A program made the position numbers and the translations under genes. Shown here in pieces: positions 1 to 64,000 of a DNA stretch of 64,000 bases (positions are counted from its first letter, which is position 1; each line of letters begins with the position of its first letter). The notes under the pieces are model-generated. The model was not told the DNA's origin. It did no database searches and saw nothing but the letters and a program-made list of their open reading frames with translations. The DNA is taken from the IMG/VR virus record IMGVR_UViG_3300037042_006844, positions 239,565 to 303,564 of that record; one strand, 5' to 3'.

Positions 1-2169
1 TTGCACAGTATATAGTGCATTTAGCTTTCGCAGCCACCAGCCGATTGATATCAATTTTTTGTTCGGGTTGCTGGCAAATTTATCAAAATCAAACTGCACC
101 GCTGGTATTTCAGTTGGATGCAATAAAGATTCAACTTGAACAAACGGCAAATATTGTCTTATGAATCGGGCATGATATTCGCTTAGTGTGAACAGCCCTT
201 TGCATTTGCGCAGACTATCCAGAAAATAAGGGTCGTGTAGGATAATATTGCAAAACGCACTATTGTCACTGAACCAGGGAGACATGTTCGGTGGGTTGTG
301 GAGAAAACCCACCCAGCTTTTGTTGTATGGAATCAATTTTTGAAGAACAGATTCGTTCTTTCTCCAACTAAAATTGTTCTCTAAAAACCCGTCACAATAT
401 ACACCATTGTCGGAATTTAATGCCGACATCTCATTCAACACATAATTCCAACCTGAACGATGTGAGTAGAAACTGAGTTGGCGACCCAGATTGAGTTTTT
501 TTGGATATTTTTGAAGTGCTACTGTTTCTTTGAACTTCAAAACTACATCGCCGTATTCGCCTTTGGTCAACACGTTGCTTTTCTCGACGATGAATCCGGT
601 TTCATTCAACACGTCCGCTTCGAAATTTCTGTCTTTGAGAATTAGTTTGCTGGTATTATTACGAATGCCATTGACAAACAAATCAACTATTTTGATGCCA
701 TACAAACTGGTTGGGGCACGATTGATCAGATCCCCACTGAACACATCTGTTTGAAACTGTATATTTTTAGTGTGTTTGCCGATGATTTTGATGGAATACT
801 GACCTCGTTTCAACTCAAAATTATGAACCGTGCCATCGACTGTGAATTTCAAATCACAATCTTTCATCGACTCGATCAACATTTCTAGTTTGTAAACTTC
901 TCCTCCGACGATTAGTTCGGATGTGCCATTACTCCAAACCCCCGAACTGAGGTTTTCTTGGTGCCATCCATTTTTGAAATAGATGGGAAACAACGAGCTT
1001 TCTTCGGTGAGATCGGTATGGGGCTGATAACTGTCGAGATGTGTGAAATACACGCTGCTGCGAATACTGTCATAATATGCTGCTTTGAAAACATTGCTTA
1101 AATCGTCATATGATGGATCAATACCTTTGGTGCGGGGATCGCAAACGGCATCTGTTACAATGTTGTCTGTGATTTTGATTACACTATAATCTACCTCGTA
1201 TAATTTTTTATATCCAGTGAGATAGTCCACCATACCACCGTGAAGTGGAGTGATGATTCCTTTGTTTTTCTCTTTTGCGGTATAACACGGAATGCTGAAG
1301 CCTTCTCCTCGACTGACGTTTACATACACGTCGCAATTGTCATATAAACTCTGCATCCGATCAAAACTCAATGCATCCGTTATCAACGCTATCGGAGCGT
1401 ATGCAAAATTGGCGTGCTTGTTTTTGATTTTATTGACGATCAGGTTTTGAATCGTTTTGTCAAAACCCTTCAAATTAAATTTGTTGTCCGTCAGTTTGAG
1501 AACCAACAACGTTTCATCATCAAACTCGAACGTGCTCAAATAATTGTCGATCAAAAAAGATGTGTTTTTTCGACCAGCCAACGTGGTTACGTTCAGAAAT
1601 TTGATGCGTTTTTCAAAACGACGATAATTTACGGCAACAGGTGAGAAAATTTTGGCACAATTCAGCGTGTCGATTAAATTGATGCTTTCGTATGGAATGC
1701 TGGGCACCGTATGGGGGTCAACCACAATTTCTTTTTTGACACCTGATTTAATAAATACTTCTTTGGTCCATTGAGACGGAACACTAACAATATTCACAAT
1801 ACTATCATTAATAGCTTTTACCCATTTTTCTGGCAATGGATCAAAATCCCACACGGTTCTGCCAATGATTTTTCGGTCTCCAAACAGATCGGAGTAGTTT
1901 TCAAAAATTTTACCCCACATATTGGGGGTGATATGAACTACTATTTCCGCATCTTTTAGTTTTTCGGATCGCCCAAAAAGGGGAAGTTTGCGTAGGTTGC
2001 TATGGAAATACTTTGCGAACTCCGTGTTGTTTTTGGTGGTAGCGCCGGATACTGGAACAAAATAAACATCTACACCTTGCTGCAAAAGGCTATACATATA
2101 ACCCTTTGCAGCATTGGCATATCCGCTAGAACCGTCTGCACCAAAATATACAACTTGTTTAGAACTCAT
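1..2169 (-). CDS. Multi-domain glycosyltransferase (GT4-like N-terminus), 3'-partial, runs off the window
   Basis: ATG at 2169 reads MSSKQVVYFGADGSSGYANAAKGY; later 'SRGEGFSIP' GT4-type motif; same frame still open at position 1 (IGWWLRKLNALYTVQ). Absent from ORF track because there is no stop in the window. Confidence 0.8.
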   Translation of the reverse strand, partial: MSSKQVVYFGADGSSGYANAAKGYMYSLLQQGVDVYFVPVSGATTKNNTEFAKYFHSNLRKLPLFGRSEKLKDAEIVVHITPNMWGKIFENYSDLFGDRKIIGRTVWDFDPLPEKWVKAINDSIVNIVSVPSQWTKEVFIKSGVKKEIVVDPHTVPSIPYESINLIDTLNCAKIFSPVAVNYRRFEKRIKFLNVTTLAGRKNTSFLIDNYLSTFEFDDETLLVLKLTDNKFNLKGFDKTIQNLIVNKIKNKHANFAYAPIALITDALSFDRMQSLYDNCDVYVNVSRGEGFSIPCYTAKEKNKGIITPLHGGMVDYLTGYKKLYEVDYSVIKITDNIVTDAVCDPRTKGIDPSYDDLSNVFKAAYYDSIRSSVYFTHLDSYQPHTDLTEESSLFPIYFKNGWHQENLSSGVWSNGTSELIVGGEVYKLEMLIESMKDCDLKFTVDGTVHNFELKRGQYSIKIIGKHTKNIQFQTDVFSGDLINRAPTSLYGIKIVDLFVNGIRNNTSKLILKDRNFEADVLNETGFIVEKSNVLTKGEYGDVVLKFKETVALQKYPKKLNLGRQLSFYSHRSGWNYVLNEMSALNSDNGVYCDGFLENNFSWRKNESVLQKLIPYNKSWVGFLHNPPNMSPWFSDNSAFCNIILHDPYFLDSLRKCKGLFTLSEYHARFIRQYLPFVQVESLLHPTEIPAVQFDFDKFASNPNKKLISIGWWLRKLNALYTVQ

Positions 2170-2171
2170 TT

Positions 2172-2223
2172 GTGAATGAATTACCCACCCGCTAAAGCAG
2201 GTGGGTTTTCTGCTCCCTAAAAG
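2172..2223 (-). mobile_element. 52-bp single-hairpin IS200/IS605-derived miniature element (PATE-like)
   Basis: Minus strand: TTAT|cttttagggagcagAAAA-cccacctgctttagcgggtggg-taattcatTCAC|aaATG. Same 18-nt end-to-hairpin distance and CTTTAG loop as the larger IS ends in the window. Confidence 0.7.
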
Positions 2224-2263
2224 ATAAATAGTGCTGTAACCAGTTTAGTGATTTATTATACAA

Positions 2264-3223
2264 TCACTTCGATGTGGTTTTGATGATTTTGGCTATACAA
2301 GCCATGAATGTGATTTCTTTGTCAACCACCATCGAATTTTGATATAAACTTTCAGATATGTCGATGATCACACTAATGTCATTTCCGTTGCTGTATTCAG
2401 ATACCTTGTTGTAGAGTTCAGAATACAACTCATCAAACATTTTGATTCCCGCATCGTTAACCAGTTGGCGAACTTCATTGAAAACTTTTTTATTGGTTTT
2501 TGCTTCCCGCAACAACTGCACCAATTTTTGTTTTAGATCATGCCCAGCACTTTGGGTCTTGATCAACTCCAAAACTCCATTCGTAGAGCTTTGCTGCATG
2601 AAATTTACAATCTTTCGAATATCTGGATAGAAATCTTTGACAACAGTTGCCACGGTTGGCATGTCGTATTTGATCTTTTCTGCATCTAGGATTTTGATTG
2701 CGTATTTCGCCACATCTTTCATTGTGGGAGGCTCCAGCTTAAACACTTGGAGACGACTCCGCAATGGGTCAATCATCTTTTCATAATAATTGCAGGTTAG
2801 AATAAACCGTGTGGTTTTGCTGTATGTTTCCGTCAGATTACGCAACGATGCCTGAGATGCTGCCGACATATAATCAGCCTCATCCAAAATCACAATCTTC
2901 AAATCGTGAAACCCCATCGATGCAGCGAATGGCTTGATTCTATCGCGAACAAAATCCACGCCCGTATTGTCGGATGCGTTTACATACATCGTATCACACG
3001 GAATATTTTTGGCCAGAATTTTTGCCAGAGTGGTCTTGCCTGTGCCAGGGGAGCCATGAAACAAAAGGTGTGGAACCTCTTTTTTAGAGATGAAACTCGT
3101 GATAATCGTCCGAAGTTGGTCATTGCAAATGTAATTATCTGTCGTCTCTGGGCGGTATTTCTCGACCCAAAGACCATGATCGTTCACAACCGTCCGAGTG
3201 ATGGTTTGTTCAAAAAAACTCAT
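2264..3223 (-). CDS. Clamp loader AAA+ subunit (RFC small subunit / T4 gp44-like)
   Basis: WVEKYRP, Walker A GSPGTGKTT, ILDEAD, LRSRL motifs. Confidence 0.95.
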   Translation of the reverse strand: MSFFEQTITRTVVNDHGLWVEKYRPETTDNYICNDQLRTIITSFISKKEVPHLLFHGSPGTGKTTLAKILAKNIPCDTMYVNASDNTGVDFVRDRIKPFAASMGFHDLKIVILDEADYMSAASQASLRNLTETYSKTTRFILTCNYYEKMIDPLRSRLQVFKLEPPTMKDVAKYAIKILDAEKIKYDMPTVATVVKDFYPDIRKIVNFMQQSSTNGVLELIKTQSAGHDLKQKLVQLLREAKTNKKVFNEVRQLVNDAGIKMFDELYSELYNKVSEYSNGNDISVIIDISESLYQNSMVVDKEITFMACIAKIIKTTSK

Positions 3224-3228
3224 AAATA

Positions 3229-4005
3229 TTAGTCGATGTTTTTGATTTCAACCAAGAAATAGCTTCCACTGAACGTGTCAGTATCTACTTCGATGTTTGA
3301 CAACCCAGCATCGCTGACTTTCCAAACTGCATTATCACACTCACTGTTGCTGGTGATGATTTCTTTCAAATACTTTGCATTGAAATGCATCGTCTTGCCC
3401 AGCTTATCCTTGCCACCAGTTGGTTTGATTTCGACGTTGATTCGATTGCTGTTGACACTGCTGTATCCCAGCGTCATTTTGATCTTTCCTTTTTTATCGG
3501 TTGTGAGAGTCAAAACATCATTGTCGCTCAAAGCATTTTTTGCCTTGATAAATGTTGCTGTAAACTCTTTGGTCAACGGAATTTCCAAATTGAAATTGGG
3601 AAGCTTTTTGAGAGGAGGAACGACTGGAATGACGCTAAGATCGGCGGTGCAATACTGAACATCTGTTTCGCCACTCACAACTGTCATGGATGTGATTTTC
3701 TCGACACTTTCCGTATTGCCGTCCAAATCTTGTGTTTCAACTTTAATTTTGTTTGGAGTAATTTCAACATCGTCGCCAAGAACCGTGAGCATTTTCTTGA
3801 GCTTGCTGGTATCATTGACACCAATTTCCAAATCTTCAAGACCAGCGTTGTCTTTCAGAGTAACAAAACTAAGAACACCACGATCATCGCTCATAGAGCT
3901 TGTTTTGATGTTTTTATCTTTTGCTGAAACGGTCCATTTGACGCTTTCAATGGTGCCGTTGAGGGAGTATTTATCGATAAACGAATTGAGTGTAGCTTTC
4001 TTCAT
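3229..4005 (-). CDS. Sliding clamp (T4 gp45-like)
   Basis: 258 aa beta-rich protein directly upstream of clamp loader, near DNA polymerase. Confidence 0.7.
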   Translation of the reverse strand: MKKATLNSFIDKYSLNGTIESVKWTVSAKDKNIKTSSMSDDRGVLSFVTLKDNAGLEDLEIGVNDTSKLKKMLTVLGDDVEITPNKIKVETQDLDGNTESVEKITSMTVVSGETDVQYCTADLSVIPVVPPLKKLPNFNLEIPLTKEFTATFIKAKNALSDNDVLTLTTDKKGKIKMTLGYSSVNSNRINVEIKPTGGKDKLGKTMHFNAKYLKEIITSNSECDNAVWKVSDAGLSNIEVDTDTFSGSYFLVEIKNID

Positions 4006-4013
4006 ATTTGACT

Positions 4014-4042
4014 ATTCTACCGTATTGTTGTGTGGATGTCAA
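4014..4042 (-). promoter_or_regulatory. Sigma70-type promoter of the clamp gene (near-leaderless)
   Basis: TTGACA-N17-TAGAAT, 8 nt before ATG 4005. Confidence 0.7.
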
Positions 4043-4446
4043 CTGAATTGAAAAAATTCAGATGTGTGTGTATTTATTGTGACTTTCTCGCTGATACATG
4101 GTGTGCCGTCCGATAGGAACAGATCAGTGGGAGAGATATAAAAATTGTTGATGGCATAATCTGCATATGCCACAGTGCGCATTTGATAGTAAACCATGAC
4201 GTTGCTTTCGTCATTGGTGCGAAACTCAATGTAATACACTTTCGGATCGCTCAATCGAAACAGTTGCGAACGGGGGATGTAAAGGTTTTGTTGGTTAAGT
4301 TGAGTTTTTGTGAATTCAACGTATGGTCCACGTTGCCCAATTACGACGCGTTCGTATTTGTCCGCTATAAGGGTGCCAGATTTTGTGTATAGATTGATTT
4401 TACACCCATCTTCAAAAATATTCAATAACTCGCTATCTTTTTTCAT
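4039..4446 (-). CDS. Hypothetical phage protein
   Basis: 135 aa ORF in operon orientation; its ATG abuts an IS left end. Confidence 0.7.
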   Translation of the reverse strand: MKKDSELLNIFEDGCKINLYTKSGTLIADKYERVVIGQRGPYVEFTKTQLNQQNLYIPRSQLFRLSDPKVYYIEFRTNDESNVMVYYQMRTVAYADYAINNFYISPTDLFLSDGTPCISEKVTINTHTSEFFQFS

Positions 4447-4510
4447 AGTTTTGGAGGAAGGAAACCTCTTCGGCTTTAGCCAAGAGGAGGAATTCCGACC
4501 ACTTCTTAAT

Positions 4511-4539
4511 ATCCTATACTAGGGTCAACCGAAAGTCAA
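4511..4539 (-). promoter_or_regulatory. Outward-facing promoter inside IS copy 1
   Basis: TTGACT-N17-TAGGAT. Confidence 0.65.
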
Positions 4540-4546
4540 TACGAAA

Positions 4547-4726
4547 GTGAATGCTCCCAAGGTCTAAAGACCTTGGGCGTCTGTGTTAAGTTGCCTTAAC
4601 AAAAGAGTCCATTCCGACTCTCAAAATGTTTCGTGCTGCGTTAAGGTCTCGTCCAATGTTAAGATTACAAATAGGACATTTGTGCTGTCTCTCCGACAAC
4701 TCCTTCTTAACTATGGTTCCGCACCC
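4547..4726 (-). pseudogene. tnpB: tnpB 3' fragment plus family-B right end
   Basis: 4586-4726 translates GCGTIVKKELSERQHKCPICNLNIGRDLNAARNILRVGMDSFVKAT*, closely matching the C-terminus of TnpB at 18309; followed by hairpin cccaaggtctttagaccttggg and agcatTCAC. Confidence 0.9.
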
Positions 4727-4759
4727 CTACGTCTTTAGCGTAGGTGTGGTTGACATATG

Positions 4760-7477
4760 TTAAAATCCGAAAAATTCATTCACTGTATTTTGATTCGCCG
4801 TAGGGAATTGCCATTTCAAAATTGAATAGAAATCTAAAAGTTTATTTTCTAATTCGGCCTCAAACATATGATGTCTATCCACATTTTTAGTAATAAAATC
4901 AAGAATTTGATCTGGATCAGTTCCATCTGCTTTGAGTGCGATACACTCAATTCCAAACTGGTTTTGTTTCAAATAGACATATTTGATTTTCTGTCCATGA
5001 AAAATTGGATGCACCATTTTGCCGATACCCGAATGTTGCAACAAATCGTTGTATGCTAATGCCGCTTTGGCTTGTGCTGTTGCTCCTTTGATAAATTTGA
5101 AACAATGGCGAGTTTTTGGATTGAAATCCGTTTTCTTGTCTTTGCTTTTGAACTTAACACTGGTATTCTTGGCAATATCAATAATACTCGCATTTGGAAG
5201 GTCGTTCAGCAATGCCAGAATTTTGACATCAATCTCTTCCTTGGGAGTTTTGCGAAGAATATCTTGCAGAAACGTTTCCATGAATTTGCGGAAATAAATT
5301 GGGAATGAGCTTTTAACTACGTCAATACCTTTGACTTCCAGTTTAGCAATATGATTTCCATTTTCATCAAAAACGAATTCTGAACGATTGTCGTTTGTGA
5401 CTTCCATCGTTTTGACATCGATGCCGCCCACGTTAATGATGAATTGTGCGTAACGCTTTTTGCTCAACCAAAAACTGGTCTTGGCAATAACTTCTTGCTT
5501 GGCATCGAAACGGTGTTTTTCAATATTGAACATCCGCACTGCCATAACATCATAAAACTTGTTCACGAACGTCTGGACTTCTGTGGTGACTTTGAGAATT
5601 GCCTCGGTCATCAACTTTTCATCGCTCTCATCGATTTCTGGCATGTTTTTCCGAATGATCGGCAGAGCACTGGCGAAACAAGAATCCGTGTCAGTATAGA
5701 TCACCCAATTACCCTCGGTTTCGTTCAACGATTTTTTGAAATACTCGTTGATCGCTTTACCAGTTGTTTTGATAATATCCTGACCAGTTATTGTTACAGC
5801 ACTCGCATTATCCTTGTCATAAAAACGAAAGATAGCCAGACCCAATACACCATATATGGAATTGAGAAGCACTTTCTGCACCTTTTGGCGTTGTTCATAA
5901 AATTCATACTGCTCCCAATCTTTTGCCTTCGCATACTTCTTGGCAAGTGATCGCATTTCTTTACGCTCATCGAACCATTTTACAAGAATGCTTGGCAGCA
6001 CACCCGGAACATCTTTTTGATACAAAACACCGTTGCTGGAAATACTCAACTTACTTTGGTCCAACAGTTCTTTCATTTGTGCATGTGAATAGAACGTCGA
6101 ACCCATATGATATGTGGAAATTTTGTTTTGAGCAAACATGCGAGCATTGTAACTATACAATTTCTGCTCAATATAACGATCAAGTGTAGTTTCCGTCTTG
6201 GCTTTATCACTAAGATTTTCCCAATCGTCGGTTAACTCTTGCTTGCGTTCTGGAACGTGAATATCGTCGTATTCAACACGGTCAATTACTGCTACTTTTG
6301 TTTCAGGACTGAGGTTAAGACTAATGACGATATTCGGATACATTGATGTGAGGTCCAAATCAAACACCCATTCATAACGACCAGGAACAGGTTCTTTTAC
6401 ATAAGCTCCCTCAAATCCTTCTTCATCAGAATTCTTCTGGTTTTCATATTCTTCTCGCCCATCCACGGGTTTGTTTTTGGCGACTTGATTGTTCCTTCGC
6501 AGATACATCAATATTGCGCCCTCAATGAACCGTGAGCTACGATCATAGCACTCGTATGGAACGTGCCCTTTATGACAAATAGCTCGGACTAGATCGATAA
6601 ACTTGAGTTTTTTATCGATTGCTACCATGATCTCTACGTCATTCAAATTGTATTCAACATATTTTTTGATGTCCTCTTTGTAAAGAGTATCGAGACTGCC
6701 ACGATAAGTAATCTTTTCCATGCCCACTTGTTTTTTACCAATCGCGTTCAACGAATAGCTCGCCTCTTTTTTGATATTGAGCTTTTCGTAAACCTTCATG
6801 TAGTCCAAATGGGTAACGCCAGCAATTACCAATTTCTGGCTCCAATCGTTGATATAAACAATGCCGATTGGACTCAATCGTTTGGCATTCTCATACCCCA
6901 CCACAGATTTGAGGCGACGATAGATGTAAGGCATGTCGAATTGATCGCTGTTCCATCCAGTTACAATCGTGGGCTGAATTTCTTCCCATTTGGATAGAAA
7001 GTGCATCAACATACTTTCTTCATTGCGAAAGCTTTTGATTTCTTTGTCGGGGCTGTCAAAGTCCGCCATCAAACCATTGCGGTCCAAAATGAATGCGGTA
7101 TATTTCTTGGCAGCACTATCATATACAGCCAAAGCTGTGATTGTTTTGTCAGCCTCTCCGTCCGCAGCGATTCCACCTTCGATGTCGATTTCGATGTCCA
7201 AAAATAATACGCGATGACCTTCAGAAAGTTCGTCGCTATCTTCATAAGCATCAATCAGAATACGAGTATCAATTGGAACGTCACTTTCAAACAAAGAAGG
7301 ATCGCGAGGATTGAAACTGAACACTTTCTCCAGATCGTCCCCGAACATACTTTTGTATTTACCGCCCGAACGCTTTCTATAAGCGTATGGGCGAAAAACA
7401 AAATTGGTATATCCAAGTTTGTCGTCCCACAGATGGCAGGTGTTTGTTTTACGCTCGAAGTAGATGTTTTGAAACAT
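4760..7477 (-). CDS. Family B DNA polymerase (T4 gp43-like)
   Basis: Exo motifs DIE, GWNSDQFD, YNLND; pol motifs DLTSMYP, KVLLNSIYG, YTDTDS, KKRY. Confidence 0.97.
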   Translation of the reverse strand: MFQNIYFERKTNTCHLWDDKLGYTNFVFRPYAYRKRSGGKYKSMFGDDLEKVFSFNPRDPSLFESDVPIDTRILIDAYEDSDELSEGHRVLFLDIEIDIEGGIAADGEADKTITALAVYDSAAKKYTAFILDRNGLMADFDSPDKEIKSFRNEESMLMHFLSKWEEIQPTIVTGWNSDQFDMPYIYRRLKSVVGYENAKRLSPIGIVYINDWSQKLVIAGVTHLDYMKVYEKLNIKKEASYSLNAIGKKQVGMEKITYRGSLDTLYKEDIKKYVEYNLNDVEIMVAIDKKLKFIDLVRAICHKGHVPYECYDRSSRFIEGAILMYLRRNNQVAKNKPVDGREEYENQKNSDEEGFEGAYVKEPVPGRYEWVFDLDLTSMYPNIVISLNLSPETKVAVIDRVEYDDIHVPERKQELTDDWENLSDKAKTETTLDRYIEQKLYSYNARMFAQNKISTYHMGSTFYSHAQMKELLDQSKLSISSNGVLYQKDVPGVLPSILVKWFDERKEMRSLAKKYAKAKDWEQYEFYEQRQKVQKVLLNSIYGVLGLAIFRFYDKDNASAVTITGQDIIKTTGKAINEYFKKSLNETEGNWVIYTDTDSCFASALPIIRKNMPEIDESDEKLMTEAILKVTTEVQTFVNKFYDVMAVRMFNIEKHRFDAKQEVIAKTSFWLSKKRYAQFIINVGGIDVKTMEVTNDNRSEFVFDENGNHIAKLEVKGIDVVKSSFPIYFRKFMETFLQDILRKTPKEEIDVKILALLNDLPNASIIDIAKNTSVKFKSKDKKTDFNPKTRHCFKFIKGATAQAKAALAYNDLLQHSGIGKMVHPIFHGQKIKYVYLKQNQFGIECIALKADGTDPDQILDFITKNVDRHHMFEAELENKLLDFYSILKWQFPTANQNTVNEFFGF

Positions 7478-7486
7478 AGGCTGTCA

Positions 7487-7717
7487 TTAGGATACACCCA
7501 ACTTGGCAACAAGTCCATCGAAAAGTGGAAGATGTTCTTCTATTACTTTAGGTCGAGCATTTGCTAACCGTTCCATCAACTTTTTATGATTAATGGAAGG
7601 AAACACAGACGGGTCTAGTTCGACTCCAACCAATACAGGAGGTTCGATTTTATTGATACAATACCACAATATCGCTAGTTCGTCTTCGTTTAATTCGTTT
7701 AATTGCTCTCGTCTCAT
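7487..7717 (-). CDS. Hypothetical protein
   Basis: 76 aa; ATGA-coupled to the upstream gene. Confidence 0.65.
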   Translation of the reverse strand: MRREQLNELNEDELAILWYCINKIEPPVLVGVELDPSVFPSINHKKLMERLANARPKVIEEHLPLFDGLVAKLGVS

Positions 7718-8463
7718 TGGTGTAACTTGAGACCAAAAATGTTGGTCCCGTAGTTCACAAATAATACATTAGAGAGCTTGGTTTGTAAAGCTTTAATTTC
7801 AGCAACGTGCGCTTCTCTTTCTACGTCTTCAACTTCTTTGATGCTAAAACTATTACCTAAATTGCGAACCATGGAGTCTTTTGGACTAAGAGTAGCTTGC
7901 GGTGTGATGACCAGATAGTCATTTGGTTTGAGTTCTTTTTTCTTTTTGCTTTTATTGTCAAGAACTGTCACTTTACCATCCACCAAATATACATGCGTGA
8001 ACTTATCTCCTGCTTTGATAAATAGTGTAGCCTTATCAAATACAATTGTGCTCATACTGGTTGCGATGACTGACTGTTTGGTAGACTCACTGGCACAGTA
8101 TAGTTCACCTTGAAACGAAAAATTGAATTGCGAGTCTTTGATTTTCAACACCTCTGGTAGTTTGAAATCGTTGGCGTATTCTGTTGGAGTGACGTTGAAA
8201 AACGCAGAACTGTTTTCTTTTTGATACACAACTATTTTATAAGGCAGTGCGTATGTAGCTGTGGAGTTGGTCGTTGTGACCACCGACAGATTGTTGTTGA
8301 GCGTATATGTATTTCCAATAATAGTAGGCACCACCACCAATTTGTTGCTTACAACGTCACCAAGCTCAATTTTCTCGGTGGTGTCGTAAAGGAACAGATC
8401 GTTCGCGGTAACAGTGTTTACCAGCACAAACATTGATATCAATAATGCGGTTAATTTTTTCAT
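7714..8463 (-). CDS. Secreted protein, possibly FecR-like beta domain
   Basis: Signal peptide MKKLTALLISMFVLVNTVTA; 'THVYLVDGKVTV...ELKPN' resembles FecR. Confidence 0.55.
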   Translation of the reverse strand: MKKLTALLISMFVLVNTVTANDLFLYDTTEKIELGDVVSNKLVVVPTIIGNTYTLNNNLSVVTTTNSTATYALPYKIVVYQKENSSAFFNVTPTEYANDFKLPEVLKIKDSQFNFSFQGELYCASESTKQSVIATSMSTIVFDKATLFIKAGDKFTHVYLVDGKVTVLDNKSKKKKELKPNDYLVITPQATLSPKDSMVRNLGNSFSIKEVEDVEREAHVAEIKALQTKLSNVLFVNYGTNIFGLKLHQ

Positions 8464-8486
8464 ATACTAATAAATAGTTCTTTTAA

Positions 8487-8514
8487 TTGACAGTTGCTGT
8501 TTATACTGTAGCAT
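8487..8514 (+). promoter_or_regulatory. Sigma70-type leaderless promoter
   Basis: TTGACA-N16-TAGCAT, 6 nt before ATG 8521. Confidence 0.65.
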
Positions 8515-8520
8515 GATGCT

Positions 8521-9441
8521 ATGTCGGATCAAGAACAAAAAATACAAAAGCGGGGTCGAGTGAGTTTCAGTCAATATTCAACTTTTCTGAAATGCCCCCA
8601 TAAATGGTATTTGGATTACGTCAAAAACTTACGAGTTCGTGATGATAATGTAAATACTGCGTTTGGCACTGCGATGCACCATGTATTTCAAACTTATCTG
8701 ACCGCTTTATACAAAGAGAATGCGGTCACAGCCGATGCTTTGGATTTGAAAGCCATGTTCATGACCAAATTCAAAGAAGAAGTTGCAAAAATTCGTGCAG
8801 CAGGAGTTGTTTTAAGTGAAGACGAGTTCACCGAATTTTGCTATGATGGCGATGATATTATTACTACATTCAGCAAAACCAGCAATCGTATCAAACATTT
8901 TCCTTCCAAAAAATATGAACTGGTTGGTATAGAATTGCCATTGGAAATTCCAATCAAAAACAACGTCAATTTCATTGGTTTTGTCGATGTGGTTCTGAAA
9001 GAAATCAACAAAGAGCAATATCGTATTATCGACATCAAAACCAGCAGCAATGGTTGGAATAAATACCAGAAGGCAGATGAAAGTAAATATTCTCAACTAC
9101 ATCTCTACAAAAGCGTTTATAGCAAAAAATTCGGTGTTCCTTTGAGCGCAATCGATGTGGAGTTTTTTATTGTTAAGCGCAAACTATATGAATCTGCCAC
9201 TTATCCACAAAGCAGAATTGATGTATTTGTTCCTGCGCATGGACCTGCTGCCATTAAAGAAAGCATCAACAATTTCATTGAATTTTTGGATCACGGATTT
9301 CATCCAGACGGCACTTACAATGAGACCAGCGACTATCCGAAAATCCCAGGCAACGCAAAAAAGAATTGCAAGTATTGCGCCCACTACAAAAAAGCGTGTG
9401 ATGCTAAAGCAACGAAACTACAACCCGTATTGAAAAAGTAA
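8521..9441 (+). CDS. PD-(D/E)XK exonuclease (RecB/Cas4-like, Cys ligands)
   Basis: SFSQYSTFLKCPHKW, FGTAMH, GFVDVV, IIDIKT, QLHLY, CKYC..C. Confidence 0.88.
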   Translation: MSDQEQKIQKRGRVSFSQYSTFLKCPHKWYLDYVKNLRVRDDNVNTAFGTAMHHVFQTYLTALYKENAVTADALDLKAMFMTKFKEEVAKIRAAGVVLSEDEFTEFCYDGDDIITTFSKTSNRIKHFPSKKYELVGIELPLEIPIKNNVNFIGFVDVVLKEINKEQYRIIDIKTSSNGWNKYQKADESKYSQLHLYKSVYSKKFGVPLSAIDVEFFIVKRKLYESATYPQSRIDVFVPAHGPAAIKESINNFIEFLDHGFHPDGTYNETSDYPKIPGNAKKNCKYCAHYKKACDAKATKLQPVLKK

Positions 9442-10083
9442 ACTGGGGAATCTACTGGGGTCTTCAGGAATCTCGTAGTATGGCGATTGTCTCACCGACA
9501 GTTGATACGCAAAATGTTTGACTGGCGCAAAACAATTGAACTCTGGATTTTGATAGAGTTCAATTGTTATATGATCTATTGCTTTGTTATAGACCGAGTT
9601 ATGCACCGCATCAATGATGGGCTGAAAACTTCTTTTTTTGAAAACCATGCAGTGTGTTGTGAAATAATCGGTTGACGGTCTTATTACATATTCATTGACA
9701 GGTATTCGGACTCCCGTGGCAAGTTGACTTGGATGATATCCTAAATTAAGAATATCCCATTCATTTGGTAGATTTGCTAAAAACAGACTTAACGATTCCT
9801 CCCAGTTCTTCGCAAAAAAACAATCGTCTTCGATCACAGCAACACTTTCATAACCACTAATTCGTGCGTTTTCTAAAATTGATACATACGCCGACACAAG
9901 GCTGATGTTTGGTTTATGAAATCCTCCTGACACAGAAATGCTTGAATCTATGAATGAGGTCTCTGGTGCAATGACGTATTCAAATTTGATTCCATTACTT
10001 TTGAGATGATTATCGATATACCCAAACCGTTTCGAAGCAACAGTGGTAATAACGAATATTTTGTCTACAATATTGTGCAACAC
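9418..10083 (-). CDS. Glycosyltransferase family 25-like
   Basis: KIFVIT...R, VAVIEDD, WDILNLG pattern. Confidence 0.75.
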   Translation of the reverse strand: MLHNIVDKIFVITTVASKRFGYIDNHLKSNGIKFEYVIAPETSFIDSSISVSGGFHKPNISLVSAYVSILENARISGYESVAVIEDDCFFAKNWEESLSLFLANLPNEWDILNLGYHPSQLATGVRIPVNEYVIRPSTDYFTTHCMVFKKRSFQPIIDAVHNSVYNKAIDHITIELYQNPEFNCFAPVKHFAYQLSVRQSPYYEIPEDPSRFPSLLFQYGL

Positions 10084-10156
10084 ATTAATACATATGGTGC
10101 CAAAATAAAAATAAGCGGTCGCAGCATATTCGCATATGTATATATGTTAATATGTT

Positions 10157-10387
10157 ATGGAACCATTTGTTACAACAGTAAAATTAGACGACGAACTTTA
10201 CACACAGTTCAAAGAAATCAACGTAAGAGGCAAAATCTCTTTTCAGGATTTTGTCAACAAGTGCCTTCAGAAATATATTGACGACGTTGAATTTCGCAAC
10301 GAAATCAGCGAAGGTGTGTGTCACAAGCTGAGTCACAATCAGCCTTTCCAACTTTCAAATCCACATAAAGACAAAAATGAGCGATAA
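10157..10387 (+). CDS. Small DNA-binding protein (ribbon-helix-helix-like)
   Basis: TTVKLDDELYTQFK...SFQDFVNKCL pattern. Confidence 0.55.
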   Translation: MEPFVTTVKLDDELYTQFKEINVRGKISFQDFVNKCLQKYIDDVEFRNEISEGVCHKLSHNQPFQLSNPHKDKNER

Positions 10388-10886
10388 ACGTAAAATTCTA
10401 TTAGCGTCGGACGATCTGCGAATGCACAGTGGCATTTCTACCATGAGCCGAGAACTTATTTTCGGAACAATACATCATTTCGACTGGGTTCAAATGGGAG
10501 GTGCAATTAACCACCCAGATACGAACATCGCAGACATGAGCGATGTTGCCAATAAACTGACCGGGCGCAATGATTGTTATTTGAAAGTCTATCCAGTCAA
10601 AGACTATGGCAACGAGGACGTATTGTTTCAAATTTTGGCAATGGAGAAGCCTCATGCCATTATGCATTTCACAGATCCGCGTTGGTGGCTTTGGTTGTAT
10701 GCGATTGAGCACCAAATTCGCAGCAAAATTCCATTGACCTACCTTACAATTTGGGATGATTTGCCATACCCTATGTGGAATAAGCCTTACTATAAAAGTT
10801 GCGACGCATTGTTTGGGATAAGCCGACAAACGGACAATATTGTCGAACAAGTTTTAGGCTCGGAAAATTGTATACGGATGAAATAG
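10377..10886 (+). CDS. Glycosyltransferase (GT4-like), N-terminal fragment
   Basis: KILLASDDLRMHSGI, HFTDPR, WDDLPYP; stops before the C-terminal domain. Confidence 0.8.
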   Translation: MSDKRKILLASDDLRMHSGISTMSRELIFGTIHHFDWVQMGGAINHPDTNIADMSDVANKLTGRNDCYLKVYPVKDYGNEDVLFQILAMEKPHAIMHFTDPRWWLWLYAIEHQIRSKIPLTYLTIWDDLPYPMWNKPYYKSCDALFGISRQTDNIVEQVLGSENCIRMK

Positions 10887-10931
10887 TGAATAAATTTTAT
10901 TCATTTGAATAACACACCACTATTTATTAAT

Positions 10932-11603
10932 ATGAATACAAAATATTTCAAAACGTGCATAGTTTGTGGGTCACAAATTTTCTATAAGTCAAAAGAAAGT
11001 TATTGGGCGAATAAAAAGAAAAATGAAAATGCGCCATGTAGAAGTTGCAGTGGAAAAATACATTCTGCGAGATTGAAAGGTCGAACCAGATGTGCATTCT
11101 CTGATGAATGGAGAAAAAATATATCTATTGCACATAAAACATCAAGAATTTGGAAAGCGTCAATGAATACGCCGGAATATAAACAAAAACATAGAGAAAA
11201 AATGCTCCGCCTCATTGGCGAAAATAAAATAAAAGTGCCATTTAACAAAAAATCATGCGACTTTTTCAATCTACTCAATTCGAAACTAAATTTCGATGGC
11301 AGTCATGGGCTAAATCGTGGAGAAGCTCAAATAAGTGGCTATTTTCCAGATTTTTACGATCCAACAAAAAATATCATAATTGAGTGGGATGAACCCTATC
11401 ATGAAAAAACAAAAATAAAACAAAATGATTTGACTCGGCAAAATTATCTATTGAACAAATTAAAATGCCAATTCTATAGAATAAAAGAAATCGACAATAC
11501 AGTATATAAAATCGACGACGATCTATCCGAGGATTACACACAGTCAATACAAAATATATTACATGAATTTCAAAACCAAAAAACGGCGAGTTGTGAACTT
11601 TAA
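10932..11603 (+). CDS. Putative homing endonuclease (NUMOD-like + DUF559/Vsr-like nuclease)
   Basis: CxxC, FSDEWRKNIS, YFPDFYD..IIIEWDEPYH; AT-rich; ATG preceded by CTATTTAT motif. Confidence 0.8.
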   Translation: MNTKYFKTCIVCGSQIFYKSKESYWANKKKNENAPCRSCSGKIHSARLKGRTRCAFSDEWRKNISIAHKTSRIWKASMNTPEYKQKHREKMLRLIGENKIKVPFNKKSCDFFNLLNSKLNFDGSHGLNRGEAQISGYFPDFYDPTKNIIIEWDEPYHEKTKIKQNDLTRQNYLLNKLKCQFYRIKEIDNTVYKIDDDLSEDYTQSIQNILHEFQNQKTASCEL

Positions 11604-11742
11604 TAAAGATGACTTTGACAAAATCAAAAAGCACTGCGATGATAACGCTCTCGACATGTCCAAATGGATCGTAAAAATCGCATTCGAAAAAATCGAAATG
11701 ACGAGCACAATCTCAAATATCAACAACACAAAACACGCTTAA
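11563..11742 (+). CDS. 59-aa RHH-like protein (below ORF-track cutoff)
   Basis: MNFKTKKRRVVNFNKDDFDKIKKHCDDNALDMSKWIVKIAFEKI...; fills the gap between endonuclease and GT C-half. Confidence 0.6.
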   Translation: MNFKTKKRRVVNFNKDDFDKIKKHCDDNALDMSKWIVKIAFEKIEMTSTISNINNTKHA

Positions 11743-11746
11743 AATT

Positions 11747-12733
11747 ATGCCAGTAAACGGAAAACATTTGCTTCATTACGTGCCGCATGGCATCAACAGT
11801 AAAACATTTCAGCCGCTTGAAAAGAACGACGGGGTTCTAAAAAAGTTGCGAAAAGAATACTTTGGTGAGACTCAATATGAATTCGTAGTGGGATTCAATA
11901 GCCGCAATTCACATAGAAAGCATCCATCCAATTTGGTGCTTGGATTCAAAACATTCTGCGACCATTTGCCACCGGAAGATGCCAAGAAATGTGTATTGTT
12001 GATGCACACCGATAAAAGTAGTCAAGAGGGAACAGATTTGATTGCTGTTACTGAAGCGTTGTGTCCACAATACAAAGTGATTGTGGATGACAGTCGCAAA
12101 AGTCCAGAGGAAATGTGCAGATTATACAATCTGTTTGATATGACCGCCAACATTAGCAGCAACGAAGGCTTTGGATTGAGCATTGCCGAAAGTATTATGT
12201 GCGGCACTCCAGTCATTGCCTCCGTCACTGGAGGTTTACAAGACCAACTCGGCTTTGTAGATGACAACGGCAATCCTCCAGAATTCAATCTTGAGTTCGG
12301 CACCAACGTCACTGGGCGTTACAAAAAGCATGGTAGCTGGGCTAAACCGCTTTGGACCACCACTCAAACCATGCAAGGAAGTCCTCCCACGCCATATATC
12401 ATGGATGACTTCGTTGACTACAAACAGATTGCAGATGGTATCATGTATTGGTATTTGGCTGGAAACGAAGTTCGCGAGAAGTTTGGTCTGGAAGGTCGTG
12501 AATGGGCATTAAACAAAGGTGGCATAAATTCAGAGAATATGTGTAACGAGTTCATAAAAGCGATGGACTACACTATTGATAACTTTACACCACCCAAAAA
12601 GTTTGATATGTTTGTATACAGTGAGGATTTCAACATCAGACGGTTGCCTCAAGACAAGGTTGGATTCGACACTCATAAAATTAACATCGAACAGCTTGAA
12701 CAAGAACTAGAACTAAAACAAAAATCGACATGA
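11747..12733 (+). CDS. Glycosyltransferase (GT4-like), C-terminal fragment
   Basis: YVPHGI, NSRNSHRK, SSNEGFGLSIAESIMCGTPVI. Confidence 0.85.
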   Translation: MPVNGKHLLHYVPHGINSKTFQPLEKNDGVLKKLRKEYFGETQYEFVVGFNSRNSHRKHPSNLVLGFKTFCDHLPPEDAKKCVLLMHTDKSSQEGTDLIAVTEALCPQYKVIVDDSRKSPEEMCRLYNLFDMTANISSNEGFGLSIAESIMCGTPVIASVTGGLQDQLGFVDDNGNPPEFNLEFGTNVTGRYKKHGSWAKPLWTTTQTMQGSPPTPYIMDDFVDYKQIADGIMYWYLAGNEVREKFGLEGREWALNKGGINSENMCNEFIKAMDYTIDNFTPPKKFDMFVYSEDFNIRRLPQDKVGFDTHKINIEQLEQELELKQKST

Positions 12734-13293
12734 ACATTAAAAAATTATCCGAAAACGCAGTGATCCCATCCAAAGGCAGTGTTGGGGCAGCTGGTTATGA
12801 TCTGTATACAACCGAATCATATGAACTCAAACCAGGTGAGCGCAAAGCGTTCAAAACCGACATCAGTTTGGCTATACCACAAGGATTCTATGGAAGGGTC
12901 GCTCCACGAAGTGGATTGGCAGTCAAAAACGGCATCGATGTTCTTGCTGGTGTGATCGATCCAGACTATCGTGGAGAAATTCTGGTAGCGTTGATCAACC
13001 TTGGTGATAAACCAGTTCAACTTCCAGTCATTAAAGACGGTAAAGCAACAGCCATTGCCCAAATCATTTTTGAAAACTATTCAACTACCACATTCACAGA
13101 AGTTGATGAATTGACCGCTACACAACGCGGTGATGGTGGATTCGGTAGTAGCGATCAAAAAAAAAGAGAACCGGTCGATCTAGCTTCTAAACAAATGCGA
13201 AGCATGGAAGAAATGTATCAAACTCTTGGGTCTGCTCCTGCGACCCCCGTTAAAAAATATAGTGATCTTGTAAAAGAAAGAACCATTCAATAA
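12730..13293 (+). CDS. dut: Trimeric dUTPase
   Basis: AGYDL, RSG, GVIDPDYRGE, IAQ, RGDGGFGSS. Confidence 0.96.
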   Translation: MNIKKLSENAVIPSKGSVGAAGYDLYTTESYELKPGERKAFKTDISLAIPQGFYGRVAPRSGLAVKNGIDVLAGVIDPDYRGEILVALINLGDKPVQLPVIKDGKATAIAQIIFENYSTTTFTEVDELTATQRGDGGFGSSDQKKREPVDLASKQMRSMEEMYQTLGSAPATPVKKYSDLVKERTIQ

Positions 13294-13294
13294 C

Positions 13295-14635
13295 ATGAGT
13301 AACCAACCATTTTGTTTAATCTCTGGTCCCGTATTCAGCCGCAGTGGCTATGGTGACTGGTCTACAGCAGTTGCCAAAAGTATTGTCCGATACGGCAAGT
13401 TCGATGTCAAAATTGCTCCTCAAAGATGGGGCAACTGTCAAAGCAAACGCTTTTTGGATGATTTGACCGATCCAGAAGACAAACTATTGACCACAAAAAT
13501 CTTAACAACCCAACTGCAAAAACAACCAGATTTGTTTATTCAGTTGAGCATTCCCAGTGAGTTTCAACGAGTGGGCAAATTCAATATTGGCATGACTGCT
13601 GGTATCGAGACCACCATTGCAAGCGGAGATTTCATTGAGGGCGTTAATCGTGCTGATCTGACCATTGCTTTGAGCAAACACGCCAAAGACGTATTCATTA
13701 ATACAAAAATGACAAAACAGCTTCCCAATGGGCAAAAAGAAGAGGTGGCTGTGAAAAAGCCCATCGAAGTGTGTTTCTGGGGAGCAGATACCAACATCTA
13801 CAAAAAAACCGACGAGCGAGTTGCGACAGTCGATGAAGCATTCAGCAAAATTCCAGAAGAGTTTGCTTTTCTGTTCGTCGGACAACTTACTCATTCCGGT
13901 TTGTATCACGACCGAAAAGATATCTGCAATCTCATCAAAAGTTTTTGCGAAGCATTCAGTAATAATACCCCGGTGAAACCATGCTTGGTGCTCAAAACAT
14001 CTGGTGTTGGATTCAGCACAATGGACAGATTTGAAGTGATGAACGTTGTTAACAAAATCCGTTCGTCTGTGAAAGGAAACGTTCCCCAAGTATATGTGAT
14101 ACACGGTGAGTTGACCGATGTGGAAATGAATGCCATGTTCAACCATCCAAAAGTAAAAGCGCACGTATCGTTCACCCACGGTGAAGGCTATGGTCATCCA
14201 ATGCTGCTACAAACGCTCAGTGGCAAACCATTGTTGGCACCAAATTGGAGTGGTCATTTGGACTTTTTGAATCCGAAATATGCCAATTTGTTGCCAGGGT
14301 CTTTGGTTGATATTGATAAAAAAGCTGCGAACCAATGGCTATTGAAAGAAAGTAAATGGTTCAAAGTATCGTATAGCCTCGCCCAAGACAGAATGAAATA
14401 TCTGTTCAACAGCTATGGCGGTCAAAAACTACAAAACAACGCCGAGCTTTTGCGTGTTGAAAACGCAGAAAAGTTTAGTATGCAGGCTATGGATAAACGA
14501 CTGTGGGAAATTTTGGACAAACACGTTCCAAAATTTGCTGTGGAAGGGCAATTTGTGCTACCAAAGCTCAAAATTTCTGGTGATGCTCCAGCACAACAAA
14601 ACCAAATTGTGCTGCCAAAACTCAAAATCGGATAA
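13295..14635 (+). CDS. Glycosyltransferase (GT4-like)
   Basis: SRSGYG, DRKD, THGEGYGHP, WSGHLDF. Confidence 0.85.
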   Translation: MSNQPFCLISGPVFSRSGYGDWSTAVAKSIVRYGKFDVKIAPQRWGNCQSKRFLDDLTDPEDKLLTTKILTTQLQKQPDLFIQLSIPSEFQRVGKFNIGMTAGIETTIASGDFIEGVNRADLTIALSKHAKDVFINTKMTKQLPNGQKEEVAVKKPIEVCFWGADTNIYKKTDERVATVDEAFSKIPEEFAFLFVGQLTHSGLYHDRKDICNLIKSFCEAFSNNTPVKPCLVLKTSGVGFSTMDRFEVMNVVNKIRSSVKGNVPQVYVIHGELTDVEMNAMFNHPKVKAHVSFTHGEGYGHPMLLQTLSGKPLLAPNWSGHLDFLNPKYANLLPGSLVDIDKKAANQWLLKESKWFKVSYSLAQDRMKYLFNSYGGQKLQNNAELLRVENAEKFSMQAMDKRLWEILDKHVPKFAVEGQFVLPKLKISGDAPAQQNQIVLPKLKIG

Positions 14636-14638
14636 TCT

Positions 14639-15298
14639 ATGTTTTTGTCATATCTAGTTACGTGCCACAACGAAACTCGCAGTTTGAGTGATTTGTTATC
14701 AAAACTCTACTCATCACTCAAACCGAATCATGAAATTGTTATTGTCGATGACTATAGCGATTCTCCCGAGACGCTGAAAATTTTGGATGAATACCAAGGA
14801 CTGGAAAGAGTCAATATCCAAAAACACAGACTAGATAACAACTACAGTGCTCAAAAAAACTTTGGCATTGATCAATGTAAAGGAGACTGGATTTTTCAGT
14901 TGGACTCCGACGAACTTCCGACTGACATCCTTCTCAACAACATCGATCTGATTTTGGAAAATAATAGCCAATTTGAATTATTGTGGTTGCCACGGTGCAA
15001 TTATTTTTCTGGTGTGACGCAAAAAGATATTGACGATTGGGGTTGGCGGATGACTGAAGGCATGGTATCATTTCCAGATTATCAGTCCAGACTATTTCGC
15101 AACAAGCCTCACATCCGATTTCGTCGCCGTGTCCACGAAAGAGTGGAAGGCCACACCCTGTATGCCTCGTTTCCCCCACAAAAAGATGTGGCGATCATAC
15201 ATACCAAAACCATTGAAAAGCAACGTGAAAGCAATCAGAACTATATGAAAAATTTCACGTTGGATGAAAACCGTGGAATTCCAATAGACCAAATATGA
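14639..15298 (+). CDS. Glycosyltransferase family 2
   Basis: TCHNE, VDDYS, QKNFG, LDSDE, VHE. Confidence 0.9.
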   Translation: MFLSYLVTCHNETRSLSDLLSKLYSSLKPNHEIVIVDDYSDSPETLKILDEYQGLERVNIQKHRLDNNYSAQKNFGIDQCKGDWIFQLDSDELPTDILLNNIDLILENNSQFELLWLPRCNYFSGVTQKDIDDWGWRMTEGMVSFPDYQSRLFRNKPHIRFRRRVHERVEGHTLYASFPPQKDVAIIHTKTIEKQRESNQNYMKNFTLDENRGIPIDQI

Positions 15299-15942
15299 CA
15301 ACCCGAGAACTAAGAGCAAAATACGGGGATTTTACAAAAACCGACTATTACACATATCCCGCTCACTTTTTTAGTCCTTGGGATGATTTCACAATGCATA
15401 TTCCAAACTGGAAAGCATTTCTCGCCAGATTTGAAGACCAGTCGGACTGTAAATTTTTGGAGCTTGGAACTGCACAAGGAAGGTCTGCTGTATGGATGCT
15501 AGAAAATATTCTGACGCACCCAACAAGTATTTTGGATGCCGTCGATATCGATCACACAACGTGGTTATCGCAGTCCCGTCTAAAAGGAAAATTGGACGGA
15601 CAAGAGTTTTATTTGGATTGTCTGCAAAACCTAGAGCCATATACTACATCTGGAAAATGTCGGTTTAACCTGCAAACCACCCAAAACTTTTTTAGAAAAC
15701 TATGCGCCGATAACTTAAACGGAACTTATGATTTTGTGTATATCGATGCTTCTCATGAGCCAGATGATGTTTTACGCGATGCAATTTGCAGTTACGACGC
15801 ACTAAAACAAAACGGTTTGATGCTGTTCGACGATTATGGATGGAAAGATTGTCCCCGTGGTATTGATGCGTTTCTACACGCATTTAACTCAAAAACAAAA
15901 GTGCTACATAAAGCATATCAAGTATTAGTAGAAAAATTATGA
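15295..15942 (+). CDS. Class I SAM methyltransferase (Methyltransf_24-like)
   Basis: LELGTAQGRS, DFVYIDASH, LFDDY. Confidence 0.88.
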   Translation: MTTRELRAKYGDFTKTDYYTYPAHFFSPWDDFTMHIPNWKAFLARFEDQSDCKFLELGTAQGRSAVWMLENILTHPTSILDAVDIDHTTWLSQSRLKGKLDGQEFYLDCLQNLEPYTTSGKCRFNLQTTQNFFRKLCADNLNGTYDFVYIDASHEPDDVLRDAICSYDALKQNGLMLFDDYGWKDCPRGIDAFLHAFNSKTKVLHKAYQVLVEKL

Positions 15943-16589
15943 CACACGCATTTAACACATCTTATAACCAAAAACTACAATACAATTACCAACCCGCAAA
16001 TAGTTTTCATCCGAAAACCCATAATTATTATGGCTCCGTATCTCAGGTTTTACATTTGTTGGAAAATAAAAAAAATCTAACAATTGCCGAAATCGGTGTG
16101 TTTAGGGGAGAGAGTTCACTGGCACTGTTCAACTATTGTGATATCAAAAAAGCATATTTGATAGATCCGTTTGATAGAGATATCGCCGATTCATTCAACG
16201 ACTCCGATGGCACAAACGTGCATATATCGCAGACATTATTTTTAGAAACATCCTCTAAACTGGAGAAATTTCAAGACAGAATTGTGTTTATTAAAGAAAT
16301 TTCAGATACGGCTCATATGCACATTCAAGATGATGAGCTTGATTTTGTTTTTATAGATGGGTGTCACACACACGAGTGTGTATATAAAGACCTTATGAAC
16401 TACATTCCAAAAGTAAAAAAAGGAGGGATTGTTGCCGGTGACGATTTTTCAAATAAATTTAATGGATTTGGGATTCTAGAAGCCGTCAATGATGTGCTCC
16501 CAGAATTTGGATATACCGAAATAAACGTGTATAAACACCAATACAAACCGAAAGACTATTATTCAGCGTTTGCGTTTGAAAAAATATGA
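15939..16589 (+). CDS. Class I SAM methyltransferase (Methyltransf_24-like)
   Basis: AEIGVFRGES, DFVFIDGCH, GGIVAGDD. Confidence 0.88.
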   Translation: MTHAFNTSYNQKLQYNYQPANSFHPKTHNYYGSVSQVLHLLENKKNLTIAEIGVFRGESSLALFNYCDIKKAYLIDPFDRDIADSFNDSDGTNVHISQTLFLETSSKLEKFQDRIVFIKEISDTAHMHIQDDELDFVFIDGCHTHECVYKDLMNYIPKVKKGGIVAGDDFSNKFNGFGILEAVNDVLPEFGYTEINVYKHQYKPKDYYSAFAFEKI

Positions 16590-17317
16590 AAAACGTTATC
16601 GTATTTCAAGATTTTGTGGACACCATCACATACGGTCGAAACTACAAAATTGCCGAATTGTTCAAATATTTTCGTGCTCAAATTGATAACAGTTTGCGGA
16701 TGGGTTGGCAACCAAAAGATATCGTTGTAGTTACCAACCTCGATTTTTCATATAAAAATGCCACCATCATTCGCACAAAACAGCTATGCCGATACAACCG
16801 ATATTTTAACAAGCAATATGGAATTTTGGAGTTGCTGGAAGAAAATTTAATCGACGACGATTTTTGGTTTCACGATTTTGATGACTGGCAGATTCATCCA
16901 TTCGAATTCCCTCTGTTTGATGGATCAATTGGTATGTGCAAATACATCGACGATTCGCAATGGAACACCGGATCAATCTTTATCAAAAAATCGAGCAAAA
17001 ACATTTGGCGGTTGATCGTGGATTTCATGGATGCCAACCAAAACTTTTTGAAAAACACAGGCGACGAAAACGTTGTGAATTTTGTATATCAAACATACCA
17101 CGACGAGATTAAAAACTATTTTACTCATCTAAACAATCAGTTTAACGTTGGAGTGACTGGTTTCATATATCGACACGATACCGCCGAAAAACCAGTTTGC
17201 GTATTGGCATTCAAACCCGATGATGACACAGGTTACAACTTAATGGACCAAAACAATTTGTTGGATGCTGGTATCAAAACAATTTTTCAACAACACAATC
17301 TAACCAATGATCCTTAA
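16586..17317 (+). CDS. Putative GT-A fold sugar transferase
   Basis: FHDFD (DxD), WNTGSIF, GDE motifs. Confidence 0.6.
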   Translation: MKNVIVFQDFVDTITYGRNYKIAELFKYFRAQIDNSLRMGWQPKDIVVVTNLDFSYKNATIIRTKQLCRYNRYFNKQYGILELLEENLIDDDFWFHDFDDWQIHPFEFPLFDGSIGMCKYIDDSQWNTGSIFIKKSSKNIWRLIVDFMDANQNFLKNTGDENVVNFVYQTYHDEIKNYFTHLNNQFNVGVTGFIYRHDTAEKPVCVLAFKPDDDTGYNLMDQNNLLDAGIKTIFQQHNLTNDP

Positions 17318-18317
17318 ACATAAATACGCAATTGGAGTCCATGTCATGTTTTATGAAATTAATATGGTATCGACATACATTGATGGGTTGTTGAACATGT
17401 TGAGCACCGTCGAAAACAAAGAAACCGTGTATCTGGATTTTGCGTTTAACGTGTCACAATTTTTCGAAAAAATCGACACAGCACAAATTAGCAAAAAAGA
17501 ACTGATTGCTCGCTTCTATGCCGACATGTCCCGTTTATCAGGGCATCTACACCAAAACGTCAGAATTATTGACAACGATGATGATTGGTATACTCAAACC
17601 AGTTACCGTCGAGAATTCAATGCCAACTATTGCAACAAAGTTGATATACTGATGTGGGGTGAAACGGACAGTTGCTTTCCAAAAGAAGCGTTTATGGCAT
17701 TGGAATCACTAGTTCCGAGCGTGAACAATTTATCAGTATATAGGTTTACCGCATGTTTCGCGGATCGTAAAATGTGGGACAGCAGTTGGGACTGCACTGT
17801 GCATCCTAATTTTATCGATCATGTTTATGACGACAATGACGTTGACAACGTAAATCAAGCCAAATCTAGCATTCCAATTAAAATAATGAATGCCATCAAT
17901 GCAACCATCGATGACCTACAAATCACCGTATTGCGAGAACCAAAAATTGACGGCAGCTGTTTTGTTATCAGCAGCGATTTGGTGAGAAGTGGAGTGAACA
18001 TTCCAGGTTGTTTCATTCATAACGACGATGAAAGTTTTGCGTTCATTGCGAAAAAACTAATGGGCACCAAATATGTGCAATATGTATTCAAGAATTTGTT
18101 GAAAATTCATGCTCGCAGATGCCCTGATAAACGAGCATTTGTTCGTGGAGAAAATAACAATAGGGGTTTTTGCGGTAAAGAAAAAGGCGAATGGTGGACG
18201 TTGTTCAAAGAACTCTCCCAAAAAAATATGAACGTATTGACCAGTGGGGACGGGAAATTTCTGACATATCAAGATTTCAAATCCAAATTGAACGATGTGA
18301 ATGCTCCCCTACCCTAA
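17307..18317 (+). CDS. Putative glycosyltransferase-like protein; last residues supplied by IS end
   Basis: GETD, IDGS, NDDE motifs in glycan island; pre-insertion end reconstructs as ...NDVK*. Confidence 0.6.
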   Translation: MILKHKYAIGVHVMFYEINMVSTYIDGLLNMLSTVENKETVYLDFAFNVSQFFEKIDTAQISKKELIARFYADMSRLSGHLHQNVRIIDNDDDWYTQTSYRREFNANYCNKVDILMWGETDSCFPKEAFMALESLVPSVNNLSVYRFTACFADRKMWDSSWDCTVHPNFIDHVYDDNDVDNVNQAKSSIPIKIMNAINATIDDLQITVLREPKIDGSCFVISSDLVRSGVNIPGCFIHNDDESFAFIAKKLMGTKYVQYVFKNLLKIHARRCPDKRAFVRGENNNRGFCGKEKGEWWTLFKELSQKNMNVLTSGDGKFLTYQDFKSKLNDVNAPLP

Positions 18318-19560
18318 AGGGATAGGGGCTTCTATGCTTCTTTTGGAAGCAAAAGAGTCCATTCCGACTCTCAAAATGTTTCGTGCAGCATTTAAGTCCC
18401 GTCCAATGTCCAATCCACAAAGATTACATTTGTGTTGTCTATCAGAGAGTTTCTTTGTCTCAATGTTGCCACAACCAGAACACATCTGACTCGTATAGGC
18501 AGGATTTACGTCATTCACTTCACAGCCAGCTTCTACCGCTTTACTATGTAGCATTTGTCTAAACGTAGTCCATCCTGAGTCTAATATGCTCTTATTCAAA
18601 CTTCGCCAATTGTCATTCAACATCTGACTTGGTTTAATATCCTCTACACAAATATGTGTGTATTCGCTCACGAACTTCTTGCTCAACTTGTGTAGGAAAT
18701 CTTTTCGTTGGTTCTTAATCTTACAGTGAACCGACACCAATGCTCTCTTGGTCTTAATCTTCTGCTTATCATCCCTTGGTTTCTTTTTTAGTTTGGAATA
18801 CTTACCTTGGATTTTGGAAAGTTTCTCGGAAGATTGTCGTAAGAAATGAGGATGAGAAATGGTTGTCCCATCGGAACAAGTGGCAAAGTCAATACATCCA
18901 ACGTCAATTCCAACTGCTCGCTTCCACTTCTTCACTTCTGGTTTAATCTCAACCTCACAAGAGAAGATAGCATACCAGTGGTTGCCTTCACGTTTAATGG
19001 TCAAGGTCTTAATCTTGCCTTCCATTTTACGATGGAGGTTAATCCGAACATCACCAATCTTGGACATCCATAATTTCTTCTTTCCTATCTTAAATCCTGT
19101 TTGTGGAAAGGTGAATGAGTCGTATCGGTCATATGACTTAAATCTTGGAAATCCTGCTTTGCCTGTCTTATCCTTCAATCTTCGGAAGAAACCAAGATAG
19201 GCAAGGTCAACTCTAGCAGATACATTTTGGAGGATTTGTGAATGGACTGGCGTTTTCAGTTTCATCTTTTTAATCACTTTACAACAATCAAAATGAGTGA
19301 GTGTCTTCTTGGTTTTCTCATAGTGGTCGTTTCGCTTCTCAAGGAGTTGGTTATAGACGTAGCGACAAGTTTCTCTCGTCTGTTCAAGACGGGTCAACGT
19401 TCCTCCTTTGGGAGACAACCTAAACTTGTAGTTTCGTTTTACATTCACAGACATACATATCATTGACTTTAAGGAAAATGTTATTTTATTTTTATTTCCT
19501 TAATATGGTCGTCATTCATCCCCTTGGCTAAAGCCGAAGGGGCTTTCTGACTCCAAGGAT
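18297..19560 (-). mobile_element. IS200/IS605 (tnpB-only, IS1341-like) family-B element, target TTAC
   Basis: Left: TTAC|atccttggagtcagAAAG-ccccttcggctttagccaagggg. Right: GAAG-cccctatccctttagggtagggg-agcatTCAC. Empty site restores GAT GTA AAA TAA. Confidence 0.92.
18309..19454 (-). CDS. tnpB: RNA-guided endonuclease TnpB (start could be 19463/19454/19448)
   Basis: YKFRL..CRYVYN HTH, GIDVG, CVEDI, TSQMCSGCG..CNLCG, RDLNAARNI. Confidence 0.95.
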   Translation of the reverse strand: MSVNVKRNYKFRLSPKGGTLTRLEQTRETCRYVYNQLLEKRNDHYEKTKKTLTHFDCCKVIKKMKLKTPVHSQILQNVSARVDLAYLGFFRRLKDKTGKAGFPRFKSYDRYDSFTFPQTGFKIGKKKLWMSKIGDVRINLHRKMEGKIKTLTIKREGNHWYAIFSCEVEIKPEVKKWKRAVGIDVGCIDFATCSDGTTISHPHFLRQSSEKLSKIQGKYSKLKKKPRDDKQKIKTKRALVSVHCKIKNQRKDFLHKLSKKFVSEYTHICVEDIKPSQMLNDNWRSLNKSILDSGWTTFRQMLHSKAVEAGCEVNDVNPAYTSQMCSGCGNIETKKLSDRQHKCNLCGLDIGRDLNAARNILRVGMDSFASKRSIEAPIPLG

Positions 19561-19573
19561 GTAAAATAAACTC

Positions 19574-19602
19574 TTTACATATCAAAATACCTGTGATAAA
19601 CT
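19574..19602 (+). promoter_or_regulatory. Sigma70-type leaderless promoter
   Basis: TTTACA-N17-TAAACT, 6 nt before ATG 19609. Confidence 0.6.
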
Positions 19603-19608
19603 GATGTA

Positions 19609-20571
19609 ATGGAAATTTGCTTTATCACGCCAAACAATCACTTCGGGCTTTTGCCCCGAACGTTTGATAATTTGCGCACCGAGTTTGCTTGGCAAATAGC
19701 ACTACAAGCAACCCATTACCCAATCCAACACATATTGGATCTTCAAGCATATGGATATGGTCCAGACACATATGATGTCGGCATCATCATTCTGCCAAAA
19801 AAGCTAGAAACCATAAACACAAACGCTCTATTATTGCGAGCGAAACGCGTGTGCAAAAAACTGGCTGTGATGCAGGAAGGTCCGGCGTGGTATTTTCAAG
19901 ATTATGACTGTGCGAACCAGATCAATTATCTAAACTTCCTTGGTGAAATGGATTTCTTGCTGGTTCACAATGCGGCAGATATTCCATATTTCAGAGGCAT
20001 TTTCAAAAAACCCACATTCCATCTACCATCTTTAATGCTCACAGATGGCATTGAAAGTGTTAAACGTGAAGATACGGGAAACGTTATCATTGGAGGAAAT
20101 TTTTGCAGTTGGTATGGTGGCATCGACAGTTATTTCGTGGCTCAAGCATTCAAACAACCAATCTATGCTCCATCGATGGGACGCAAAATCGCCAATGAGG
20201 ATCAATTCCCAAACTTAACGCATCTGCCGTTTCTGTGGTGGAAAGATTGGATGCACCAACTTTCCAAATTTCATGTCGGTGTGCATTTGATGCGAACTCA
20301 TGCCGCCGGAACCTTTGCGCTCAACTGTGCATATTGGGGAATCCCTTGCATTGGTTACAGAGGATTGGACACCCAAGAAACACTTCACCCATTGTTGACG
20401 GTGAATATTGGCGATATAGAAAAAGCCAACGATCTGGCAATAAAATTACGTGACGATAAACACTTTTATAATTTTGCTTCGGAATGCGCCGTAGATAATT
20501 ATACTGTGTATTACAAAGAATCTGTTTGGTTACGATATTGGGAAACAATATATGGACAAATCAAAAACTAA
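19609..20571 (+). CDS. Putative GT-B fold glycosyltransferase
   Basis: AAGTFALNCAYWGIPCIG resembles GT-B C-terminal motif; island context. Confidence 0.6.
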   Translation: MEICFITPNNHFGLLPRTFDNLRTEFAWQIALQATHYPIQHILDLQAYGYGPDTYDVGIIILPKKLETINTNALLLRAKRVCKKLAVMQEGPAWYFQDYDCANQINYLNFLGEMDFLLVHNAADIPYFRGIFKKPTFHLPSLMLTDGIESVKREDTGNVIIGGNFCSWYGGIDSYFVAQAFKQPIYAPSMGRKIANEDQFPNLTHLPFLWWKDWMHQLSKFHVGVHLMRTHAAGTFALNCAYWGIPCIGYRGLDTQETLHPLLTVNIGDIEKANDLAIKLRDDKHFYNFASECAVDNYTVYYKESVWLRYWETIYGQIKN

Positions 20572-21358
20572 AAAAATAGGAATCATCGGATATGGTTATG
20601 TAGGAAAGGCATTTGATGCTTTTTTCAAAACTCATTATGACGTTTGTATTTACGATCCATATCTGCTTATGGGTAGTAAAGAGGAAATTAACACATGCGA
20701 CGTTGCAGTTATTTGCGTCCCAACTCCATCCAATCCAGATGGCAGTTGCAATACGGATTCAGTTGAGGATGCCGTATCTTGGTTGCAAACTCCAATCATA
20801 CTTATTAAATCCACCGTTGAAATTGGAACCACTCGACGGTTGAGCATGAAATACAGTAAAAATGTTGTGTTTAGTCCAGAGTTTGCTGGCGAAAGCAAAT
20901 ATTGGACCCCACAAGGTTTTACTACCGATGTAAAACAGACTCCATTTTTCATTTTCGGCTCCGACAACAAACATCTTGGACACGAACTCGTCAACATTTA
21001 TATGCCCATTACAGGACCGAGTAAAACGTATCGTGTGACAGACAGCATTAGTGCCGAGATTACCAAATACGTTGAAAATACGTATTTCGCCATGAAAGTT
21101 GCATTTGTCAATGAGCTATACGATTTATGTCAACGTAGCGGCACCCATTGGAACGAAGTAAGGGATTTGTGGCTGCTCGATCCACGCACCAACAAAAGCC
21201 ATACAGCCGTATTTTCAAACGAACGTGGTTTTGGTGGAAAGTGTCTACCCAAAGACACTAAAGCTATGGTTGCGTATGGTGATAAAATTGGAATCGATCT
21301 GAGCATTCTTAAAACGGTGCTGACAAGCAATGATAGCATGACAAAGCGAAACGAATAA
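20552..21358 (+). CDS. UDP-glucose/GDP-mannose dehydrogenase family protein (short form)
   Basis: GYGYVG, ICVPTP, IKSTV, SPEF, K..FVNE, GFGGKCLPKD. Confidence 0.9.
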   Translation: MDKSKTKKIGIIGYGYVGKAFDAFFKTHYDVCIYDPYLLMGSKEEINTCDVAVICVPTPSNPDGSCNTDSVEDAVSWLQTPIILIKSTVEIGTTRRLSMKYSKNVVFSPEFAGESKYWTPQGFTTDVKQTPFFIFGSDNKHLGHELVNIYMPITGPSKTYRVTDSISAEITKYVENTYFAMKVAFVNELYDLCQRSGTHWNEVRDLWLLDPRTNKSHTAVFSNERGFGGKCLPKDTKAMVAYGDKIGIDLSILKTVLTSNDSMTKRNE

Positions 21359-21363
21359 TTTAT

Positions 21364-22005
21364 ATGCGCCTCCACATAAACTATTTTGATATTGGACTCT
21401 GGAAAACTGCTCCGGAGATAGACATGATGATAAATAAAGTGCTTATCGATTTCCCAGACATAACTTATTCTGTATATGGTATTGAAGCGCACCCAGAATA
21501 CTGCCAGACAGTCCGGTCGCAGTATGCAAACAACTCGAATGTGAAAATATACAATTTGGCGATTGCGGACTCAAAATCACATGTTAATTTGCATTTAGAA
21601 AAGCAAACGGGTCTGGGTAATTCGATTTTTCAAACTAAAAATAACGTCGATCCAAACACTTATATTAAAATTCCGGCAAACACATTTTCCGGTTGGCTAA
21701 TCGAGAACAATATCTGTCTAGAAAACTCAATCAATATACTCAAAGTCAATATCGAAGGGGCAGAACTATATCTGTGGGAAGACTTCGATAAAAACAATCT
21801 TCGTTGTAAATTTCATATTTTTTGCGGACATCCTTCTCACGACATCTATAAAATAAAAGAGTTGAGTGGCAAAATTAGTGAGTATCATAATTTGATGAAA
21901 AAACTAAACATCCAGCTTGACTATTTCTGTCATACAAACGTAAATTTGTCTGTGACTTCTATGAAACAAACACTTGCCACAAAACTACACAATTTATGCC
22001 TATAA
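21364..22005 (+). CDS. FkbM-like methyltransferase
   Basis: FDIG, GIEAHP, NLAI, LKVNIEGAE. Confidence 0.75.
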   Translation: MRLHINYFDIGLWKTAPEIDMMINKVLIDFPDITYSVYGIEAHPEYCQTVRSQYANNSNVKIYNLAIADSKSHVNLHLEKQTGLGNSIFQTKNNVDPNTYIKIPANTFSGWLIENNICLENSINILKVNIEGAELYLWEDFDKNNLRCKFHIFCGHPSHDIYKIKELSGKISEYHNLMKKLNIQLDYFCHTNVNLSVTSMKQTLATKLHNLCL

Positions 22006-22772
22006 TTGATGAACTACTACAAACTGACAAAAAAATTAAATTCGTGGTGCCTACGCTTTTCCACAGAAAAGACTCCGAAATTGCCTGCATAGAATCGCTA
22101 TGTTCTCAAGCATTGGCGCATAACAAAAAAAATGAAATTCATGTGGTTTGTAATTACGAGAATGACGATTTTGTAAAATGGGAGCCGAGTCGTCCTCAGA
22201 TTCAAAAACACGTTTCCAATTTAATGCATAATATTTCGAAAGCATTAAACATCGTTGCTTCACAAAATAACACGAGCGATTTTGATTATTTTTGTTTTTT
22301 GCACTCAGATATGCTTTTTACAGACCACCATTGGATACAAAAATGTATTGATATTCACAACACAAATAAAAACATTGGTATAATTGGCTCTCGCGGACAC
22401 TCCACTTTCAGTTTGTATCACAAACCAATTACTGATGTGAACATATCCGGTGTGGACAGGCTATATGAAGTTTTATGGTCGGACGGAATAATGTTTTTTG
22501 CAACAAACCTATTTGAGACTATCGGATATTTTGACGAGCAGTATTTTGGTGATTGTGAAAGCCAAGATTTTTGTTATAAAGCATTCGAAAAAGGTTTTAT
22601 CAATCTGTATGTTCCGATTATTTACCTAAACGGAACTCATGGCGTAACTGGATTTGGAGGAAAATCTCCCAAATCAAGCCCATTACTCGATAGTGTCAAA
22701 CAGTCCCAAAATTTGTTTAAGAAGAAGTGGGGACCCATCTCTAACTCTTGGATAAACAAACAAAAACTCTAA
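21996..22772 (+). CDS. Glycosyltransferase family 2-like
   Basis: ALN, FLHSD, IGYFDEQYF..CESQDFC. Confidence 0.75.
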   Translation: MPIIDELLQTDKKIKFVVPTLFHRKDSEIACIESLCSQALAHNKKNEIHVVCNYENDDFVKWEPSRPQIQKHVSNLMHNISKALNIVASQNNTSDFDYFCFLHSDMLFTDHHWIQKCIDIHNTNKNIGIIGSRGHSTFSLYHKPITDVNISGVDRLYEVLWSDGIMFFATNLFETIGYFDEQYFGDCESQDFCYKAFEKGFINLYVPIIYLNGTHGVTGFGGKSPKSSPLLDSVKQSQNLFKKKWGPISNSWINKQKL

Positions 22773-22787
22773 AACTGACCGATATTT

Positions 22788-23366
22788 ATGCCTATAATTG
22801 ACGAGCTTCTACAAACTATTCCCGATAAATTTCAACATCATACAACGACGAGCCATCGATTCAAACGGGACATATTCGAATTTTTCGACCGCGAGGAATT
22901 CAAAAATAAAATCTGTGTCGAATGGGGAAGCAACCTTGGATACACAACGCGAGTGCTGAGTTATTTGTTCAAAGAGGTGACTGGATTCAATAAAGAAAGA
23001 ATCGTGGAAGCAGTCGAATTTAACAAAGATCGTCCAAATATTCGATACTATGCCCAAAATATTTACACAACGGACATACCAATCAACACAGGGGATGTGT
23101 TTTTAGTCGATGCGCTTCACACTTACGATGCTGTGATCGATGATACTATGAGATCACTGACATTCAAATCATCTGGGAAAAAATATTTCATTTACGATGA
23201 TTACGGCGCATATCCAGAAATCAAACAGGCCATTGACGATTTGATTTCGTGTGAAAAAATCAAACTCGTCAAAAAAATCGGACACGCTCCAAACGATCCA
23301 TTTATACGTAAATTGACGGACTATGAGGGTCTGATTTGCGAAGAGGTCGTTTCTACAAATGAATAA
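22788..23366 (+). CDS. Class I SAM methyltransferase
   Basis: VEWGSNLGYTT, LVDALH.Y, IYDDYG. Confidence 0.8.
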   Translation: MPIIDELLQTIPDKFQHHTTTSHRFKRDIFEFFDREEFKNKICVEWGSNLGYTTRVLSYLFKEVTGFNKERIVEAVEFNKDRPNIRYYAQNIYTTDIPINTGDVFLVDALHTYDAVIDDTMRSLTFKSSGKKYFIYDDYGAYPEIKQAIDDLISCEKIKLVKKIGHAPNDPFIRKLTDYEGLICEEVVSTNE

Positions 23367-24120
23367 AAACTGCATAATGATGGTGGCGATTGAGGATGAG
23401 CTATCAAAGCATTCTCACAAAATCTATTTTGAACACACCATAAACGCTTGGCAATATTATTGTAATAAGAACAGCATCGATTTTATTGTGGTTCGGGAAA
23501 AAATGCCAAACGTTAAATACAGCGTTTGGCACAAAGAGTTTGTGTTCGACTATGTTGGGGACAAATATGATAAAATCGGCATTGTTGATTTCGATACAAT
23601 GATTAAATGGGATGCCCCAAACATTTTTGAATTATACGATGATGAGTTTGTTGGTGTATTGGATCAAACATCCATTAACTGGATGAACCTCAGTCAGACT
23701 GCATATCGAAATACATTTCCACAATTCAAAAATATGCATGTTGGATTGAGCGAGCACATTAATGGTGGAGTTCTATTTTTCACCAAAAATCACAAACCGT
23801 TTTTTGAAACACTCAAACAGTTTTATTTTGATAACAAACCAGTTTTGGACAACTGGAATATTCCAAACACAGGAAAAGAACAAACTCTTTTGAATTTCCA
23901 CTTGAAACGAGATGGCATTAAATGCAAATATCTGCCATATGCGTGGAACACTGTTGGTATGATAAAAAAAGGATTGTTGTGGCACAACGATAAACTAAAC
24001 GATCCGATTCCGTTCTTTTTCAAATACACCTATATTTGGCATTTCACTGGGTTTCCAATTGAAGAGCGAGTTCAACTGATCAACCAAATCTGGTCCCAAA
24101 TCCAAGGATACTATCGATGA
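23359..24120 (+). CDS. GT-A fold glycosyltransferase (GT8/GT34-like)
   Basis: VDFD, INGGV, EQT.LN, WHFTG. Confidence 0.8.
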   Translation: MNKNCIMMVAIEDELSKHSHKIYFEHTINAWQYYCNKNSIDFIVVREKMPNVKYSVWHKEFVFDYVGDKYDKIGIVDFDTMIKWDAPNIFELYDDEFVGVLDQTSINWMNLSQTAYRNTFPQFKNMHVGLSEHINGGVLFFTKNHKPFFETLKQFYFDNKPVLDNWNIPNTGKEQTLLNFHLKRDGIKCKYLPYAWNTVGMIKKGLLWHNDKLNDPIPFFFKYTYIWHFTGFPIEERVQLINQIWSQIQGYYR

Positions 24121-24890
24121 AAAACGTCATTTTCATTCCTGCGGTAATTTCAACGCAAGGCGAGAAAAAACTGCGTAGCACTCCACTTCTTAGCAAAATA
24201 TTTGATTACAGCATTCGCAGTTGGAAGCATTTTGCTAAAAACCATAACTGCGAAGTTGTGATTTTGGATCAGCCTTTGATGGATAGCAATATTGCCAGCA
24301 TGGCATGGCAACGTTACTACGTTCTGGATTTATTGGAAAACAGCAATATAGCATACGATCAAGTTTTGATCGTTGATGCCGACACAATCGTGCATCCTGA
24401 ATGTCCCAATTTCTTTGAAATGACAGACGGGTTATATACTGGTGTTCATGACGGTGTGGTATATGAATGGGTGATGCGTAGCGTGGAGTGCTATAGCAAA
24501 GCACTGTTCAATGATTACAAGCTTGATATTTGGAGCTACATCAATGGGGGCTTTCAAATCATAAATACATCTCATAAACCTAATTTGAACAAATTTAAGC
24601 AGTTCTATTTGGATAACCGTGATCTGATATACCAATGTGAAACTCAAATCAAACTTGGAACTGATCAAACTCCCATGAACTTCTTTTTGCAGATGAACCG
24701 CGTTCCGACCAAAATATTGCCATATGAGTTCAACATGATGGGGTTAAATTTATTGGAGGGTCTGACCGATGACCTCCCATTCACAAAATTTGGATGGGTG
24801 TATCACTTTAACGGAATCCCGGATACTACTTATGGAAATAACGTTGAGTTCTGGATGAACAAAACTTATAATAAACTCTATACTGTATGA
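24117..24890 (+). CDS. GT-A fold glycosyltransferase (GT8/GT34-like), paralog of preceding gene
   Basis: VDAD, INGGF, DQT.MN, YHFNG. Confidence 0.8.
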   Translation: MKNVIFIPAVISTQGEKKLRSTPLLSKIFDYSIRSWKHFAKNHNCEVVILDQPLMDSNIASMAWQRYYVLDLLENSNIAYDQVLIVDADTIVHPECPNFFEMTDGLYTGVHDGVVYEWVMRSVECYSKALFNDYKLDIWSYINGGFQIINTSHKPNLNKFKQFYLDNRDLIYQCETQIKLGTDQTPMNFFLQMNRVPTKILPYEFNMMGLNLLEGLTDDLPFTKFGWVYHFNGIPDTTYGNNVEFWMNKTYNKLYTV

Positions 24891-24937
24891 ACCACACACG
24901 ACTCTAAAAAAAGTAGTCGAACTAAAAATACTAAATT

Positions 24938-26140
24938 ATGAATATTAGCCTGGTTATACCTGCAAGAAACAACCTCAAATACCTCAAGTGGTGTTATGAC
25001 GCTATTCGCACCAATCTGAGCCACCGCAACCATGAAATTTGCGTGGCGGATGATGCTAGCACCGATGGCACTTGGGAATGGTGTGAGGCGATGCATAAAC
25101 AAGATCCATATTTCAAAGCCGTCCGCAATGAGGGTCCTGCTCGCAAAGGCATGACTGAGCTTTACAATATTTTGGTAGAGAAGGTCGCCACATGCGAAGT
25201 GGTGATGATTTATCACGCCGACATGTATATCAGTCGCAACGCCGATCTTTTAATAGAAAAGCACCTCAAACCGCAAACAGTTGTGTGTTTGACCAGAGTT
25301 GAACCGCCATTGCACCCAGGAGGTCCAGAAAAAATCGTGATGGATTTTGGCGTGGAACCAGAATCATTCAAAAAAATGGAGTTCGATAAATGGCTGTTGG
25401 AAACAAAAGCAACTCGTAAAGATAAAACCACTGAGGGTGTATTTGCTCCTTGGGCGATCTACAAACAAGACTTCCTTAGCATTGGAGGTCACGACTTATT
25501 GTTTGCTCCCACAAGCAAAGAAGACAGTGATATTTTCAACCGATTCCTTTTGAGTGGATACAAATTCGTTCAGCTATGGGAAGCGTGTGTGTATCATTTG
25601 ACTTGCCGTGGAAGTCGTTTCAATCCAACCATCACATCAATAGGCACCGATAGCACAGAATGGCAAGAGCAGAACGTCAAAAGTGCCAGAAATTTCATTC
25701 GTAAATGGGGTCATTTTGTCAAACACAATGACATGATGAAACCGGTTGTTCCGAACCGTTACAACGTTGGTTTTGTTGTTCTCAATTGCGACGAATATCG
25801 TGTGGCATTACTGGAGCCTTGGTGCGACACGCTATATACAGACGTTCCCTATAGCCGATACATCGCCGCCGAACAAAAGAACACCAAATTCGATCTTGTT
25901 AAAAAGTTGAAAACTTACGAAGAACCAAAAACCAATGACGTTCTGGTTACATTCGACGGCAATAAAGTGACCAACCAAAGCTTTGAATTTTTCAACATGC
26001 TGCAAATGATGTTGGAGGACAGTGGAACGGTTGGTGAACTTGAATACGATATCTTCAAACTTAAAATCAATCGTTTGGTTGATTATAAACAAAGCCTAAT
26101 AAACGTCAATGACGACGACTACAAAAAACGATTGCTATGA
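24938..26140 (+). CDS. Glycosyltransferase family 2
   Basis: ISLVIP, DDASTDGT, HADM, EDSD. Confidence 0.9.
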   Translation: MNISLVIPARNNLKYLKWCYDAIRTNLSHRNHEICVADDASTDGTWEWCEAMHKQDPYFKAVRNEGPARKGMTELYNILVEKVATCEVVMIYHADMYISRNADLLIEKHLKPQTVVCLTRVEPPLHPGGPEKIVMDFGVEPESFKKMEFDKWLLETKATRKDKTTEGVFAPWAIYKQDFLSIGGHDLLFAPTSKEDSDIFNRFLLSGYKFVQLWEACVYHLTCRGSRFNPTITSIGTDSTEWQEQNVKSARNFIRKWGHFVKHNDMMKPVVPNRYNVGFVVLNCDEYRVALLEPWCDTLYTDVPYSRYIAAEQKNTKFDLVKKLKTYEEPKTNDVLVTFDGNKVTNQSFEFFNMLQMMLEDSGTVGELEYDIFKLKINRLVDYKQSLINVNDDDYKKRLL

Positions 26141-26502
26141 ACAACATGTGGTATTTGAATTTTGGGCTTGTATGCTATGTTGCATTTTTCTTGATACTCT
26201 GGTTTAACAGCGACATAGTTGAAACTGTGGCAAAACTGACATGGACCAAGAAACTATTCAGAATCGAAGAGTTCCACACATATAAAATGGAAGTCGATGT
26301 TATGGCTGAATATCCAGATTTTTTGATTGGACAATATCGAGGGTGGATAACGATGCTGTTGTCATGCCCAGTGTGTTTGACATTCTGGTCAACATTGATA
26401 CACACATGCATTTTATGGCCCTGGCAAGCCGCTCTAGTATTGTTTCCCGTCAACTATTGTTTGAGTCTGTCTATTTATTTACTGATACGTAAATTGTTAT
26501 GA
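26137..26502 (+). CDS. Membrane protein with CxxC (DUF1360-like)
   Basis: Hydrophobic segments and LLSCPVCLTFW. Confidence 0.55.
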   Translation: MNNMWYLNFGLVCYVAFFLILWFNSDIVETVAKLTWTKKLFRIEEFHTYKMEVDVMAEYPDFLIGQYRGWITMLLSCPVCLTFWSTLIHTCILWPWQAALVLFPVNYCLSLSIYLLIRKLL

Positions 26503-26780
26503 CCGTTGGAAGCTATCAAGCATTCTATAACATGGTGAAAGATGACCAACCCGCCATTGGAAAGCCTCTTGGCGACTGTCTGCGTTCTTTGTCCGGCATT
26601 TGCGCATGTCGCAAACAGCAAAAAACTCAAAAATCCAACGAGTGTAACCAGCTTTACATTAACTTTGTAAAAACAAGTGGCGAAGCACTCAAAGAATACT
26701 TCGCCACGAAAACTACTGATGCTGAGATTTTATTTAGCCACGACTCGCATCATGAGATACTTAGACTGAAACTTAGGTAA
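26499..26780 (+). CDS. Hypothetical protein
   Basis: 93 aa, ATGA-coupled. Confidence 0.6.
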   Translation: MTVGSYQAFYNMVKDDQPAIGKPLGDCLRSLSGICACRKQQKTQKSNECNQLYINFVKTSGEALKEYFATKTTDAEILFSHDSHHEILRLKLR

Positions 26781-27435
26781 TCACTCCTATTGATTTGAGT
26801 GCTGTTTTTACGTGATCGATGATATACGGAGAGTTTCTCAATGATTCGGCAGTTGGACACTCATCGCTCACATCCACCCATTCAAACGCATAATCTGCTC
26901 TGGCTTTGACTTTTGGATTATTAAACTGTTCATGGTCGTTCGGTGCTGCGTCATATATTTTCACTGGAGTTGCGGTTGTAACGTGACGCTTGCTGGGTGC
27001 TGGACCCAATTTGAAACGAGTTATGTGAATCAATTTCCCCATCATTTTGTTTTGCACCCAGTAACACTCATCCTCTGGATAGCTATCATATCGAATATCT
27101 GTGATGATATCAAAATCAATCTCATTACTAACTGACGCTAGGTAATTAATTCGATCTTCTACTTTTTGGGTCCAATACTTACCATGCGTTAATTTTCGCA
27201 TCATGTCCCCATACGCAACCAATAGTGGACGAATGATATTTTTCTCCTTTGTATTTTCTGTGAATGCGGAGATTAGTGCTTTGTCAAAAATCAAATCTTT
27301 TAGATCACTTTTCAATTCGGTCGCCAATGCGTGTCGAGCAACCCTAAGACCACGTTCTTTGAGAATGTCGGCGGCGACAGTTGCAAACAAATCTTTGCCG
27401 CTTCTTGCAAGACCAGATATACCAATAATTTTCAT
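26773..27435 (-). CDS. Deoxynucleoside monophosphate kinase (T4 gp1-like)
   Basis: MKIIGISGLARSGKD P-loop, ITDIRY; true start 27435 (ORF-track extension is IS DNA). Confidence 0.85.
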   Translation of the reverse strand: MKIIGISGLARSGKDLFATVAADILKERGLRVARHALATELKSDLKDLIFDKALISAFTENTKEKNIIRPLLVAYGDMMRKLTHGKYWTQKVEDRINYLASVSNEIDFDIITDIRYDSYPEDECYWVQNKMMGKLIHITRFKLGPAPSKRHVTTATPVKIYDAAPNDHEQFNNPKVKARADYAFEWVDVSDECPTAESLRNSPYIIDHVKTALKSIGVIT

Positions 27436-27497
27436 ATTTTTGGAGGAAGGAAACCTCTTCGGCTTTAGCCAAGAGGAGGAATTCCGACCATTCAATT

Positions 27498-27527
27498 ATC
27501 TTAGCACAGTCTTCTTGGATTTGTCAA
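27498..27527 (-). promoter_or_regulatory. Outward-facing promoter inside IS copy 2
   Basis: TTGACA-N18-TAAGAT with TG extended -10. Confidence 0.6.
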
Positions 27528-27597
27528 CCACAAAAATAGTTTCTCTGTATGAAAGATTTTTTGTATCTTGGACGTTTTTAAGTGTATTTATATGTAG

Positions 27598-28758
27598 ATG
27601 AGCAAATTGACATACAACACAAAATTGATATTCAAGAGCGACGATGATAAAAATAATATCATTAAAATGCTTGAATCCCAACTGTTTGCATGGAATGAGT
27701 GCTCGAAAATCCAATTTACTCTTCCCAAAAACTCTATCATAGACCTGCATTCTAAGTTCTATTCTAGTTTTAGATTAAAAAATCCTAATATACCCTCCCA
27801 AGTCGTAATATCTGCCGAACAGTCAGTTCTGTCCTCGTTTAGATCGATTAAATCAAATAAGCAGAAGGTAAAAACTCCTCCGATTAAAAAGAATTTGTCA
27901 ATCCGACTTGATAAAAGGACATTCTCTTTTAAGAATGGGAAATTTAGCATAATAAGCCTTGGAAAGCGTATCAAATGTCATCCGCTAATCTTCCCCAAAC
28001 TTAAAGAGTATATGGATAAATATACATTTTGCGATCCACTTCTTTTCGTTCGAAACGGAGAAGTCCACATATCTTTAACATTTAATATTCCAGAAATTAA
28101 ATCTCAAAATAAACTTGCGGTTGGGGTCGATTTGGGGTGCGTTAACTTGGCGGCTACCAGTGAAGGAAGGCTGTATAAGGATAAATCATTTAACTCTAGG
28201 AAACGGCAATTGAGGTATCTTAAATCCGCTCTGAAATCGAAAGGCTCAAAGTCTTCCAGAAGGCATATTAATAAATTACATCATAAAGAACATAATATTA
28301 ATAAAAATTTGTCTCATAATTTAGCAAATAGGATCATTCAAGATACAGATGCCGACACGATTGTTCTTGAAAACCTCAAATCATTAAAAGTCAAAAAGCA
28401 TAAATATCAGAATAAAAATAGAATTTCTCAAATTCCAATTTTTGAATTGAGAAGAATAATTACCTATAAGGCACTCTTAAACGAGAAAACGGTTATTGTA
28501 GTAAATCCATCATACACAAGTCAAATTGACCATAGGACAGGCAAACTAGATGGCAAAAGAATTGGTGGTAGGTATATCGGAAAAGATGGTCAAATACTCC
28601 ATGCGGACGTAAATGCCGCTTGTAATATTGCCATTCGATCCAAACTCCCATGTTCAATAAAAAATTATTATACATGGCAGGCGACAGTCAATTCGCCAAT
28701 CGTATGTAAATCTTCTGGTTCGTCGGAAGTATTACAAGCACCTATCCCTTTAGGGTAG
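27598..28758 (+). CDS. tnpB: TnpB (zinc-finger cysteines absent)
   Basis: GVDLG, IVLENL, YTSQ, HADVNAACNI. Confidence 0.92.
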   Translation: MSKLTYNTKLIFKSDDDKNNIIKMLESQLFAWNECSKIQFTLPKNSIIDLHSKFYSSFRLKNPNIPSQVVISAEQSVLSSFRSIKSNKQKVKTPPIKKNLSIRLDKRTFSFKNGKFSIISLGKRIKCHPLIFPKLKEYMDKYTFCDPLLFVRNGEVHISLTFNIPEIKSQNKLAVGVDLGCVNLAATSEGRLYKDKSFNSRKRQLRYLKSALKSKGSKSSRRHINKLHHKEHNINKNLSHNLANRIIQDTDADTIVLENLKSLKVKKHKYQNKNRISQIPIFELRRIITYKALLNEKTVIVVNPSYTSQIDHRTGKLDGKRIGGRYIGKDGQILHADVNAACNIAIRSKLPCSIKNYYTWQATVNSPIVCKSSGSSEVLQAPIPLG

Positions 28759-28772
28759 GTGTTGTTGACGTG

Positions 28773-29255
28773 TTAACTTTCAAATAATTTTTCAATTTCC
28801 GTTTCTGAATATCCGAATGATGAAACCAAAGAAACCAGTTCAGTGGTTCCGCGTTCAGTCTGAATAAGTAGTTTGTAATAATCGGATGCATCACCACTAC
28901 CTATTTGAAAATTTTTGCATATGCAACTCAATACAGTTGCCTCCACATCTTTGTTGCTTTTTTTGATGTATGGATAGAACCTATAGTCTTTCGGAATACA
29001 TTTGATAAGCAATTGATAAAACTGTTTGTCTGGTAAAACTTCCATGTATTTTGAGATGTAAGAGATTTCCTCGATGATTTTCGAATCCATGCTCAATACA
29101 CGCAGAATCATAAACTTGTTGAAAGTTTTACGTTCAGCTTCCGAAAACGTATCGTAATAATCTGGACTTTGAGCTTGTCGTATGTGTTTTACGTGATCAA
29201 ATAACCCTCTGGTTCTAACTACGTCGTCTTTCGACAGTGTTCCTTTTCGTTTCAT
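28773..29255 (-). CDS. Clamp loader small subunit (T4 gp62-like)
   Basis: FNKFMILRVLSMD...QFYQLL..IPK...YIKK pattern. Confidence 0.65.
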   Translation of the reverse strand: MKRKGTLSKDDVVRTRGLFDHVKHIRQAQSPDYYDTFSEAERKTFNKFMILRVLSMDSKIIEEISYISKYMEVLPDKQFYQLLIKCIPKDYRFYPYIKKSNKDVEATVLSCICKNFQIGSGDASDYYKLLIQTERGTTELVSLVSSFGYSETEIEKLFES

Positions 29256-29634
29256 TGCTAGTCATTCTAACACGGCGTTTCAATTCCGCAAGGTCTTTAA
29301 TCATCTGGGTGCGTTCGGTGTTGATAAATTCAAATGCATCCGTTATAGTTTCGAAGATTTTTGTTGTTTCAGCTTTATGCCCTTCGATTCCCTTTGCATT
29401 TACCGTGTCGTTTGTATCGCACAATTGTTTGTGTGCTTCCAAATCTTTATGCAACCCCACCAAATCACTGTTAAATTGTGCCTCCATTGCTTTGGAAGCC
29501 TTATCCAATTGATTTTGTTGTTCAAACTTCGTCTGCATTGGTTTAATCCAACTGCGATAAACAAAGAAAAGCGTGGCTCCCAGTGATAGGAGCCACGCTG
29601 CAACAACAATTAGAATTGTTGTTTGTGCAGTCAT
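29215..29634 (-). CDS. Membrane-anchored coiled-coil protein
   Basis: N-terminal TM helix followed by heptad-rich region. Confidence 0.6.
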   Translation of the reverse strand: MTAQTTILIVVAAWLLSLGATLFFVYRSWIKPMQTKFEQQNQLDKASKAMEAQFNSDLVGLHKDLEAHKQLCDTNDTVNAKGIEGHKAETTKIFETITDAFEFINTERTQMIKDLAELKRRVRMTSNETKRNTVERRRS

Positions 29635-29642
29635 AGCTTGAG

Positions 29643-29846
29643 TTAGGCTTTATAACCTGCTGCAAGAACTTCACGCAGTGCTCGAATCTGGCGACCATTG
29701 AGATCGAGCCGAGTTTGCCCAGCGCGAAGCGTCAAACGTGCCGCCTTCTTGGTTCCGGGCATTGGGGTCGAGAGGTAAACTTCAACGCCAGTTGAATTGT
29801 GTCCGACGAATTTGGTCTTGTTCTTGCTATTCTTACGCGTATACAT
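29643..29846 (-). CDS. Small basic hypothetical protein
   Basis: 67 aa; A-rich leader and upstream TTGACA-N16-TAAATT. Confidence 0.6.
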   Translation of the reverse strand: MYTRKNSKNKTKFVGHNSTGVEVYLSTPMPGTKKAARLTLRAGQTRLDLNGRQIRALREVLAAGYKA

Positions 29847-29951
29847 ATGTATGTGTCCTTTAGTTTTGTGTTTTTTTGTTTTCGTTAGTTGTTCGCTAAC
29901 TTGATATCAATTTACACCCGAATCTTTGACTGTCAACAGGTTACACTTTTT

Positions 29952-30974
29952 TTAATTTTCGAGTGGCAACTCGCGCAGTAAATATTCATGACAGTTTTTA
30001 GCCATCTGAACATATGCATCGGAAAATTTGTTGGGCTTAGTTCCCTCTTGGAACAGAACGTGATTTTCAATCACCATTTCAAAAAAGTTTATAGCGTAAT
30101 CTTTGAGTTTGAATTCAAACTCCAAATCAACGTCGAGGTCCACAAATTCAACTGGGAATTTTAATGGCGTGTCGCGATGGCTACGCTTGTCGATACCAAA
30201 CTCACCTCTACTTTCACTATAATGAAACAACGGGCGATACTTGCCCCACGACGACATAGCCAACGCAACTGCATTTTTAGCAGAAAGATGACCTGGGTTG
30301 CATTTATGATGTAAATTGTCGTAAGTGATTGGTATGCCGATACGTTGATGAATATGCTCGTAAAGCTGCTCAACATTCCAACTATTGGGCTTGTCCTCGT
30401 TCTCCAGAACCAAACGACTCTGAACACCCTCAGAAAGCGTTTTATACGCCTCTATAAAGCGTTTGGCGATATCGGGGAGTGATCCCTTGAAACAATTCAT
30501 GTGAATGTTTATAGGGGCATTGTAAGAGCGCGGCAGGCCCATTCTGTCCATAAGCAAAGCGTGATGCTCCAATTCCACTAATGATTTGGCAGCTACAGAA
30601 GGGTTTGCGCTGGCTGGGACCACAAACTGGTCGGGGTGCATACTGCACCTGATACTGTTATTTGCAATAGTTTGCGCAATGTCTGCAAATGTGGCGTTGA
30701 TGAGTGCCTTGTCTGGAAGAACGTCGAAGCTAAGATTAGCATCTGGTAGAGTCGCTAAAGGAAACAGACTGCTGCTGATGCGATAGTTCCAATTATTGGC
30801 AATACAATGTTTAATCGTATCGTGCGTCAGATCCAAATTATTAACAACCCGACTACTTAATATCGATAATGCTTTGGTGCGCTCCAATGCCAAAAACCGT
30901 GTTTTGGTCATTGTGCTGGCTCTACGCCCAGATTTTTGCAGTTCGAGTGATATACAACAGAGACTTTTTTTCAT
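29952..30974 (-). CDS. uvsE: UV-damage endonuclease UvsE
   Basis: YRISSSLFP, SMHPDQF, INIH, LVLENED, YDNLHH, FHYS; true start 30974. Confidence 0.93.
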   Translation of the reverse strand: MKKSLCCISLELQKSGRRASTMTKTRFLALERTKALSILSSRVVNNLDLTHDTIKHCIANNWNYRISSSLFPLATLPDANLSFDVLPDKALINATFADIAQTIANNSIRCSMHPDQFVVPASANPSVAAKSLVELEHHALLMDRMGLPRSYNAPINIHMNCFKGSLPDIAKRFIEAYKTLSEGVQSRLVLENEDKPNSWNVEQLYEHIHQRIGIPITYDNLHHKCNPGHLSAKNAVALAMSSWGKYRPLFHYSESRGEFGIDKRSHRDTPLKFPVEFVDLDVDLEFEFKLKDYAINFFEMVIENHVLFQEGTKPNKFSDAYVQMAKNCHEYLLRELPLEN

Positions 30975-31036
30975 ATTTTTGGAGGAAGGAAACCTCTTCG
31001 GCTTTAGCCAAGAGGAGGAATTCCGACCATGCATTT

Positions 31037-31065
31037 AATATAATACATATTCTCCGATTTGTCAA
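31037..31065 (-). promoter_or_regulatory. Outward-facing promoter inside IS copy 3
   Basis: TTGACA-N17-TATATT. Confidence 0.7.
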
Positions 31066-31126
31066 CATTAAAAATATTTTTCATTATTTTTCAACTTTTT
31101 GTATTTCAAGTGTATACTTATATGAA

Positions 31127-32293
31127 GTGATAAGCTATAATACACAACTTTTAATGAAAACTCAAGATGACTTTGATAATCTCAAGTCAATTCTTGATAT
31201 GCATAAAATTGTGTTTAATTTCGCTTCAAATCTACAATTCAATGAATTAAAAAATAGTTTAGTTGTTTTACATTCAAAAGTCTATTACAATATTCGTAAA
31301 CAATATCCAAACATTCCATCTCAAGTCATAATCAAAGCTGAACAGGAATGCCTGTCAAGTTATAAAACTACTAAATCTAATAAACATAAATTGAAGAAGC
31401 CGATTGAGAAAAAGAATCTCTCAGTGAGATTGGATAAAAGACTTTATTCCAAAAATAAAGATGATAAATACTCTATTCGTATAACGTCTGCGGTTGGAAG
31501 ACAGTCGTATAAATTTGTAGTATATCACAAATTAAAAGAGTTGTTGGATAAGTATGAGTATGCGGACCCATTGATTTATGAAAATGGTGGCAAATTATTT
31601 ATATCATTTTGTTTTGATACTAAACCAAAAGACAAAATCAAGCAAAAATTAGCTTTAGGAGTTGATATCGGAATTCGTCGTAGTGTTGCTTGTAGCGACG
31701 GAAGAATCGTTATTGATAGAAAATTTAATGGTGACAAACGCAAGTTAAGGCATCTGAAAGATGCCCTAAAATCAAAAGGATCAAAGTCTACCAGAAGACA
31801 TCTTAGTAAATTGAGACGCAAAGAGCACAACAAAAACAAAAACCAAACTCATCTTGTTGCCAATGAAGTTTTGAGAACAAAAGCAGACACCATCGTTCTT
31901 GAAAATCTAAAAGGCATAAAGAAAAAGAAACACAAATATCAAAATAAGCGTTCAATTGGACAAGTTCCAATGTTTGAATTTCGCAGAGTAATAACCTATA
32001 AGGCAGAGAACCAAGGTAAGACGGTTCTACTAGTTCGCCCTTATTACACATCACAAACTGATTGCGTAACTGGCAATCGTGAAGGTGAAAGAAGAGGTTG
32101 TAGATTTTACTCTAAGAATGGGCTTATTTATGATGCGGACATCAATGCTGCAATCAATATTGCAAAACTGTCCAAACTTCCCGTATCACAGACTAATTAT
32201 CTGACTTATGGGCAGGCACTCGTCAACGTGCCAATCGTATGTAAATCTTCTGCTAGTAGGGAAGTATTACAAGCCCCTATGGCTTTAGCCTAG
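31127..32293 (+). CDS. tnpB: TnpB (degenerate zinc finger); probable GTG start
   Basis: VISYNTQL aligns to LTYNTKL of copy 2; GVDIG, IVLENL, DADINAAINI. Confidence 0.92.
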   Translation: MISYNTQLLMKTQDDFDNLKSILDMHKIVFNFASNLQFNELKNSLVVLHSKVYYNIRKQYPNIPSQVIIKAEQECLSSYKTTKSNKHKLKKPIEKKNLSVRLDKRLYSKNKDDKYSIRITSAVGRQSYKFVVYHKLKELLDKYEYADPLIYENGGKLFISFCFDTKPKDKIKQKLALGVDIGIRRSVACSDGRIVIDRKFNGDKRKLRHLKDALKSKGSKSTRRHLSKLRRKEHNKNKNQTHLVANEVLRTKADTIVLENLKGIKKKKHKYQNKRSIGQVPMFEFRRVITYKAENQGKTVLLVRPYYTSQTDCVTGNREGERRGCRFYSKNGLIYDADINAAINIAKLSKLPVSQTNYLTYGQALVNVPIVCKSSASREVLQAPMALA

Positions 32294-32310
32294 GGGTAGT
32301 TGACTCTCCG

Positions 32311-32338
32311 AATATACCACGTTCTATAAAAATGTCAA
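32311..32338 (-). promoter_or_regulatory. Orphaned original uvsE promoter
   Basis: TTGACA-N16-TATATT; lies 6 nt from uvsE ATG once the IS is removed. Confidence 0.7.
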
Positions 32339-32740
32339 TTAGGCACTTCCGCTGATAAACGAGCCTGTGGCGCAACAATTAATGCCCAGAATAGGACAGA
32401 AATATCCCAGTAGTTTCCATGTTGCTGGACCCGCTGCCGTTTTGACCCAAGATGCCTTTTTATTGATGCCTTGAGCCAATACGTATGAAGTTTGTCTGGT
32501 GAGATTTGGAAATTGATCACTCAACGAATTGAAATCAGCGTCGCTATTGTTACGATAATAAATGGTGTTATCGTTTTTTATCAACAAATCCCCAGGGTCG
32601 CCAGTGAAAATACCGTTCGGACTCGCATCGACTTCTTTGTTTGACCTAGCCTTTTGGGCAAACTGCGTCAATTTAGATACGAACTGTTGGTATCGATCTG
32701 CGAACGTATAGTTTACTGATGGATTTTTACTTTTGCCCAT
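32339..32740 (-). CDS. Hypothetical protein
   Basis: 133 aa; CTATTTATA motif upstream. Confidence 0.6.
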   Translation of the reverse strand: MGKSKNPSVNYTFADRYQQFVSKLTQFAQKARSNKEVDASPNGIFTGDPGDLLIKNDNTIYYRNNSDADFNSLSDQFPNLTRQTSYVLAQGINKKASWVKTAAGPATWKLLGYFCPILGINCCATGSFISGSA

Positions 32741-32833
32741 GTGTTTACCTTATAAATAGTAAAAATCTCATCTTCCAACCGCATCAATACAAAGTTTTTT
32801 CCAGACTATCTATATTTATGCATAGATAATATC

Positions 32834-33073
32834 ATGCAGTTAAAAAAACTCAATCCAGCCGAAACAACGTTTTATGTGTTTGAAACGTCCAGCACAACAT
32901 TCAGCCTTTTTGATAGTCAGCTGGATGTTGCTATTTATTATGGAAGCTGGAACATGTGCGAAGGCTTGATTAAAAATATAAAAAAGCACATGAAATCTGC
33001 TTCGATCCTCTACTACACAAAAAACAAAAGCGGAACTCTTGTTTCAGAGTCCGCTTGGTCACACAAAGCTTGA
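32834..33073 (+). CDS. Hypothetical protein
   Basis: 79 aa; ATATTTAT motif upstream. Confidence 0.55.
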   Translation: MQLKKLNPAETTFYVFETSSTTFSLFDSQLDVAIYYGSWNMCEGLIKNIKKHMKSASILYYTKNKSGTLVSESAWSHKA

Positions 33074-33088
33074 AGCTTTATATCGAGG

Positions 33089-33463
33089 TTAGACTGTGAC
33101 GGATGTTGGTTTTGAAAGGACCGTTGCAATGTTTGGCACAGCAACAGAATCGACTTCGGGTGTTTGAATATTCATAACATTGATACTCAATGCGGATTTG
33201 AGAAGCACACCTCTACTCTTGGCATCCGCAATATGCTCTTGAGTGATGGGACCATGCACCATAACGATGCGGGGACGACCTTTACCGTTTGGTAAATACC
33301 CAAGCTCATTCACAATTGCTTCTCGAACGGCATTTTTAATCCGAACCCGCAACGTAATGTTGACGAAATCGGGATTTGCCGTATGACAATCCTCGACAGT
33401 AAAAAGGTTTTTGGGCCAATTCACTGTGAGTCCAGTTTTGTTTTTTCTATCAGTTTTCTTCAT
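33089..33463 (-). CDS. Hypothetical protein, possibly winged-helix DNA-binding
   Basis: FTVED...ITLRVRI...GKGRP pattern. Confidence 0.5.
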   Translation of the reverse strand: MKKTDRKNKTGLTVNWPKNLFTVEDCHTANPDFVNITLRVRIKNAVREAIVNELGYLPNGKGRPRIVMVHGPITQEHIADAKSRGVLLKSALSINVMNIQTPEVDSVAVPNIATVLSKPTSVTV

Positions 33464-33538
33464 ATTTTGTCCGTTTGTTTGTTTGTTTTTACTTTGTGTT
33501 AAGTAAAGTCTACTTTCTAAATTATATCACCCAAATGC

Positions 33539-35680
33539 TTAATTGTCAATGCTTTCCAACATCTTTTTATTGAGAGTTGAAACGATCTGGTTAATGTTTC
33601 CCACATTGATATAGATGGCATCTTGACCATACATCATTTTGAACAGTTCAGATAGTTTGTTACCGTAACCACCCGAATCGCTAATGAAATAGGAAATGAC
33701 ATTGTAATTATAATCACGAATCTTTTTGGTCTGGTTACGAGTGTGACGGGCAGCAGCTTCGCCGCTATAACTGATATGTTGATCGCTACCGTCTGGCGCG
33801 AATGTGTAGCAAGGCTCGCCATCGCTAATATTGATGAAATAATTATCAGTATTCTCTTCTGCTTTCGGCAGAACCCGCATAATTGCTTCAAAAGCCAGTC
33901 CTTCTGGAGTCAAACCGTTTGGTTGCAAAAATGAAAAAATGCTTTTGATTTTGACAAATTTATCCACGGCACTATCATAGCCAATAACAACATATGGAAG
34001 CTTATCCATAGTGGTTCGGAAACTAATACTGACCCGAATGTTTTCCAACATACTAGCTGCCTTGGCAATTGCCGTGCAGAGTCGCATAGTTCTATTCCAC
34101 TTGTCGCCGCGCATACTAGAACTTGCATCCACACTGATATGGAAATTCATTTTCTTGTATTTATGGGCAGAAATAGAGTAGAAAACGTTTTCCGTTTCAC
34201 AACCCAATTCATGCAACAAACGCTTATCAATCTTGCCAGTCTCTCTACGGCTGAACTTGTCAATATTCACTTCGTTGCGGAACTGAAGACGCTTTCCGAT
34301 TTTGACTCCCATCGAAATTCCTTCATCAATATACCGCTGCAATTCCACAACCGAAGAAACCTTGTGTGGATCATTATTGGAACCATATAGATAATGCACG
34401 GACGACCCCAAAGGAAACTCTACAGTGAGAACCAATTCACGGGTCATATTTTTGACCAAAACGCATTCGATTGCTCCCACACCATTTTGGCTTTTGACAT
34501 ACTCACCACCAACGTCAACCAAATCAATTTTGCTCTGTTCCAACACAGTGAGCACCAACGATTCTTTTCTGGCGATTTTCTTTTTCTTAATATCACCAGA
34601 CACAAAATTTTTCTGCTTTTCGAATGCCTTTTGGATTCTCTTCAATTTGCTTAGGCTGACATCTTTATCCTCACCAATGTCGGTTACTTGTGCATCTTGG
34701 TTAACGTCCGCCACGTTAGTTGCATTACCACCAAATATCGAATCCAAGTTGCCGTTGCCGGGTTTAGAGTCGTCTTTGTCAGATGAATCAGCCTCGCCTT
34801 CTCCAGCTTCTCCAGAACTGCCAGAAATGCCAGAAATGCCAGAAATATCAGAAATGGTTCGCTCGTCCTTGCGCCCAGCAGCAGGGTTCTGCTCCTGTGA
34901 ATCATACTCGGTGACGTTTTTGAACATCTGTGTAGCAATATCCAGAGCAACCTCAAGTCGCTTTTCTGGTGTATCCAGACGAATCATGTTGCTAAGATCG
35001 AGTGTTTTTGCGATATCATACAAACCAGGCAAAGCATTCAAATCAGTATGCTTATTGGTAATGTTGATCAACCGATACATGTAGGATTCGATACTGGGAT
35101 TACGATATAATTTGCTTTTCAAACCGTCATCAATCGCGGATGAGTTGAAATACTTATCGTAAAGGCTCTGATAATACCCACGGTAGCCCGGAGCATTTTT
35201 GTAGATCATGTAGTCGATGTATCGATCTTCAACGAGATTGAGCATCATGCGACAAATATCAGCAACCGACTCCTTGTTGATCCCTAACTTTTCGGTATAA
35301 TCATAAATTTCCCGAGGAATGCGCTGCCAAATTGTTTTGAACAAATCAAAATTACTATAACGAATGTGACTACCTTCGTGTAGAGCCAGACCCACTGCAA
35401 CGTCGAAATTTTCCTTTTCGTTGATGTCAGCACCAATATAAACCGTTTTTCCGTCAGTCATGCTCACATTTTGATCATTAAACATGACGGGAATGGTTTT
35501 GTTGGTGAGAATAGTAACGTAATTCGCCACGGCTCTGCGAGCCGCACTCATGCGAATCAGAGTAGCAGTTCGCCGACTCTGTGAGTTCGACACATCAACA
35601 AAGTTGGAATTTTCACTAAAATCCCAATCGATGTCAAACTCGTCCAACCAAAAATCGCTACTGTGCTTTGTTTTGTCCAT
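33539..35680 (-). CDS. vWA-domain protein with N-terminal HExxH region (CobT-like partner)
   Basis: LHEGSH; acidic linker; MIDAS DASSSM, TPEG, ISDGEP; likely start MDKTK. Confidence 0.85.
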   Translation of the reverse strand: MDKTKHSSDFWLDEFDIDWDFSENSNFVDVSNSQSRRTATLIRMSAARRAVANYVTILTNKTIPVMFNDQNVSMTDGKTVYIGADINEKENFDVAVGLALHEGSHIRYSNFDLFKTIWQRIPREIYDYTEKLGINKESVADICRMMLNLVEDRYIDYMIYKNAPGYRGYYQSLYDKYFNSSAIDDGLKSKLYRNPSIESYMYRLINITNKHTDLNALPGLYDIAKTLDLSNMIRLDTPEKRLEVALDIATQMFKNVTEYDSQEQNPAAGRKDERTISDISGISGISGSSGEAGEGEADSSDKDDSKPGNGNLDSIFGGNATNVADVNQDAQVTDIGEDKDVSLSKLKRIQKAFEKQKNFVSGDIKKKKIARKESLVLTVLEQSKIDLVDVGGEYVKSQNGVGAIECVLVKNMTRELVLTVEFPLGSSVHYLYGSNNDPHKVSSVVELQRYIDEGISMGVKIGKRLQFRNEVNIDKFSRRETGKIDKRLLHELGCETENVFYSISAHKYKKMNFHISVDASSSMRGDKWNRTMRLCTAIAKAASMLENIRVSISFRTTMDKLPYVVIGYDSAVDKFVKIKSIFSFLQPNGLTPEGLAFEAIMRVLPKAEENTDNYFINISDGEPCYTFAPDGSDQHISYSGEAAARHTRNQTKKIRDYNYNVISYFISDSGGYGNKLSELFKMMYGQDAIYINVGNINQIVSTLNKKMLESIDN
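34812..34856. repeat. 9-bp tandem repeat (ccagaaatg-like x5) in vWA linker
   Basis: Encodes ISD-ISG-ISG-ISG-SSG. Confidence 0.7.
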
Positions 35681-35693
35681 ATTGTTATTGATA

Positions 35694-36671
35694 TTAAAAC
35701 GGAACTTCGCCGACCTTTTCTTTAACAGGATCATTAAACAGATCGGTCTTTGTGTCGATCCTCACATACTTCTGAACCAACTGCTTCATATAGGTGCGCT
35801 CGCTGTCAACGCCACCATCTTCCGAGAAATTGGGATAAATCGTCATTTCAGCAATCTCAAGAAGGCTGAATCCATCCACAATAAGCTCGGCAATTTCAAC
35901 CGTGCTACGAGTGGGAAGGAAGTTGGTGATTTTACTTTCATCTTGCTTGACCTGCTTGCGGGTGTGATCTGCGATATCACACACAGCCATCAATGTTTCG
36001 AGATGGTTATTGTCAGAAATGCTGAATCGGCTTTTTAGCAGATTATATTCACTGTCCTTGTCAAGGGGAGTCATTTCAATTTTGACAGGAAATCGAGACA
36101 ACAGAGCACGGTCCATGACTCGGGTTGCGGTATATTCATTACCCACGTTGGCAGTGGCAATGAACGTCACTCCTTCAGCAACATTCACAATCTCATTATC
36201 TTCCTTTTCATCCAACCGCAAATAACGTTGCAGATCATCCAAAACCGTCATGAGAATATTCACACCGTCATGGTGAGAACGGGAAATTTCATCGAGCAGA
36301 ATAATAGCATTGGGAGTGCGAATTGCTTTGACAAAGCTGGACTCTTTGAAAAATGTGCCAGAGCTTTTATCAAAATGTGTGTTGCCGATCAGTGCCGATC
36401 TTGCATCTTGGGTCGCGCCCAAATTGAAATAGAAAAACTTGTTGTCCTTACCAATTGCCTTGGCAACAGTTTGGGCAGCAAGAGTCTTTCCGCAGCCGGT
36501 TGGTCCGAGTAACAAAATGTTCTTGCCACGGACGGCACTGCGAACCATATATTTCCATTTCACCTCATCCATGATGAGTGAGGGAGGAAGAAGCTTTTTA
36601 CAATCGGCAAGATACTTCTTCATATCGAAGTTCTCCGATGTCGTGAGGTTGACGTTGTTTTTATGTTTCAT
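35694..36671 (-). CDS. MoxR/CbbQ/CobS-type AAA+ ATPase
   Basis: GPTGCGKT, LLDEISR, ATAN, DRALLSRF. Confidence 0.9.
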   Translation of the reverse strand: MKHKNNVNLTTSENFDMKKYLADCKKLLPPSLIMDEVKWKYMVRSAVRGKNILLLGPTGCGKTLAAQTVAKAIGKDNKFFYFNLGATQDARSALIGNTHFDKSSGTFFKESSFVKAIRTPNAIILLDEISRSHHDGVNILMTVLDDLQRYLRLDEKEDNEIVNVAEGVTFIATANVGNEYTATRVMDRALLSRFPVKIEMTPLDKDSEYNLLKSRFSISDNNHLETLMAVCDIADHTRKQVKQDESKITNFLPTRSTVEIAELIVDGFSLLEIAEMTIYPNFSEDGGVDSERTYMKQLVQKYVRIDTKTDLFNDPVKEKVGEVPF

Positions 36672-36796
36672 AGATTGTATGTTCTGCAACTAAGATTATT
36701 CTAACACAGCTTGTTATACTGTCAACAGGGGAAAATAAAAAAACCGCCAACATTGCTGCTGACGGTTTGTTAAGTTATTGAAAGGATATGTTTACT

Positions 36797-37141
36797 TTAT
36801 CGCCTATGATGCCAATGGGATTGGCGGTATTCATATCTCACCACAACTGGGGTCGGCGGGGCATAATAGTAGTAATAATAATAAACCGGAGTTGGTTGAA
36901 CGTAAACCACTGGAGCAGCCACAACCACTGGTTGCTGATAAACTATGGGTTGTTGAACAACCACTGGTTGCTGGTAGATTATGGTTGGTCTTGGCGGGTT
37001 CACAATATGATCAATTGTATGAATTACGGCAACCCCAGTTAAAATCTTACCTGCTGTTGCCCATTCTCTGTCTCCAGCCGAAACAGTTTGACCCAACAAA
37101 AACGATGCCAAAAGAGCACCAACGATTAATAGTTTCTTCAT
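36797..37141 (-). CDS. Secreted Pro/Val/Tyr-rich protein of bacterial type
   Basis: Signal peptide, GDREWATAGKILTG, QQP repeats, Tyr7 run. Confidence 0.65.
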   Translation of the reverse strand: MKKLLIVGALLASFLLGQTVSAGDREWATAGKILTGVAVIHTIDHIVNPPRPTIIYQQPVVVQQPIVYQQPVVVAAPVVYVQPTPVYYYYYYYAPPTPVVVRYEYRQSHWHHRR

Positions 37142-37225
37142 ATATTTTTATAGTTACACTTTCACTAGCATTCTAACATACGTTAGAAGCAGAGTCAAGT
37201 GGTCGTATTCAAACGATGAATACGT

Positions 37226-37867
37226 TTACTTTTTGCGAGCTTTACCACCTTTGGTGTATTTAATCACCAACTTTTGAAGATTTTTAGGCAGTTTTGGTGG
37301 CTCGTAACTGGGTTTCTTAGACTTATAATCGATTTGTTTTTCAGTCTTGCCCATTGGACGCATAGGTTGAGTTGGATCATCCTTTTCGTCGTTCATTTTT
37401 TCTGCTTTGATGTTCTTGACAATCTTATTGTCTTTTTCTGGGTTTACCACGTTTTGCTCATCAGCAGCTTTATCGGATTTCTTACCACCCTCTTTATCTT
37501 TACTGTTCTCCACGTTACGAGAATATGCAGTATCAACGTAATTCAAATCTTTGTTGGTCAACCACCCCTTGACAAGCTTCTTGGTCTCTTCAAATGGAAC
37601 ATACAGAACCTTTTTACGTTCCACACCGTCTTTGAAATATTGCAAATCGAAGATGTCGTGAACAATAGGGCGGACGCTTATATGATGTGGTTCGCACTCA
37701 CACACATTATAGTTGCCTTTATCATCGAGCTTCACTGGCTTTTTGATATCTTTCTCAAGCTCGATCATCATTTCAGCCCAAGAATCTGAAACGTCAGTCT
37801 TCTTTTCCTCGATGACCTCTCTAACCAATTTGCGAAAGCCTTGAATAATTCGTTGTCTTTTGTTCAT
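37226..37867 (-). CDS. Hypothetical protein (possibly virion-associated)
   Basis: RKLVREVIEE motif; ATATTTATA upstream. Confidence 0.6.
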   Translation of the reverse strand: MNKRQRIIQGFRKLVREVIEEKKTDVSDSWAEMMIELEKDIKKPVKLDDKGNYNVCECEPHHISVRPIVHDIFDLQYFKDGVERKKVLYVPFEETKKLVKGWLTNKDLNYVDTAYSRNVENSKDKEGGKKSDKAADEQNVVNPEKDNKIVKNIKAEKMNDEKDDPTQPMRPMGKTEKQIDYKSKKPSYEPPKLPKNLQKLVIKYTKGGKARKK

Positions 37868-37932
37868 ACAATAAGTCTAACATATAAATATGTGCTACTC
37901 TTGAAAAATAGCACATATTTATCGTATTATTG

Positions 37933-38586
37933 TTATCGGATTGGGCAGGCCCCACCTTCACACTCAATACCAACCAAAACCTCGCCAGCATTGATATTCA
38001 AATTCGGCAACGGCTTGACTCGTTCTTTGGCTTTGAGGTAGGTGGCTTCATCAATTTCTTGATAAGGAGCTTGTTTGAATCCATGTTCTTTGTGCAGCAG
38101 AAAACTCACGCTCTTGATACTATTTTTGTAGTTTTCTTTCAACCACTCTTTGATCTCACCCAGTTCTTCGGGCTTGTAATACGCGGTGATGCTCACAGCA
38201 TTATCACTCCAAATGTTCTGCACTTTCTTGACCAAATTCAATTGATCAATAATATTGGCATCTTCCTTCAACAAAGCACCGGCTGGCGTTTCGCATGGAA
38301 AATACACAACCATAGTGTCGTGGTTTTGACTTCCATCAAAATTCAAAAGGAACTCTGTATGATAACCAAGGTCTTTGCATATTTGCACCAGCTTATCACT
38401 GCTGCTCATGCGAATGGTGCGGAAATAGTGCTTGCTATATGCGGGATGAATTCCAGGAGTAGCACCTCCAAGCAAACTCAATGTATTATGACTTACTATA
38501 CCATTTTCCAATTGATAACAATGTGTATCCTCAACTTCACAATCCACTGTGAAATTTTCTTTAACTTCTTTTTTGATCAATTTCAT
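37933..38586 (-). CDS. nrdJ: Class II RNR part 3: split-intein C-half 2 (34 aa, 38485-38586) + C-extein (183 aa)
   Basis: ...TVDCEVEDTHCYQLENGIVSHN|TLSLLGGATPGIHP...ECEGGACPIR. Confidence 0.93.
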   Translation of the reverse strand: MKLIKKEVKENFTVDCEVEDTHCYQLENGIVSHNTLSLLGGATPGIHPAYSKHYFRTIRMSSSDKLVQICKDLGYHTEFLLNFDGSQNHDTMVVYFPCETPAGALLKEDANIIDQLNLVKKVQNIWSDNAVSITAYYKPEELGEIKEWLKENYKNSIKSVSFLLHKEHGFKQAPYQEIDEATYLKAKERVKPLPNLNINAGEVLVGIECEGGACPIR

Positions 38587-38615
38587 ATTTTAATTGTTCT
38601 TTTATTAGTTCTTTT

Positions 38616-39422
38616 TTAGGTTTTTTTGTAGAAACTTTCATCCAATTCATCATCACTAGATAATAGAGATGCTTGTTTCCACTCGCCTGTTTTTAGCAAA
38701 AATTTATGGTTTGGTGTGCATTCAACTATAAACCCGTCATCGAAAGTTAGTTTTATAGTTTGCTCATATCCGTTGATAAACAATTTATTGACGGATTTCC
38801 AGTCTCCGTTCATGTCCAACACTTTAATTGGCGTTTTAACTTCATACCACTCTCTATATTCTTGCGTTTTTTTAGACAAATCAATGCCGTTTAACTTAAA
38901 CACCTCTTCAAATGACAGGGTTCCTTTATTTGTTTTTATTTTAGTTGTTGGAACGACACAACCACTTGGCTTCACCGTGGTCAGTTTGATGCTCTCAGGC
39001 CAGCCCCTTTGCTTGCTCCATTCTTTATCAAACTTACGCAGATTGACATAGCACTTATCCAACCAATCGATTTTATTAAAAGATTGACAAATGCCAGTCA
39101 CGCCCAAGCCCAAACGCATGTTCTTGTGAACGATCTTGGTGGTCTCTTCGTGAATGAACGGTAGTGAAGCAATTGCTTTCTGCGATTTATAAAGAAGTTT
39201 CGCACACTCATTGAGTTCTTCTTCACTTTCAATATTGTTCAAATACAGTTCGCAAAGATTACAGCACTCGTAGTTGCTCAAACTAATTTCCCCACAATTA
39301 TGCACCAATACATTATTGGCAAAAAAATTGTTATTTTTGGTTACACTTATGTCATATACATCCGCATTTTCTATGACTCTAACTCTTTTAATTTTTGATT
39401 TTTTAATATTTCGATTTTCCAT
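38616..39422 (-). CDS. nrdJ: Class II RNR part 2: IntC1 (42 aa) + middle extein (112 aa) + IntN2 (114 aa)
   Basis: VYDISV..NNNFFANNVLVHN|CGEI...CNL...TTVKPSG|CVVPTT...ECTPNHKF. Confidence 0.93.
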   Translation of the reverse strand: MENRNIKKSKIKRVRVIENADVYDISVTKNNNFFANNVLVHNCGEISLSNYECCNLCELYLNNIESEEELNECAKLLYKSQKAIASLPFIHEETTKIVHKNMRLGLGVTGICQSFNKIDWLDKCYVNLRKFDKEWSKQRGWPESIKLTTVKPSGCVVPTTKIKTNKGTLSFEEVFKLNGIDLSKKTQEYREWYEVKTPIKVLDMNGDWKSVNKLFINGYEQTIKLTFDDGFIVECTPNHKFLLKTGEWKQASLLSSDDELDESFYKKT

Positions 39423-40138
39423 AATTTCAAGTCCCGATTGTAGTTTTCACTATAACACGTTATGTCATCTAACACAACAATTTTCACAGTGGGATACTCA
39501 TTTCTCAGCATGTCTATTTTGTATAACCTATTTTTGAAATAACCTTTTATTTCAACAATATAATTCCCAAGCTCCGATTCTATCCAAAAATCGGGTCTAT
39601 ACGATTCTCCGTTACGAAATTTATATTGTTTTCCTTCATACTCCCATTCTATGTTATTTTTATCCAACCATTTCGCATAAATATATTCCCATGTCGATCG
39701 TAGCCAAACAAAACGATTGTCTTTTTTTCTATAATATCCTTGTATCCCTCTGCTATTTTTTACTATATTAGTATTCGTCCAATCATACCAAGGATTTTTT
39801 TCTTTTTTTACACGATCACTTCTAAACTGTTTAGTTGATTCCAATATGATTTTATACCCTTTTCTTGTTGGAATTTTCGCCCAGTTATTTATTAAGCTTC
39901 TACAGACAGTATATGTGATTCCTATTGATGCAGCAATTGTTTTATATCCATATTTATTATATAATTCCGATAAAACCAATTTGCTGTTCTCATCAATAGG
40001 AACTCTATTACATACTTTCGTTTTTTTTCTATTGTTAATATAATTAATGATATTTAACTTTACAATTTCATCAATTATTATTACATTTTTAATATTCCAC
40101 GGTTTAGTCATATCAATATATATGAATCCGTGTGTCAT
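39371..40138 (-). CDS. Free-standing PD-(D/E)XK endonuclease between intein halves (alternative start 40111)
   Basis: RSTWE..YAKWLD...WEYE...YRPDF...VEIKG; AT-rich. Confidence 0.82.
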   Translation of the reverse strand: MTHGFIYIDMTKPWNIKNVIIIDEIVKLNIINYINNRKKTKVCNRVPIDENSKLVLSELYNKYGYKTIAASIGITYTVCRSLINNWAKIPTRKGYKIILESTKQFRSDRVKKEKNPWYDWTNTNIVKNSRGIQGYYRKKDNRFVWLRSTWEYIYAKWLDKNNIEWEYEGKQYKFRNGESYRPDFWIESELGNYIVEIKGYFKNRLYKIDMLRNEYPTVKIVVLDDITCYSENYNRDLKLWKIEILKNQKLKELES

Positions 40139-41542
40139 TTAATCAACTTTAATTAAAACATCCTCTGCCGTCAATTCACATGCTTTAATATAACCACGGG
40201 TTTCTGTATATACCAAATGATCCGGAGTCAATTTTAATATCTCTCCATCTTCCAATTCCAATTCTATAACATTCGAATCCTTTTTAGATAATTGGCCAGA
40301 TAATATCTGTTGATATTCCAGTTTTTCTTCGTCGGTGCAATAACTTAAACAATTTACAATTTCGCCATTTTCAACCAACTCAACTACAGATTTAATTGAA
40401 ATTTCACCTCTATCAGTCATTATTTTTGTATCAGCTGATAGACAGGGATTCGTTCCAACCACATTATCCATGTCGGCTGGATACAACAAACTATCTTTCA
40501 TTGGACCGTCTTTCAACCGTCCGTATTTTTGTGAAAGTGGTAGATTGAAAAATCCATAAGGTTCACCATTGGCACTACCCGTTTCGGGATTGATTTCATA
40601 CCCATTTGTCCAAAACTCATCCATTAAATGACTATAATCGTCTACATACAGCGTGTTATTACTCATACCGCGCCAATTTGGAATATTGGCGGTAGCCCAA
40701 TTTTTGGCTCGCATATACAAAATGTCGTCTGGGTCGCCCAACGCAATCTCTGCGCTGCGACGAACATTACCAGCCACAACGATGCTTCCGATAATATTGC
40801 AAATGTCCAGTGCATCGATGCTACGCAGCTTTTTACCTTCACGGCTTTGGAAAAGAGAAGTAATCTTGGTCATGCCCTCTATCAAAATTCCAGGGCCGCT
40901 TGCCTTGCCGCCAAACCCATTGATTTTCTCACCAGCACCTCTGATCAGAATGGTGGAGTAGGTGAAGCTTTTGCCAGTGACATAAAATGCGCTCAACACG
41001 TTCTCCAGCAACTTGACCCACCCCTCACGGGTATCTGGAACAATGAAGTCGGCATCTTTTGCAGCTAAATGTGTAATAACAACATCTTTTTTGATTTTTG
41101 GAAGTTCCATCACATCTTCACGGCGAATGCTGAACCCCACACCTCCGCCCAACATCAAATTTTCAAATAAAAACAAAAATGCTTTGGGTTCATTGATACT
41201 GGTAAACCAACAATTTAACAAACTATTTGCTCCGAATCTATCAACCGTGCTGGTTCCCAATTGCCAAAGCATACGCCCCGCAAAATTGCACTTCAAATTG
41301 AAAATGTAATCAAACAGTTTCTCCGCTTCGTCCTTGGTATATCCCGCGCCAATTTTCTGAGCACCGTTGATGCACCTTTCAATAGTTTCATGCCACTCTT
41401 CTGTGTTGCCGTCATCTTTCAATCGGGCGTATGTTCGTTTATAGACGATATATCCCAATCCATTGAAACCCCATTTGGGTTGTTTATTTTTATATTTACG
41501 GACGAACTCTTTTGAGAGAACAGTGTTACTATTATTATTCAT
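40139..41542 (-). CDS. nrdJ: Class II RNR part 1: N-extein (366 aa) + IntN1 (101 aa, 40142-40444)
   Basis: YKRTYAR, GRMLWQLG, LLNCW, GGGVG, NVRRSAEI, GTNP|CLSADT...LTPDHLV. Confidence 0.95.
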   Translation of the reverse strand: MNNNSNTVLSKEFVRKYKNKQPKWGFNGLGYIVYKRTYARLKDDGNTEEWHETIERCINGAQKIGAGYTKDEAEKLFDYIFNLKCNFAGRMLWQLGTSTVDRFGANSLLNCWFTSINEPKAFLFLFENLMLGGGVGFSIRREDVMELPKIKKDVVITHLAAKDADFIVPDTREGWVKLLENVLSAFYVTGKSFTYSTILIRGAGEKINGFGGKASGPGILIEGMTKITSLFQSREGKKLRSIDALDICNIIGSIVVAGNVRRSAEIALGDPDDILYMRAKNWATANIPNWRGMSNNTLYVDDYSHLMDEFWTNGYEINPETGSANGEPYGFFNLPLSQKYGRLKDGPMKDSLLYPADMDNVVGTNPCLSADTKIMTDRGEISIKSVVELVENGEIVNCLSYCTDEEKLEYQQILSGQLSKKDSNVIELELEDGEILKLTPDHLVYTETRGYIKACELTAEDVLIKVD

Positions 41543-41597
41543 ATATTTCTTTTTCGTTTAGGCAGGAGATAACTATGATCAGTTTACGTTTGATTTC

Positions 41598-41639
41598 AAA
41601 AAGAGCCAGAAAAATTGTGGAAAAATTTCTGGCTCTTTT
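41598..41639 (-). terminator. Intrinsic terminator-like hairpin after helicase
   Basis: aaaagagccagaaa / tttctggctctttt inverted repeat. Confidence 0.7.
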
Positions 41640-41661
41640 CTATATTCGCTACTATGGATTT

Positions 41662-43050
41662 TTACGACGCATCATCATCGTCGGACGAATGTGCATTCCA
41701 TTTGTTCTTCAAAACATTTTTTACTTGGTTTTCGCCGTTCATCATTTCGTTTTGCAGAGCAACACCTTCTCGGCTATTCTCGCTGTATATCTCGATATGT
41801 CCACAACCCGCGTTCATTTTGCTCGGAAACGTCAAACCGTCTGGTCCGAAACGATTCTTGATGATGTGGAATCGTGCGGTGTGATTTACTTTGTCTTGAA
41901 CTTTGCGAGACAGTGAGATTACAAAATCCGCTGTCATGATTTTACGATAGCTGTCAGCAATGTTGTTTGCTTGAATAATGTCTTCATCCATCGCAGCACG
42001 ATTGCTTTGTGATGCTGTCCAAATCGGAACTTGCAACTCACCAGCGATACTGCGCAGTTCTTCGTAAATGCCGCCAGCCTCTTGATAACTATTGCTGTTA
42101 CGATCACTATGAATGGGGCGCAGAATATCTGCGTAATCCACGACAATCATATCGATTTTGGTTCCCAACATCTGAATACGCTCGCAGTGGTTTTTAAGAC
42201 TTTGCGCGGACACCGTTTTGATCGGAAAATACTTGATTTTCAACTTACCTGGCACTTCCGCAATCTTCTTTTTAACAATATCAATGTTGTTACGAATATT
42301 CTGGAAATCGATTCCAGTGAAACACGCGTCATAGCGCAGGCCCACATAATTTTCGTTGAGTTCGAGCGTAAAATGCAAAACGTTTCTGCCTTGCTTCATT
42401 GCCTCTGCACCAATTCTGGACAACACCCAACTCTTTCCACTACCAGCACACGCTGTAACAACGCCAAGCTCGCCAGGTCCAAGACCACCGTCCATTAAAG
42501 AATCAACGACTTCCCAGTTTGTGGGAATTGAATCACGAGCCATGAGCGTCATGCGCTTGTCGATATCATCTTCATAACTGTGACCAAGGTTGCGCTCCAT
42601 ACCAGCTTTGAGAGCTTCATCAACCTTGCTCTTGATTTTCTCGTATTCACCAGTGACCAGCAAATCCATACTCTCGCTGATTGCATTTTTGAGCTTTTGA
42701 TTTTTACAAAATTCCAAAAACTGCTCTTTGATAAACGTAAGATCACCATCGTTCATTTTCATGTAAACAACTTTGAGGTTGTTGACAATACTCTGCTTCA
42801 AAACATCGTTGTTAACTTGATCAAGCTTTACTTTGAATACATTCAGTGTTGGTAGGTCTTTATAATCCGTGAAATACTGAATGCTTTCTTTCACGATCCA
42901 TTTATGCGCGTCACTTTCAAAAAAGTCCGCTTCAACAATATCTGCCAGCCGTTCAATAAATGGACGGTCTGATACCAGTCCAGATATGCATTTGATTTGG
43001 AATTCACTTCCAAACTTCTTTAGGTTATCGATTATGTGTTTTTCGTTCAT
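41662..43050 (-). CDS. Replicative helicase (DnaB / T4 gp41-like)
   Basis: AGSGKS, TLEL, VVDYAD, TASQSNR, KNRFG. Confidence 0.93.
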   Translation of the reverse strand: MNEKHIIDNLKKFGSEFQIKCISGLVSDRPFIERLADIVEADFFESDAHKWIVKESIQYFTDYKDLPTLNVFKVKLDQVNNDVLKQSIVNNLKVVYMKMNDGDLTFIKEQFLEFCKNQKLKNAISESMDLLVTGEYEKIKSKVDEALKAGMERNLGHSYEDDIDKRMTLMARDSIPTNWEVVDSLMDGGLGPGELGVVTACAGSGKSWVLSRIGAEAMKQGRNVLHFTLELNENYVGLRYDACFTGIDFQNIRNNIDIVKKKIAEVPGKLKIKYFPIKTVSAQSLKNHCERIQMLGTKIDMIVVDYADILRPIHSDRNSNSYQEAGGIYEELRSIAGELQVPIWTASQSNRAAMDEDIIQANNIADSYRKIMTADFVISLSRKVQDKVNHTARFHIIKNRFGPDGLTFPSKMNAGCGHIEIYSENSREGVALQNEMMNGENQVKNVLKNKWNAHSSDDDDAS

Positions 43051-43175
43051 TTATGTTTTTTTCGTTTTAGAGTAATTGTCGTTGATGTCATGATACACCA
43101 CAGGTGTGAGATGTTCAATCTATATGAAGCCGGAATCCTAATTTAGAGCACGAAGCTGTTTATAGTGACAAAAAA

Positions 43176-44120
43176 TTACACTATAAACGAATTAATTCTA
43201 GAATATGTCTCATTCAACCACACAGTGTAATTAGGAATATTGTTCCACATTTTATCCTCATTGATCAACTTGCTGAATGCCATTTTGTTGATACGAGGCA
43301 CTGGTTTCTGAATGATCTCTTCGATGCGTAGTTGCGTAAAACTCTGAATTTGTGTGCTTTTCAGCTGCATTAATTCATGATTACGCTCCATTGTCAGCTT
43401 ATCTGCCAACACACGCTCGTAGATTTTGTATTTCCCGTTATTGTTCTCCGCATAGTTGTAGATTTCTTGCAGATTTGTTACACGTTCTTCGGCTAGAAAT
43501 GGAAACCCTTGTAGAATTCGTTTGATCCCCGCGCCTTCGATTCCAGGAATGTTATCACTATTGTCACCTTCCATCACACGATAAAAAATGAAATTGCTGC
43601 AACTGATTCCGTATTCGTCCACGATTTCTTTGCAACCGAAAATCTTTTTCTTGGTTGGACTCCAGATTTTCACTTTATCACTGGCAAGTTGCAAAAAGTC
43701 CTTGTCAGATGACATGATGGTGACATTGCTGTCCTTGAAAGTTTGTTCTGCCAAATAAGCAATAGCATCGTCAGCCTCAATGTTGTCGATTGCCATTGTG
43801 GTCAATGGTAAAACGTCCAAATAATTGATCAGCCGCAGAAGTTCCATTCTGATGTTTTTGTGTTCGATATCAGAACTGGTCATTTCTTCATATGATCGGT
43901 TGAACCGAATTCGAGTCTTGCGACCCTTTTTGTAGTCTGGATAAATTTTGCGGCGTTTTTGCGAGCCACCGTTGCCATCAAACACAACAATAACTCGGGT
44001 TGGATTGAGCAATTTGATTGCGTATCCAACACTTTTTAGAAATCCTGCGATTCCTCCGGTGTGCAGCCCATCGTCGTTCATTGACGGAACTGCCATGAAA
44101 GATCGAATAAACGTATTCAC
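43176..44120 (-). CDS. 5'-3' exonuclease / RNase H (FEN-like), main body with GTG start
   Basis: VVFDG, YKKGR, EADD, SSDKDFLQL, GDNSDNIPG; lacks first strand/Asp. Confidence 0.9.
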   Translation of the reverse strand: MNTFIRSFMAVPSMNDDGLHTGGIAGFLKSVGYAIKLLNPTRVIVVFDGNGGSQKRRKIYPDYKKGRKTRIRFNRSYEEMTSSDIEHKNIRMELLRLINYLDVLPLTTMAIDNIEADDAIAYLAEQTFKDSNVTIMSSDKDFLQLASDKVKIWSPTKKKIFGCKEIVDEYGISCSNFIFYRVMEGDNSDNIPGIEGAGIKRILQGFPFLAEERVTNLQEIYNYAENNNGKYKIYERVLADKLTMERNHELMQLKSTQIQSFTQLRIEEIIQKPVPRINKMAFSKLINEDKMWNNIPNYTVWLNETYSRINSFIV

Positions 44121-44248
44121 TACAGTCCGTCAACCAACAGGACATCACTATTAAGTGATTTTCTTAGCCCCATTGTGACGGACTCTCCTTTCACATTTTG
44201 GAAAATTGAAAATAATTTTTTCATTTCCGTTTTACTGAATTCAGTCAT
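44120..44248 (-). CDS. 42-aa N-terminal piece of the 5'-3' exonuclease
   Basis: MTEFSKTEMKKLFSIFQNVKGESVTMGLRKSLNSDVLLVDGL*; its TAG shares one G with the downstream GTG. Confidence 0.8.
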   Translation of the reverse strand: MTEFSKTEMKKLFSIFQNVKGESVTMGLRKSLNSDVLLVDGL

Positions 44249-45152
44249 TTAGTATTCTTTCAACAAATTCTGATTTGTTTTTACAAGTTTCCCAATCGTG
44301 CTGCCATATCGCTTTGATGATATAGCCATTAGCTTCAGCAGTCAACTTTTTATTTTCGTCTCGCTCCCAAATAACTTTCACGGAGTCGTCTGATTGATAA
44401 AATCTTGGGTCTCGATGCCAATAAGTTCCATTGAACTCTATCAACATATTTTTTTGAATTACGAACACATCATACGGTTTACCACCGACAAAATGTTCAT
44501 CTTCCACAGCATACCCTTTCTGTTTCAGAATATCTATTAATTCGATCTGCCCTTTTGATTTATACACGGGCTTATGAATCCCGTGCAGCCATTGCGTTTT
44601 AGTAATAGACGAAAGTGTCTGTTTCGTTTCCGTCGAATGTCTGAATCCAAATCTTTTAGTTTTTTTAGGCTTTTTCAGTCTAGATATGTGTTCGTCGGAT
44701 AGCCGTTTTCCTTTTTGAGCAACCGAAATTTTGTTTTTTGTAGTCTCACTATGAACAAATCCAATTCGGCTATTTTGTCGGTTTCGGCGAGCTATTTCTG
44801 TTTGTGAGTTTGGTAAGCAATGCTCTATCATCAACTTTCTACTTCGCTCTTTAGCTTCTGGGTGGTCGGCGTAGTATTTTTTAATACCCACTATCATTTT
44901 TTTCCGTCTCGCATCTGAAATTTGATAGCTTTCTTTCGATCTATTTCTATGGGCGGCGTTGGATGTTCTAACCGCACTCATTTTTTTAAGAAAATCTTTT
45001 CCATACTTTCGATACATCAGATTTTTTAATTTCTCCCCGGTTTTACTACCAATGCCATTCAGCTTAAAAAGACTTTTCAAACCGCAGATTTTCTCATCTC
45101 TAATATACTGGTTATACAGCGAATCTATTAATACATCACATTCATTTTCCAT
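44241..45152 (-). CDS. Putative homing endonuclease (NUMOD3 repeats + Vsr/DUF559-like nuclease)
   Basis: HSETTKNKIS, HSTETKQTLS, YDVFV..LIEFNGTYWH. Confidence 0.83.
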   Translation of the reverse strand: MENECDVLIDSLYNQYIRDEKICGLKSLFKLNGIGSKTGEKLKNLMYRKYGKDFLKKMSAVRTSNAAHRNRSKESYQISDARRKKMIVGIKKYYADHPEAKERSRKLMIEHCLPNSQTEIARRNRQNSRIGFVHSETTKNKISVAQKGKRLSDEHISRLKKPKKTKRFGFRHSTETKQTLSSITKTQWLHGIHKPVYKSKGQIELIDILKQKGYAVEDEHFVGGKPYDVFVIQKNMLIEFNGTYWHRDPRFYQSDDSVKVIWERDENKKLTAEANGYIIKAIWQHDWETCKNKSEFVERILND

Positions 45153-45210
45153 ATATACATAACTATATGGATTCCGCCGAAAAACACCGCAGAAACGTAT
45201 TTATTTTGAG

Positions 45211-45318
45211 TCAATCGGAGTTAACGGTTTTTTGAAGTCCGCTAACTCCGATCTCTTCTTTGACGTTCTCAAACAGAGAGAACAGTCGCTTCTTCTCATT
45301 GGAAGTGAAACCACTCAT
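45211..45318 (-). pseudogene. Truncated second copy of exonuclease N-terminus (35 aa)
   Basis: MSGFTSNEKKRLFSLFENVKEEIGVSGLQKTVNSD* aligns with the 44120-44248 peptide. Confidence 0.8.
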
Positions 45319-45324
45319 GATAAT

Positions 45325-46473
45325 TTACGGCTCTTCTATTACCACCAATTCGTCGGTCGATACTTCAACATCTTCAACAATTTTGCTGTTTGGGTCTTTG
45401 TATTTCATGATCAGCGCATCGCAGATTCTCAAATAAATTTCTTCCTTGAGAACACCATCGCTTTGCAACGTCGATATGAAATCTTTTGATTGGAATTTCC
45501 ATTCAGTGCCGTCATTCTTAACGTAGGTGTAATAAGCTCCACCTTGCTTGAGGATGTTATTGTCTTTTAGGACTTTAATCCAACTGCTATAGTCCGCAAT
45601 TCCGCTATCAAAATAGATGTCGAAATTTGCAATTCGTTGTGGCGGTCCCATTCGGTTCTTCACAACCACGGCTTTGCACTCATTTCCAATGACCTCGTCA
45701 CCCTTTTTGAGTTTGCCTGCGTTGTTCAGCCGAACACGAACGCTACAATGATATGCGAGAGCTTTACCACCACTTACCACATACGGATCACTAAAAGCCA
45801 TCGCTTTGAGGTTCTGACGTAGTTGATTGGTGAATACAATAAGCACTTTCTGCTTGCCAATCATGTTGGTAATCTTACGCATCGCTTTACTGATAATGAT
45901 ACTCTTACCAGTTGCATATCCGTCTTTGCCGTGCTCGCTTTCAATTTCAGCCTTGGTTGATGCAGCTGCCACGGAGTCAACAATGATCGTAAGAATACGG
46001 TTCTTGTTGCTTTTTCTGACAATCGCGACCATACGTTCCATCTGCTCAAAAATATCTTCAACCGTTTCGCATTGAACATACAAAAGTTTCGATAGATTAA
46101 CGCCAAGACTTTTCCAGAACTCCGGTGCCGCCGAATTCTCGGTATCAATAACTACAGCGATACCGTTTTTCTGCTGTGTTTCTGCGACAACGTGAGCACT
46201 CACAAGACTTTTACCAGTTCCTTCCAAACCATTGAACTCTACCAATTTCCCCACTGGCAGTCCACCGTGCGGGCGATTGCTAATGGCGAGGTCCAGAATA
46301 GATGAACCAGTGCTGATCCAGTCCGTAACATCGGCGGGACTATCTTGTTCGTCCAACCTATACGCAATCTTTCCGCCATCTTTATTTGCTTTATTAAGCT
46401 CAGTTTGAAGCAGATCAATTAAATCGTCTTTGTTGGAATCTATCCCGCTGGTATTTGTTGATTTTTTTGCCAT
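45325..46473 (-). CDS. recA: RecA/UvsX recombinase
   Basis: ISTGS..LD, GLEGTGKS, IDTE, VDSVAA, NQLR, GGKAL, KNRMGPP. Confidence 0.95.
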   Translation of the reverse strand: MAKKSTNTSGIDSNKDDLIDLLQTELNKANKDGGKIAYRLDEQDSPADVTDWISTGSSILDLAISNRPHGGLPVGKLVEFNGLEGTGKSLVSAHVVAETQQKNGIAVVIDTENSAAPEFWKSLGVNLSKLLYVQCETVEDIFEQMERMVAIVRKSNKNRILTIIVDSVAAASTKAEIESEHGKDGYATGKSIIISKAMRKITNMIGKQKVLIVFTNQLRQNLKAMAFSDPYVVSGGKALAYHCSVRVRLNNAGKLKKGDEVIGNECKAVVVKNRMGPPQRIANFDIYFDSGIADYSSWIKVLKDNNILKQGGAYYTYVKNDGTEWKFQSKDFISTLQSDGVLKEEIYLRICDALIMKYKDPNSKIVEDVEVSTDELVVIEEP

Positions 46474-46485
46474 AACGTATATTTG

Positions 46486-46521
46486 AATAGTTGGGGGAAT
46501 TTTTAGGCTCCCCCAACTATT
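46486..46521. terminator. Strong intergenic hairpin between ssb and recA
   Basis: aatagttggggga-N10-tcccccaactatt perfect 13-bp stem. Confidence 0.7.
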
Positions 46522-46531
46522 TTATTTCTGA

Positions 46532-47380
46532 CTAGGCGTTGAATAGATCGCCAAACATTTTATCAACGTCTGATGATGCATCTGCCTTTGCTTTTGCGGC
46601 TGATGGGGATGCCGCAGGTTTTGATGCCACTGGTGGCTTGACTGCTGCCGTTGGCACCTCTGCGTCATCGTCGGTGCTGTCAGCAACAGCGACAGGAGCA
46701 CTTTCTCCTTCAACGGTTTCTGGGTTGAGCCACTTGTCCATCACATCCTTGAGTTCATCATAACTCAACTCTGGAAACAGATCCAGAATATTCGTCTGAT
46801 TCTTCAGACTCTCGACCAATGTAGGGTTCTTTGGATCGACCGCAGTAGATACATTCGGACGAGGACGAATCTTGGTTACTGGGAAGCTCTTGCCAGTATC
46901 GTCGCCAGTTGTGAATTCAACAGTAATATCACGTCCGTTCATCACGTCGGTAATATCTCCATATTCACCATCAAGAATGAGCGCACCAATTTCTTGATAC
47001 ACAGTCTTGCCGAAGCCCCAAAACTTGACTCCTTCTGTCTCTTCGCCACGAACGATGACGGGAGCAAAAGTTCTCATCTTAGGTTCCATCTTGCGACCCA
47101 TCTGCCAATCTTCCTTCGAACCCGTTTTCTTCAAACGGTTTGCAAATTCCACGATTGGATCGGGACGACCAAAACTATCTGGAGACAGATACGTCTTGCC
47201 GTTGATATTATAATGGAACTTGAGTTCGATGAAGGGATTCTCTGGATTGAACTTGTAAGGGACGATTCTTACAACTTGCTTACCAGGCTTTGGTTTCCAA
47301 ATGAGGTCTGACTTTTTGTTGCTGCCTTGATTCTGAAGGGAGTTAAGGCGACTCTTTAATTGAGCAATGTTTAATGCCAT
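46532..47380 (-). CDS. ssDNA-binding protein (T4 gp32-like)
   Basis: WKP...VRIVP, GVKFWGFGKTVY, DITD..GRD, acidic C-tail. Confidence 0.88.
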   Translation of the reverse strand: MALNIAQLKSRLNSLQNQGSNKKSDLIWKPKPGKQVVRIVPYKFNPENPFIELKFHYNINGKTYLSPDSFGRPDPIVEFANRLKKTGSKEDWQMGRKMEPKMRTFAPVIVRGEETEGVKFWGFGKTVYQEIGALILDGEYGDITDVMNGRDITVEFTTGDDTGKSFPVTKIRPRPNVSTAVDPKNPTLVESLKNQTNILDLFPELSYDELKDVMDKWLNPETVEGESAPVAVADSTDDDAEVPTAAVKPPVASKPAASPSAAKAKADASSDVDKMFGDLFNA

Positions 47381-47519
47381 AATTATGTATTGTTTGTTTT
47401 AATTATCTAACGTTTTAATTAGCCATCCAAGTTCCTCAACTCACGAGAGCAGAGACTTGTGTAACTAACTTGAGTCCAATTTACACTATAGGTCTAACTG
47501 GGTCAAGCTATAATAACTA

Positions 47520-47918
47520 TCACAGAGAAAGGATAGAGAATAATTTTAATCCGACTATTTTTACACCTGGATCGGCGACCAGAATGATGCTATTCTTATA
47601 CAGATCCCAGTTTAATTGGAAAGTTTTATCGAACACACCATTGTTCTCATCTGAAATGAGTCGATTCATGGCGTTGAGAGTATACAGTGTATTGGTGTGT
47701 TTCTTCCTATGCACACCAATCGTGTTGGGGTATTTAACCTTGCAGTCTGGATTTCTGACCACGTTGAAAGTCATATAGACCTCACGCAAATTCTTTTCGT
47801 TAACAAAGAGAAACACTCTGTTGTCGATAAGCTCATACACCTTTTTGATGTCGTTCACCGCACCAGAGTAGTTTTCACTGTTCGTGAACGTGCAAAGAAG
47901 TTGTTTTTGCGGAATCAT
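47520..47918 (-). CDS. Conserved hypothetical phage protein
   Basis: QLLCTF...HRKKHTNTLYTLNAMN. Confidence 0.7.
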   Translation of the reverse strand: MIPQKQLLCTFTNSENYSGAVNDIKKVYELIDNRVFLFVNEKNLREVYMTFNVVRNPDCKVKYPNTIGVHRKKHTNTLYTLNAMNRLISDENNGVFDKTFQLNWDLYKNSIILVADPGVKIVGLKLFSILSL

Positions 47919-49900
47919 GGTGTTGTCGTTGAATCTGGATCATTGATGGGTTCTTCAACTGGAACATCAATAGCTGCTCCAGAGTTTGGCATTTGCCAAA
48001 CCCACTGACCTTCAGCATGACCTTCGAAACCCAGCCAGTCTGTAAATGTCGTCCATCCTTGCAAAGTGACTTCTTTCAAAAATCTTCCAATTTTGATGAT
48101 GGATTCGTAAATGCTTTGCAGACCGGATTTTACATCCTCCCACAACTCCATAAAGAAATTTTTGAGTTCTCCAGACAAAGATTTGATTCTGTTCCAAACG
48201 TCACCAAAATATTTTGTGATACTGGCTCCCATTTGATTGATTACGTCCATTGCACCCTCATCAAGCTGGTTTTCTCCGATATACTCTTTCATTTTGGATT
48301 TGATATCACCTCTGATCGAAATACCTCTGGTTCCACCACGGTTCGAAAACCTAAACGAAATGTTTTTATCATTCGCTTTGATAAAATCCATCACCGTATA
48401 CATGTGAAAATTCCCTCCGCACATCCAAGTCATCATATGGTCTGCAACGCAATCTGGCGGTTCAGACGAAGATGCGAATCGACGCTTTCCAGTGGCAAGT
48501 TCTTCGATGATCAAAGTTCGACGGGGTTGTTGAACAAACAAGCTGTTCAGCTTCAACATAATTTTTGTCACATCAACTGGAATATCGCCACCCTCAACGA
48601 AATCTATATTCTTGCGAATAATCTTTTTTACATCTTCGGCTTGTTTTTTGATGTCATCGATTGATGCCTGACCTTTAATAGCCGATGTCAACGCTTTGTT
48701 TAGCGTTTCTTTGGCTTCATCTTGCAGAGAGATGTAATAGCCTTTTTCCAGACCGTGCATGATAAACGAAGAGACCTCATCCATAACCGCTTGGGACTCG
48801 TTTGTTTCTTTCAGCACAGAGGACACTACCGAATTGATTTCTGCATTTTGTGCGCTGCAAATTTGTGCAGCTTTGTCTTTCAAACTAGCTTTGACTTTGG
48901 AGCCTTTACCATAAAAAATCAAATCCGTTTTGGATGTGCCTTTTATGTTGGCAAAAATTGGATTGGTAATTCGGCATTCCAAGTTACCCAGTAATTTTGA
49001 ACTGACTACTCCGAATTTCGATTTCAGTCCGTCCACAATAATTTGAGCGGTTCTATCGCCAGTATTCTGTCCACCAAACTCTTGGTCAATGTGAATTTCC
49101 ATTTGCTGGGCGTTACATTCCATATTGGCGACGACTTTATCATTATTAGCCGCCTTTTTTTCTGGTGGCTTTTCTTTAGTAGACTTTTCTGCCGACGGTT
49201 TGGGATTCTTTCGCCTCATGGGAGCACCACGCTCTGCTTGAATTGTGACGCTACCAGTGGATTCATCGTAAATCTGCTCGCCCACCAACTTGCCATCGGA
49301 ATCAAACCAATCAAAACCTCGATTGACATATCCCAAAGAAACTGCCTCATCAATGCTGAAATTCACCAATGGCATATCGCCAGTGAGCATCGACTTCACT
49401 GCTTGAGCGTCTTGAACTTTATCCTTTGCGGAGCGATTATCATCCGCATCGTCCCCAGCAATTTTTTTGTTCAGTTCTTGGTCGAGAGAGACTGTGCCAG
49501 TTTTGGTGGCATCGGCGGGATTTTCTTCAGCGCCTGGCTCGGCGGGTTTTGCTACATCGGCGGTTGCGAGTCCTCCAGCATCATCTGGTGAAAATAAAGT
49601 CCCCGTGTTCTTTTTTGGGTTCTCCGCAAAATGAGTGCCTTTGTCAACAGCGCGGTCTCGGTAGTCTTTGCTAGGAAAGGTTACGAGAATGCCATCTTTA
49701 TTGTATGCTTGACGGTCTGGGAAACGACCCGCTTCAAACAATTTAGCGGTTTTGTCAAGAATTTCGTCCAACGAATAACCCGCCTTTTCCAAATACTCCT
49801 GTAGAATAAAAACATGATCGGCGTTTTCTAGACGAAATACACCATCTCTGATTCTAGCGTCACAGCAAACGTCATTTATAATCGACTTAAATTTCATCAA
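47915..49900 (-). CDS. Large hypothetical protein, possible PD-(D/E)XK-like middle domain
   Basis: 661 aa; SKTDL...ASLK; ATATTTATA upstream. Confidence 0.55.
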   Translation of the reverse strand: MMKFKSIINDVCCDARIRDGVFRLENADHVFILQEYLEKAGYSLDEILDKTAKLFEAGRFPDRQAYNKDGILVTFPSKDYRDRAVDKGTHFAENPKKNTGTLFSPDDAGGLATADVAKPAEPGAEENPADATKTGTVSLDQELNKKIAGDDADDNRSAKDKVQDAQAVKSMLTGDMPLVNFSIDEAVSLGYVNRGFDWFDSDGKLVGEQIYDESTGSVTIQAERGAPMRRKNPKPSAEKSTKEKPPEKKAANNDKVVANMECNAQQMEIHIDQEFGGQNTGDRTAQIIVDGLKSKFGVVSSKLLGNLECRITNPIFANIKGTSKTDLIFYGKGSKVKASLKDKAAQICSAQNAEINSVVSSVLKETNESQAVMDEVSSFIMHGLEKGYYISLQDEAKETLNKALTSAIKGQASIDDIKKQAEDVKKIIRKNIDFVEGGDIPVDVTKIMLKLNSLFVQQPRRTLIIEELATGKRRFASSSEPPDCVADHMMTWMCGGNFHMYTVMDFIKANDKNISFRFSNRGGTRGISIRGDIKSKMKEYIGENQLDEGAMDVINQMGASITKYFGDVWNRIKSLSGELKNFFMELWEDVKSGLQSIYESIIKIGRFLKEVTLQGWTTFTDWLGFEGHAEGQWVWQMPNSGAAIDVPVEEPINDPDSTTTP

Positions 49901-49918
49901 TTATAAATATGAAAGACT

Positions 49919-51205
49919 TCACACTAACTGCAAATCATTGTAACTTTTTCCCACGTAAACCTTAACCTTGAACTTGTTGTTGCGAATAATACCAACAATG
50001 TCGTTAATTTCGGACTGGGTAACACTGTCAGCGATGTCAAACAGAATGCTGTCGTAAATGTATAAAATCGGTGTAATTGGTTTGCCCGTCGAATATTTTA
50101 GGCAATTGCTCAAACTGTTCAATCCATACTCGGTTTCAGCAGCTTGAATGATGTATGCGAACAACTTGTTTTTGTTGGGATCGGAAATGTGTTCTTTGGT
50201 AATTTTGCGTTTATAGACTGGGGTTTTCACATATCCTTTGTCCAAAAACGTAGCCCAATATTTGTCTTTCAGTTTATCAGTTTGCTCAAAATACGGAATG
50301 TGAATATGCTGGCTGGAAATCTGTCCATACAAATTGATCATTGTCAGTTTTTTGGCTTTACCCAACAATTCCTTACTTACTGTCTCAACATTGTAATATT
50401 GCTTTGCCAAGTGCTCATAAACCGTTTCATCGTCTGGAACTTTATACCCAATTAAATTGGCGACGATATAAGGATGAAACCCAGTGAAATCGACCATCAA
50501 CAATTTTCCGTTGGAATATCGCGAGGTGAAACTGGCTCGGCACCCATCCTCTTTATTGAGAGCTACATAATTAACACCGTCAAATTTATTGCTGGGGCGA
50601 CCAGTTGGATTGTAAATATTGTATTCACTGAACACTTTGTTATCCACGATTCTCACATCAAAAAACTTCGTGAATATATCTGAATCAACATGCAGACCGA
50701 CTCGTTCCACTTCAAACAAAGTATCAGTTACCACGTTGTTAAAAAATTTGTAGCAATATGTTTCAGTTTTTTCGAGGTCGTAATTTTTTATATACTCAAC
50801 CTCTGTGTCAAACTCTGTTTGATGAATCGCAAACGGAGTAATCATTCCCATGCGATTCACGTTGCTGTGAGCTATATGTGAGCGCGTTGTAAACGCATGT
50901 TTTGGCACTTCTATAATATCGCCATCTTTTAAGAATTGAAACAGATTGAGATCATACAAAGCGAACTCTGGCAACTGGTATTTGTTGCGCTTTTTGTTGA
51001 TTACGTAAACCTTTTTTCCAGTTATGATGTTTTTGAATTCATCCCAAGAACAATTGGGAACAATATCTGGATGAGAAAAATTGCAATATATCGACTGTTG
51101 GGTGTCGAGTTCATAAACAAAAGCGGCAATAACCACATCTTGAGACGGATGAATATGTCCGTCCTGCAAAACAAGTTTGAGGTATATTTTTCGCTGTTCT
51201 ATCAC
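49919..51205 (-). CDS. Family A DNA polymerase-like protein (short, divergent)
   Basis: TGRPS, VDFTGFHP (motif A), AKKLT..LYG (motif B), YIIQAAE, IYDSILFD (motif C); GTG start 6 nt after TTGACT-N16-TACACT. Confidence 0.78.
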   Translation of the reverse strand: MIEQRKIYLKLVLQDGHIHPSQDVVIAAFVYELDTQQSIYCNFSHPDIVPNCSWDEFKNIITGKKVYVINKKRNKYQLPEFALYDLNLFQFLKDGDIIEVPKHAFTTRSHIAHSNVNRMGMITPFAIHQTEFDTEVEYIKNYDLEKTETYCYKFFNNVVTDTLFEVERVGLHVDSDIFTKFFDVRIVDNKVFSEYNIYNPTGRPSNKFDGVNYVALNKEDGCRASFTSRYSNGKLLMVDFTGFHPYIVANLIGYKVPDDETVYEHLAKQYYNVETVSKELLGKAKKLTMINLYGQISSQHIHIPYFEQTDKLKDKYWATFLDKGYVKTPVYKRKITKEHISDPNKNKLFAYIIQAAETEYGLNSLSNCLKYSTGKPITPILYIYDSILFDIADSVTQSEINDIVGIIRNNKFKVKVYVGKSYNDLQLV

Positions 51206-51244
51206 AGCTTGAGTGTAACTCAAACTATTCGGAAGTCAACCTGC

Positions 51245-51631
51245 TCAATATCCGCGCCAAAACTGCAATGGATTTGTCAACACGTTTTCAATCCCCGGCA
51301 TCGTTTTTTTAAGATTGGAAATTTGCAAACGATTGAACTCCTCCACCCCAGACTCCACGAGCATAGAGCCTTTACGTAGATTATTTTTGATCCCACTGAT
51401 TTGCCATTTCAATTCGCCTTTGATAAAAAAACCATCATCGGTGGCTGAATAATCTCTTGCGTTGGTTTCTATGATTTGATTTTGGTTACGCTTGGTGACA
51501 AAATATCGTGACATGAACCCGACCTCATACATATTTGGGCTTGGAGTGGGCAAATATGTGGCCGGTATCAGAAACGAGAAATTATCCAGCCCCAATCTAT
51601 ATTTCAATTTTGGATCGGTATTGAGAATCAT
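51245..51631 (-). CDS. Hypothetical tail/baseplate-module protein
   Basis: Coupled to upstream structural gene. Confidence 0.55.
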   Translation of the reverse strand: MILNTDPKLKYRLGLDNFSFLIPATYLPTPSPNMYEVGFMSRYFVTKRNQNQIIETNARDYSATDDGFFIKGELKWQISGIKNNLRKGSMLVESGVEEFNRLQISNLKKTMPGIENVLTNPLQFWRGY

Positions 51632-54600
51632 ATTGTTGTGTATTTAAGATTTCGTCCGCCAGTGGTTTTCAACATCGCGGTCACAATGGTTTCCCATTTA
51701 CCAGCATTGAGTTGATGCTCCACTTCACTGATCATAAATATGACGTTACCAGGAACATATGGTTTTGGCAAATTCGAAATCGCAAAATGTTGAAACATTC
51801 TAAACCCGAAAATACCGTCGAGTGACATCGTTATTGTAAAATTGTCAGCTGGACCAGCATAACGAGCAGTGTTGTTCTGCAAGTCTCCATCATCCAACAT
51901 TTCTCGCAATTTTGGCTTCAACGTGGGAGGTAGATTTAGATAAACCCAACCGAAATAATTTTCAGTTCCTGGTGGGATTGGACCGTATGGGTCTTCATCG
52001 GGCTTCATGGCTCTGATACGCATCACCAACACTTCTTGGTCTTGCTTGCCTTGTGTTTGTAGCTGGCGTATTTCTTCATTTTTATCCATCAATGGACCGT
52101 GCGGCACACCTTTGTCGTGCTCAACGGGTGCCGCATCATTTTCTTTTGCGAGCTTTGCTTCGGAAGCCAATTGGTTGATTTTTTCTCTGACCAATTTTTT
52201 CAATTCTTCATCGTCGAACCGATCCACATAAGAAACAGCTGGAACACCACGACCAATTTGGGTGATCTTCTCAATTTTTTCGGCTGTATTTAGTTTGGTA
52301 TCACCAGCAACTTCGGTTATCTGTCCCGCTGCTGTTGCTGCATTCTGACCACTTCCATACAATACTTGATTGACTTGATCGTTGGTCATGGTCACATCAA
52401 AATTGATTTTTTTGATCACGTTGGAAGTTGACCCGAGTTCGAACTGATAAATTGGTGTTCCTTCCGATACCGTGATGTTTTTATCAATGATGGACAATCC
52501 GCCCAAAGGATTGTTGACCACTTCAAAATTCCAAAAATTGTCAACCGATTCATTGATCGTGTTCAAAATTTTATTGACCATTTGCTGCAATGTTTTGATC
52601 GAGCCATCCTTGCCAATTTCGATCAACTTGCTTTTACTCATGTAAATGTGTTTGAAATAGCCGTGATAATATCCACGATACTGTCTTGGTCCCAGAGTTT
52701 TTGTTTCTTTGAACGGAAACGCCGCCGATGCTGCTTTCTTGCCTCCACGCATGTAATACAGTTTGTTGATGAGCATATCCAAATCATCACGAACGGCTCC
52801 CAATGTTTTGAATGTGTTTCTTGCTTTACGGGCTGCTTTCCAAATTGAAAACGACTGCGTTTTGTTTGGATTGTTTCCAGACTCTTTTTCAGCTTTTTCG
52901 CCAGCAGTAATCTCATGATTGAGATTCTTGCCATAATATTGCAACAAAAACGAATTGTTGGCTGCATCGATTGCTTCCAAATAACCATCTCTAGGCTTTG
53001 GACCGTTTGGATTCGGTGTTCTTCCAATGTTGACTTTTGGAGCAATGGAATTTGGGATCAGCACATTCTTGTCACAAGAAATTAGGTTGGGGTGAGCACT
53101 CACAACAAAATCCGAAATATCGATCCTATTATTGTTGGTCGTTTTTTCAGAACAGAAAAGATTGATCAACTCAAAAACAAAATCCATCTGGAACCACACT
53201 TCATCGTTGCCGCTATCATTGTAATCGAAATCCACATCTTTGTCGGCAAATGAAACAATCTTTCGACCTGCGAATGTCGGTTCGGTTGCGGCTCCATATT
53301 GGATCGCTGGCTTGGTTGACGGCTCCACCATGCTTTGAGTCAATGCGTCTTCTTGAGATTTGGAAAAATTCGACGCAATTGCCATTAAACCTTGGACGGA
53401 TTTTTTCACTATAGTGTCTGCTGTGCTGGCTTGTTGCGGCAGTTTGTATGCTCCATAAACATCCTCATATCTTCCCATGAAAATTCGGTTTTCCATTTTG
53501 CCATTGTAAAAAACCTTTCCTGGGTTTTTCGTATTGGCCGGGGCTTTCATTATGGCAGCAATCGCTTCGCTTTTTTCTTTGCTTTGAGCCTCTTTTTTAT
53601 TTGATGACAATAAACGCTCGGCGTTTTTGATAATATAGTCGATGAAATTACCATTGTCCTTCACCACTTGTTTGATGAACGAAAGATATGTGACGAGGCA
53701 CTCTTTCAAATTAATATATTCGGTGGTGCTACCGTCTTTGTTTTCTGTGACCGTTGGGTTGTCAACTCTAAATCCAGAATACATCGCTTGTCTAGAAATG
53801 AGTTCAGTATTACAATTGTATACAAATCCATCTTCAGTTGAAAAATTGTATTTGCTGATGATACCAGTTATAAGCCCATAATTACCCAAAGATTCGTAAT
53901 AACGGTTCAATGCCAATTCTGGGCGTTGAATCAGTTCCCAACATTTTTCTTTGTTGTTGAAATCCAACAGAGAATCGTTGTTGAACAAATTCCAACCGAT
54001 TTCCAGAAATACATTGATTTTTGGACTCAGCCAAAACGGCATCATATATTCCAACTGAGCAAGACTGTAGCATTTCCACTGAATCGTGGCATTGCTCATC
54101 ATATCTCTGTTGGTTTTGATCGATACTGATGTGATACCTGGGGGAGGCAACACAGACGGCACGACTGAATTTTGCGGAAACTGTGGATTGTTTTCTTGGT
54201 TGTTATACCAAGTCAGCGATCTATATTTTGGGTCAATATAATGTGGCTGACCATCGGCTTGATATCCAATAATGGCTCGGTCTTCTGACAATACTCCATT
54301 TTTTTGTTGAAAGCCATATGCGTTTGCAAAGCCCTCTCCACCTTGCAGCAAAAATCCTTTGTAGATCGGCATTTTCCCGTCTTTGAAAAGATAGCTGCTC
54401 ATTGGCACCGCTGGATTGATAATGTTCCCCGTGCCGTTGGAAAATGCTCGAACCCAAGGAGTCATTGGACCTTTGTATTTTGCGTGGTCCACTGGAAAAT
54501 TGAAAGTTGCTTGTGTGGTGCCAAACTGTCCAATATTGTTGGTATTGCTTCTGCGTCTCAATTCTCGCACTAACTGCCAGGGAATGTTTTGAGCCTCCCA

Positions 54601-54681
54601 CCAACGAATTTCTTCAACGATATCGTTTCGGTCTGGCGTTGCCCACGTTGGAACTTTGCTCACATCAATCTCTTTTGCCAT
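51628..54681 (-). CDS. Putative baseplate hub-like structural protein
   Basis: 1017 aa; C-terminal 'FMISEVEHQLNAGKWETIV' hub-like ending; module position. Confidence 0.6.
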   Translation of the reverse strand: MAKEIDVSKVPTWATPDRNDIVEEIRWWEAQNIPWQLVRELRRRSNTNNIGQFGTTQATFNFPVDHAKYKGPMTPWVRAFSNGTGNIINPAVPMSSYLFKDGKMPIYKGFLLQGGEGFANAYGFQQKNGVLSEDRAIIGYQADGQPHYIDPKYRSLTWYNNQENNPQFPQNSVVPSVLPPPGITSVSIKTNRDMMSNATIQWKCYSLAQLEYMMPFWLSPKINVFLEIGWNLFNNDSLLDFNNKEKCWELIQRPELALNRYYESLGNYGLITGIISKYNFSTEDGFVYNCNTELISRQAMYSGFRVDNPTVTENKDGSTTEYINLKECLVTYLSFIKQVVKDNGNFIDYIIKNAERLLSSNKKEAQSKEKSEAIAAIMKAPANTKNPGKVFYNGKMENRIFMGRYEDVYGAYKLPQQASTADTIVKKSVQGLMAIASNFSKSQEDALTQSMVEPSTKPAIQYGAATEPTFAGRKIVSFADKDVDFDYNDSGNDEVWFQMDFVFELINLFCSEKTTNNNRIDISDFVVSAHPNLISCDKNVLIPNSIAPKVNIGRTPNPNGPKPRDGYLEAIDAANNSFLLQYYGKNLNHEITAGEKAEKESGNNPNKTQSFSIWKAARKARNTFKTLGAVRDDLDMLINKLYYMRGGKKAASAAFPFKETKTLGPRQYRGYYHGYFKHIYMSKSKLIEIGKDGSIKTLQQMVNKILNTINESVDNFWNFEVVNNPLGGLSIIDKNITVSEGTPIYQFELGSTSNVIKKINFDVTMTNDQVNQVLYGSGQNAATAAGQITEVAGDTKLNTAEKIEKITQIGRGVPAVSYVDRFDDEELKKLVREKINQLASEAKLAKENDAAPVEHDKGVPHGPLMDKNEEIRQLQTQGKQDQEVLVMRIRAMKPDEDPYGPIPPGTENYFGWVYLNLPPTLKPKLREMLDDGDLQNNTARYAGPADNFTITMSLDGIFGFRMFQHFAISNLPKPYVPGNVIFMISEVEHQLNAGKWETIVTAMLKTTGGRNLKYTTI

Positions 54682-54692
54682 AAAACAGTTTT

Positions 54693-55010
54693 TTAAGAAT
54701 TGGCTGCTTTCAAACGTCGCATAATCTCTGGTAAATTTCCAGGGATGCGCAACTGTTTGCCTACAGGTATCGATAACTTGCCCTTGCCAATGTTATTGGC
54801 ATTGGCTATAATCCAATAATATCCCTCATCACCATAATACGTTTTTGCCAAACTGTCAAGATAATCTTGCTCACTCGCAATAATGTAAATATCGGATGGG
54901 TCGGTTGGGATGACTGGATAATAAGTGGTTTGATACACTCTACTACCGTCGAACCGTTTTTCAATTGGTGTATACTGATATCTCATATTTGTTATTGTCC
55001 CATGCCCCAC
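54693..55010 (-). CDS. LysM-like baseplate protein (gp53/tail X-like)
   Basis: DYLDSLAKTYYGD..YYWIIANAN...QLRIP. Confidence 0.8.
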   Translation of the reverse strand: MGHGTITNMRYQYTPIEKRFDGSRVYQTTYYPVIPTDPSDIYIIASEQDYLDSLAKTYYGDEGYYWIIANANNIGKGKLSIPVGKQLRIPGNLPEIMRRLKAANS

Positions 55011-57604
55011 ACTTCTCTATCGGCTGATACTCCTAGCCCTCCTGTCTGTTGAATTTGTGGACTGTAATCGATACGGTTTTTAGGGTTGGTATCAGGATCG
55101 CCTCCCAGCATCGCATCGTTATCATAACGAATCTTTGTGGAGAAAGTTTTGGGACGTTTCAATGAAGTATTTCCAGATTCTCCCGGTAAATATCCATACA
55201 CATCAAGCCCATTGTCATTCACGACTGGAGCATCTCCCCAGATTGCTCTGCCAGTTTTTGGGCGATCCTTCTCAAGCACATTCATTTCAATTTGAATGTC
55301 TGCCGTTCTTGGAAATTGTGCAAACCGTCCCTCAGAACTAGCTCGATTTGAATTACCGTCATTCGAAAGAATACTTGTCAACAAAGTATTTTCATCTTCC
55401 CATGAAATTTTAGCTCGGGGACCATAACTCCAAATTTTTGCTTCTTCTGGCATCGTTTCCCAACTAGCCTCATCTGGAATACTTACATTACAACTATTGA
55501 TCACCACGTTGTGATTTTTGTAAAAATCGCCCAATGTCAATTGCACCATCGGACTGATCATAAAACCTCCGGCTGCTTGCATAGTATAATTTGCTGGGCG
55601 AGTCAAACCAACAAGATAGTTGATTCTACTCCACATCGGCATCAACTCTTTGATACTATGTGCGTTGACTGTGAAATTGAAACTCACACTACGAGTGAAC
55701 CCTTTGTAATAATATAGCTTGTCAGGACGACCCAAATATTCAATCGACTCCCACTGTGCTTGATTGTTGTCGGTCAAACTTTTTACTGTGGCATTGAACG
55801 GAATGTAATTTTTATTGACTATATCATAAAAAAAGAATTTGATGATATCGGGACCATAAACGCCATAAGTGTCGGTTTCTGAATACAACGTTTTGAACTG
55901 ACCGATACTCAATACTTCCAACGCATTGACGTAATCAACATCGTTTGTAGGACGAATGAATCGAGCATTTTTTCCGACGCGAAGAGGAAAATTAGCTAAC
56001 TCATCATTTACAGTGGCTCTACCATCTACATATTTAAGATAATTAATATTATCAATAACTTCGTCCATGCCCACTTTGTCAGTGCCATACTTGGCAAACT
56101 GAATCGGTGCGAGCATTTCTTTATTCACGGAATATTTTGGGTTCGAACTTTCAAACCCGCCAATATTGGATGCCAGAATATTATTTCTGATTTCTATCGC
56201 TTGAGCTTCTCTGCTCTGCGGATCACTGAACTGATCTTTGAAATCTTTTACATTTTGGACCAAAACTTTATAATTGAAAAGTTGATCACTTCGCTCTGTA
56301 TCCTTCTCATTTCCAAATGACGACCCAACGACTGCGCCATATTTAAGCGTTCCGTCTTTAGCAAGGTCTTTGATATTACCAACTGTTATCGAGGTATCTG
56401 TTGCCAATGAAACTCCATCGTCAACCAAAATACCAACTTGATTTGATTGGAATGTTGCAACCGATGCAACACTTGGCGCATAGTAATTTCCGTTGATGAT
56501 CAAACGACTATAATCTGGTGGGTTTTTGCTTTTATTATAGAACCGCTGCGGAACCGCAAGCGAATAACTAGCTTTCTTGCCAAACCCAATTGAATTTAAC
56601 AAACCGCTTACGATTCCAGCTTTGGCTCCAGCAGGAGATGTTTGACTAAACATTTTGCCAGAGTTCAGCATCATGTCGTAGGTTTCTTCGTCGGCACGAT
56701 AATTTGCAGCCCAAGGTTGCTTTGGTGGAAGAATGCCGCCAAGAAGAGTTTTATTTTGAATGAACTTACCCGCCGCTGTGAGCAGCTTGCTAAAAAATCC
56801 TCCTCCACCACCACTATTGATCCAACGACTGTATCGTGGCGCATTGTATGCATTTGTGGCAGTATTACCACGCAGCAAATCTTTGACATCGTTACGAGCA
56901 ATTGATGTGACCACCTCATCGGAACGATCTCCACCTCCAATTAAACTACTAAACGTGCCAGTATTGATTCCCAAAAATCCACCCGGGCGGCTTGCTGTGC
57001 TTGCCACAGAACTGCGTGGCGGAGGAGGCACGGGTGGTCCACCCCCAAGAAAACCTCCGATTGTCGAAACAACACTGCCCAAACCCATGCTGTTCACAAG
57101 ACCACCAATAATATTGCTAGTATCCAAATGGCGAGTGGGCGAATCGAGCAAACCAAATGATGCTGGCTTGAGCGCGGCAATCAGTGGTGAAGCCGGATTG
57201 TAAACCTTAGTTTCATCAAAAGCTTGGTATCCTTGTAAAATCAATTGTTTGCCAATGAACTGAAAACCTTTGTTTGACCCCAAATATTTGCGCACCAAAT
57301 TTGCATCTTGAGCAGCAGATGACATCATGGTGTTGGCTTTGCTTTTCTGGCCCTGATTTGGGTTTTTGTAATCGAAACGATGTTTTAATACATTGGAAAG
57401 ACCAACATCTTCTGGTTTGTTGACGCTATACAACTTCTCCGCATTACCGTTATTGGAAAACAATGCTTCGATCTTACCAGGGGATCTGATATTAATAAAA
57501 TTGCCAGACGGCAGTGACAAACCCGACCCTTGCACTTGTGACAGTGTAGTTACTTGTTCTCCACCGGACGTAAAGCCCTCAACGAATGTATTGCTATTTG
57601 CCAT
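54992..57604 (-). CDS. Putative baseplate/tail-tube initiator-like protein
   Basis: C-terminal W..IEYLGRPD..Y.YKGFTRSVSFNF...P..QLTLGD pattern. Confidence 0.6.
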   Translation of the reverse strand: MANSNTFVEGFTSGGEQVTTLSQVQGSGLSLPSGNFINIRSPGKIEALFSNNGNAEKLYSVNKPEDVGLSNVLKHRFDYKNPNQGQKSKANTMMSSAAQDANLVRKYLGSNKGFQFIGKQLILQGYQAFDETKVYNPASPLIAALKPASFGLLDSPTRHLDTSNIIGGLVNSMGLGSVVSTIGGFLGGGPPVPPPPRSSVASTASRPGGFLGINTGTFSSLIGGGDRSDEVVTSIARNDVKDLLRGNTATNAYNAPRYSRWINSGGGGGFFSKLLTAAGKFIQNKTLLGGILPPKQPWAANYRADEETYDMMLNSGKMFSQTSPAGAKAGIVSGLLNSIGFGKKASYSLAVPQRFYNKSKNPPDYSRLIINGNYYAPSVASVATFQSNQVGILVDDGVSLATDTSITVGNIKDLAKDGTLKYGAVVGSSFGNEKDTERSDQLFNYKVLVQNVKDFKDQFSDPQSREAQAIEIRNNILASNIGGFESSNPKYSVNKEMLAPIQFAKYGTDKVGMDEVIDNINYLKYVDGRATVNDELANFPLRVGKNARFIRPTNDVDYVNALEVLSIGQFKTLYSETDTYGVYGPDIIKFFFYDIVNKNYIPFNATVKSLTDNNQAQWESIEYLGRPDKLYYYKGFTRSVSFNFTVNAHSIKELMPMWSRINYLVGLTRPANYTMQAAGGFMISPMVQLTLGDFYKNHNVVINSCNVSIPDEASWETMPEEAKIWSYGPRAKISWEDENTLLTSILSNDGNSNRASSEGRFAQFPRTADIQIEMNVLEKDRPKTGRAIWGDAPVVNDNGLDVYGYLPGESGNTSLKRPKTFSTKIRYDNDAMLGGDPDTNPKNRIDYSPQIQQTGGLGVSADREVWGMGQ

Positions 57605-57622
57605 TGTATATAAATAGAGATA

Positions 57623-60295
57623 TTATCCGATTGTTACTTGTCCGAATGAACCTCTTTGTGAAGTTGTTTTAGCCAATACGTAACTAACTTTGACTCCGTC
57701 CAAATTGACAGCGATGCCGCCGCTTGCCATCATATTGGCCAGCACATCGAACTTATCTGCAAGAACTTGAAGACCAGCTTTGATGTCGCTATTGTTATCA
57801 TCCTTATTATTTGAGCCAGCAGCGAGCACTCCAGACGATCCGGCGGCTCCTCCTCCAAAATCAAGTGCTGGTAATTTCATAGACCCCAATTCTTTCAAAG
57901 AGCCAACTGCCACTTGCAAACCTTCGGCAGACTGACTGAGCATATCAATTTGAGCCGTGATGCTTTCCAATTGCGCCGTCGGGAACGCGGTCAGGCTTTG
58001 TCCCAACTCAACCATAGCCGATGATATTTGCCCAATTCCTATGGCAGCTTTTGTCAATTTTACAAGCCCAATATCAGCAATAATCGATAAGCCAGTTGCT
58101 ACACTCATTATAACTTCGGGTAAAGCTTGAAATACAGCAAGCATTGTATCAAAGGCTTTGACAATAACTCCCCCCACAACCGTTGCCAGTGCGCTAATGG
58201 TTTTGCCTATGGAGTCGAGTGCTGGTGCTGCCATTTTAAGAGCAAAACCAACTTCCATAGCTGCTAATCCCATGCCCAACAAAGCGACTGTCAAAATAAG
58301 TAGACCCGGAGCTATAGCTTCCGCCATCAAAGCAAATGCTCCAAGTGCCAACATCATAATTGACATACCAATAGTAAATGCGAGGATTTGACCCACGCTC
58401 ACAGTTCCTAAATTCTGAAGGGCTTTGCTTACTCCCCATGCAGCCGCTGCCATAGCCAACATCAATACTGCGATTTTGGCGATACTACCGGGGGAAATTG
58501 CATTCATTGCGTTTCCCAAATCTTTCAGCCCAGTTGACACTGCACTTAATGCTGATCCAACTCCCTGACCCGCCGATTGTGCTGCTTTTGCAAACACATT
58601 TCCAAGAAAGTCAACGAGTTTTGATAAACCGAATTTCAATCCATAAAATGCCGTAACGAGTAGTCCGATTCCAACAACCGCAGTCATAGACCATTTTGCG
58701 AGAGGATTTTCCAAATTAGTAATATATGAAATGAATTTGAAAAATACTGTCTGAATACTCATAATCAGTCTGTAAATTGGTTCCAACAACTTACCAATAT
58801 TAATCAGTGCTTCTTGTTTAGATTTGTTTAATTTTTCAAGTTCGGCTTCCGCAGTTTTTTGTTTGAGCATCAATTCCAACTCTGCTTTTCGAGCTTCCGG
58901 TCCCTTTTTTTGCAGCGCATTTAACTCTTCTTGCGCCTTCTTCATTTTCTTTGCTTCCTCTGGGAACATGCGCTCGGCTTCAATCAAATTTTTCTTTTGG
59001 GTTTGAATTTTCAACAATTCACCAAAATCTTTACCCGTTGCATCTGCCAAAGCTTTGCGCTGATTGTAGTTCAGCTTGTCGAGATCGCCAACTCGTGCGA
59101 TTTCTTTTTGTAGTGCCTTTTCACCCTCGATGACGTTTCCTTGGAAAAACAATCGGCGAGATTCATTGAAATTGATACCTTGCCCCAATAATGCACTGGC
59201 TTTGAGTTCCGCTCCAATACTACTTTCGAAATTCAACAAAGAATCTGCACTTTTTGCGGCGGCTTCCAAACTAGTTCCCAATTTTCTTGCTTCGGCAGCC
59301 TGTTTAATCAACTCAGTTGTGTTGCCTTTGAACACGACTTTTACAGCGTTGCTTGCATTGGCAACGTCCTTCATCACCATGCCCATTGGAACACCAGCAG
59401 CTTCAGCCGCTTTTGCAGCAATCACAGTCATCGCCTCTTGCGCCATGACAGATGTTCCGCCTACTTCAGCAAGCGTGGTTTGAAATTTTACTGCTTCATC
59501 GACAGAAAGACCGGTGAGACGGCTAATATTTGCGGATTCTTTACCAATGGATGCCAACTGCGAATCTGTCATCGCATATTCTTTTCGGATCGCCGTTACT
59601 GCTTTTAGAATTTCTTGATTAGATGCTAGGTTCGATGCTACACCAGTATTTATTTTCTGAATCGCTTCATATTGACGATTGATCTCGTCTTTGGTAGTGC
59701 CCTGCGCTTTGGCTTCTTCACTTAACAATTTATCATATCCTTCGCCCAATGACATCATTGTTGAGTATATGGAATGAATCCATTCCAGTGTTCGTTTCTG
59801 TTTTCCAAGCGATTCCAATTGACTATCAGTGTCAGCTTTAAGCTTGTTGGCTTCGCGACCGATATCGGCATAGATTTTTATAGAATCTATTAAATTTGTC
59901 TCTTGCGATTGTAAATGTGATAATCGTTTAGCTTCTATAGCGGTTAATGCAGCGCCGCCAGTGGTTGCTGCCGCTGTATTTTTCTTTTCTAATGCCGCTA
60001 GCTCTAAGAGCTGATCGCGAATAGCTTGCTTCGAAGACAAAGCTTGCTCAATTGTCTTATTATATGCAGCAGATTGATTTTTAAGAGCGTCATATTGAAC
60101 ACCCATGCGGCTCAACTGTTTTTCCAACATTGCCGCTGGATCGACGGCACTGCCCATTTTCTTTCCAAACTCTTCAGCACTTTTGGATAGAGATAATAAT
60201 TTTTTATTTCCCGCATCCACTTCTTTTTGGAACTCGGTCATAACCTTACCAAGTTCCGTTCGAAGATCCCGTATGTCTTTGGTATAATCAGCCAT
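57623..60295 (-). CDS. Tape measure-like protein
   Basis: Ala-rich coiled coil with hydrophobic segments, downstream of chaperone. Confidence 0.75.
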   Translation of the reverse strand: MADYTKDIRDLRTELGKVMTEFQKEVDAGNKKLLSLSKSAEEFGKKMGSAVDPAAMLEKQLSRMGVQYDALKNQSAAYNKTIEQALSSKQAIRDQLLELAALEKKNTAAATTGGAALTAIEAKRLSHLQSQETNLIDSIKIYADIGREANKLKADTDSQLESLGKQKRTLEWIHSIYSTMMSLGEGYDKLLSEEAKAQGTTKDEINRQYEAIQKINTGVASNLASNQEILKAVTAIRKEYAMTDSQLASIGKESANISRLTGLSVDEAVKFQTTLAEVGGTSVMAQEAMTVIAAKAAEAAGVPMGMVMKDVANASNAVKVVFKGNTTELIKQAAEARKLGTSLEAAAKSADSLLNFESSIGAELKASALLGQGINFNESRRLFFQGNVIEGEKALQKEIARVGDLDKLNYNQRKALADATGKDFGELLKIQTQKKNLIEAERMFPEEAKKMKKAQEELNALQKKGPEARKAELELMLKQKTAEAELEKLNKSKQEALINIGKLLEPIYRLIMSIQTVFFKFISYITNLENPLAKWSMTAVVGIGLLVTAFYGLKFGLSKLVDFLGNVFAKAAQSAGQGVGSALSAVSTGLKDLGNAMNAISPGSIAKIAVLMLAMAAAAWGVSKALQNLGTVSVGQILAFTIGMSIMMLALGAFALMAEAIAPGLLILTVALLGMGLAAMEVGFALKMAAPALDSIGKTISALATVVGGVIVKAFDTMLAVFQALPEVIMSVATGLSIIADIGLVKLTKAAIGIGQISSAMVELGQSLTAFPTAQLESITAQIDMLSQSAEGLQVAVGSLKELGSMKLPALDFGGGAAGSSGVLAAGSNNKDDNNSDIKAGLQVLADKFDVLANMMASGGIAVNLDGVKVSYVLAKTTSQRGSFGQVTIG

Positions 60296-60357
60296 ATGTT
60301 CCTAAATATATTCTATAATAATAAATATCCAACCTTCTGAAAGTAGGAGTATCTATT

Positions 60358-60579
60358 TTAGAAGGGTCTATCAATTTTCCCGGAACGAGACTGCTGTGAA
60401 GATTGCTGTTTTGACTGCTCAGATTCCCTGTCTTTGGCTTCTATGAGCTTTTTATAGTAGAAATTGCGGAGATATATGGGTAATTCATATACCTCCGATG
60501 GAAAGAATCCGCCATTGCCATAATAGCAAAGGTCGAATATTACTTGCTGAATGTAGAGTCTATACTCCGGCGTCAGGCC
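60358..60579 (-). CDS. Tail chaperone C-terminal extension frame (no ATG; frameshift or CTG start)
   Basis: GLTPEYRLYIQQVIFDLCYYGNGGF..EVYELPIYLRNFY...; open 73 codons, begins at a T7 run. Confidence 0.7.
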   Translation of the reverse strand, partial: GLTPEYRLYIQQVIFDLCYYGNGGFFPSEVYELPIYLRNFYYKKLIEAKDRESEQSKQQSSQQSRSGKIDRPF

Positions 60580-61366
60580 AAAAAAATGTGACCGTCATAG
60601 GAACGGCTCCCCTTTCTTCAGCACCGCATTCAGAGCATGTGAACGGAAATTCCGTGTTGATGTCTGGCGTAATTGAACGAGCATACTGCCTAAATGCCAG
60701 ACTGTCGCGACTTGGCATGGTGTCAATAAACTGTTTGACTTGAGCAGGATCACTGTCACCATTAACTTCAACAATCATCTTTTTGAGACGAGTTGTAACT
60801 TCGGTGGATGATGCTTTGTTGATCTTGGTCAACGTCACCATTTCTTTTTCAATAGCTTTCTCATCACCGTCTGTCAATAGCTTGAATTTGACGGTGACTT
60901 TGCTTACTGGCAGTGCGTATTCAAAAAGATTTTCTCCGGGCTGATATAGGCTCATATCCAGCTCTTTTTCTTTGAGTTGCGACAAATCGATTGTGACTTT
61001 TGTTTTGGCAGCGCACTTGGGGCAAGCAATCTCAACTGGACCGTAATTATCTCCGTATGCCAAACGACGCACAGCAAAAATAACAGCGTTTTTGTCACCA
61101 ATCAACATATCACTGAGCTTGATACTTTTATCAACCACCAATGATTCCACCAATTTGTCGATGGCAAGACCTTTTTGAAGCAAATTTCTGCTGCTGAGAA
61201 TATCTTCTTCCTTGGCAGTCATGAGTTTCAACTCAATCCGTCCACTGCTGAGTGGATTGTCGGCAGAATATGAAACCCCTTGGCTGGGAAGATCAATAAC
61301 TTCGGTTGGAAATGTGGATGCCTTTGGTGCGGCACTACTACGCTGTAAAATAATTTGATCGCTCAT
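60560..61366 (-). CDS. Baseplate hub assembly / tail chaperone (T4 gp26-like)
   Basis: IDLPSQG, MTAKEEDIL, CPKC, CSECG, FFWP end. Confidence 0.8.
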   Translation of the reverse strand: MSDQIILQRSSAAPKASTFPTEVIDLPSQGVSYSADNPLSSGRIELKLMTAKEEDILSSRNLLQKGLAIDKLVESLVVDKSIKLSDMLIGDKNAVIFAVRRLAYGDNYGPVEIACPKCAAKTKVTIDLSQLKEKELDMSLYQPGENLFEYALPVSKVTVKFKLLTDGDEKAIEKEMVTLTKINKASSTEVTTRLKKMIVEVNGDSDPAQVKQFIDTMPSRDSLAFRQYARSITPDINTEFPFTCSECGAEERGAVPMTVTFFWPDAGV

Positions 61367-61415
61367 AACTTGCTATATAACAATACATATGCTCATATCC
61401 AAATTCTTGGTTATT

Positions 61416-62210
61416 TTATTTAGGTGCATTTTTCTTGGTGGCATCTTGAGCAGTCTTTGTCAAGATAGTAGCACGTTGATTAATTTTGTCAAGTGCCGTC
61501 TTAAAATCCTTTTCTGGACCCACCAATGCACTCATAAACGAGTCTTGCTCCTCTTGAATGAGCTTGATAATGATTGCTTTCAATTTTGATTTTTTTGATT
61601 CGTCCATATCTGATTTTCTCTTGGTTAAAATTTTGTAGATACTTTTTACAACCCCGGTTTTTACACCTGGATAGTTGGTCTGAAATGATTCATAGTCTCC
61701 ATTTGCCAAATCTTGTCGTAGTGTGCTGGCACTGATGCTTTGACCGTTTTTGCTGTCTTTTCTACCAGCGTAATTACTTGGAGCATCGTCGGTCATTTCC
61801 GCAGAATGAATCCCAGGAGGTGCTGTCAGACCATCTTTGGTTGCTTTGGTTTTGTAGCGTTCAACCGATGCTGCAAAAATCTTGCTGCGTTTTGCATCTT
61901 CTGGACTTTTGGCACTGGCACCCAATGCAATGGTGTCGGTGCTGTCTTTTGGAAGATTGAATACATAGCCAAATGCTGCATTCATGGGACTATCGTCGTT
62001 AACAGGAACAACTTTGATTTTTGGATTGATTGGAAGTAGATTCCATATGGCAATGCTTTGTTGGCGATTGATTCCATCACGCTCGCTTGGACCCACCATA
62101 ACAATCACTTTATCAACATCGGAGCGACTGGCAAATTTGTTCGCCAACCCCAAATGTCCCATGTGCGGCGGCTTGAATCCTCCTGGTAATAGCACTGTTA
62201 CTTTACTCAT
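61416..62210 (-). CDS. Cytidylyltransferase-like (HxGH) protein
   Basis: PGGFKPPHMGH, ISASTLR. Confidence 0.8.
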   Translation of the reverse strand: MSKVTVLLPGGFKPPHMGHLGLANKFASRSDVDKVIVMVGPSERDGINRQQSIAIWNLLPINPKIKVVPVNDDSPMNAAFGYVFNLPKDSTDTIALGASAKSPEDAKRSKIFAASVERYKTKATKDGLTAPPGIHSAEMTDDAPSNYAGRKDSKNGQSISASTLRQDLANGDYESFQTNYPGVKTGVVKSIYKILTKRKSDMDESKKSKLKAIIIKLIQEEQDSFMSALVGPEKDFKTALDKINQRATILTKTAQDATKKNAPK

Positions 62211-62235
62211 ATCTAATAATAAATAGCGATAAACA

Positions 62236-62265
62236 AAAAAACCTCTGCATTTTTGTGCAGAGGTT
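62236..62265 (-). terminator. Intrinsic terminator
   Basis: aacctctgca / tgcagaggtt stem followed by U-run on minus strand. Confidence 0.7.
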
Positions 62266-62286
62266 GAAAGGTATAAAAGGTTTACC

Positions 62287-63147
62287 CTAGAAATTCAAAC
62301 TCGGATGCAATTTGTTGTGACAAACTCTGCATAGAGTGATACCAGACACAGCGGCGTTAACATGGTATGCTATGATTTTATCTGTAATATGCTGCTTCGT
62401 TTCGTAATTTTCTATGTGCTCATAGTCTTCCAGCGTCATTACTCTTTTAATAATTTCACTGAATGTTTCTCTATCATGGTGGACATGCAAATCGTCCGAT
62501 GATCCACAATTTTTGCATTTGAACCCATCTCTTTGCAGTATTGGTCGTTTCCATTGCTCATATAACCGTCGATCATTTCTTGCCACATTTTGTATTGTAG
62601 ATACGCCACCTTTCCACTGCGACGACATTTCTTTGTATAACGTTGGAATAGTTCCATCATTTCTATGTTTGGCCATTCGTTCACTGCGTCGTTTTAATTC
62701 GTCTGGGTTTGAATTGATTGATAATTTTGTGCTTTCTGCTAATTTTTTTACTCGCTCATCTGTATCAATAGATAAGCCATAGCACCATCCGCGTCTCTCT
62801 CCACTCGCATATTGTTTACGTCTTGTTTCTGCCGATTTGGTTTGTGCTTGTTTGTTATGACCCCAATTATTGATTACTCTGTTGTTGTGCCCATTTATAT
62901 ATGGATTGAACTTGCCGTGACCTTTATTTTTGCCGTGCCATTTTGTTGGCTGACCACAGCCACACGCACATACTGGATGAACACCATCCAACAAATAATC
63001 TATACACGTTTGCGACGAGTGAATTGTGTGTGTTTTGCTGCAATGCTTTCGCAGCGATTCATATTTTTCAAATTTGACACCACATTGTTTACATATATAG
63101 TTACTTAATATATTGAAAATTTTCAATATGTAAAGTTTTTTGAACAC
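62287..63147 (-). CDS. HNH endonuclease with C2H2 and CxCGC N-terminal motifs (start uncertain)
   Basis: CKQC..H...H, CACGCG, RDGFKCKNCG..LHVHH, TLCRVCHNKLH. Confidence 0.8.
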   Translation of the reverse strand: MFKKLYILKIFNILSNYICKQCGVKFEKYESLRKHCSKTHTIHSSQTCIDYLLDGVHPVCACGCGQPTKWHGKNKGHGKFNPYINGHNNRVINNWGHNKQAQTKSAETRRKQYASGERRGWCYGLSIDTDERVKKLAESTKLSINSNPDELKRRSERMAKHRNDGTIPTLYKEMSSQWKGGVSTIQNVARNDRRLYEQWKRPILQRDGFKCKNCGSSDDLHVHHDRETFSEIIKRVMTLEDYEHIENYETKQHITDKIIAYHVNAAVSGITLCRVCHNKLHPSLNF

Positions 63148-64000
63148 TAGGAACTATAGGTTCCTTGCTCACAACATTCCAATAGAAACCGTTTCTATTT
63201 TTCTGCTGCAATCGTTCCTGTTTCGTTATTGAAACAAGATTGAGACTTAAGTTAATTGAAGCATTCAAATCCGCATCACATGCATTCGCACATTTATCAC
63301 ACTTGAACTGCTTTCGCTTACGATTAAGCTTCCGAGTCCAACCACATTGTGAGCATCTTTGACTTGTGTATGTCGGATTCAACTTGTATACAAGGACACC
63401 TTGCATTTCAAGTTTTTGATCCAACACATCAAATAGTTCACTATAATTCCAATGCTTCATGCGGCGAGAAGTATTGGTAAATTTTCTTAGGTGTCGTATG
63501 TTTTCTCTGTTTACAATTTTAACACCATCCAAATTAAGCGTATTAACAATATAACGAAGATAGTTGCTTCTATGCGCAACAGTCTTATTGAAGTTTTTGC
63601 TATTCTTCTTTTTTCGGGCAAGTTTGTTGCAAATAGAAGCGTAGGTATGGTTATGTGGGCACTTATCTAATAATTGACCATCACTACAACTCAAAGTTGT
63701 TGTCTGTCCAATATCAATTCCAAGTGTTTTTCCTTCATTTTTTAATTCTACATCAACCAAATCAAACATAAATGTGATGTTATGTTTGGAAAGTCTAATT
63801 CCTTTTTTTAATGTTCCACTTTGCAACATTTTATTGAAATGTTTGTGTTTCTTAAATGGAATTTGTAACTTCAATTTATTACCTAAACTGCTTAGTGTCA
63901 ACCAACCATCAAAACTTGTTTTTTGATCTAAATCAATCTTAACAAATCTTTCATCCAATTCACATTCAATGTTTTCAATGTTCGGTTTGGATTGTTTAGT
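63101..64000 (-). CDS. tnpB: TnpB-like nuclease, 5'-partial
   Basis: GIDIG, NRENI, TSQRCSQCG..FKCDKC, DADLNASINL. Confidence 0.88.
   Translation of the reverse strand, partial: TKQSKPNIENIECELDERFVKIDLDQKTSFDGWLTLSSLGNKLKLQIPFKKHKHFNKMLQSGTLKKGIRLSKHNITFMFDLVDVELKNEGKTLGIDIGQTTTLSCSDGQLLDKCPHNHTYASICNKLARKKKNSKNFNKTVAHRSNYLRYIVNTLNLDGVKIVNRENIRHLRKFTNTSRRMKHWNYSELFDVLDQKLEMQGVLVYKLNPTYTSQRCSQCGWTRKLNRKRKQFKCDKCANACDADLNASINLSLNLVSITKQERLQQKNRNGFYWNVVSKEPIVPSVQKTLHIENFQYIK

What the first reader, a model, noticed from the sequence alone, without database searches (positions are those of the whole stretch)
27436..27503. Leaderless 8-codon uORF inside the IS left end
Seen: 6 nt after the outward -10 box in copies 2 and 3 (8 nt, GTG, in copy 1) is ATG GTC GGA ATT CCT CCT CTT GGC TAA (MVGIPPLG*). 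It stops in the hairpin loop 29 nt before the phage gene's ATG. The family-B left end has the equivalent MVVIHPLG* (19505-19531). The 6-nt spacing matches the phage's own leaderless genes. Inference: a ribosome loading at the leaderless AUG could melt the left-end hairpin and reinitiate on the SD-less downstream gene. Caveat: the 'CCA' may be conserved for DNA pairing of the end instead.
Basis: inference. Interest (0 to 1): 0.6.

Follow-up and report, generated by a model that had tools for sequence, protein, structure and literature searches.

The report
Mini-ORF inside a transposon's left end
The 8-codon reading frame is real and sits at an outward-facing promoter in the left end of TnpB transposons that landed exactly on the start codons of jumbo-phage genes, but 58 related insertions show its letters are fixed by the transposon's DNA fold, not by a need to be translated.

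Summary
On the minus strand, 27491..27465 reads ATG-7 codons-TAA. It lies 6 nt after a TTGACA-N18-TAAGAT promoter, stops in a hairpin loop, and ends 29 nt before the gene's ATG. Copies lie at 31030..31004 (ATG) and 4502..4476 (GTG), with a family-B counterpart at 19505-19531.

The context is IS200/IS605-type, tnpB-only elements in a 303.5-kb uncultured T4-like jumbo phage. Lake-metagenome contigs carry the precise empty sites, so the ATG belongs to the phage and the element sits directly against it (target TTCAT, the reverse complement of ATGAA). At copy 3 the element separates a natively leaderless gene from its own promoter.

The phage has about 50 leaderless genes with the same -10/ATG geometry and almost no Shine-Dalgarno sites. 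An SD-less downstream gene is therefore normal here.

Across 58 independent insertions (40 left-end haplotypes), the start triplet is canonical in only 65-74%. The next codon is invariant in 39 of 40. Genes follow start-less ends just as often. The ORF lies entirely inside a covarying extended hairpin, and its stop is the loop shared with the right end.

Best reading: an outward-promoter cassette whose mini-ORF is probably translated but incidental. A ribosome-loading role is not excluded (about 0.17).

The parts
27465..27491 (-). 8-codon mini-ORF (MVGIPPLG*), copy 2, with its stop in the hairpin loop
   Evidence: direct reading
27498..27527 (-). Outward promoter P_out of copy 2: TTGACA-N18-(TG)cTAAGAT, 6 nt before the mini-ORF ATG
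   Evidence: The same block is conserved in other phage contigs. P_out is recognisable at 46 of 58 sites.
27454..27476 (.). Main left-end hairpin: 6 bp, a bulged base, 3 bp, and a 4-nt loop (TTTA on the element's top strand). It has the same shape as the right-end hairpin.
   Evidence: (5 pairs with compensatory changes)
27436..27491 (+). Whole structured left end. The top strand folds as TGG..GGAA..[hairpin]..TTCC..CCA. The mini-ORF is the complement of its 3' half.
   Evidence: DNA fold, (-9.7 kcal/mol, z -2.6). Covariation at pairs 8-51 and 9-50.
27436..28769 (+). IS200/IS605-type tnpB-only element, copy 2 (1334 bp; boundaries uncertain by 1 nt)
   Evidence: Empty-site joint 27436|28771 in contigs of three runs; right-end sequence
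27598..28758 (+). tnpB of copy 2 (386 aa). A TATTTATA motif lies 5 nt upstream (27585-27592).
   Evidence: Pfam OrfB_IS605 and Cas12f1-like TNB
26773..27435 (-). Phage dNMP-kinase-like gene whose ATG directly abuts the left end
   Evidence: DNMK; the P-loop starts at residue 5; empty site
28773..29255 (-). Clamp-loader-A-like gene. In the empty allele its stop is 3 nt from the kinase ATG.
30975..32304 (+). Element copy 3 (1330 bp). Its TnpB is only 53% identical to that of copy 2, yet the left end is 97-100% identical.
   Evidence: Joint 30974|32305
31004..31030 (-). Mini-ORF of copy 3
31037..31065 (-). P_out of copy 3: TTGACA-N17-TATATT, 6 nt before the ATG
29952..30974 (-). UvdE-like UV endonuclease gene abutting copy 3
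   Evidence: 1.3e-39
32311..32338 (-). Native promoter of the UvdE gene, displaced by copy 3. In the empty allele its -10 lies 6 nt before the ATG, which makes the gene natively leaderless.
4447..4754 (+). Copy 1: a roughly 308-bp tnpB-less derivative with left and right ends, holding an inverted 3' remnant of a family-B-like tnpB
4476..4502 (-). Mini-ORF of copy 1 with a GTG start, 8 nt after TAGGAT (promoter-like site at 4539..4511). It abuts the gene at 4039-4446.
19505..19531 (+). Family-B left-end counterpart (MVVIHPLG*). The extended helix has GTCA:TGAC where family A has GGAA:TTCC.
18309..19463 (-). tnpB of family B (384 aa, with a zinc finger)

Best explanation
The mini-ORF is a by-product of how the left end (LE) of a phage-adapted IS200/IS605-type tnpB element is built. 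SHOWN: the elements insert immediately 3' of TTCAT. This is the reverse complement of ATGAA, the commonest start of this phage's genes. The LE therefore abuts a phage start codon and cuts the gene off from its own promoter (copy 3) or from its upstream cistron (copy 2). SHOWN: the outermost ~57 nt of the LE form a conserved, covarying extended hairpin of the kind a Y1 transposase recognises. Directly inside it lies a conserved outward sigma-70-type promoter. INFERRED: this promoter re-supplies transcription to the displaced gene, starting at about the A that precedes the conserved TGGTCGG block. INFERRED: the gene is then translated as the phage's other internal genes are, without SD, from a G-poor, A-rich leader with T at -1 that the LE terminus provides. 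SHOWN: the letters of the ORF are set by the DNA fold. Its TG lies in the TGG:CCA foot stem, codons 3-8 in the helices, and its TAA is the hairpin loop shared with the right end. INFERRED: where the triplet is ATG, ribosomes of this leaderless-prone system probably do translate the 8 codons, but this is not required for expression of the gene.
For: Element identity: TnpB domains and isostructural bulged hairpins at both ends.
Precise empty sites without target duplication occur in lake-metagenome contigs (joints 27436|28771 and 30974|32305).
ATGAA or GTGAA follows the LE at all 58 insertion sites used in the census (this was also a selection criterion there).
Gene-start bias: 7 of 8 copies in this genome abut ORFs of 135-377 codons. 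Only 6% of the 1131 ATGAA sites are such starts.
Native leaderless promoters lie 6 nt outside the right end at copy 3 and in L017 and L054.
P_out is recognisable at 46 of 58 sites. It is retained in two derivatives that lost the hairpin (L010, L014).
No SD genome-wide: strong SD at 5.5% of starts against 1.9% background, and T at -1 in 178 of 291 starts.
Start triplet canonical in only 26 of 40 haplotypes, while the next codon is kept in 39 of 40.
Genes follow start-less LEs in 12 of 16 cases against 26 of 42.
Six 49-nt LE/RE hybrid scars keep the hairpin and leader in front of a gene start without any mini-ORF.
Covariation: 96.4% of cells paired, with 7 pairs changed on both sides, including two in the helix that overlaps codons 3-4.
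Against: The start triplet is still ATG/GTG/TTG at three quarters of sites.
24 of 26 haplotypes with a canonical start keep exactly 8 codons, and one 3-nt insertion (L034) preserves the frame.
The 6-nt spacing is the mode of the phage's genuine leaderless genes, so translation of the mini-ORF is likely and a modest enhancing role cannot be excluded.
The haplotypes are related by descent, so the counts are not independent events.
It is unknown whether genes behind start-less ends are expressed equally well.
No TSS or RNA data exist. No TnpA is present to test the DNA-fold requirement.
Confidence: 0.6

Rival explanations
1. The leaderless AUG is a selected ribosome-loading pad. A 70S ribosome translates 8 codons, opens the hairpin, terminates in the loop, then scans 29 nt and reinitiates on the SD-less phage gene.
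For: The geometry is identical to about 50 genuine leaderless genes of the phage. ATG/GTG/TTG is present at 43 of 58 sites, and the 8-codon frame is kept in 24 of 26 haplotypes with a canonical start. 5'-terminal AUGs on leadered E. coli mRNAs bind 70S ribosomes, and some influence the downstream cistron (PMC4965119). The predicted 5' UTR is stably folded (-20.3 kcal/mol).
Against: The start is lost in 14 of 40 haplotypes, along at least three separate routes (AAG, ATA, AAT/ACG). Flanking bases stay invariant. Genes follow start-less ends as often as others. Hybrid scars keep the hairpin before a gene start without any mini-ORF. The foot of the hairpin is 18 nt from the gene ATG, so it need not be melted. 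SD-free internal starts with gaps of 16-120 nt and no promoter are common in this phage. The family-B copy has neither leaderless geometry nor a gene to reinitiate on.
Confidence: 0.17
2. Attenuator or terminator reading. The hairpin plus the following U/C-rich tract stops transcription coming through the element, and translation of the mini-ORF across the 5' arm relieves it.
For: A 9-bp GC-rich stem is followed by UUUCCUUCC. The stop codon in the loop would place a ribosome over the 3' arm.
Against: The terminator scan does not call this site. The tract has only 5 U in 9 nt. The same hairpin is explained by the covarying transposon-end fold and has an isostructural twin at the right end. The losses of the start codon listed above apply here too.
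Confidence: 0.05
3. N-terminal extension. The frame running through the left end is open and in phase with the gene in copies 2 and 3, so the gene could start at an upstream TTG or ATG.
For: the ORF listing reports ORFs at 26773..27495 (TTG start) and 29952..31034 (ATG start).
Against: These starts lie 2-3 nt after the -10 box, upstream of any plausible P_out TSS. The spacer between the left-end fold and the gene ATG varies by 1-3 nt among homologues, so the phase is not conserved. The empty alleles show that the native proteins start at the abutting ATG.
Confidence: 0.03
4. The promoter-like hexamers are not active outward promoters. The displaced genes would then be expressed only by read-through from upstream phage promoters, and the mini-ORF would be an internal, untranslated triplet run.
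For: Consensus matches are not proof. Promoter-like sites are only about 1.5-fold enriched over shuffles in this AT-rich region (27 against 18.1). No RNA data exist.
Against: The -35 TTGACA and a TAnnnT box recur at a fixed position at 46 of 58 sites, with varied spacer sequences. They survive in derivatives that lost the hairpin. They match the consensus that precedes about 50 phage genes.
Confidence: 0.12

Closest known systems
IS200/IS605-family tnpB-only (IS1341-type) insertion sequences with TnpB/omega-RNA
   Same: A TnpB with OrfB_IS605 and TNB domains. Subterminal imperfect hairpins instead of terminal inverted repeats. Insertion 3' of a fixed pentanucleotide without target duplication. 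A tnpB reading frame that runs into the right-end hairpin.
   Different: The elements reside in lytic-type jumbo-phage genomes, with no Y1 TnpA in the record. The target TTCAT places them on start codons. The left end carries a conserved outward promoter. The left end is 97-100% conserved between TnpBs that are only 42-53% identical, while a 73%-identical TnpB (L011) has an unrelated left end. This suggests that ends are exchanged as modules.
Outward-facing promoters of insertion sequences (for example IS10 pOUT, ISAba1, IS1/IS2/IS3 types; from my own knowledge and the review PMC9330008 listed)
   Same: A promoter near an element end reads out into the neighbouring gene.
   Different: Those cases usually switch on silent or resistance genes by chance. 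Here the promoter appears to be a constant, conserved part of the end. It compensates for an insertion that always severs the gene from its own signals.
5'-terminal uAUG mini-ORFs on leadered bacterial mRNAs (Beck, Fleming and Janssen 2016, PMC4965119) and leaderless short ORFs in mycobacteria (PMC4633059)
   Same: An AUG at the predicted 5' end of an mRNA that also carries a downstream cistron, with a potential for 70S loading.
   Different: Here the downstream gene has no SD. The AUG is embedded in a transposon-end fold. Comparative data show that it is dispensable.
IS200 left-end hairpin (from my own knowledge: it blocks impinging transcription and sequesters the tnpA ribosome-binding site)
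   Same: A left-end hairpin in the same superfamily that also affects gene expression.
   Different: IS200's hairpin insulates the element from outside transcription. Here transcription is sent outward, and the hairpin lies inside the 5' UTR of the host gene.

Membership tests
IS200/IS605 family, tnpB-only element | TnpB (OrfB_IS605 RuvC-like plus TNB domain) reading frame | tested here: met
   PF01385 and PF07282 above their cut-offs for both family A and family B
IS200/IS605 family, tnpB-only element | Subterminal imperfect hairpins at both ends, and no terminal inverted repeats | tested here: met
   left-end and right-end hairpins share 6 bp, a bulge, 3 bp and a TTTA loop, with compensatory changes in 5 stem pairs
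IS200/IS605 family, tnpB-only element | Insertion 3' of a fixed short target, with precise presence/absence and no target duplication | tested here: met
   empty sites in 3 runs; TTCAT or TTCAC flank at 58 sites
IS200/IS605 family, tnpB-only element | Y1 (HUH) transposase TnpA available for mobility | tested here: not met
   no PF01797 match in the 303.5-kb record (89% complete). The elements are non-autonomous or rely on a host TnpA.
IS200/IS605 family, tnpB-only element | Omega-RNA encoded at the 3' end of tnpB and the right end | tested here: inconclusive
   no Rfam family reaches its threshold. The conserved right-end block at 28676-28769 and 32211-32304 is compatible with one, but was not modelled.
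IS outward promoter (P_out) | -35 and -10 hexamers oriented outward next to the element end, conserved among copies | tested here: met
   (46 of 58 sites)
IS outward promoter (P_out) | A mapped transcript start and dependence of the neighbouring gene on it | not testable with these tools
   none of the 20 runs that hold this DNA is on record as RNA
Functional leaderless 5'-uORF | Start codon at the transcript's 5' end | tested here: inconclusive
   The geometry (-10 plus 6 nt) equals that of the phage's leaderless genes. The TSS is not mapped.
Functional leaderless 5'-uORF | Start codon and frame conserved among homologous ends more than their surroundings | tested here: not met
   canonical start in 26 of 40 haplotypes, against 39 of 40 for the next codon
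Functional leaderless 5'-uORF | Downstream expression depends on the uORF | tested here: inconclusive
   Indirect only: gene-like ORFs follow start-less ends in 12 of 16 cases, against 26 of 42 for ends with a start. No expression data.
Termination-reinitiation (translational coupling) | Upstream stop overlapping or within a few nt of the downstream start | tested here: not met
   The stop-to-start distance is 29 nt, and varies from 29 to 32 nt among homologues.
Intrinsic terminator or attenuator | GC-rich hairpin followed directly by a U-run | tested here: not met
   the site is not called; the tract is UUUCCUUCC

The most novel reading that the evidence does not exclude
The left end is an evolved, portable 'expression adaptor' for genomes that rely on leaderless mRNAs. 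The element necessarily turns a leaderless gene into an internal one. It would therefore carry its own leaderless mini-cistron, which loads 70S ribosomes at the new 5' end and hands them to the displaced, SD-less start codon 29 nt downstream. Natural start-less variants would then be weaker alleles. If so, this would be the first transposon end shown to supply translation initiation as well as transcription.
Probability: 0.15. Interest if true: 0.75.

Novelty: new variant of a known kind. Interest (0 to 1): 0.45.

Why it matters
The mini-ORF alone is probably incidental. The system around it is instructive.

These are RNA-guided-nuclease (TnpB) transposons that live in virulent-type jumbo phages. 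They land exactly on start codons because their target is the reverse complement of ATGAA. They appear to neutralise the damage with a built-in outward promoter and an SD-free leader.

Natural populations hold both filled and empty alleles. This offers a tractable case for how a selfish element stays tolerable in a gene-dense genome. It could also show how TnpB-driven homing might operate between co-infecting phages.

The phage itself has about 50 sigma-70-type leaderless genes, a second promoter-proximal motif that is also leaderless, and almost no SD sites. It is therefore a useful natural system for SD-independent and leaderless translation, where the 70S-loading idea could be tested directly.

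Tried and rejected
1. Near and distant DNA searches of isolate phages with the element and with the 100-nt left end found nothing. TnpB protein against isolate phages gave only matches of 27% identity or less.
No true left end and no TnpB lay next to any of the 120 hits. L204 may be a distant end type; I did not follow it.
3. Host search: PolB is closest (39.5%) to Microcystis phage Mel-JY01. The left-end pattern was not found in 401 sampled cyanobacterial genomes. The host remains unknown.
4. RNA evidence: none of the 20 runs that hold this DNA is RNA, so neither a TSS nor expression could be checked.
5. Rfam gave nothing meaningful for the left end, the right end or an omega-RNA.
6. The N-terminal-extension reading was rejected because the phase is not conserved.
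7. The similarity between the mini-ORF's ...PPLG* and the TnpB C-termini ...PIPLG* was considered and rejected as a consequence of the related hairpin sequences read in different frames.
8. Literature searches found no description of an outward promoter or mini-ORF in IS605-family left ends. Absence from that library is not proof.

The large protein searches, structure prediction and complex prediction were not used, because no claim depended on them. No alternative genetic code was used.

Full report
**1. What is at the coordinates**

The finding lies on the minus strand.
- Reading 27491 down to 27465 gives ATG GTC GGA ATT CCT CCT CTT GGC TAA.
- The same 27 nt occur at 31030..31004. A GTG version is at 4502..4476. 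That is three matches against none in 100 shuffles.
- The stop sits in the four-base loop of a bulged 9-bp hairpin.
- Twenty-nine bases separate the stop from the ATG of the next minus-strand gene (27435..27433).
- A TTGACA-N18-TAAGAT site ends 6 nt before the ATG. Copy 3 has TTGACA-N17-TATATT at the same distance. Copy 1 has TTGACT-N17-TAGGAT 8 nt before its GTG.
- The family-B counterpart at 19505-19531 is as described.

**2. What the surrounding object is**

The window is the last 64 kb of a 303,564-bp uncultured virus record. It has T4-like replication genes: family-B polymerase, clamp loader, dNMP kinase and UvdE. Its closest isolate is Microcystis phage Mel-JY01, at only 39.5% PolB identity. 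The host is unknown.

The repeats are the left ends (LE) of IS200/IS605-type elements that carry only tnpB.
- The tnpB genes are at 27598-28758, about 31127-32293, and (family B) 19463-18309. All three match OrfB_IS605 and the TNB domain.
- No Y1 transposase is encoded in the record.
- The genome holds eight family-A left ends. Three have a full tnpB. Two are 270-310-bp derivatives without tnpB, and window copy 1 is one of these; it also holds an inverted remnant of a B-like tnpB. One is a solo left end with its promoter. One has the top of the hairpin deleted. One is a 49-nt LE/RE hybrid.

**3. Boundaries, target and mobility**

Logan contigs of lake-water and other metagenomes were laid on 26700-32400. 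They contain the same phage without the elements.
- An 18.5-kb contig joins 27436 to 28771, skipping 1334 bases. It also joins 30974 to 32305, skipping 1330 bases.
- The first joint is seen in three runs and the second in two.

Three things follow.
- The elements are polymorphic insertions.
- The abutting ATG belongs to the phage gene.
- There is no target duplication.

On the element's top strand the flank is always TTCAT (rarely TTCAC). This is the reverse complement of ATGAA, and it holds in all 58 independent insertions collected from viral and metagenome contigs. The census also selected for this flank.

In this genome, 7 of 8 left ends abut ORFs of 135-377 codons. Only about 6% of the 1131 ATGAA sites are such gene starts. 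Across all sites, 38 of 58 abut gene-like ORFs.

The empty allele at copy 3 reads TTGACA-N16-TGgTATATT, then six bases, then ATG. The UvdE gene is therefore natively leaderless, and the element sits exactly between its +1 ATG and its promoter. L017 and L054 show the same arrangement. At copy 2 the empty allele has the clamp-loader stop, three bases, then the kinase ATG.

**4. Translation and transcription habits of this phage**

- ATGs that open long ORFs pile up 6-9 nt downstream of TTGACA-N16-18-(TG)TAnnnT sites: 17, 10, 6 and 12 cases, against 0-3 at most other distances. This gives about 50 leaderless genes.
- A second motif, (C)TATTTAT(A), lies 5-8 nt before many other ATGs, including that of tnpB itself.
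- Shine-Dalgarno motifs are essentially absent. Strong SD occurs at 5.5% of starts against 1.9% background. The start context is A-rich and G-poor, with T at -1 in 178 of 291 genes.
- Many internal genes start 16-120 nt after the previous stop, with A/C-rich leaders and no promoter.

An SD-less gene behind the left end is therefore the rule here, not a problem that needs a special solution. The last bases of the left end (CCAAAAAT and its variants) reproduce the genome's usual start context.

**5. Is the mini-ORF under selection?**

I collected homologous left ends with anchors that do not include the start triplet. The census holds 58 independent sites and 40 haplotypes.

| Measure | Result |
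|---|---|
| Start triplet by site | ATG 34, GTG 5, TTG 4, AAG 6, ATA 3, CTG 2, AAT 2, ACG 1, TAG 1 |
| Canonical start | 74% of sites, 65% of haplotypes |
| Following GTC kept | 39 of 40 haplotypes |
| P_out recognisable | 46 of 58 sites |
| Sites with the modal 6-nt spacing | 32, of which 11 lack a start codon |
| Gene-like ORF behind start-less ends | 12 of 16 |
| Gene-like ORF behind ends with a start | 26 of 42 |

All three positions of the triplet vary. Conservation therefore decays at the outer edge of the left-end block rather than peaking on the start codon.

Three further points argue against a required mini-ORF.
- One haplotype (L039) has a GAAA loop and so has no stop there.
- Two derivatives (L010, L014) lost the hairpin but kept the promoter in front of the gene.
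- Six LE/RE hybrid scars keep the hairpin and leader in front of a gene start with no mini-ORF at all.

In favour of the ORF:
- 24 of 26 haplotypes with a canonical start keep exactly 8 codons.
- One 3-nt insertion preserves the frame.

**6. What does constrain these bases**

The element's top strand folds, as single-stranded DNA, into TGG..GGAA..[hairpin]..TTCC..CCA (-9.7 kcal/mol, z -2.6). On an alignment of 24 distinct left ends this structure is paired in 96.4% of cells, and 7 pairs change on both sides. All slid controls and shuffles score far lower.
- The main stem shows five covarying pairs.
- The extended helix, which overlaps codons 3-4 of the mini-ORF, covaries at two pairs. Family B has GTCA:TGAC where family A has GGAA:TTCC, and L034 and L046 have C:G where the others have G:C.
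- The TG of the start codon lies in the TGG:CCA stem at the foot of the fold. That stem is the least conserved helix and shows no compensatory change, so its pairing is inferred only.
- The stop codon is the complement of the TTTA loop. The right-end hairpin has the same loop, bulge position and stem lengths.

This is the classical signature of recognition by an IS200/IS605 Y1 transposase. That link rests on established knowledge of IS608 and ISDra2, not on a test here.

The left end is 97-100% identical between elements whose TnpBs are only 42-53% identical. A 73%-identical TnpB (L011) has an unrelated left end without a mini-ORF. The ends therefore behave as exchangeable modules.

**7. Family B**

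- The only promoter-like site ends 12 nt before the ATG.
- The ATG abutting the end is followed immediately by TAA.
- The next gene, at 19609, has its own leaderless promoter.

The shared ATGGTCG thus reflects homology of the ends.

**8. Most likely mechanism**

- Shown: target choice, boundaries, the fold, conservation of the promoter motif, SD-free genome habits, and non-conservation of the start codon.
- Inferred: P_out fires at about the A before TGGTCGG. The displaced gene is then translated directly from the G-poor leader. The foot of the hairpin is 18 nt from the ATG, so it need not be melted.
- Probable but unproven: where the triplet is ATG, ribosomes translate the eight codons. 5'-terminal AUGs on leadered mRNAs bind 70S ribosomes in E. 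coli, and some affect the downstream cistron (PMC4965119).

I put about 0.6 on 'incidental mini-ORF within a promoter-bearing transposon end'.

**9. Novelty**

Outward promoters of insertion sequences, IS200/IS605 end hairpins and 5'-uAUG mini-ORFs are each known. I did not find the following combination described:
- tnpB elements resident in jumbo phages;
- a target that places them on start codons of leaderless genes;
- a conserved outward promoter as part of the end;
- recurrent 49-nt hybrid scars.

I rate it a new variant of a known kind.

**10. Limits**

- There are no RNA data, no host and no cognate TnpA.
- The haplotypes are related, so the counts overstate independence.
- Promoter calls are consensus matches only.
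- The copy 2 boundaries are ambiguous by one base. Alternatively, the empty allele differs by a G/A change at 28770.

Noticed in passing
G000 genome 216390-216438 (outside the window); L017:~600-660; L019; L072; L089; L105: Recurrent 49-nt 'solo hairpin' elements. Each has the 5' flank of the left end, one hybrid hairpin, and the 3' flank of the right end (...GTTGAC), and each sits between a gene ATG and its upstream sequence. They look like deletions between the identical loop regions of the two end hairpins, or like minimal mobile units.
   Followed up: partly
window 27585-27592, and upstream of many genes genome-wide (for example window 57604, 49897, 61366): A second promoter-like motif, (C)TATTTAT(A), lies 5-8 nt before the ATG of dozens of genes, including tnpB itself. 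It is probably a phage middle or late promoter that also gives leaderless mRNAs.
   Followed up: partly
window 28770: The empty-site contigs read A where the filled allele has G, immediately outside the right end of copy 2. Alternatively the boundaries shift by 1 nt. This is the first base of the presumed TnpB guide/target, so a change here could affect re-cutting of the empty site.
   Followed up: no
window 30974|32305 in run X9: One related population has three extra letters (CAT on the plus strand, that is, a second ATG) at the empty copy-3 site.
   Followed up: no
window 4447-4754: Copy 1 is a composite. It has a family-A left end and right end, with an inverted 3' fragment of a family-B-like tnpB (4598-4726; 77% aa identity to family B) and that fragment's hairpin (4556-4577) in between.
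   Followed up: partly
window ~2170-2220; genome 78107, 113355, 164122, 183420: A third repeated hairpin family (stem CCCACC.GC, loop TAAAG, followed by TTTTCTGCTCCC) occurs at least 5 times. It is once directly beside a degraded family-A left end, and once 14 nt from the ATG of the 723-aa gene at window 2169. It may be the end of another element family or a shared terminator.
   Followed up: no
L010:~2300-2500 and L014:~2330-2500: These are immobilised derivatives. The left-end hairpin is deleted (in L014 between the two TTCCTCC repeats), but the outward promoter is kept a short distance (about 10 nt in L010, about 24 nt in L014) before the neighbouring gene's ATG. This suggests the promoter has been domesticated.
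   Followed up: partly
window 27598-28758 and 31127-32293: Family-A TnpBs lack the CxxC...CxxC zinc-finger cysteines that family B has. Both families' reading frames run through the right-end hairpin and end ...PIPLG* or ...PMALA*.
   Followed up: no
L011:~700-915: A TnpB 73% identical to that of copy 2 carries a completely different left end (a different hairpin, no mini-ORF, target ...GTCAT). TnpBs of 42-53% identity share the family-A left end. The ends appear to be swapped between elements.
   Followed up: partly
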